From a virus (taxonomy: Duplodnaviria > Caudoviricetes), in IMG/VR virus record IMGVR_UViG_3300007609_000073, positions 1-28,053 of that record: a stretch of 28,053 nt of DNA; one strand, given 5' to 3'. The notes under the pieces were generated by a model. It was not told where the DNA came from and made no database searches. It saw nothing but the letters and a program-made list of their open reading frames with translations. Below, piece after piece: positions 1 through 28,053 of this stretch. Both the position numbers and the translations under genes were made by a program. The first letter of the stretch is position 1. Each line of letters begins with the position of its first letter.

Positions 1-46
1 AGCCCATTGCAAAAATCATTGCTGTTTCTTTTATCCATCTAACCAT
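1..46 (-). CDS. Partial small early protein (runs off the window edge)
   Basis: ATG at 46 preceded by GGAGGG; reads MVRWIKETAMIFAMG with no stop to the edge; overlaps the end of ORF 39..245. Confidence 0.55.
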   Translation of the reverse strand, partial: MVRWIKETAMIFAMG

Positions 47-245
47 TGTCCGCCCTCCCTAGATATTCCATCGTGTGGCTACACTCTGGCACACTCTCCG
101 CACAATTGCAAGAACTGAAACTCTTCAAGTGCTTGGGGCAATTCTCTCCAGTTTGAAAAGCGTTATAAATCTCTTCCGCCTCTTCTTCACTATCTGCCGA
201 AATCTCGACTTCTTCACAAACTACTAACGCCCTAAAGTTCTTCAC
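39..245 (-). CDS. Small acidic phage protein with an (I/V)xAxSxEEAEE motif (DpnD/PcfM-like) and a Cys/His-rich C-terminus
   Basis: 68 aa; GTGA overlap with upstream gene; EISADSEEEAEEIY motif. Confidence 0.75.
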   Translation of the reverse strand: MKNFRALVVCEEVEISADSEEEAEEIYNAFQTGENCPKHLKSFSSCNCAESVPECSHTMEYLGRADNG

Positions 246-454
246 GCTTTCGCCTCCATTGTCTGCAAGATTTCGCCCTTGTCATTGGTTAGCACAATCT
301 CACCAATTGCCCAACTGCTTTTGGTGTCTTTGTGTGCCTTGTCCATAATGTGGCCAATGGCCTCCAGTGTGGCAACATCGTCACGACTTGCCCAAACTGT
401 TTTGGTGTTTGTCTTTCCGTTTAGCTTTGCTTTTAGTGTGTATGGCTTCAACAT
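242..454 (-). CDS. Hypothetical early protein, first gene of the leftward operon
   Basis: 70 aa; SD AAAGAAAGGG 7 nt upstream of ATG; promoter directly upstream. Confidence 0.85.
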   Translation of the reverse strand: MLKPYTLKAKLNGKTNTKTVWASRDDVATLEAIGHIMDKAHKDTKSSWAIGEIVLTNDKGEILQTMEAKA

Positions 455-484
455 TGTTTTACCCTTTCTTTATGTTGTAATCAA

Positions 485-514
485 AAGTTAGCACAACGGG
501 CAAACACTTGTCAA
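485..514 (-). promoter_or_regulatory. Leftward sigmaA/sigma70-type promoter
   Basis: TTGACA (514-509), 18-nt spacer, extended -10 TGc-TAACTT (490-485). Confidence 0.75.
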
Positions 515-548
515 GCATTTTCTAAAAAAAGTTTTTTTCTTTTTCAGC

Positions 549-577
549 TTGACAATCTCCAAAACCTCCCCTAATGT
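549..577 (+). promoter_or_regulatory. Rightward sigmaA-type promoter of the candidate small RNA
   Basis: TTGACA 549-554, 17-nt spacer, TAATGT 572-577; A/T tracts upstream. Confidence 0.7.
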
Positions 578-583
578 TTTCAA

Positions 584-641
584 CGGGTCGAGTGCTTGAA
601 ACTTCTTCCCCCTTTCTTGTTTCAAGCACTCGACTTTTTTT
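584..641 (+). ncRNA. Candidate hairpin small RNA with anti-Shine-Dalgarno loop and intrinsic terminator
   Basis: Perfect 16-bp stem GTCGAGTGCTTGAAAC (587-602)/GTTTCAAGCACTCGAC (619-634), 16-nt loop TTCTTCCCCCTTTCTT, T7 tract 635-641, promoter immediately upstream. Confidence 0.65.
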
Positions 642-702
642 ATGCCTGAGATGGATCACTAAGAAAAAAACCCTGAGATAAAAACCGCTCAAAAAACCAG
701 AG

Positions 703-1014
703 ACAAATTCGTGTCGTGGAATGAATTTGTTCCAGACCTAATTCTCTCTCTCTAACTATTAGTAATAATAATATATATATATATAATCTAGGAGAGAGAG
801 GGCTTGTAAAAATCGCCTTTTTGAACCGTATTTGCACAATTCTGCGTACAAATTCGTCTAAATAATCGTATTTGCACCAAATCCCAAAACACTACAACGC
901 TATACATTACATAAAACGCTATTTCAAAATAGTATTTCTGCAGCGAAATAAAATAGTGTATAGTGTTGTAATGTTTTCAAGTTGCGTACAAATTCGTTTA
1001 TTTGAACGAATTTG
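703..1014. repeat. AT-rich repeat block, candidate replication origin or operator array
   Basis: ACAAATTCGT at 703, 848 and 988 with inverted partners at 721-730 and 1005-1014; CGTATTTGCAC twice; (TC)n-(AT)n-(GA)n core at ~743-800; 22-bp imperfect inverted repeat 886-907/956-977. Confidence 0.55.
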
Positions 1015-1023
1015 CCCAATTAC

Positions 1024-1052
1024 TTGACAACATAATTACAAACCGTTATAGT
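1024..1052 (+). promoter_or_regulatory. Strong rightward early promoter
   Basis: TTGACA 1024-1029, 17-nt spacer, TATAGT 1047-1052; SD AAAGAAAGGGG 1066-1076. Confidence 0.85.
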
Positions 1053-1082
1053 CAAAACTAGGTACAAAGAAAGGGGCAAAAA

Positions 1083-1430
1083 ATGCCACAACTAAAAGTA
1101 AACAACAGAGAATTCAACATTGAATTCGATGGCTCAATGCAGGGGTTCAGAATGAATGCCAGTGAATGGGACGGTTCCAATTGGCAGGATATCGAGTATT
1201 TCACTTGGGATATTCAGCGAATTGGGCAGACACAATTCGAGGCTCTATGCGACTTGTCCAGTGAGCTATTCAGAGAGGCAGTTTATGCTGAAGATTTTGC
1301 CATAACTCTTGGCGTTGATATCCGTTTCTCTGATGATGTTGATTGCAGAGATTGTGACTATTTCGGAAACTATTCAGAGATGGCAGAAGTAGATGATGAG
1401 TATCTCTGCCTAGATTGCGAGGCAAAATAA
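1083..1430 (+). CDS. Acidic early protein with C-terminal CxxC...CxxC zinc ribbon
   Basis: 115 aa; strong SD; CRDC and CLDC motifs. Confidence 0.85.
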   Translation: MPQLKVNNREFNIEFDGSMQGFRMNASEWDGSNWQDIEYFTWDIQRIGQTQFEALCDLSSELFREAVYAEDFAITLGVDIRFSDDVDCRDCDYFGNYSEMAEVDDEYLCLDCEAK

Positions 1431-1831
1431 TGAAATCACTACAACCACGACAAACTGAATTCGGCTTAGGCGTATTCGAGGGCTTAGAGATAGTAGCGGT
1501 ATATAAGCCAAACTATTTGCAGTCACCAGAGGATATTGGTGCTGAACTTGAGCCAATGCAGGTACAAGCGTGGAAACAGAGTTACTGGTGCTATGCAGAC
1601 TTGACTATCCAAGCCCGTTTCGAGGGAATGATATTAGGTGAGATCGAGAGAGAGAACTTTATCTATGGACAATTTCCAGACCCTGACACTCGGCAATTGC
1701 TTGATTTCAGCGAACACAACTTTTGGCAACCGGTGAGAGATGAACTGATTGAAGATAACCAGCACAAACACGCCATATTCGAGGCTAAGGCTTTTTTGAA
1801 TAGGGCAAAGAAACTAATGGAGGCAAACTAA
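1430..1831 (+). CDS. Hypothetical early protein
   Basis: Start moved to ATG 1430 (TAATG overlap); MKSLQPRQ... Confidence 0.8.
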   Translation: MKSLQPRQTEFGLGVFEGLEIVAVYKPNYLQSPEDIGAELEPMQVQAWKQSYWCYADLTIQARFEGMILGEIERENFIYGQFPDPDTRQLLDFSEHNFWQPVRDELIEDNQHKHAIFEAKAFLNRAKKLMEAN

Positions 1832-2190
1832 TGAACACACAAGTAACACTGACTGGCTTAGTTGCGACTACGCCTAGACAAACCAATGGACAAACCCGTT
1901 TCAGGCTGGTAACAGTCGAGGGCGAGGGAAACGACCACCTAGCTAGTGATGGTTCATCACACAGCACAAATTGGTTCACCATAAAATGCCCTGTTTCAAT
2001 GGCAGACAATGTTTTACAGTCAATTCAGAAAGGCAACAGGGTAATTCTCACTGGAGATTTGCAAGTCAATGAATGGGACAATGGCGAAATGACTGGCACA
2101 ACAGTTGAGATAGTCGTGTCTGCAATTGGCTACGACCTAACCTATGGCGTTTCAGAGAACACGAGAATATTCAAAACGGAGGATAACTAA
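1831..2190 (+). CDS. ssb: Single-stranded DNA-binding protein, short actinobacterial host-like type
   Basis: OB-fold SSB motifs VTLTGLVATTPR, TNWFTI, SIQKGNRVILTGDL, TTVEI...IGYDLTYG. Confidence 0.85.
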   Translation: MNTQVTLTGLVATTPRQTNGQTRFRLVTVEGEGNDHLASDGSSHSTNWFTIKCPVSMADNVLQSIQKGNRVILTGDLQVNEWDNGEMTGTTVEIVVSAIGYDLTYGVSENTRIFKTEDN

Positions 2191-2375
2191 TGAAAACAGT
2201 GAATGACTTAGTGGCTAAAATGCTTGAGCTTTTTCCCTATTCAAATATTGAAGAAGATAGAAATGGCGAGCTAATTGTATATACAGCCCTAACAGCCGAT
2301 GAAAGTGAAAATTTGGTTGAGATCGATCAAGACACGCAACTGGAAAACAGTTGGGAATTATGGGAGGAAAGCTAA
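2190..2375 (+). CDS. Small acidic hypothetical protein
   Basis: 61 aa; TAATG coupling; SD GGAGG. Confidence 0.8.
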   Translation: MKTVNDLVAKMLELFPYSNIEEDRNGELIVYTALTADESENLVEIDQDTQLENSWELWEES

Positions 2376-2503
2376 TGCAGATATTAGATATTTGTGATGA
2401 TTTTGCACCCGATACCCTAGCCCCTGATGAGGGTGATGGATTTGATTACACGCTAATTTGTTCCAGTTGTTTCTGGCACAAAGACGACCATAAGAAAGGA
2501 TAA
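2375..2503 (+). CDS. Small hypothetical protein, 42 aa (not in ORF track)
   Basis: MQILDICDDF...CSSCFWHKDDHKKG; TAATG coupling; SD GGAGG. Confidence 0.7.
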   Translation: MQILDICDDFAPDTLAPDEGDGFDYTLICSSCFWHKDDHKKG

Positions 2504-2506
2504 CTA

Positions 2507-2668
2507 ATGAGTGAATACACGCCAACAACACCTGCAACTGCCGAGGCTTTTGACTATGGCTACGCAAAGGGAATTGAGGACACGCTTTACGACCTACAAG
2601 CGATATACCCCGAAATCAAGAACAGCGACCTATGGAAAGAATACATAGAGAAAGGCGTAAGACAATGA
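2507..2668 (+). CDS. Small hypothetical protein, 53 aa (not in ORF track)
   Basis: MSEYTPTTPATAEAFDYGYAKGIED...; SD AAGAAAGGA; ATGA overlap with next gene. Confidence 0.75.
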   Translation: MSEYTPTTPATAEAFDYGYAKGIEDTLYDLQAIYPEIKNSDLWKEYIEKGVRQ

Positions 2669-2973
2669 TAAGCAAAAAGTATGTATTTATTTATAGCTAC
2701 GACCACGAGTACGACAAGACACCCGTTGTCGAGGTATTTGAAACTGAACTAGACACAGACACCGGTTTGGATCAAGTAGGCACAATGGTTGAGCAACACA
2801 AGTTCACAGATAGTGAGTGCCACTGGATTGACAACAGAGAAGGCAGAACATTCTTAGGGCAGTCAAGCTGGTACGAGATATTGACAACAGAGGACAATTG
2901 GCAAACCCAATTCCCCGAAACTATTGTGCAGAAGTTAGAAAGTCTGCCAGAGTACGAAAGGTTAGAGATATGA
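2665..2973 (+). CDS. Hypothetical early protein
   Basis: Start moved to ATG 2665 (SD AGAAAGG, ATGA overlap). Confidence 0.8.
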   Translation: MISKKYVFIYSYDHEYDKTPVVEVFETELDTDTGLDQVGTMVEQHKFTDSECHWIDNREGRTFLGQSSWYEILTTEDNWQTQFPETIVQKLESLPEYERLEI

Positions 2974-3110
2974 GAACAGTTAGGTTATCTGGCAATGATT
3001 TTGCCGAGATAAGGCGAATTGTCGAGTTATATGTTCTTGAATGGGAACTACTAGGCAAAGAGCCACCAGAAGAAGCACAGACACTATATAGAAAGTTGAG
3101 AAATCAATGA
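2970..3110 (+). CDS. Small hypothetical protein, 46 aa
   Basis: Start moved to ATG 2970 (ATGA overlap); MRTVRLSGNDF... Confidence 0.7.
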   Translation: MRTVRLSGNDFAEIRRIVELYVLEWELLGKEPPEEAQTLYRKLRNQ

Positions 3111-3268
3111 AGGAGTATCTGGTAGTGATAATGCTTGAGGGAACTTTAGATATGAGCGTATTTGCCGAGAGTAGAGAAGAGGCAGAGGAAATAGCACAGA
3201 ACACTAAGTTCCACTTGGATCAAGTTCACGAGTGGGACACAACAATAACCATAACCGAGGAGGAATAA
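3107..3268 (+). CDS. Small acidic protein with VxAESxEEAEE motif, 53 aa (not in ORF track)
   Basis: MKEYLVVIMLEGTLDMSVFAESREEAEEIA...; ATGA/TAATG overlaps. Confidence 0.75.
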   Translation: MKEYLVVIMLEGTLDMSVFAESREEAEEIAQNTKFHLDQVHEWDTTITITEEE

Positions 3269-3402
3269 TGGTTGAGATAGCACAACACTTAGGACACAAA
3301 ATCTATGTAGCCAGATATGGATATGCAGATAGCACACACCACCACGCAATTGAATGTATGGATTGTATGGAGATAATCATTGACGATGAAGGAGAAGAAT
3401 AA
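3268..3402 (+). CDS. Small HxxH/CxxC putative zinc-binding protein, 44 aa (not in ORF track)
   Basis: MVEIAQHLGHKIYVARYG...AIECMDCMEIIID; SD GAGGAGG. Confidence 0.75.
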   Translation: MVEIAQHLGHKIYVARYGYADSTHHHAIECMDCMEIIIDDEGEE

Positions 3403-3542
3403 TGCGAGGATATGTTGAAGCACTAGAGAATGCACAAATTAGTAACCCTAACGCTGGCTATGACGAGGTTATGGAGAACTACTACGAGGCGATTGATATC
3501 GCCAGAGATAATGCCAAATACGAGCCAGAGGAGGACGACTAA
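3402..3542 (+). CDS. Small acidic protein, 46 aa (not in ORF track)
   Basis: MRGYVEALENA...EPEEDD; TAATG overlaps at both ends. Confidence 0.7.
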   Translation: MRGYVEALENAQISNPNAGYDEVMENYYEAIDIARDNAKYEPEEDD

Positions 3543-4054
3543 TGGGATTAGACCAGAGTTTCTACCTAAGAAAATGGGTTAGCTCGATTGACTGGATCAA
3601 GACCAATGGAGGCGACTTAGTTGATAATGATGAATATGACAAGCTCACTTATCACTTTATGCCAGAGGATATTGACAAGCACGCTAGGCACAAGTCTGCA
3701 CACATTGAAGTCAAGCTAATTGACTTGAGAAAGCTATATCCGCTTGAAGAGTGGTTAGACGCCAATTGTGAGTTTGCAGAGGGCAGAGATGAATTCGAGA
3801 TCTCGCTGGACGAGTTTGAGAACTTAGCCAAAGCTTGTAGAGAAGTTGTGCAAGCGTCAGAGAGAGGGCTTGAAGATGAATATTTCACAAACCGCTTTTT
3901 CAACTATTTCGGAAGTGTGAGAGATTACACCACAAGAGATATTGAGTATTTCGTGGAACAGCTTGACAAGCTTGCCGATTGCATTGACGACACACTGAAG
4001 CTAACTAAGAGAGATGGGTTTCACTACGAGATCAGGTATTCGAGGAGCTACTGA
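3542..4054 (+). CDS. Conserved hypothetical phage protein (MGLD...Y N-terminus family)
   Basis: 170 aa; MGLDQSFY start and Y.RSY end resemble a widespread phage family. Confidence 0.8.
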   Translation: MGLDQSFYLRKWVSSIDWIKTNGGDLVDNDEYDKLTYHFMPEDIDKHARHKSAHIEVKLIDLRKLYPLEEWLDANCEFAEGRDEFEISLDEFENLAKACREVVQASERGLEDEYFTNRFFNYFGSVRDYTTRDIEYFVEQLDKLADCIDDTLKLTKRDGFHYEIRYSRSY

Positions 4055-4413
4055 TGGAATATACATTCTTTACATACAACGAAAATGGCTATGCAGTCGC
4101 TGAAGCGTATGTAGGCAATAATCAACCAGTTCACACGCTGAAGCTACCGTTGCAAGAATTTTATGCAGAAGAAGTTGCATATCTACTTGACAACGAGGAC
4201 TGGATGGACGATGCTGAGAATTATGAACACTATAAAGAGATGAACTGGAATGGTTTCACAGCTGGTGACACACCACCGCTCGTGAAATGGTGGCTTGCAA
4301 GCCTCCCCACACCAACAAAGAAACAAAGGAGAGATACGTGGATAGAACCGAGCAAGAGTATGCCCTTATGGAGATGGCTACTTGGATTGATACGGTGGCT
4401 AAGACTGAGTTAG
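4054..4413 (+). CDS. Hypothetical protein
   Basis: 119 aa; TGATG coupling; SD GAGGAG. Confidence 0.75.
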   Translation: MEYTFFTYNENGYAVAEAYVGNNQPVHTLKLPLQEFYAEEVAYLLDNEDWMDDAENYEHYKEMNWNGFTAGDTPPLVKWWLASLPTPTKKQRRDTWIEPSKSMPLWRWLLGLIRWLRLS

Positions 4414-4565
4414 AACTTGGGCTGGCTACACACACAGCAAAGATTGCACTCGATCAGGCGATTGACTTTATTGAGAGAAACATTGCTGAAAACCCTGACA
4501 GGCACAAAACTGTCGTTCAACTAATGAAAACAAGAATAAAGATTTCGGAGAAACTATATGAATAA
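4338..4565 (+). CDS. Hypothetical protein
   Basis: GTG 4338 with SD AAGGAG, in frame with track ORF 4287..4565. Confidence 0.65.
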   Translation: MDRTEQEYALMEMATWIDTVAKTELELGLATHTAKIALDQAIDFIERNIAENPDRHKTVVQLMKTRIKISEKLYE

Positions 4566-4950
4566 GCAAATACTAAACGATGTAATGGTTGAGGTATGGG
4601 ACGCCGAGAATGGCGTTGATATGTACGATGACGACCTAGACAATGTTGATTTGAGATTGACCGTCTATAAAGCGTATGACAGCAACTACACCGAGGACTA
4701 TATGAGTATGTATAAGTCAGAACAGTTGGGCGTGGATCAGTTTGCCGAGGCTATGGGCAGAGATATGGAGAGTGCCATTGGGTTTACAGAGTGGATGACT
4801 GCACTGTATGCACTAACCCAATACAACTTCCCCAAAGATATTCAGAACTTTATTATCTACACAATTGCCGAACAAGAAGGCGTTACCGTTGGAGAGATTG
4901 AGCAGATGATCGCACACGAGAAGAATGAGTTAGCAAAGCTAGGGGTTTGA
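4558..4950 (+). CDS. Acidic hypothetical protein
   Basis: 130 aa; overlaps both neighbours. Confidence 0.8.
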   Translation: MNKQILNDVMVEVWDAENGVDMYDDDLDNVDLRLTVYKAYDSNYTEDYMSMYKSEQLGVDQFAEAMGRDMESAIGFTEWMTALYALTQYNFPKDIQNFIIYTIAEQEGVTVGEIEQMIAHEKNELAKLGV

Positions 4951-4952
4951 CA

Positions 4953-5147
4953 ATGACACAGTTTTACTTTGACACAGATGGCAACTATGGCGAGGCCGAT
5001 GACTTGATCATTGCTCACACAGACCAGTTTGATGAAGATGACTGGGCAATGATTGAGCAAGCACCAGCTGACCTAAGAATTCACGTTGTCGAATTGATTC
5101 TAAAGACTAAGACAGGCACACAGACAAGGACACTAAAAGGATTATGA
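4953..5147 (+). CDS. Small acidic phage protein (YFxxDGNYG motif)
   Basis: ATG 4953 after AGGGG; FYFDTDGNYGEA...DW motif. Confidence 0.75.
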   Translation: MTQFYFDTDGNYGEADDLIIAHTDQFDEDDWAMIEQAPADLRIHVVELILKTKTGTQTRTLKGL

Positions 5148-5413
5148 GTACCTACGATGTAAAGGTGACCGGTGATCTCAACAAGGTCGGAACATTCCTA
5201 GCAGACTTGCTGGAGCGACAGATAACACCTTTGAACCTGAAATACCACAACCTAAAGATTGATGACCTAAAGTGGATGACACTTGAGAATGGCTCATCAG
5301 AAACTAACGGGCGAATTCACGTCCACGAGGACAAGATCAAGAGATTGCACTTGACCCAAATAAACACACAATACAGAATAAAAATTACAGCAAAGAAAGT
5401 AGAAAACAAATGA
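5144..5413 (+). CDS. Hypothetical protein
   Basis: 89 aa; ATGA overlaps. Confidence 0.75.
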   Translation: MSTYDVKVTGDLNKVGTFLADLLERQITPLNLKYHNLKIDDLKWMTLENGSSETNGRIHVHEDKIKRLHLTQINTQYRIKITAKKVENK

Positions 5414-5886
5414 ACCTAAGCACACAGGCAAAGAACGCATTAGACCGAGTAGTAAACACCCACGTTTCTTATAAAATCGCCAGAGAGGGCTTTGAGCGTG
5501 AGTTACAGGCAGAACTACAAGAGAAGCTAAAAGAGTTTGTTGAGCAACGCAACAGGGCTGTGATTATGGCTGATAAGGCTGGAGTGCCGAGAACACAAAT
5601 TGGCAAGGCAATGGGAACAACCAATTACAGAACTGTGCAAGAGATACTAGAGGAAGCTGCTGACAGCGTGGACTTTGTCGCTGGTGAGAATGATAACTGG
5701 GCGATCAATAAGGTCGAGAACGGCTATGAGCTTTCGATTATTGAGCTAGGTGCAGGAGCGGTTAGCGGTACAGCAATTGTGCGTGTCAATGACGGAGAGC
5801 TGGAGTTTGTTCAGGGAGATCCGTTTGTAGTGCCACAGGTTTACCGCAACAACATTGCACCTGAGATCATTCAGGCGATTGCTTGA
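5410..5886 (+). CDS. Putative helix-turn-helix DNA-binding protein
   Basis: ADKAGVPRTQIGKAMGTT HTH-like segment after a long helix. Confidence 0.6.
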   Translation: MNLSTQAKNALDRVVNTHVSYKIAREGFERELQAELQEKLKEFVEQRNRAVIMADKAGVPRTQIGKAMGTTNYRTVQEILEEAADSVDFVAGENDNWAINKVENGYELSIIELGAGAVSGTAIVRVNDGELEFVQGDPFVVPQVYRNNIAPEIIQAIA

Positions 5887-6085
5887 TTTTGGCATAGCTT
5901 TCTCACTTTTTGGATTACCTTTACTTGCTGTTGCCTATGGATTTATATCTCACTACATAGACAGCAAGAAGTATCCAAAGGTTGAGCAAAAGCAAACAAC
6001 TGTAAGCAATGACAACCTTTACTTGAAACAGGAGCCATACAACCGTTATGACGGAGGAGATTACAACCACGCTGAAACCCTATGA
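5879..6085 (+). CDS. Small single-pass membrane protein (start uncertain)
   Basis: Hydrophobic FGIAFSLFGLPLLAVAYGFI; fills the gap before the helicase; probable TTG start. Confidence 0.55.
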   Translation: MLDFGIAFSLFGLPLLAVAYGFISHYIDSKKYPKVEQKQTTVSNDNLYLKQEPYNRYDGGDYNHAETL

Positions 6086-7448
6086 TTATCAGGAGCGTGA
6101 TATACAAAAGATAATCAACAACGATGGAACTGGGATCATCGCAACACAAGTTGGTGGAGGTAAGACCTTAGTAGCAATTGAAGTTGCCAGAAGACTGAGA
6201 ACTGAAACCAATATGGTAATTGCACCTAAGGGAACTCACAAAAGAGCTTGGGAGAAAACGATCAAGCGACAGATACCAGAAGCTAAGGTGAAGTATGTAA
6301 ACAGCACCAAAGCTGGTAAAGAAGCTTGGGATGACTTAGCCAATGAAGTGCCTAGCTGGTACATATTGTCGCCAGAGTATTTTCGCAAGTTCCACTGGGG
6401 ATCTGTGAAGCCGGACTTTGCAGTGTTTGATGAAGTTCACAGAGCTAGTAACCGCAAAGCTAAGACTTCCACAGCCTTGTCCACGCTAAAGGCTAAGAGC
6501 AGACTTGCTATGAGTGGAACAATAGCTGGAAATAAGATAGAAGGTTTCTGGTCTGTGCTTAGGTGGGTCTATCCCGAAATAGCTGGCAGAAGCTTTTGGA
6601 AGTGGGTTGATAAGTATTGCATTACTAAGTTTGATCCATTTGCTGGCAAGGTGATTGCTGGTGAGAGAGTTGCAGGAGCAATTGTGGACTCGATCCCTTG
6701 CTACATTCGCCATCTAAAGAGGGAGCGTTGTTGCTCATTCCATCCTGAGGGTATGGATGCCGAGCTACCTAGAGTTGTGCAAGAAGAAAGAGTTGTGCAG
6801 TTATCTCCAGAGCAGAAGCGTATCTACAAGAAGTTTGAGAAAGACTTGCTTGTGTTCTTGGAAGGTAACCCGATGGTTGCTGAGGTGCCAGTGGCAAGCC
6901 GAATTCGACTGAGACAGATAACTCTGGGAGTTCCGACAGTCACCGATGAAGGTGAGGTTACCTTTGCTGAGGATTGCAAGTCATCCAAGTTGGACGAGCT
7001 GAAGTCAATTATCGAGGACTCGCCAGATGGTGAGCCAATGCTGATCTTGACTCACTCTCAGAAGTTTGCTGAGGTTACTGCTAAGCGATTAGGCGAGAAA
7101 GCGTTTGAGTGGTCTGGTAAGAAGTCTCAGAAGCTGAGAGATGAAGCATTAGAAAAGTTTATTGCTGGCGACTTGCAGTACATAGTTGCAGTGATTAGTG
7201 CCATTGGTGAGGGAACTGATGGCCTACAGGAGCGTTGCTCCACCGTAGTTTGGCTAAGCCGAGATGACAACCGATTGCTCAATGAGCAAGCAGCTGGTCG
7301 TTTAGATCGTCAAGGTCAGAAATCTTCTGTGACTAGTTTTGACATTATCGCAGAGGACACATATGATGAAGGACAGCTGAGCAAGTTGGTGCTTGACCAG
7401 TTGAAGATGAACCAATCACTAAGGAGAGAAGATGAGCAGGATAACTGA
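6048..7448 (+). CDS. SF2 (SNF2-like) DNA helicase
   Basis: PYDYQ Q-motif, VGGGKT Walker A, DEVH, SGT, GEGTDGLQ, QAAGRLDRQGQ. Confidence 0.92.
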   Translation: MTEEITTTLKPYDYQERDIQKIINNDGTGIIATQVGGGKTLVAIEVARRLRTETNMVIAPKGTHKRAWEKTIKRQIPEAKVKYVNSTKAGKEAWDDLANEVPSWYILSPEYFRKFHWGSVKPDFAVFDEVHRASNRKAKTSTALSTLKAKSRLAMSGTIAGNKIEGFWSVLRWVYPEIAGRSFWKWVDKYCITKFDPFAGKVIAGERVAGAIVDSIPCYIRHLKRERCCSFHPEGMDAELPRVVQEERVVQLSPEQKRIYKKFEKDLLVFLEGNPMVAEVPVASRIRLRQITLGVPTVTDEGEVTFAEDCKSSKLDELKSIIEDSPDGEPMLILTHSQKFAEVTAKRLGEKAFEWSGKKSQKLRDEALEKFIAGDLQYIVAVISAIGEGTDGLQERCSTVVWLSRDDNRLLNEQAAGRLDRQGQKSSVTSFDIIAEDTYDEGQLSKLVLDQLKMNQSLRREDEQDN

Positions 7449-7677
7449 ATTTGATGAGGCTGAGATACCAGAGATCAGATCAAGAGTGCTAAGTATGGAT
7501 GAGGCGGCTCACCATTACTACAGTGCATATAAAAGAGGATTAGCAGAAGGCAAGAGAATAGCCAAGCAGGACATTGCAGAGGCTAAAGATCAGCTAAAGA
7601 AAGAAGCAGGCAATATGCCCGGACCAGTTTTTATGGGCGTATTGAACTGGCTGAACGCTTTAGAGTCTAAGTACTAA
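7432..7677 (+). CDS. Hypothetical protein
   Basis: 81 aa; SD AAGGAG; AYKRGLAEG motif common in small phage proteins. Confidence 0.75.
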   Translation: MSRITEFDEAEIPEIRSRVLSMDEAAHHYYSAYKRGLAEGKRIAKQDIAEAKDQLKKEAGNMPGPVFMGVLNWLNALESKY

Positions 7678-7691
7678 TTTTAGATTTTGGT

Positions 7692-7720
7692 ATGTCATTA
7701 GATAGTTAAGCTGATATTAT
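7692..7720 (+). promoter_or_regulatory. Candidate promoter for the whiB/recombination genes
   Basis: ATGTCA, 17-nt spacer, extended -10 TGa-TATTAT in an AT-rich intergenic gap. Confidence 0.45.
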
Positions 7721-7736
7721 ATGCCAAACTATTTTG

Positions 7737-8030
7737 ATGGCTCCTAAAATTCGATTAGACGAATCTGCACTATGGAAATCAAGAGATGCTCAACAAAAAT
7801 GGAGAAAGCTCGTTGAGGAGCAACACAAACTTGATAGCACAAAGTGCCAGATCCTACCAGAGCCATTCACAGACTTCCCACAAATTATTAGCGATGACCA
7901 CGCTGAAGAGCTGTGTCATAAATGTCCGTTGCTAAAACTATGCTACGACTATGCAGTAGCCAATGATGAGACTTGGGGTATTTGGGGTGGCGTAAATTTC
8001 ACAGACGCAACACAACATATACAGGAGTAA
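7737..8030 (+). CDS. whiB: WhiB-family Fe-S transcription factor (divergent)
   Basis: C...CHKCPLLKLC...WGIWGG. Confidence 0.85.
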   Translation: MAPKIRLDESALWKSRDAQQKWRKLVEEQHKLDSTKCQILPEPFTDFPQIISDDHAEELCHKCPLLKLCYDYAVANDETWGIWGGVNFTDATQHIQE

Positions 8031-8032
8031 GA

Positions 8033-8386
8033 TTGTCACTCATACTTGAGGCATTCAAAAAATTACAAGAAGATAAAGAATTAGATTGGACAAAAGAAGC
8101 AGCTTGTGCAGAGACAGATCCGGAAGCATTTTTTCCAGAGAATATGTACTTTGCAAAAGAAGCAATAGCAGTGTGTAACAGTTGTCCAGTTATGGATCAA
8201 TGCTTGAACGAAGCCTTGAGCATGGAAAACCCAGCAGGAGTCTGGGGTGGAGTTGACTTCACAGTTAGAAGTCGTACAAGTGGAAGAAGAATAAATGAAG
8301 CAATCAGACTTCGACTCAGCGGACTTAGCCCTAAGGCTGTTGACACAGAGATCAGAAAGAGATCTACAAAAAACCGTTGGGGCTAG
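8033..8386 (+). CDS. whiB: WhiB-family Fe-S transcription factor
   Basis: TTG 8033 after AGGAG; WTKEAACAETDPEAFFP...CNSCPVMDQC...GVWGG. Confidence 0.92.
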   Translation: MSLILEAFKKLQEDKELDWTKEAACAETDPEAFFPENMYFAKEAIAVCNSCPVMDQCLNEALSMENPAGVWGGVDFTVRSRTSGRRINEAIRLRLSGLSPKAVDTEIRKRSTKNRWG

Positions 8387-9035
8387 TCAGATTGGTGATC
8401 CTTGCACTTACCACTTAGCTCAAGCGATGTTGCCTCGTGAAGATGAGGAGCACGAGAGTACTTATTGGCTAGGTGCAAAGATTGGCACTGCCATTCACTA
8501 CTTGCTTGAGAGTCTTGTTGAGACTGCAGACTTAGATGAATTCCCAGAGCTAAAAGGTGCAAAGGTGGAAGAGAAGATTCACTTAGGCACAATCGAAGGC
8601 TACGGGGAAATAAACTCGAAGCCAGACTTAGCACTTGTAGAAGAGAACCACTTGATCGACTGGAAGACAACAAGCAGGGCAAAGAGTAAGAAGTTGCAGT
8701 TTGCTTTTGATTATCCAGACAGAGCCGATGCAGACTCTCTCTACACTGTGCAGAAGTACACAGCACAGACTCAGCTTTACGGTTGGGGATTGAATAAAGC
8801 AGGGATCCAGATAGACAAGCTAAGCCTTGTGTTCATAAATAGAGATGGCACATCAAGCAAAGATATCTGGGCAACAACATTTGATTATTCCGAAGAGTAT
8901 GCACTTGCAGTTTGGGAAAGATTTGAAAATATCTGGACTTTGCTACAAGATTATGCAAACATGGAGGATATGGCGAGACACCCAAGTTGCTTCAAGTGTA
9001 AATCGAGCAACACGCCGAGTCTCATCATCACGTAA
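8295..9035 (+). CDS. PD-(D/E)XK (Cas4/RecB-like) exonuclease
   Basis: GASQIGDPC, GTAIH, PD...IDWKT, QxQLY, C-terminal CFKC. Confidence 0.88.
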   Translation: MKQSDFDSADLALRLLTQRSERDLQKTVGASQIGDPCTYHLAQAMLPREDEEHESTYWLGAKIGTAIHYLLESLVETADLDEFPELKGAKVEEKIHLGTIEGYGEINSKPDLALVEENHLIDWKTTSRAKSKKLQFAFDYPDRADADSLYTVQKYTAQTQLYGWGLNKAGIQIDKLSLVFINRDGTSSKDIWATTFDYSEEYALAVWERFENIWTLLQDYANMEDMARHPSCFKCKSSNTPSLIIT

Positions 9036-9043
9036 GACAAATA

Positions 9044-9054
9044 CGTGCTAACTT
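9044..9054 (+). promoter_or_regulatory. Candidate extended -10 promoter
   Basis: GTGCTAACTT, identical to the -10 region of the leftward early promoter; no consensus -35. Confidence 0.4.
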
Positions 9055-9081
9055 AATACCACACGACACGAGGAGGTTGAA

Positions 9082-9819
9082 TTGTCGGAAACTAAGTTCC
9101 CAGCTTTGGCGTTCGCAAAGGCGATCAAAAAAGCGGAACAACTAAACACACCTAAGTCAATTTTGATTTACGGTGACCCAAAGAACGGTAAGACTTGGTT
9201 GGCAGCTAGTGCCAGCGAGATTGCCGATCTAAGTCCAGTTCTACTAATTGACGTTGAGGGTGGAGCAAGTGCTATCGCCCGTGACTGGAAAAATGTAGAC
9301 GTTCTAGCTGTCGATACGCACGAACAGCTAGATATGGCAATCGAGCAGCTAGTGAATGAAGAGCACGGCTACAAGACTGTCATCATTGACACCTTGGGTG
9401 TTGCAATGGATAGAGCAGAGAAGGTCTTTGAGCAGAAGCCTGAGAATATCAAAAACACTTTTGGTAAGTGGGGCGATCTCAAAGAGTGGGCTAACGATGC
9501 GATTCGTAAGCTACACCACGCACCTTTTATGGCTGTGTTTATTGCACACGCACAAGATGAAAAGGATCAGTCAACAGGCTCAGTAAAGACTGTGCCAATG
9601 TTGCCGGGATCAATGCGTAGCACACTACCTGCAATCCCAGACATTATTGGTTATATGACCAGTGAGAGGAATGAGGATAGCATCAAGCGTTCCATCATTT
9701 TGCAGGGAAGTGATCGACTTGTATCAGGTAACCGCTTTGGTCTACCAGCCCGTATGCAAGATCCATCGATGAAGAAAATCATCACAACAATTGAGAAGAT
9801 AGGAGAAGCTAAGAAATGA
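9082..9819 (+). CDS. AAA_24 / Sak4-like P-loop ATPase (recombination)
   Basis: IYGDPKNGKT, LLIDVEGG, VIIDT, FIAH, DIIGY; SD GAGGAGG. Confidence 0.88.
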   Translation: MSETKFPALAFAKAIKKAEQLNTPKSILIYGDPKNGKTWLAASASEIADLSPVLLIDVEGGASAIARDWKNVDVLAVDTHEQLDMAIEQLVNEEHGYKTVIIDTLGVAMDRAEKVFEQKPENIKNTFGKWGDLKEWANDAIRKLHHAPFMAVFIAHAQDEKDQSTGSVKTVPMLPGSMRSTLPAIPDIIGYMTSERNEDSIKRSIILQGSDRLVSGNRFGLPARMQDPSMKKIITTIEKIGEAKK

Positions 9820-10265
9820 GTTTCACAATCAATGTACCTGAAGATGCAGGTACCACACAACCACAGAGCGACCTCGGTCCTCTACCAGCAGGTACTTACG
9901 CTTGCACAATTTACGATGCAACTGCCGAAGAGGTTCGCTCTGGAGCAAATGCAGGCAAGCCACGTTGGAACGTCCAGTTCCGAGTAACCGAAGGACAGTA
10001 CGAGAACCGTCGTCTATTCGCTTACATACCACTTTACGTTGCCGGAGACTTCTGGAAGACTCAGGCTTTCTTTACCGCACTTGGCTACGATGTCAAGGGC
10101 GAGTTCAAGGTGCCAGACATCAGAGACGTGCAAGGCAAGTCTGTCGATGTAAAGGCAACTGTGAGGGAAGCAAACGGTGACTACCCAGCAGACAACAATG
10201 TCGCTGGATTTATTAAGTCAACCTCCTCATCAAGCTCAGAGTCAAAAGATCTCTGGGTAGACTAA
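9816..10265 (+). CDS. DUF669-like phage ssDNA-binding protein
   Basis: PLPAGTYACTIYD...GQYENRRLF...NNV; acidic/aromatic C-terminus; follows the AAA ATPase. Confidence 0.8.
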   Translation: MSFTINVPEDAGTTQPQSDLGPLPAGTYACTIYDATAEEVRSGANAGKPRWNVQFRVTEGQYENRRLFAYIPLYVAGDFWKTQAFFTALGYDVKGEFKVPDIRDVQGKSVDVKATVREANGDYPADNNVAGFIKSTSSSSSESKDLWVD

Positions 10266-10270
10266 CGGGC

Positions 10271-10300
10271 GGTAGGGGTGCGACTACCATATCAACGCAC
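10271..10300 (+). other. Predicted H-type RNA pseudoknot
   Basis: S1 GGTAG/CTACC, S2 GTGCG/CGCAC; loops GG, A and ATATCAA. Confidence 0.55.
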
Positions 10301-10301
10301 A

Positions 10302-10362
10302 GCCCCTGACTGGTGTAACAAGCTTTTCTTGGTTTAGTTTGGTTCGATTCCAAACAGGGGCA
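10302..10362 (+). ncRNA. tRNA-like element lacking a D-stem and a canonical anticodon arm
   Basis: 7-bp acceptor GCCCCTG/CAGGGGC plus A; T-arm TTTGG-TTCGATT-CCAAA; only 29 nt between the 5' acceptor strand and the T-arm. Confidence 0.65.
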
Positions 10363-10373
10363 CAAGGAGGATA

Positions 10374-12575
10374 ATGAAAGCCAAAGATTTTTTTGAGAGC
10401 ATCTTTGAACAGGGCATGGGATATGCAACTGTTGTTACCAAAGATAATAACGGTCAACCGACTGTGCAGAAGTGGTTTAGTTATCCTGAGCAACTCCAAG
10501 ATATGGTCGAGTATGCTGAGAAGTTTGAAGACCAAGACGTTTACTTTTCCCCAATTCTTTTTGACGACAAGCGTCGAATAAGAGAGAACGCAAAAGCGGT
10601 TTCAGTAGTTTACTCAGATGCCGATACCTGCCACCCAGACAACTTTAGATTGCCACCGAGCATCACTGTGCAGACCAGCAATGGCAGATGGCACGCTTAT
10701 TGGATGCTAGAGAATGTCGGCGATCCACAGAGAGTTGCCCAGCTCAGTAAAAAGATTGCCTACGCACACAAAGATCAAGGCTGTGACTTATCTGGCTGGA
10801 ATCCAACAAAGCTATTGCGAGTACCCGGAACTAGCAACACAAAGTATGAAATGCCAGAAGAGGTTTGGGCAGAGGCTAGTGGTTTGGTTTATGGGATCTC
10901 AGACCTAGAAGCTGTTTATGTAGATGTAGAAGTAGAGGATGTTCCTGTTGCAGTAGAGAGCAAAGATGCTCCAGAAGATGGACCAAAGCTGATCGATGTG
11001 CTTGGCAAGATCCCAGCAAGCGGAAACATTATGGAGCTTTACACCGAAACTCCTCCCCCGACTGCGGATATGTCAAAGAGGCTTTGGAGACTGGAGCTAG
11101 AGCTATTTAGAGTTGGCTTGACTCGTGAAGAAGTTTATGTAGTTGCCAAGAACGCAAAGTGCAACAAATACCACCACCCAGAGAGACCACGCAGGATGGA
11201 TCCCGATGGCGATTTGTGGCGTGAGGTTCAAAGGGCAGAGCAAAGCTACCAGATTATTGACGATGAGCCTTTGGAAGAGATCATTGAGCATCGTGAACAG
11301 AAAAAGGAAATCTCTTTTCTTGATGAGCAAGAACGTGAACTTGTAAAAGGCACAACTACTTTTGTAGATAAGTATGTTGAATGGACTCGCAAAAAGACTG
11401 ATGGTGCTGTTGAGTTTCAGATCGCCAGTGCCTTTACTATTTTGTCTGCTGCCTTTTCTGACACGGGTCACGGGACTCCACGCTACGGAAAGCTTGGACT
11501 AAACCTTTGGTTTATGGTGCTGGGTGAAACGACTCTTAGTCGTAAGTCAACATCGAGACAGCTTATGTTGCGAGTCTTGAGAGCTTACGAAAGTTATGTC
11601 GGATATCAGATTGACATCGGTTCAAACGTAACTGCAGAAGGTTTGGTAAAGCACCTATCTGGTCGAGATGGAATGACTAGCTTGTTCCACCGAGATGAGG
11701 TGCAGGGTATGTTCAAAGAGTTTATGACTAAGACTTACATGGCAAACGCTGCAGATCAGTTTACGGAGCTTTACGATGGCTCTGTGCCAGTTGTTATTCG
11801 ATCAACTGGAGCATCTAGTGGCACAAGTGCTGTGCAGTCAGACAGAGCAGAGACACACTTCCTGATGTACCTTATGGGTATTACCAGCAAGGTCAGCGAG
11901 ATCTTGACAGTTGATTATTTCCGCTCTGGTTTCTTGGCGAGGTTTCTTTACGCTGTGGCTGATGCTCCACCAAGAACTTTTGAAAAAGAAGCGATAGACC
12001 AAGCACCGGAAGAAGAAGTCATTGCAGTGCAAGACTTTGAGATGGATGAGATTGTGCGATCTTTGTATGACGCCAAGTTGTTCTGGGAGAAAAAGGGTGC
12101 ACCATTCCCAAGACCAGTAAGAATGACTGAAGAAGCACTGGAGCGTTTCAATGCCTTCAAGTGGGACATGGGAACTTGGGTAGAGGGACACCCGAACGAA
12201 GAAAGTATTGAGCCATCCAGACAGCGACTTGCATTGTCAATTTGGAAGGTTGCTATCTTGATTGCGATGTATGAAAAGTCCTCTGTGGTCGAGACCAAGC
12301 ACGTTTTGATTGCGATCAACTATGCAGAAGGATGGTTTGAGTCTTTGGTCAGGATGGCTAATTCGATCAGCGAGTCCGAGTGGCAAAGAGAGCTTGATTC
12401 CTTAGAAGCCTTTGTAACCAACAAAGGTGGCAAGGTCAGGTTCGATGAAGCGTTCCGTAGGTTTGGATCTAAGCGTAAGCGTGAATTTGACGAAATGATT
12501 GAGTCGCTTAGGTCGCAAGGAAGATTAAGAATGTATGTAGACACAAACAAGACATATTTGGAGACACAATTATGA
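10374..12575 (+). CDS. Primase-helicase (RepB-like primase N-terminus plus DUF3987-like P-loop domain)
   Basis: DVYFSP, YSDAD, VQTSNGRWHAYW, LLRVPGTSNTK; C-terminal GETTLSRKST, RDE, ELYDG, SGFLARF; SD AAGGAGG. Confidence 0.88.
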   Translation: MKAKDFFESIFEQGMGYATVVTKDNNGQPTVQKWFSYPEQLQDMVEYAEKFEDQDVYFSPILFDDKRRIRENAKAVSVVYSDADTCHPDNFRLPPSITVQTSNGRWHAYWMLENVGDPQRVAQLSKKIAYAHKDQGCDLSGWNPTKLLRVPGTSNTKYEMPEEVWAEASGLVYGISDLEAVYVDVEVEDVPVAVESKDAPEDGPKLIDVLGKIPASGNIMELYTETPPPTADMSKRLWRLELELFRVGLTREEVYVVAKNAKCNKYHHPERPRRMDPDGDLWREVQRAEQSYQIIDDEPLEEIIEHREQKKEISFLDEQERELVKGTTTFVDKYVEWTRKKTDGAVEFQIASAFTILSAAFSDTGHGTPRYGKLGLNLWFMVLGETTLSRKSTSRQLMLRVLRAYESYVGYQIDIGSNVTAEGLVKHLSGRDGMTSLFHRDEVQGMFKEFMTKTYMANAADQFTELYDGSVPVVIRSTGASSGTSAVQSDRAETHFLMYLMGITSKVSEILTVDYFRSGFLARFLYAVADAPPRTFEKEAIDQAPEEEVIAVQDFEMDEIVRSLYDAKLFWEKKGAPFPRPVRMTEEALERFNAFKWDMGTWVEGHPNEESIEPSRQRLALSIWKVAILIAMYEKSSVVETKHVLIAINYAEGWFESLVRMANSISESEWQRELDSLEAFVTNKGGKVRFDEAFRRFGSKRKREFDEMIESLRSQGRLRMYVDTNKTYLETQL

Positions 12576-12955
12576 AACTACAAGAGAAACTAGCAGCGAT
12601 AGCTTTGGCAATAAACATTCGTGATAACGGATCTTCAATGCAACCAGACAAGCTAAAGGAAAGCCTAAAAGAGCTGAACAAGTATCAGATGTTTTCGATC
12701 AGACAGATAGGCAACATTGCAGACAAACCAGCAAGTAGCCTCTACCGCTTTTTGCAAAAAGAGGATAGATATGGCGGAAAGCTAAACCCTGCACACTTAG
12801 AAACACTTAGGTCACTGATCTTCCAGAATGATAGGGGAGAGGTTGATTATCACGCAGCTGGCAAGATGGTAAAGGAGGGGACTAGCATTGACACCATTCA
12901 CAAGTTTACGAATATCCCAAAGTCGACAATCTACAGGAAGTGCAAAGATGTCTAA
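12572..12955 (+). CDS. DNA-binding protein with two HTH motifs
   Basis: FSIRQIGNIADKPASSLYR and GTSIDTIHKFTNIPKSTIYR. Confidence 0.75.
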   Translation: MKLQEKLAAIALAINIRDNGSSMQPDKLKESLKELNKYQMFSIRQIGNIADKPASSLYRFLQKEDRYGGKLNPAHLETLRSLIFQNDRGEVDYHAAGKMVKEGTSIDTIHKFTNIPKSTIYRKCKDV

Positions 12956-13388
12956 GTTAGTTTCTGTGGATCCCGGAGTGACTACTGGGGTTTCGTTTAT
13001 CTCTTACGATGACGACAGCGTTCAGCTTGAAGAGGCATTTCAGATCGGAAATGGTCGAAGAGGCTTTATTGACTTTTTATATCGAGAGATCAAAAACCCT
13101 TCTATGGATGTGGAAACCTTTGTGTGCGAAGACTTTATTCTTAGACCCGGAGTGCATGGTGCAAACATTGAGCCAGCTTTTATAATCGGTGCCATGGAAG
13201 GGATCCTAGAAAACTACAAAGTCAACATGCAAGAAGCAGGTTTGAAGAAGCTTGTAAACGATGAACGACTAAAGAAAATGGGCATGTTTAAGACCGGTTG
13301 GCCTCATGCAAATGATGCAACACGACACGGTATAATTTACTTACGGAATAAAAAACATATGCCAACGTTGTTGAAAGGCTGGGACTAA
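12948..13388 (+). CDS. RuvC-like Holliday junction resolvase
   Basis: VSVDPGVTTG, VCEDF, HANDATRH; start moved to ATG 12948. Confidence 0.8.
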   Translation: MSKLVSVDPGVTTGVSFISYDDDSVQLEEAFQIGNGRRGFIDFLYREIKNPSMDVETFVCEDFILRPGVHGANIEPAFIIGAMEGILENYKVNMQEAGLKKLVNDERLKKMGMFKTGWPHANDATRHGIIYLRNKKHMPTLLKGWD

Positions 13389-14543
13389 GTGCCCTACTAT
13401 ATCTCAGAAAATCATCCAGACTGCTCAAACTGGGCTGTCGTGAAGACCGACTATGAATTAGTTGCTTGCCACGACACAAAAGAATCTGCAATCTCACAAA
13501 TGGTTGCATTGAGCCAAGAAGAAGACCTAGAACCCGGTGGGACTCACCCAAGAGACGAACGCAGTTCAGAGGCAAAGAAGCCTAAGCGTAAGTTCAAGGT
13601 CAGCGAAAAGACAAAGATTGCACTTGAGTCTAAAGTAAAAGAACACAACGAGAAAATGCAAAAGGCTGGTAAGCCAGAGCACACTCTTGTGAGCTATAAA
13701 CAACTTGATCGTGTTTACCGCAGGGGTGCAGAAGCTTATGCAGTTTCTCACCGTCCGGGAGTTAGTCGTGCTGCTTGGGCAATGGCAAGAGTAAATTCTC
13801 ACCTTTACCTACTTAGAAACGAAAAACCTAAAGATCCAAAATATACAGCAGATAACGATCTTCTAGCAGAGAGTCACCCGATGTCAAACAAGTCAAGCAA
13901 ACTAAAAGAAGTCATGGACAGAGATTTATACAGCCAGTTGCAAGGTGATGAAAAAGCCTTAGTTGATGCGATGTATGCAATTGTGCAAGAGTATGGTCGC
14001 TTTGGTGACGAGGACAGCACAGTTTACGTTAGCTACCAGTCGCCAGCTCAGAACGACAACAAAGATAACGGTATCAAGTGCGGTAACTGCGTGTTCCACT
14101 ACGAAGCCGAGGATGGACTTGCTTGTTCTGCAGTTAACGCAGAAATCCAAGACGGTGGCTTGTGCCGACTAGCGATGATCCCACCGGGATACTTTCAAGA
14201 AACAATCAAGGTTCGTGAAGCCGAGAAGATGTACAAAGTGCCAGAAGGCGTACAAAACGCAGCCAAGAGAGCACAAAAATGGATCGGTGACGGCAAGGCA
14301 GGGGATGGATTTACTGATACTGGTCGTCGGCGTGCCTCCCAGCTTGCAAGCGGAGGTTCTGTCAGTCTAGATACTGTCAAGAGAATGAAGTCTTATTTTG
14401 CAAGGCACGAAGTCGACAGGAAGGCAACGGGATTTAATTCTGGCGAAGAAGGTTACCCTTCTGCTGGCAGAGTCGCTTGGGATGCATGGGGCGGCGATGC
14501 AGGTAGGACTTGGGTAAATCGCCTGAATCTCGAAGATGACTAA
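13389..14543 (+). CDS. Mosaic multi-module protein of unknown function
   Basis: Four distinguishable modules, including VYRRGxxAYxxSHRPG...WAMARVN, CGNC...C...GLC, and RASQLA...RMKSYFARH...WGGDAG. Confidence 0.8.
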   Translation: MPYYISENHPDCSNWAVVKTDYELVACHDTKESAISQMVALSQEEDLEPGGTHPRDERSSEAKKPKRKFKVSEKTKIALESKVKEHNEKMQKAGKPEHTLVSYKQLDRVYRRGAEAYAVSHRPGVSRAAWAMARVNSHLYLLRNEKPKDPKYTADNDLLAESHPMSNKSSKLKEVMDRDLYSQLQGDEKALVDAMYAIVQEYGRFGDEDSTVYVSYQSPAQNDNKDNGIKCGNCVFHYEAEDGLACSAVNAEIQDGGLCRLAMIPPGYFQETIKVREAEKMYKVPEGVQNAAKRAQKWIGDGKAGDGFTDTGRRRASQLASGGSVSLDTVKRMKSYFARHEVDRKATGFNSGEEGYPSAGRVAWDAWGGDAGRTWVNRLNLEDD

Positions 14544-15277
14544 TGAATATCCTCTTTATAGACATTGAGACCACACCGATGACCGCATACACTTGGGGTC
14601 TGTGGCAACAGAATGTCTCACTGAGTCAAATTATTGACTCCACTGAAATGATGTGCTTTGGTGCTCGCTGGTATGGCGAGAAGAAAGTGCACTTCAAATC
14701 TATTCACCATCACGGCAAGCAAGAGATGCTTGACTCTGTGCACCAACTACTAGACGAAGCTGATGTAGTTGTTGGATGGAATTCAGCGTCATTTGACAGC
14801 AAGCACCTAAAGCGTGAGTTGTTGGAGGCTGGCATGATGCCACCGTCTCCATACAAAGACATGGACTTGATGAGAACAGTAAAGTCTCAGTTTAGGTTTC
14901 CAAGCAACAAGCTTGACTACGTAGCACAGAAGCTAGGAGTAGGTGCAAAGGTGCAGCACTCCGGTTTTGAGTTGTGGGTCAAGTGCATGGCTAACGATAA
15001 AAAAGCTTGGGCAGAGATGAAGCGTTACCAAATTCAAGATGTGAACTTGTTGATTGATCTTTACGAGAAGCTAAAGCCTTGGATCAAGAATCATCCTAAT
15101 GTGGCTCTTTATGATGGCCTTGAAGACGGTTGCACTAACTGTGGTTCTATGCATCTGCAGAAGCGTGGAGTAGAGAGAACCTCAAGCTCTAGTTACCAAA
15201 GATATCAGTGTCAGAGTTGCGGTAAGTGGTTAAGGGGCACAAGTCTAATAAGTAAGACTGCGAAAAGGTCAATCTAA
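14543..15277 (+). CDS. RNase H-fold DEDD 3'-5' exonuclease with C-terminal zinc ribbon
   Basis: FIDIET, GWNSASFD, NKLDYVA, YQIQDV; CTNCGS...YQCQSCGKW. Confidence 0.88.
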   Translation: MNILFIDIETTPMTAYTWGLWQQNVSLSQIIDSTEMMCFGARWYGEKKVHFKSIHHHGKQEMLDSVHQLLDEADVVVGWNSASFDSKHLKRELLEAGMMPPSPYKDMDLMRTVKSQFRFPSNKLDYVAQKLGVGAKVQHSGFELWVKCMANDKKAWAEMKRYQIQDVNLLIDLYEKLKPWIKNHPNVALYDGLEDGCTNCGSMHLQKRGVERTSSSSYQRYQCQSCGKWLRGTSLISKTAKRSI

Positions 15278-15564
15278 TGTTTGGCTGGTTCAAAAAGCGT
15301 GGCAAGAAAAATGAGATGCCAGCTGATCCTTTTGATGGACTAGATGACGCTGGTCCTGAGTTTGTAGTTGAGCAATATTTTGATGAAGAACGTGGCTTGA
15401 CAATATGGGTTGAGCTTGTGTGCACCTGTGGTTTACCAGTTGCGAGAAAAGGCGAAGATAGCTTTTACTGCCTACACTGCGACGAAGGTTGCGAAGAAGA
15501 TGCAGCTCGCTGTAAGTACTGTCAATACGCCATGATGGACAGAGAACAAGAGGATGAATTCTGA
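15277..15564 (+). CDS. Cys-rich small protein
   Basis: CTCG, CLHCDEGC, CKYC; TAATG coupling. Confidence 0.75.
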   Translation: MFGWFKKRGKKNEMPADPFDGLDDAGPEFVVEQYFDEERGLTIWVELVCTCGLPVARKGEDSFYCLHCDEGCEEDAARCKYCQYAMMDREQEDEF

Positions 15565-15778
15565 GCGTTCACGCAGAATATGACAAAAATGTCATAATTT
15601 TATTGCACTACAATGCAAAATATGCGTGTTCGCTAATATACATTTTGCAGGGGTTCTACTATACATTCCACAAATGTCCGTCTGAAAGCTCCCTAAATGA
15701 CCGTCTAGTGTAAAACGGTATTGTTTGGAGCGACAAAATAGTAGCGTAGAGTTGACTTTAGCAAATGTAACTTATAAG

Positions 15779-16012
15779 TTACAGCTCATAGATGTCTGGG
15801 TTCTTTTTGGTTTCTGTCGGAGCCTTCTGAGTAATGATCGAAGTCAAGATAGACAGAAATGCAGCTCCAAGCGATACGCTAAGCATGTTGGCCCAGTTGA
15901 CTTCAAACAGTCCAACGGTTCCAGTTCCTAAGAAAGCCAAAGCAGCCTGTGCCCAAGTCTTTACGGCACGCTCTCCGGCGTAGTTCAAAAATTCTAAGCT
16001 AAATAGTTTCAT
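15779..16012 (-). CDS. Holin (r1t-type)
   Basis: ERAVKTWAQA...W...LSILTSI signature with two hydrophobic segments. Confidence 0.88.
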   Translation of the reverse strand: MKLFSLEFLNYAGERAVKTWAQAALAFLGTGTVGLFEVNWANMLSVSLGAAFLSILTSIITQKAPTETKKNPDIYEL

Positions 16013-16311
16013 GGTTCAATGTCCAAATCTTTGTTGATCTTATCATCTATTGTACTACCTGCCACATAAGCAGATACTATTATCGAGAGAAGCGTGACAC
16101 CACCTGTGATAAGCGTCGTCGCCACTTCAGGGTAAATAAAGAACGCCACTCCACCAAAGACAACCATAAATACAGAAACACGATATGAACCATAAATTAG
16201 TCGTCTCCGAAACTTCCAGCGATCTTTGGGATCATCGTCTTTACCAGAGATAAAGAACAATCCATCCCACGCAACCTGCGCGTATTTCTTTAGAGTGGCT
16301 TTCCGCAGCAT
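16009..16311 (-). CDS. Two-TM membrane protein of the lysis cassette
   Basis: WKFRRR followed by two TM helices; lies between endolysin and holin. Confidence 0.75.
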   Translation of the reverse strand: MLRKATLKKYAQVAWDGLFFISGKDDDPKDRWKFRRRLIYGSYRVSVFMVVFGGVAFFIYPEVATTLITGGVTLLSIIVSAYVAGSTIDDKINKDLDIEP

Positions 16312-16973
16312 TTGCAGACCTCTCCATCTGGCTTTTTAGCCCAAACCTTGCTCAAAAGGCTCCAGATCGATTCTGACGGCTTTTCTACCTTCTCGGGTGC
16401 AACTACCTTAGAAGGCTTCTGTTTTGCCGGCTTAGAGGAATCTGTTAGCTCTTTTTTTTCTTCTTTTTCTTTTTTCCCTTGTAGTTCATGCTTCTCCCAT
16501 GCTTTTATCTTTTGGTCAATAAATTTCTCAGGATCAAAGGTTTTTGCATATCTTGGGTCTGGAGTCTTGTGAGCTGTGAGATGAACGTGGTCGCCTTTAC
16601 TGCAGGTTCCGCTATTGCCCTGACGACCTACTGGTTGACCAACTTTAACTTTGTCGCCAACTTTTAGTTTGCTCATGCAAGTTGATCCATCCTCGTGATC
16701 TTTGCCATTGCACTCAGTTGTATCGTGCTTGTTGCAGTAAAGATGAGAATAGCCAAAGTAAACAGCATCTTCGTCTGTCTTGATAACTACGTACCAACCG
16801 AGGCATTTCGAGTAATCAATCTTTGCAACCTCAGCGTCGCTTACAGCACGAAGTAATTCTTTTTTATTAGGACTTGCGTAATCGCAACCACGATGTGGCG
16901 ACTTTCGATTCTTTGTTGCGCCAAAACGTGAAGTTATTGTCTTTTTTGGAAGAGGGTGTTGCCATTTGTTCAT
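16290..16973 (-). CDS. Endolysin, M23 metallopeptidase
   Basis: ITSRFG, HRGCD, YSHL, VKVGQPVG.QGNSG...HVH. Confidence 0.9.
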   Translation of the reverse strand: MNKWQHPLPKKTITSRFGATKNRKSPHRGCDYASPNKKELLRAVSDAEVAKIDYSKCLGWYVVIKTDEDAVYFGYSHLYCNKHDTTECNGKDHEDGSTCMSKLKVGDKVKVGQPVGRQGNSGTCSKGDHVHLTAHKTPDPRYAKTFDPEKFIDQKIKAWEKHELQGKKEKEEKKELTDSSKPAKQKPSKVVAPEKVEKPSESIWSLLSKVWAKKPDGEVCKCCGKPL

Positions 16974-16976
16974 TTG

Positions 16977-17225
16977 TTATCCCATCATTTGCATTGTTGC
17001 AACAACCGCAGCACCCACACCCGCAGTCAGGGCAGCATACGCAACTTTTTCGATCCATGCTGTTTTCGCTTCCTGTAGTTCTAATTCACGAACTCGCTGT
17101 GGCAATTGCTCAATGGCGGTTAGCCTTTGTGATAACTCAATGAGCAAACGCTCGTTCTCCAACTGCTTTTCATAAAGCATGTTCATGGTTACACGAGCAT
17201 GTGGTTGCTCACTGGTATTACTCAC
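16977..17225 (-). CDS. Coiled-coil protein with C-terminal TM helix
   Basis: RVRELE then a hydrophobic helix; GTG start with SD AAGGAG. Confidence 0.75.
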   Translation of the reverse strand: MSNTSEQPHARVTMNMLYEKQLENERLLIELSQRLTAIEQLPQRVRELELQEAKTAWIEKVAYAALTAGVGAAVVATMQMMG

Positions 17226-17235
17226 GGGCTACTCC

Positions 17236-17601
17236 TTAGCTGTAATTGCTTGCTATCCAGTCGATTCTTAAAGCTGAATCTGCGCCCGTTCCGCTTAGTC
17301 TGTGCACACGAGCTGTGAAGCCAGTCGTGCTTGGTGCACCTGAGAGAGTTACTACATATCCACTGGCAGAAGCACTGCCCTGAACATTTGCTACAACCAC
17401 TGGTGTGCCCGTAAGTGTCGCTCCGTAGCTGACAAATACATCAACTGGCGTGATTGTATCACTTGGTCCAGTAAATAGCTCTGATCCAGAAAGCACACCA
17501 GCATTGTCGGCTGAGTTAGCCAAGTTTGCAAAGTGAGTTTCAAGAGGTGCAATGTTATCGCTCGAAGTCGGGTAAATTACACCTTTAGTAGTGGTTGCCA
17601 T
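17236..17601 (-). CDS. Minor tail/virion protein
   Basis: TTKGVIYP N-terminus; PVVVA...TTGFT...IDWIA beta-domain typical of tail proteins. Confidence 0.7.
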   Translation of the reverse strand: MATTTKGVIYPTSSDNIAPLETHFANLANSADNAGVLSGSELFTGPSDTITPVDVFVSYGATLTGTPVVVANVQGSASASGYVVTLSGAPSTTGFTARVHRLSGTGADSALRIDWIASNYS

Positions 17602-17605
17602 GTGA

Positions 17606-17737
17606 CTATTCTACCTCATCATTATCTTGTGACATTGCAGCAATAGTTGCCTTGAGAATTGCTATCTCTCCAGCTTGATTTGCAATCTGCTCTTTTAGTG
17701 CTGCTACCACTACGTTAGGGTCAATTTGTTGCGCCAT
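17606..17737 (-). CDS. Small coiled-coil protein, 43 aa (not in ORF track)
   Basis: MAQQIDPNVVVAALKEQIANQAGEIAILKATIAAMSQDNDEVE; SD AAGGA; fills the gap exactly. Confidence 0.75.
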   Translation of the reverse strand: MAQQIDPNVVVAALKEQIANQAGEIAILKATIAAMSQDNDEVE

Positions 17738-18728
17738 TTTCTAATTCCTTTACTCGTTCGTTTAGTTCCTGCACACTCTTGTGTAAGAACATATATAGCT
17801 TGTCATACCTAAGCCCCTTATATTTGTCAACTTCATTTGCAGGTATTACTAGATGCTCACCAAGCCCAATATCTTCAAAGTTTTCCAATATAAAACCAAG
17901 AGAAGTTGTTTGTGCCTCTTCGTCGGTTCTCACCGCTTCACGCTTGTAGTTGAACGTAACTGGATTGACGGACATAAAGGCATCTGTGTCAAAAGTAAAC
18001 TCTGTAATATTCTCTTTAGCCTCAATACTAGAAATGGTTGGATTTCTAAACATTGTGCCCGAGCTATTGATAAACAAGTTTCCGTTGAAGCTTGTAGTCG
18101 TATTGTTTGCTACAAAACTGTTTCTTAAGGCTTGTAAATCTTGGTCAACTTGAATAATACCGCAGTCAATCTGGGCAACATCTACAATACCGCCAGAGGT
18201 AAAGTCAGAAGCTGAAATGCTTACACCAGATATATTGACACCAGAAATATCGCTTGCGTCTATTGTTCCACCAGAAATCCTGTCAGCGGTAAGAGATCCA
18301 GTTGTTATGTTGCTTGCGTTTAAATTTGTAACCGTTATCTCACTTGCATCAATTGTTCCAGCAGTAATTTGATTAGCACTAATTTCACCTGCGTAAACAT
18401 AGTCGGCGTCAATCTGAGTTGCAGTAACAGAGCCAACAACCAAGTTAGCACCGTCTACTTCATAGTCTCCACCGGGTGTGCCTAGTCCAGTTAGTCCATT
18501 GATTGCATCAAGTGCGTCAGACGCAGCTTGTTGCGCATCAGCTGCAGCTTGCTGTGTTTCTAGGAATGTTGCGTCTAGTCTGCGAAAGCTTGCAGCTAAC
18601 TGATCATCACGAGTTGTATTGTTGACCTCAGCTGACCGGAATGCCGTCTCTAGGTTTGCTACTCGCTTTTGAACTTCTCTAGCCCAAGGTTGCGACTGTG
18701 CCGATAAGTAGTTTCTACTAAATGTCAT
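17721..18728 (-). CDS. Tail fibre/spike with C-terminal S74-like intramolecular chaperone
   Basis: ITAGTIDA-type repeats; SSIEAKENI...PVTFNYK...LGFILE...LRYDKL...VQEL. Confidence 0.8.
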   Translation of the reverse strand: MTFSRNYLSAQSQPWAREVQKRVANLETAFRSAEVNNTTRDDQLAASFRRLDATFLETQQAAADAQQAASDALDAINGLTGLGTPGGDYEVDGANLVVGSVTATQIDADYVYAGEISANQITAGTIDASEITVTNLNASNITTGSLTADRISGGTIDASDISGVNISGVSISASDFTSGGIVDVAQIDCGIIQVDQDLQALRNSFVANNTTTSFNGNLFINSSGTMFRNPTISSIEAKENITEFTFDTDAFMSVNPVTFNYKREAVRTDEEAQTTSLGFILENFEDIGLGEHLVIPANEVDKYKGLRYDKLYMFLHKSVQELNERVKELENGATN

Positions 18729-20311
18729 GATGCCTCCATAAGTGGTATCACAGTGAACTCATTGAATTTCATCGCCTGATCTCCGTAAGTTGCTTGATCA
18801 CCAGCTCTTGCAGTAAACTCTGCAAAGGTCTTGCCGGTCCAGATGTTTGTAAAGTCTGTAAAGTTTGCACAAGCCTCAGCAGTCAAGTCTACCTGTGCAT
18901 CACTAAAGGTTGCGTTTATGATTCTAAACTTGTTTTGCTCATCATAAAAGATTTGGCCAATGCTTTCACCAAATGATCCGCTTTCAGCAAGAGTAATGTT
19001 CATTTGCACATCAGGACCACAAGCTGCTTGAGATGCAGCAACGCCCCTGCAGGAAACATCAAAGTCTTTGTTCATAAAGACATTATCTATTTCGCTACCT
19101 TCTTCTTGAGCAATGTACTCAATCGGAGCACCAGACAGAAAAGTCTTGCTCTGAGTTTCAAAGAATACTCCTGTGCCAGTTATGTACAAAGCTGGGTAGT
19201 CCTCTTCACCAGAACTTTCAACACCGATCTTATAAGGTCCAAGGGTTACTGTTTGTGGGTCATCTGCAGTTGGCAGCTCTGTTGCAGGAGGTGCGACAAT
19301 AACAATTTCAATCTCATTTGGATTCTCGGTCAAAGAAACAGTCAAACTGCCGCCTTGAGCTTGCCATTGAGCCGGGAGCACAGGTAAGTCATCGCTACCG
19401 ACAACAACATACTCGCCAGTTGAACCAGTGTATGGCAAAGTAGAAATAGCAGAAACGTTTACTGGTTGGTTGACAGACTCAAGCGAAGCATTTATTTCAA
19501 AGCGTTTGATAACGGTTTCTCCGGGATCAACCTGCATCCTGTCGTCAATGGTTACGTTTTCAGTTGCTCCGCTAAGATCTTGTCTATCTCTTTCGGCAAT
19601 AACTTGATTCACACCATAGCTTGTGCGATAAACGGTAATCTGCTTGCTTTGCTCTGCTTCTAAGTTTGTGACGTTGACGGTCTTTGAAATAACATCATCG
19701 CCAAGAGTTATCTGACGGTTTTTAGCTTCACGAAACTCAAGCTCGTTTTCGTTGATGAACATCTCAAGTCCGATGTTGTCAGTGTCGCTAAGCGAAACAG
19801 CAGCACACAAAGCCTTTAGGTTTTCCCACAGGTTGCCCTGCCAGCCGATAAAGTTTACGGGGATTGCATCTAGTGTCGTCTGCAGGCTTGAGCTGATCAC
19901 TGGAGTGATGTTGACCAAGTTGCAGTAAGTAATGATTGCAGTCCACAAAGTAGAGCCAGATCCGCCATGAGGAGGAGCTGTGACCTCGACATTTAGTCGA
20001 CCCTGAATTGTGTTGCCTGTCACAGAAACTACATCGTCGACAATGCTGACATCTCTGCCGATAAACTCTACCGCACCGTATCTGTCATCTTCTAGACGCA
20101 AAGTGTTGTTGATCAGTAGCTTGCTGCTTGGGTGAAGATTGCCGGTGACATTGTTCTGCCTAGCACGAATAGCAGTGAAGCTAACCTGCCCAGCACCACC
20201 AGTCAAGTCATCTGGTTCAAGTGAGGTGACATCCTCAGTGTAGGAAAACATCATGAGCGAGTTAGGCTCGATAGTTCCGCTTCCAGTAAGGTTTGTAAGT
20301 TTGGTAGCCAC
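18725..20311 (-). CDS. Minor tail protein (hub/Tal-like)
   Basis: Position in tail operon; probable GTG start overlapping the upstream TAG. Confidence 0.7.
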   Translation of the reverse strand: MATKLTNLTGSGTIEPNSLMMFSYTEDVTSLEPDDLTGGAGQVSFTAIRARQNNVTGNLHPSSKLLINNTLRLEDDRYGAVEFIGRDVSIVDDVVSVTGNTIQGRLNVEVTAPPHGGSGSTLWTAIITYCNLVNITPVISSSLQTTLDAIPVNFIGWQGNLWENLKALCAAVSLSDTDNIGLEMFINENELEFREAKNRQITLGDDVISKTVNVTNLEAEQSKQITVYRTSYGVNQVIAERDRQDLSGATENVTIDDRMQVDPGETVIKRFEINASLESVNQPVNVSAISTLPYTGSTGEYVVVGSDDLPVLPAQWQAQGGSLTVSLTENPNEIEIVIVAPPATELPTADDPQTVTLGPYKIGVESSGEEDYPALYITGTGVFFETQSKTFLSGAPIEYIAQEEGSEIDNVFMNKDFDVSCRGVAASQAACGPDVQMNITLAESGSFGESIGQIFYDEQNKFRIINATFSDAQVDLTAEACANFTDFTNIWTGKTFAEFTARAGDQATYGDQAMKFNEFTVIPLMEAS

Positions 20312-21186
20312 TAGACCTCCTGCCAAGTGACGCTCATGCCGATTCGACCCTCGCCAATGTTAGCTGAGTAGTACTCAATCTGCGGAGCGGATGCAAACTC
20401 CAATCCTGTCGTTCCTCGACCAGAAATAAATCCGCCCGTTGCTGGGAAGTTGCTTCCCTCTAGTAACTGAGCAATCATTCCGCTCACAGTAAAGACTGAT
20501 GCACCAGTGTCTGGCTTGTAAAGGTAAATCTCGACCTTAGAGTAAACATCTCCAGAAACGGCTACGTTTGTGCGGTTACTAGAGGTGACGCCAATTACGT
20601 TCGCATCTACTGTTGTTTGTGTGCCATCGGTTCTGGCATAACGCTTGATTCGCACACCGCCATCACCTGACCCAACCTCACCATGCCAACCGAAGTGCAA
20701 AGTGTGCCCAGTAGGGATAATAATTGTTAGCTTGTCGGTGCTTTCGATTTCGCCAGTGCCTAGTGAGTACTTAGCTGAAATAGTTGGGTAATCGTTTATG
20801 TTGTTTGCTGTGTCTACAAACTCGCTTACTGCAAAGCTTGCAATCTCTGGCCAGTCCTTGCGAGTGATTCCGGGAGCAGCCCAGCTAGGTGGCAACAAGT
20901 TAGTTGTTGTTGCGTAAGGATCATTCCAGTAGTAAGGGCCGTCACCATAAACGCCGTCAAAAAAGTCCTTGATGGTCTGTAGGCTGTCTTCCATCTCTGG
21001 TGCGTTCATTGGTCCCAGCCAACTAGCATCAAAACGCCTTGAGCTGCCCTGTGAGCGGATTATAGATGTCTTACCTGTAAGTAGCATGTTCTCGACAAAA
21101 CGACCCGTTGCAGAGGCTTGTAGCCCCGTTTGCGGTGCAGGTATGTAAAGCTGCTTGCTTGCATTGCCAAAATAGACTTTACGCAT
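20311..21186 (-). CDS. Minor tail protein (distal-tail-like)
   Basis: Immediately after tape measure; GPYYWNDPYA motif. Confidence 0.7.
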   Translation of the reverse strand: MRKVYFGNASKQLYIPAPQTGLQASATGRFVENMLLTGKTSIIRSQGSSRRFDASWLGPMNAPEMEDSLQTIKDFFDGVYGDGPYYWNDPYATTTNLLPPSWAAPGITRKDWPEIASFAVSEFVDTANNINDYPTISAKYSLGTGEIESTDKLTIIIPTGHTLHFGWHGEVGSGDGGVRIKRYARTDGTQTTVDANVIGVTSSNRTNVAVSGDVYSKVEIYLYKPDTGASVFTVSGMIAQLLEGSNFPATGGFISGRGTTGLEFASAPQIEYYSANIGEGRIGMSVTWQEV

Positions 21187-24100
21187 TAGTTCAATCCTCG
21201 CTGTGACAACATCACGTTCCCTGCGTTTGCAGACTGTGCAATCTTACCGTTGTCTGCATACAAGTTTACTGGACGATCTGCAACCTGTCTTAGCAAGGCA
21301 CGATCTTGTGGCGATAGGTAAACAATGTTGCTTCCGCCGCCTGCTACGCCGTTTGTTGCATTAGAAGGCATTGATGCCATTGGCAGTCTTTGCTGGTTTA
21401 GGGCATTCATAAAGTCGACACCGTAGGATCGCACAGCAGATGCTTGAACAACGTACTCGCCGTTAGAAAGCATGGTTGGGATGCTGTCGCTAGTTGGTCC
21501 ACCGGGACCACGAACTCTGCCGCCGTTTTCCATACTGCCAACGTAACCGCCTGCTGCGAAACGCACAGGAGCTTCCCCAGCTGAAGATCCAGATCCACGT
21601 ATTTGACCAGTAATTGTTCTGAAGGTTCTGTAATCGACACCGTAAACGGCTTTGTAGAAGTCAGACAAAGAAATAAGTCCTCTGTCAAGACCCATCCTAA
21701 ATAATCGAACATCGCTACCGTTAATAATTGGTCTTAGCTGTGATGCAACACTCGGAACTTTTGTTTCAATAGTTGTGCGTGCAACAAACCCATTTATAGA
21801 CTTTAGACTTGCTTCGTACTCGTTCAGTGCTTGTTCAGCGGCACTAATGTTTGAGTCAAACTCAATATCCACTCTTGGATCAACCTTGTCTACAGTTTTT
21901 ATGAAGCCATCAAAAATGCCCTCGTACTTTTCAAGTTCTTCTCTTGAGTATCCGACTTCAGTTGCTTGAGCCATAAACTCTTCTTTTAGGGACCTTATGT
22001 AACCCTCGAGCTCTTCGCCTTCCATGCCTGATTCAATTGCTGCTTGAATTAAATTGCCGTACTCGCCAACCAGCCCGATTAAAGCACTTCTGTTTTCTTT
22101 CGCTGCCTCACTAGTTCCCTTTAGGGTCATCTCTGATTCAGCTTGTGCTTCTGCTAAGTTTTCGTTTTCGTCAGCAAGCTTGTTGTCAATTTTTGCAAGC
22201 TTTGCACGAATAACCGCAGCTCTTTGCTCGTCACCATAACGCTGAGCAACAGATAGCTGATATTCAAGAACGTCTCTGTCTGCAGTCAGCTCTAGGATTT
22301 CAGCATTGGCATCTCTAATGGCTTCTTCGGCTTTTTCTGCGTTTTCTGCAATTTTTTCCCAGCCATCGGCAATGTCATCTTGAACTTCGATCTCGCCAAA
22401 CTCGATGCCCATAATTCGATCAAAAATGCCACCGATGTCCTTCGAGTAATCAGTTACATCTCTTAGTGCCTTGCCTACGCCCCTAATACTTTCAGCACGA
22501 TCATCATTTGCTTCAGTGTCTGCTTGACTTCCTGCAGTCAGCGCTTGCACAGCCTCAAATGCGGCTATGTTACCTTCGGTAATTCCATCAATTGCAATAG
22601 CCTGTTGCAAGTAAAGGCCAATAGCTCTTCTAGTTGCACCATTTGCATTGGCTTGCTCATCGGCAGTTCTTTTTAGGGCACCTATTTCCACAGCTCTACC
22701 AGTGTTCACATCGAACAAAAGAGTTGCGAGTCTTGCATAAAATTGTTGCTGTTGAGTTCCTGCGCCTTGTTGCAAAGCGTCAAGCTGATCTAGAGGTGTT
22801 ACTTCTAAGAATTCTTGAACTTGCTCACGAAGTGTGTCCAGTGCTCCAGAACCGGGATCCTGCATGGCTGCTTCAATTAAGCTGCCGAAGTCTAAGTCTG
22901 AGCTTGTGAGGGTTTCGCCAAGTCGTAGTCCCGCTTCATTTGCAGAATCAAACATCTCTGTAAACTGCTCAGTGTTGACCACAGCTTGACCGATTGCTCT
23001 AGCAAAGTTTTCGCCAAGTGCAACCGTGTTGTCGTCAATGGCTTGCGTGGAGTCATCGAATGCATCTTTTACATCACCCTGCGAGTTGACAATCTTACTT
23101 GCTGCAGAAGCTGCTCCTGATGAAAGGCTGCTGGTTTTATCTAGCTTTGTGTTGTGCAGGGCAATTGCTTCACCGGACTCACGGAAAGCTTCAGTATCCG
23201 CCTTGATAGCATCGCTTAGCGTTCTTGCTCCACCAGCTGCAGCTTCTAGATCTACTTGCGTTCTACCTAGCGAACTAAGAGTCGAGACCAATCCAATCAC
23301 AGTAATTGCAGCAATTGCAGCACCTAAGATTCCAACAGCTCCAGTCAAGCCTCTTGTGGCGACTGTAGCTTGATTGGTTGCTATGATTTCCGCACGCCTT
23401 TCAGCAGTCATGGCTTTAGTTGCAACCATATTGTCTAGCTGCTTCTTTGTATAAAACTCCATTGCTCCAGACGCACTTGTTGTGGCAAACAAGGTTCCAC
23501 GAATTGCGTTTGTCAATCCAGCTATTGGGTTCATTGCGGTCAGTGCACCTTGACCTGTTTTGATCATTGCAACTTGCAAGGCTAGTATCTGAGCCGTTGC
23601 GATCTTTGAGGCAAAAGTGACTCCAGCAAAAATAGCAATAAAAGCAGACAAGCTTGTGACAATTGGGATTACAAATTGTCCAATATCTGTTGCTGCAAAG
23701 TTTTCAATCTGATTTACAAAAGCAATTAGCCCTTCGATGATTGGCTTTAAGAATTCTCCAAATCCAGCACCAGCAGTTGCAGCAAGAGCCTCAAAAGCGT
23801 TGATAAGCCTTTGAACTTTAGCTTCTAAGTTATCTGCAGTGTCTGCATAAGCTTCCGACAAAGCTGTGCCCTCGGTGTAAGATTCGTTAGCATCACGCAG
23901 TGACTTAGTGTAAACATCCATGTTTCCAGAAAGCCTTTGCAAAACGTTGATCTCACGAGTTTCGACAATGCCAAGGTTATCTAGCACAGCGGTAAGATTG
24001 TCCACTTCGCTCAAACCGCCAACAAATGCACTAAAGAATTGCTCTGGGTTTGTGCGGAATAGATTTCTGGCAGCCTCTTCAGTTGTGCCCATTACTGAAG

Positions 24101-25388
24101 CGAACTCGCCGATTTTGTCAGAGCTCCCGTCGACTGCACGCTGGATGTCATTGAACAAACGCAAGATAACACCACGAGCTTGCTCTGGTGGAATCGCCAG
24201 TGAGGACAGTGCTGTTGACAAACCGATGATTTGGCTTGCAGAATATCCAGCTGTAGTGGCGGCTCCAGCGATAGACTCTGCCATCTTTAGAATTTCTTTT
24301 TCAGTTGCTACAGCATTGAATCCAGCAAAAATAACTGCAGATGCTAGGTTTTCAAACTGATCACTAGGCACATTGGCAAGTGAGCTTAGTCGACCAAACT
24401 TTTCTGCAGTGTCATCAATTGTGTTGCCGGTAACAGCTGCGAATGCCGCAATCTGCTCAGTAAAGGCAGCAAGGTCTCCAGTTGCAATACCCATCTGAGC
24501 ACCAAGCGTTGCAATCTGGCTAATTTCGGCAAAGGTCACAGGGATCTGTGTGCTTAGATCGATTAACGCTTCACGAACTCTTTCAAATTCATCACTGCCA
24601 AGGTCTAAAGTTGCAGCTCTTTCAACCGCAGTAAATGCAGACTCATACTCTGCAAAAGAAACAACTGCTTGAGCGCTGGCTCTAGCAACTTGGATTGCTC
24701 CTGTTGCAATCTGCCTGTAAAGATTTGCCACGTCGTACAAAGCATAACGACCAGTAATCATCGCCTCTGTTTGATCACGGTTTGCTCTAGCAACTGCAGC
24801 AGCGGCTGTTCTTTGTTCTTTTACAAGTCGATTTTGTTCTCTCTGGCTTTGTATAAGCCCGTCCATTGTCGATTCTTGTTTCCGCAATGGGCCAAAGGCA
24901 AGCTTGCCTTCTTGCACATACTTTTGCTGAAGAGCAACTCGTTTTTGCTCTTGTATAACTTGCTTTTTAGTTTCGGCAGCTATACGGTTCTTCTGCTGTA
25001 TTACCTGCCTTTGAACTGAAGCTTGTTCTTTTTGCTGCCTTAGAATCTTTGCTTCTTGATTGGCAGGTAAGTTTTCTGGACCCAGCAAGGCCCTCTTTGG
25101 CTTTATAGCCGCTTGAGCTTGTTTTTGACCTTGAAGCCTAGCTTGGTTTTCCTGCTTGATGTTCTCCATTTCTTTACGATGGAGTGCTTCGAGAGCTTGC
25201 TCAGCTTGTTGTTGTGTGCCCTTTTGTTCTTTACGCTTTTTGCTCTCTGCAGACTTAGCGCCAGATGCACCTTCTACAGCTTTTTGACTTTTAGTCAGTT
25301 CCTGCAGTGCTTGATTGGCTTGTTCAACCTGCTGGATAAACTGACGAGCGTCCGCTGTGATTTTTGCGTGGAAACTCGCATTAGCCAT
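21186..25388 (-). CDS. Tape measure protein
   Basis: 1400 aa, Ala/Gln-rich; TP901-type core (YESAFTAV, IATLGAQMGI), TM stretch, C-terminal GPGGPTSDSIPTMLSNGEYVV. Confidence 0.95.
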   Translation of the reverse strand: MANASFHAKITADARQFIQQVEQANQALQELTKSQKAVEGASGAKSAESKKRKEQKGTQQQAEQALEALHRKEMENIKQENQARLQGQKQAQAAIKPKRALLGPENLPANQEAKILRQQKEQASVQRQVIQQKNRIAAETKKQVIQEQKRVALQQKYVQEGKLAFGPLRKQESTMDGLIQSQREQNRLVKEQRTAAAAVARANRDQTEAMITGRYALYDVANLYRQIATGAIQVARASAQAVVSFAEYESAFTAVERAATLDLGSDEFERVREALIDLSTQIPVTFAEISQIATLGAQMGIATGDLAAFTEQIAAFAAVTGNTIDDTAEKFGRLSSLANVPSDQFENLASAVIFAGFNAVATEKEILKMAESIAGAATTAGYSASQIIGLSTALSSLAIPPEQARGVILRLFNDIQRAVDGSSDKIGEFASVMGTTEEAARNLFRTNPEQFFSAFVGGLSEVDNLTAVLDNLGIVETREINVLQRLSGNMDVYTKSLRDANESYTEGTALSEAYADTADNLEAKVQRLINAFEALAATAGAGFGEFLKPIIEGLIAFVNQIENFAATDIGQFVIPIVTSLSAFIAIFAGVTFASKIATAQILALQVAMIKTGQGALTAMNPIAGLTNAIRGTLFATTSASGAMEFYTKKQLDNMVATKAMTAERRAEIIATNQATVATRGLTGAVGILGAAIAAITVIGLVSTLSSLGRTQVDLEAAAGGARTLSDAIKADTEAFRESGEAIALHNTKLDKTSSLSSGAASAASKIVNSQGDVKDAFDDSTQAIDDNTVALGENFARAIGQAVVNTEQFTEMFDSANEAGLRLGETLTSSDLDFGSLIEAAMQDPGSGALDTLREQVQEFLEVTPLDQLDALQQGAGTQQQQFYARLATLLFDVNTGRAVEIGALKRTADEQANANGATRRAIGLYLQQAIAIDGITEGNIAAFEAVQALTAGSQADTEANDDRAESIRGVGKALRDVTDYSKDIGGIFDRIMGIEFGEIEVQDDIADGWEKIAENAEKAEEAIRDANAEILELTADRDVLEYQLSVAQRYGDEQRAAVIRAKLAKIDNKLADENENLAEAQAESEMTLKGTSEAAKENRSALIGLVGEYGNLIQAAIESGMEGEELEGYIRSLKEEFMAQATEVGYSREELEKYEGIFDGFIKTVDKVDPRVDIEFDSNISAAEQALNEYEASLKSINGFVARTTIETKVPSVASQLRPIINGSDVRLFRMGLDRGLISLSDFYKAVYGVDYRTFRTITGQIRGSGSSAGEAPVRFAAGGYVGSMENGGRVRGPGGPTSDSIPTMLSNGEYVVQASAVRSYGVDFMNALNQQRLPMASMPSNATNGVAGGGSNIVYLSPQDRALLRQVADRPVNLYADNGKIAQSANAGNVMLSQRGLN

Positions 25389-25418
25389 ATTACCGCCTAA
25401 GGATACAGATTACTAGGT

Positions 25419-25850
25419 CTATTCTACCGCATCGCCCTGTGCTAAATTCTCGTAGAACGAACGACGACTGGGCATGTCAGAGTCGTCATAAGTGTAAGCC
25501 AGCACATACGGGTACTCTCCGTAACGCTTTTTCTTACTCTTGGACTTCTCTTCTTTTTCGTTCCACTTGTCAAGTTCCGCTTTAGCAAAGCACTTTGCAG
25601 TCTTTACCTTGAACCCGACATTGCTTGCTTCTTCGTTGCGACAGATCCAAATCGGATTACCGCATTCGTTACAGGTTTCATCCTGCAATATCTGGTAAGC
25701 CTCTAGTAATAAAAAGTCAAACTCGTTCCAAGGCTCACTTGGCTGTTCATGAAAAAGCATTGAGCAGGGCCTAACGTTGGCACTAATCGCAGCTTTGATC
25801 TTTACAACGTAGCCACGATTACCCGGCCACGTTAGGACTTCGGTAAAAAA
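25419..25850 (-). CDS. Tail assembly chaperone, -1 frameshift extension (gpT-like)
   Basis: The -1 frame is open from the slippery site T TTT TTA (25850-25844) into track ORF 25419..25760. Confidence 0.85.
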   Translation of the reverse strand, partial: FFTEVLTWPGNRGYVVKIKAAISANVRPCSMLFHEQPSEPWNEFDFLLLEAYQILQDETCNECGNPIWICRNEEASNVGFKVKTAKCFAKAELDKWNEKEEKSKSKKKRYGEYPYVLAYTYDDSDMPSRRSFYENLAQGDAVE

Positions 25851-26428
25851 CCTGCGTCTGTCAGCCCCTTAAAGTAGCCAGTTGCCAAAGTTAGCTTCTG
25901 CATTGTTGACACTAGCAAGCCCCATGAGTCACCGGGCAAGTTGTTTCGCACAGTCAGCATGTCTTCGTACTCGTAGTGTGACTCGTCGACATTGCCATCT
26001 GCGTCTGTGACTCGCACAACGTTAGATGCAACCAGTGAAGTGACGTAGAACTTGAACCAGTCTGACCCATATTCTTCGTCATCTGACTTTGGCTTCTTGT
26101 AAAGCTGATCAGCTTTCTCTGTGATTCGCTCTACTTCGCCTTGACCAATTCCACGCATGTGGAAGGTCAGCTTTGACTTCTGCACACGGGTAGCAAGCTC
26201 ATTAGCTCTGGACTCTAGCTTTTTGTACTCTTCACCAGCTTCAGTCATTTCATTCATCTGATCTTCGATTTCGATCAGCTCAAATGCTGCTTCAGCATCA
26301 GTGTAGACAGTTACGTCCTTAGTTGGGTAGCCTCTGCCTTTGATTACTTCAGCGAGATTGAATGTGCTTTGCTTCTGTGCATCCTTGACCATCTCAAGGG
26401 TTTCTTCAGTGAGTTTTTCTTCGCTCAT
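25832..26428 (-). CDS. Tail assembly chaperone (gpG-like)
   Basis: Between major tail and tape measure genes; ends DAGFLPKS across the slippery site. Confidence 0.88.
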   Translation of the reverse strand: MSEEKLTEETLEMVKDAQKQSTFNLAEVIKGRGYPTKDVTVYTDAEAAFELIEIEDQMNEMTEAGEEYKKLESRANELATRVQKSKLTFHMRGIGQGEVERITEKADQLYKKPKSDDEEYGSDWFKFYVTSLVASNVVRVTDADGNVDESHYEYEDMLTVRNNLPGDSWGLLVSTMQKLTLATGYFKGLTDAGFLPKS

Positions 26429-26460
26429 TATCTTTTGCCGTTCTCACCCGTTACTTAGAA

Positions 26461-26499
26461 GCCCCAGCTAGGCGAACGGGCGCAAAACCTAGCTGGGGC
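26461..26499 (-). terminator. Strong hairpin after the major tail gene (attenuator/terminator or pseudoknot)
   Basis: Perfect 12-bp stem GCCCCAGCTAGG/CCTAGCTGGGGC, 15-nt loop, weak U-tract (TTCT). Confidence 0.6.
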
Positions 26500-26508
26500 C
26501 GTCTATAG

Positions 26509-27591
26509 TTACGCTACTGTGTCTACCTGCACGTTGACTTTACCCTGAGGTGCGAAGTTCACCATGAACTTTACGCTGTCTTCACCCTCGGTGTCATCCA
26601 TGAAAGCGTCAGCAATGAACTTGAATGCTGATACTGTCTGGGTTGCAGCTAGTGCTGTAGTTGCTGGAACGTTGCATCGCATAACCAAGAATCCGTTTGG
26701 ACGGGTTCCATCGGTCGATGCCTTGAACGCCTCGTAAGCCTCGTAGTAAGCACCAGTTGATTCTGATGTGATACCACGGAACATTGTTAGGTTTCCAGTA
26801 AACTGTGCGAATCCACGGCTCTCAACCTGAGTGGTGTCTAGGATGGAGCGGTCTTCGATACGGTTTGAATCCTGTGAACCCAAGTCGAATCCGTCGAAAG
26901 CAATTGCTTCGGTCAAATCAACTGATCCAGTTGCCTCGATGTCTGCAACCTTTGGAGCTGCTAGGAAGTCATCTTCGGTTCCGGTTACGTTGTCTAGTGG
27001 GACCCAGTAAACCTTGATCTTACCGTTTGAGGTTGACTTGGTTCCGACAATGCTCTTTAGCTCTGGACCAGATCCAGCGGTTCCTGCAGGCACTGCATAG
27101 TTGATTGTAATTTTTCCTGTGACCAAGAAACGTGCACCAAGGCGGATCATTTCTCCATCGCCAACAATGTCGATTGGGAAGTCAGTGCGAACACCGTAAA
27201 CGCTGATCTCCTGACCTTCTGCGAAGGCTGCATCGTGTGCATAACCAATACGCTTGATTAGGAAGTACTCAACGTCTGCAGCCTTGAACAAGTCGTATGC
27301 CTTGTTGTAAACAGAATCTGCAGCTAGGTTCTCGTCACGGAAGCAGTCCATGGAAGCTTCGTAGTTGAAGTAGGTTGGTGTCTGAACATCAGCGTTATCA
27401 ACAATGGCGAGTGAGTCGTCAGAGTCTGATTCGGTCTGGTTCAGTGTGTAGTCGTCGGTAACGGCTGGCGAAATGTTGAACACCTTAGTGGCATCCGTCA
27501 ACTCTTCAAGCGTTGGTGCGCTCCAGTCGGCGAAAGCATCGGCAGTAGCAACATAAATGCCAACGTTAGGGCGAAGCATCTTAGTAGCCAT
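26509..27591 (-). CDS. Major tail (tube) protein with two tandem tube domains
   Basis: Position; each half has AP[TK]xx[ED][LI]...[ND][IL][ST]xA[VI]...FR...AYxxFK...FL[IV]xR...G motifs. Confidence 0.88.
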   Translation of the reverse strand: MATKMLRPNVGIYVATADAFADWSAPTLEELTDATKVFNISPAVTDDYTLNQTESDSDDSLAIVDNADVQTPTYFNYEASMDCFRDENLAADSVYNKAYDLFKAADVEYFLIKRIGYAHDAAFAEGQEISVYGVRTDFPIDIVGDGEMIRLGARFLVTGKITINYAVPAGTAGSGPELKSIVGTKSTSNGKIKVYWVPLDNVTGTEDDFLAAPKVADIEATGSVDLTEAIAFDGFDLGSQDSNRIEDRSILDTTQVESRGFAQFTGNLTMFRGITSESTGAYYEAYEAFKASTDGTRPNGFLVMRCNVPATTALAATQTVSAFKFIADAFMDDTEGEDSVKFMVNFAPQGKVNVQVDTVA

Positions 27592-27595
27592 TTAT

Positions 27596-27805
27596 TTATT
27601 CCTCGTTAGTTTCGATATCGATTTCTGGAGCAGGCTGCTCCTCTTCTGTTTTTTCAGTCGCAAAGTACGACTTTTTTTCTTTCTTCGGAGCAGCCGAAGA
27701 AACTTTATTTAGCTCAACTAGATCGCCGCCAAGAACGGGGTGACCTACATAATGCTCTGGAACATTTACAATTTTGCCAGTTCTAATGTTCTTCACAAGA
27801 GGCAT
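27596..27805 (-). CDS. Small hypothetical virion-module protein
   Basis: 69 aa; SD GAAAGGA; TGKIVNVPEHYVGHPVLG. Confidence 0.8.
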   Translation of the reverse strand: MPLVKNIRTGKIVNVPEHYVGHPVLGGDLVELNKVSSAAPKKEKKSYFATEKTEEEQPAPEIDIETNEE

Positions 27806-27828
27806 TTGAGTCCTTTCAATACTACATA

Positions 27829-28053
27829 TTATGATATCACAGTGTTTACTGCGAAAGTAAAGCCAACCTCGCTTGCATAGCGAACTGGACGTGATCCAGT
27901 GTCGGGCACAATATAAGGTTTTCCGGTTGTTTCTGGGAACAAAGTACCAGCGTCTGTTGGCTGGAATCCTGTAAGCTTATCGACCACCAGATCAGCCACC
28001 TGACGAACTGTGCGTTCATTTGGACCCATGCACACACACTCAACGTAACTACG
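27829..28053 (-). CDS. Partial tail terminator/completion protein
   Basis: Frame open to the window edge; VVDKLTGFQP motif; upstream of the major tail gene. Confidence 0.7.
   Translation of the reverse strand, partial: RSYVECVCMGPNERTVRQVADLVVDKLTGFQPTDAGTLFPETTGKPYIVPDTGSRPVRYASEVGFTFAVNTVIS

Follow-up and report, generated by a model that had tools for sequence, protein, structure and literature searches.

What is the role of a compact unit made of a promoter, a hairpin and a T tract that lies between the divergent early operons of a tailed phage? The DNA analyzed (here called the window; 28,053 nucleotides) is a 28-kb tailed-phage fragment, 58% complete, that codes for two WhiB-like proteins, an SSB, a helicase, an exonuclease, a Sak4 protein, a primase, and lysis and tail proteins. 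A complete record of 46,725 bp (G001, whose coordinates are those of the window plus 5369) is identical to the window in its helicase and throughout the stretch that was compared. The nearest cultured relatives of the helicase and primase, at less than 50% identity, are mostly phages of Arthrobacter, Clavibacter, Curtobacterium, and Microbacterium, and for this reason the host is likely to be an actinobacterium of the Micrococcales; a search of genome contigs yielded neither a host nor a prophage. The unit occupies the noncoding gap at 455-1082, with a short leftward operon on one side and a long rightward early/replication operon on the other, and neither a repressor nor an integrase was detected among the 44 window proteins scanned. 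To our knowledge, how lytic actinobacterial phages switch off their early genes is largely unknown. In the available main text of a review of phage small RNAs (PMC12197685), the strings "actino" and "mycobacter" do not occur.

A sequence-only reading of the locus had described a promoter, a perfect 16-bp stem, a 16-nt loop, and a run of seven Ts, all of which are present (Table 1). The stem lengthens to 18 pairs when two G-U pairs are included, and its 16-bp arms form the longest perfect inverted repeat of the whole window; the longest such repeat in 100 shuffles of positions 455-1082 did not exceed 12 (mean, 7.5). The predicted fold has an energy of -28.5 kcal/mol (z score, -6.65), a stability reached by 0 of 200 shuffled sequences. 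The stem probably doubles as an intrinsic terminator, so that the unit, as read from its sequence, has its own start and stop and contains no ORF, 57 nt being too short for a leader plus an ORF. Its -10 element fits TATAAT at only three of six positions, which is why the promoter was absent from our consensus promoter scan, and it is conserved as TAGTGT in a relative, G002. The A/T tract between the back-to-back -35 boxes may act as an UP element. Two other interpretations of this DNA were rejected: on the minus strand, where an SD-like loop would serve as a ribosome decoy, the sole promoter-like site (810-783) matches at 9/12 and a U tract is lacking, and a 56-aa minus-strand ORF (522-692) starts with TTG and is disturbed by indels in G002.

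Table 1. Features of the intergenic unit, its predicted targets, and comparable units at other loci (window coordinates unless a locus is named)
Feature	Position	Strand	Basis or remark
First leftward early gene, 70 aa	242..454	-	No PHROG or Pfam family
Predicted target 1, RBS of first leftward gene, 9 nt complementary	462..470	-	Sequence complementarity
Leftward early promoter, TTGACA-18-TAACTT with TG before the -10	485..514	-	G001 5854-5883; kept in G002
A/T tract between back-to-back -35 boxes	515..548	.	Sequence; kept in G002
Small-RNA promoter, TTGACA-17-TAATGT	549..577	+	Sequence; hexamers kept in G002, spacer diverged
-35 TTGACA and -10 TAATGT, 17 nt between	549-554; 572-577	+	Sequence
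Predicted hairpin RNA, ~57 nt	584..641	+	5' end from -10 position, 3' end from U tract
Stem, 5' arm	587..602	+	Compensatory changes in G002 at 595, 597, 598, 600, 601
C/U loop, 16 nt, predicted fully unpaired, likely pairing seed	603..618	+	Folding; identical in G002
Stem, 3' arm	619..634	+	100% complementary to 5' arm
U7 tract (T7)	635..641	+	Sequence; T8 in G002
Rightward early promoter, TTGACA-17-TATAGT	1024..1052	+	Promoter scan
Predicted target 2, RBS of first rightward gene, 10 nt perfect, 14/16 over whole	1067..1082	+	Complementarity; perfect run 1067-1076
First rightward early gene, 115 aa	1083..1430	+	No PHROG or Pfam family
Weaker possible target, 8 nt, before 53-aa gene at 2507	2492..2499	+	Duplex-energy rank 18 of 71
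Type D RNA, ~150 nt, multihairpin	L288:3983-4135; L290:669-823; L037:4966-5112; L025:4284-4440		Covariation
Type E structured unit with C-rich loops	L049:3234-3350		Same syntenic place
Another structured unit	L038:161-270; L040:2499-2610		Same syntenic place

Comparison with G002, whose helicase is 86% identical to that of the window phage and which keeps both promoter hexamers and the T tract, bears on whether the unit is a functional RNA. Stem covariation, which the sequence-only reading had put forward as a check on its RNA, is present: in this comparison of only two full sequences, 11 of the 18 stem pairs are the same, five are changed on both sides, two are changed on one side by a G-C/G-U exchange, and none is broken, while the loop is identical at 16 of 16 positions. 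The G002 stem further contains an inserted 1x1 mismatch. A single template-switch event can also give a perfect hairpin several such compensations at once. The unit of a third locus, L272, is the same as that of G002. Contigs from public DNA runs supply additional stem variants and no listed difference in the loop; this comparison lists no differences near contig ends, so compensation in the 3' arm lay outside it. Exact searches of viral_contigs retrieved a single match for the arm, in the identical genome, and 59 for the loop, two of them within this phage group. In some close relatives (runs X2 and X4), positions 545-679 are replaced by 127 other letters, and the loose end of X2 at this replacement also enters a TTGACA; this suggests that the region is a swappable cassette.

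We then asked what the loop might pair with. Complementarity to the leaders of the first gene of both early operons, at 1067-1076 (10 nt) and 470-462 on the minus strand (9 nt), with a lesser match at 2492-2499 (8 nt), had been claimed earlier and was recovered in full; 7 nt of complementarity also precede the gene at 2665. In G001, all five sites of at least 8 nt outside the hairpin unit fall at the RBSs of four genes. Their number is near chance (5 against 5.8 expected in 60 Markov simulations of G001), and sites of at least 9 nt number 3 against 1.1 expected; it is the location, rather than the number, that is nonrandom. Each of the three sites of at least 9 nt sits 6 to 7 nt ahead of a gene start, and each of the three genes directly follows a sigma-A-type promoter. 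Two of them start at window positions 454 (minus strand) and 1083; the third, which codes for 127 aa, lies beyond the window at G001 5174, with its site at G001 5189 (minus strand). These genes rank 1 to 3 of 71 by longest perfect run and 1, 2, and 8 by energy, against 21, 6, and 28 for a generic anti-SD motif. Their leaders are predicted to be nearly unstructured, and the G001 5174 leader (-18.3 kcal/mol) also pairs with the UUCUU part at the 5' side of the loop. Among 1,500 shuffled loops, 15 place all three genes in the energy top five, which the real loop does not.

The replication genes were said to pair less well, and the leaders of the Sak4-like gene (9082) and the primase (10374) indeed offer perfect runs of just 3 and 5 nt. 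A fourth promoter, at window 7339, has a long leader without a loop match. That promoter (TTGACA-17-TATGAT, 7339-7367) lies inside the 3' end of the helicase gene, is conserved in many relatives, and precedes an 81-aa gene and the two WhiB-like genes. Since the first rightward genes overlap as TAATG (at 1430, 1831, 2190, and 2375), translational coupling is possible; each of them also has its own purine-rich site. In G002, the same loop-complementary leader is followed by a different first leftward gene (6646-7227, minus strand), whose 193-aa product replaces the 70-aa protein of the window and resembles the DNA polymerase III beta clamp weakly, below threshold.

These sites are unevenly distributed among relatives. 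AAAGGG occurs in seven of the eight short-leader promoter-proximal genes of G001, G002, and G030 (a genome with a differently built hairpin; see below) and in 0 of 64 such genes in 23 other relatives, 23 of the 64 having AAAGGA; the contrast comes from two lineages only, with promoters and starts called by simple patterns, and its Fisher P value is overstated because only those two lineages carry it. The hairpin loop of the window phage and G002 (loop A) outpairs the 16S tail on 5/5 of its own early leaders and on 2/23 of the AAAGGA leaders of relatives. Mean duplex energies are -14.2 and -8.0, respectively, for loop A and -10.3 and -11.1 for the 16S tail. Actinobacteria presumably share the 16S 3' tail used here. 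It is the one tabulated for Listeria and Streptococcus (PMC6288834), and the last 10 nt of the loop differ from it by one base. The likening of the loop to the ribosomal anti-SD in the sequence-only reading can be refined: the loop is a C-run variant of the tail, not a copy. Its better-than-16S pairing with all five of its own leaders, and with only two of the 23 AAAGGA leaders, points to an anti-SD action that would be selective rather than global.

Loops and leaders also correspond in other scaffolds. The G030 loop ends in CCUUUCC, and GGAAAGG is found in all three promoter-proximal leaders of that genome (perfect runs of 9, 8, and 7 nt). In G003 and L278, the RNA matches the leader of the adjacent leftward gene over 11 nt, mostly outside the anti-SD motif; the best match of this RNA in other genomes is 9 nt, and no promoter was recognized at the matched leader. 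Loop or arm sequence thus matches the phage's own first-gene leader in three scaffolds, in favor of the loop/leader covariation for which the sequence-only reading had proposed a test. Over the few lineages at hand, the evidence that seed and target sites change together nevertheless points both ways. Loop A has matches of 8 to 9 nt at gene starts in noncognate relatives (six sites each in L288 and L290) and 9-nt matches at starts in G003, L279, L288, G013, and G015, because its 3' half mirrors the usual strong site of the clade. The rightward leader of G002 offers 7 nt (-10.7 kcal/mol) and its third leader 6 nt, and the best leader of G030 pairs as well with loop A (-19.2) as with the G030 loop (-17.9). 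No convincing phage targets were found for the C-rich loops of type B loop 2, L049, L288, L290, L037, or L025.

These scaffolds came from a wider search. A helicase query gathered 59 viral and 43 metagenome loci, many of which fall short of the early region, and an SSB query added no relatives. Scanning 32 sequences for stable stems that carry a C-rich loop and run into a T tract gave promoter-linked units in eight (G001, G002, L272, G003, G004, L279, G030, and G031), so that related units, sought at the suggestion of the sequence-only reading, do exist in more distant phages. Type A is the single hairpin of G001, G002, and L272. Type B (G003, G004, L279, and L278) is a three-way junction with two C loops, which in G003 and L278 stands at the syntenic place. 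Type C, a bulged hairpin with a different stem, is that of G030, a genome that emerged when viral_contigs was scanned blindly for a promoter, a C run, and a T tract (75 and 28 matches) and that shares proteins with the group by tblastn; G031 has no protein likeness to the group. Type D comprises longer promoter-to-terminator units with C-rich loops, recognized by eye upstream of the first rightward early gene, in which 14 of 56 pairs are double changed among three loci and no Rfam match was found in the three loci scanned. Here an internal TTGACA-17-TANNNT overlaps the C-rich arm, and it is therefore possible that a shorter second transcript is made.

The unit types follow the clades of the helicase tree, and types B and D share a junction core. 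As to homology between type A and types B and D, a sequence-only B+D model matched 0 of 11 sources, among them the window and even the type D locus L025, which marks the model as too weak. No comparable unit was seen in the early regions of six cultured distant relatives (Amigo, CMP1, Jojan60, Pan2, Commonplace, and Lifes). A stricter promoter/loop/T-tract pattern gave seven matches, two already known and five without a long stem. In the blind scan, a C run was unpaired inside the terminal stem in 5 of 48 distinct matches (two already known), against 0 of 37 for a G-run control, a contrast too weak for a virus-wide class. Several further arrangements deserve mention as such. The hairpin loop of L049 (type E) is nearly that of type B loop 2, on an unrelated stem. 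Seven loci (L007, L055, L313, L044, L054, L061, and L056) have, upstream of the first early gene and instead of a unit, tandem promoters 74 to 92 nt apart with no terminator between them, and L055 carries a perfect 15-bp hairpin with a 20-nt loop (L055:2421-2470) that on the minus strand is purine rich and stands just before a likely RBS. The blind scan also brought up mini-units of promoter, C-rich loop, and terminator in unrelated viral contigs (L188:2501-2599 [G031], L217/L206, L135, L141, L167, and L200), where no clear targets of their own were seen within 2.5 kb.

None of these comparisons assigned the RNA to a recognized family, in agreement with the sequence-only reading. At the gathering threshold, Rfam returned nothing in the window and, in four loci with longer syntenic RNAs, only a tRNA; in E-value mode, only subthreshold generic hairpins covered the unit. 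When the region and the units of types A and B were compared by BLASTN with 50,697 phage records, only chance matches resulted, and no sequence likeness to actinophage noncoding RNAs emerged there. No description of this hairpin RNA was found in the literature searched. At the level of its sequence, the unit is a real, uncatalogued phage small-RNA gene.

A close parallel is the actinobacterial 6C (B11) small RNA (RF01066). According to the part of its description available to us (PMC6486639), an unpaired C-rich loop on a stable stem and predicted pairing with G-rich RBSs are common to both, and mycobacterial 6C binds G-rich 5' untranslated regions (panD and dnaB) through its C-rich loops without a chaperone and inhibits growth. 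6C has two conserved C-rich loops (L2 and L3); type B relatives have two, and the window RNA has one. The window RNA further differs in that its one stem is at once the terminator and in being ~57 nt long and phage encoded, with predicted targets in the phage itself. The 6C covariance model found no match in the window and none in five genomes at an E value of ≤1, in a search insensitive enough that 0 of 14 control genomes reached the cutoff. In the c4 antisense RNA of P1 and P7, as outlined in the accessible text of PMC12197685, the RNA is likewise encoded apart from its target, and its loops pair around a phage RBS and block translation; unlike the window RNA, c4 has another structure and controls antirepressor synthesis in temperate phages. 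Rfam gave no c4 match in the window, and the predicted target genes belong to no family.

Two further actinophage elements are analogies. The start-associated sequence (SAS) of cluster K mycobacteriophages and of cluster EF Microbacterium phages, in the portions of PMC3203893 and PMC7302621 that we draw on, is also an unusual sequence shared by the RBSs of nonstructural genes, and four cluster K genomes carry one copy in the opposite orientation. It consists of 13-bp repeats in 10 to 19 copies, often with inverted repeats upstream, against three 9- to 10-nt sites in 46.7 kb here; moreover, the reverse copy is here the loop of a promoter-terminator unit, and those portions propose no such RNA for SAS. 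The abundant noncoding RNAs of cluster A mycobacteriophages and Rhodococcus phage WC1 also lie near early regions and are of unknown function, and the available part of their description (PMC10986025) includes no anti-RBS loop.

On these grounds, we lean toward the view that the hairpin is a trans-acting small RNA that likely represses the phage's own promoter-proximal early genes. A plausible mechanism can be conceived in which the back-to-back promoters let host sigma-A polymerase transcribe the hairpin RNA and the early mRNAs side by side as soon as infection begins. Being paired at its ends, the hairpin would be stable and accumulate. Each of the three short-leader early promoters has a first gene whose RBS would pair in trans with the C/U loop; the 30S subunit would thereby be excluded and translation blocked. 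The G-run leaders could still bind the 16S tail through G-U wobble until the accumulated RNA outcompetes the ribosome, and an A-C mismatch with the loop would spare ordinary GGAG leaders, a one-base discrimination. The outcome would be a timed pulse of early proteins, with no need for an RNA chaperone, as in the available account of 6C (PMC6486639). The shutoff of the early operons proposed by the sequence-only reading is partly supported by the covariation, the invariant loop, and the leader matches, with the comparison to the 16S tail pointing to a selective rather than a general action.

The same loop could instead belong to a 6C-like regulator whose main targets are host mRNAs with G-rich RBSs, which would aid takeover and leave the pairing with phage leaders secondary. 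The C5-C6 run is longer than the three or four Gs of the phage targets call for, it recurs in syntenic RNAs with unrelated stems, several of them without phage targets, and the accessible account of mycobacterial 6C, with panD, dnaB, and growth inhibition, provides a precedent (PMC6486639). We nevertheless judge this unlikely: it leaves unexplained why AAAGGG stands at promoter-proximal phage leaders only where the hairpin type is present, and, were the RNA directed at the host, such sites should be counterselected in the early genes of the phage itself. Rather more improbable is an action through a protein or another RNA, as a decoy for a pyrimidine-loop factor or as a sponge, the RBS match then following merely from likeness to the 16S tail. 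The single-base difference from that tail over the last 10 nt (PMC6288834), the near-chance raw counts of complementary sites, and the frequent noncognate matches are all compatible with it; however, the matches extend into non-anti-SD sequence (the G001 5174 leader and the 11 nt of G003/L278), and between G001 and G030, a change in the loop end is accompanied by one in the leaders.

We give very little credence to the view that the unit is just a strong terminator, or a hairpin in the DNA, which shields the origin-like region at 700-1020 from an adjacent promoter, with a loop devoid of regulatory function. The unit does border, on its downstream side, an AT-rich stretch that holds repeats and a 61-nt inverted repeat, many relatives lack it (8 of 32 were positive, one of these unrelated), and some close relatives swap it for other sequence. 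Yet a terminator needs neither its own conserved promoter 7 nt upstream nor a 16-nt loop kept exactly while stem and spacer drift, and the G-U pairs, bulges, and junctions of the homologues point to RNA.

Returning to repression of the phage's own early genes, a broader formulation, which we offer tentatively and regard as rather less than probable, is an RNA timer acting on recoded RBSs: a G-run address on the first genes, still legible to the ribosome, and a cotranscribed hairpin with a C-run loop that, on accumulating, shuts off exactly those genes. The locus would be a swappable small-RNA cassette in which unrelated scaffolds (single hairpin, three-way junction, multihairpin) display such loops throughout a group of aquatic actinophages. 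If true, one base would suffice for a 57-nt RNA, acting without a chaperone, to distinguish G-run from GGAG RBSs; such an RNA would be a minimal brake on early genes and a compact scaffold for translation control in actinobacteria.

The neighboring stretch at 700-1020 is noncoding, origin-like, and well conserved in G002. It contains three imperfect 27-nt repeats starting ACAAATTCGT at window positions 703, 848, and 988, an AT run at ~765-790, and the 61-nt inverted repeat at 849-909/954-1014, and both GC skew and gene direction switch near it. In L012, a similar origin-like stretch follows the first early gene.
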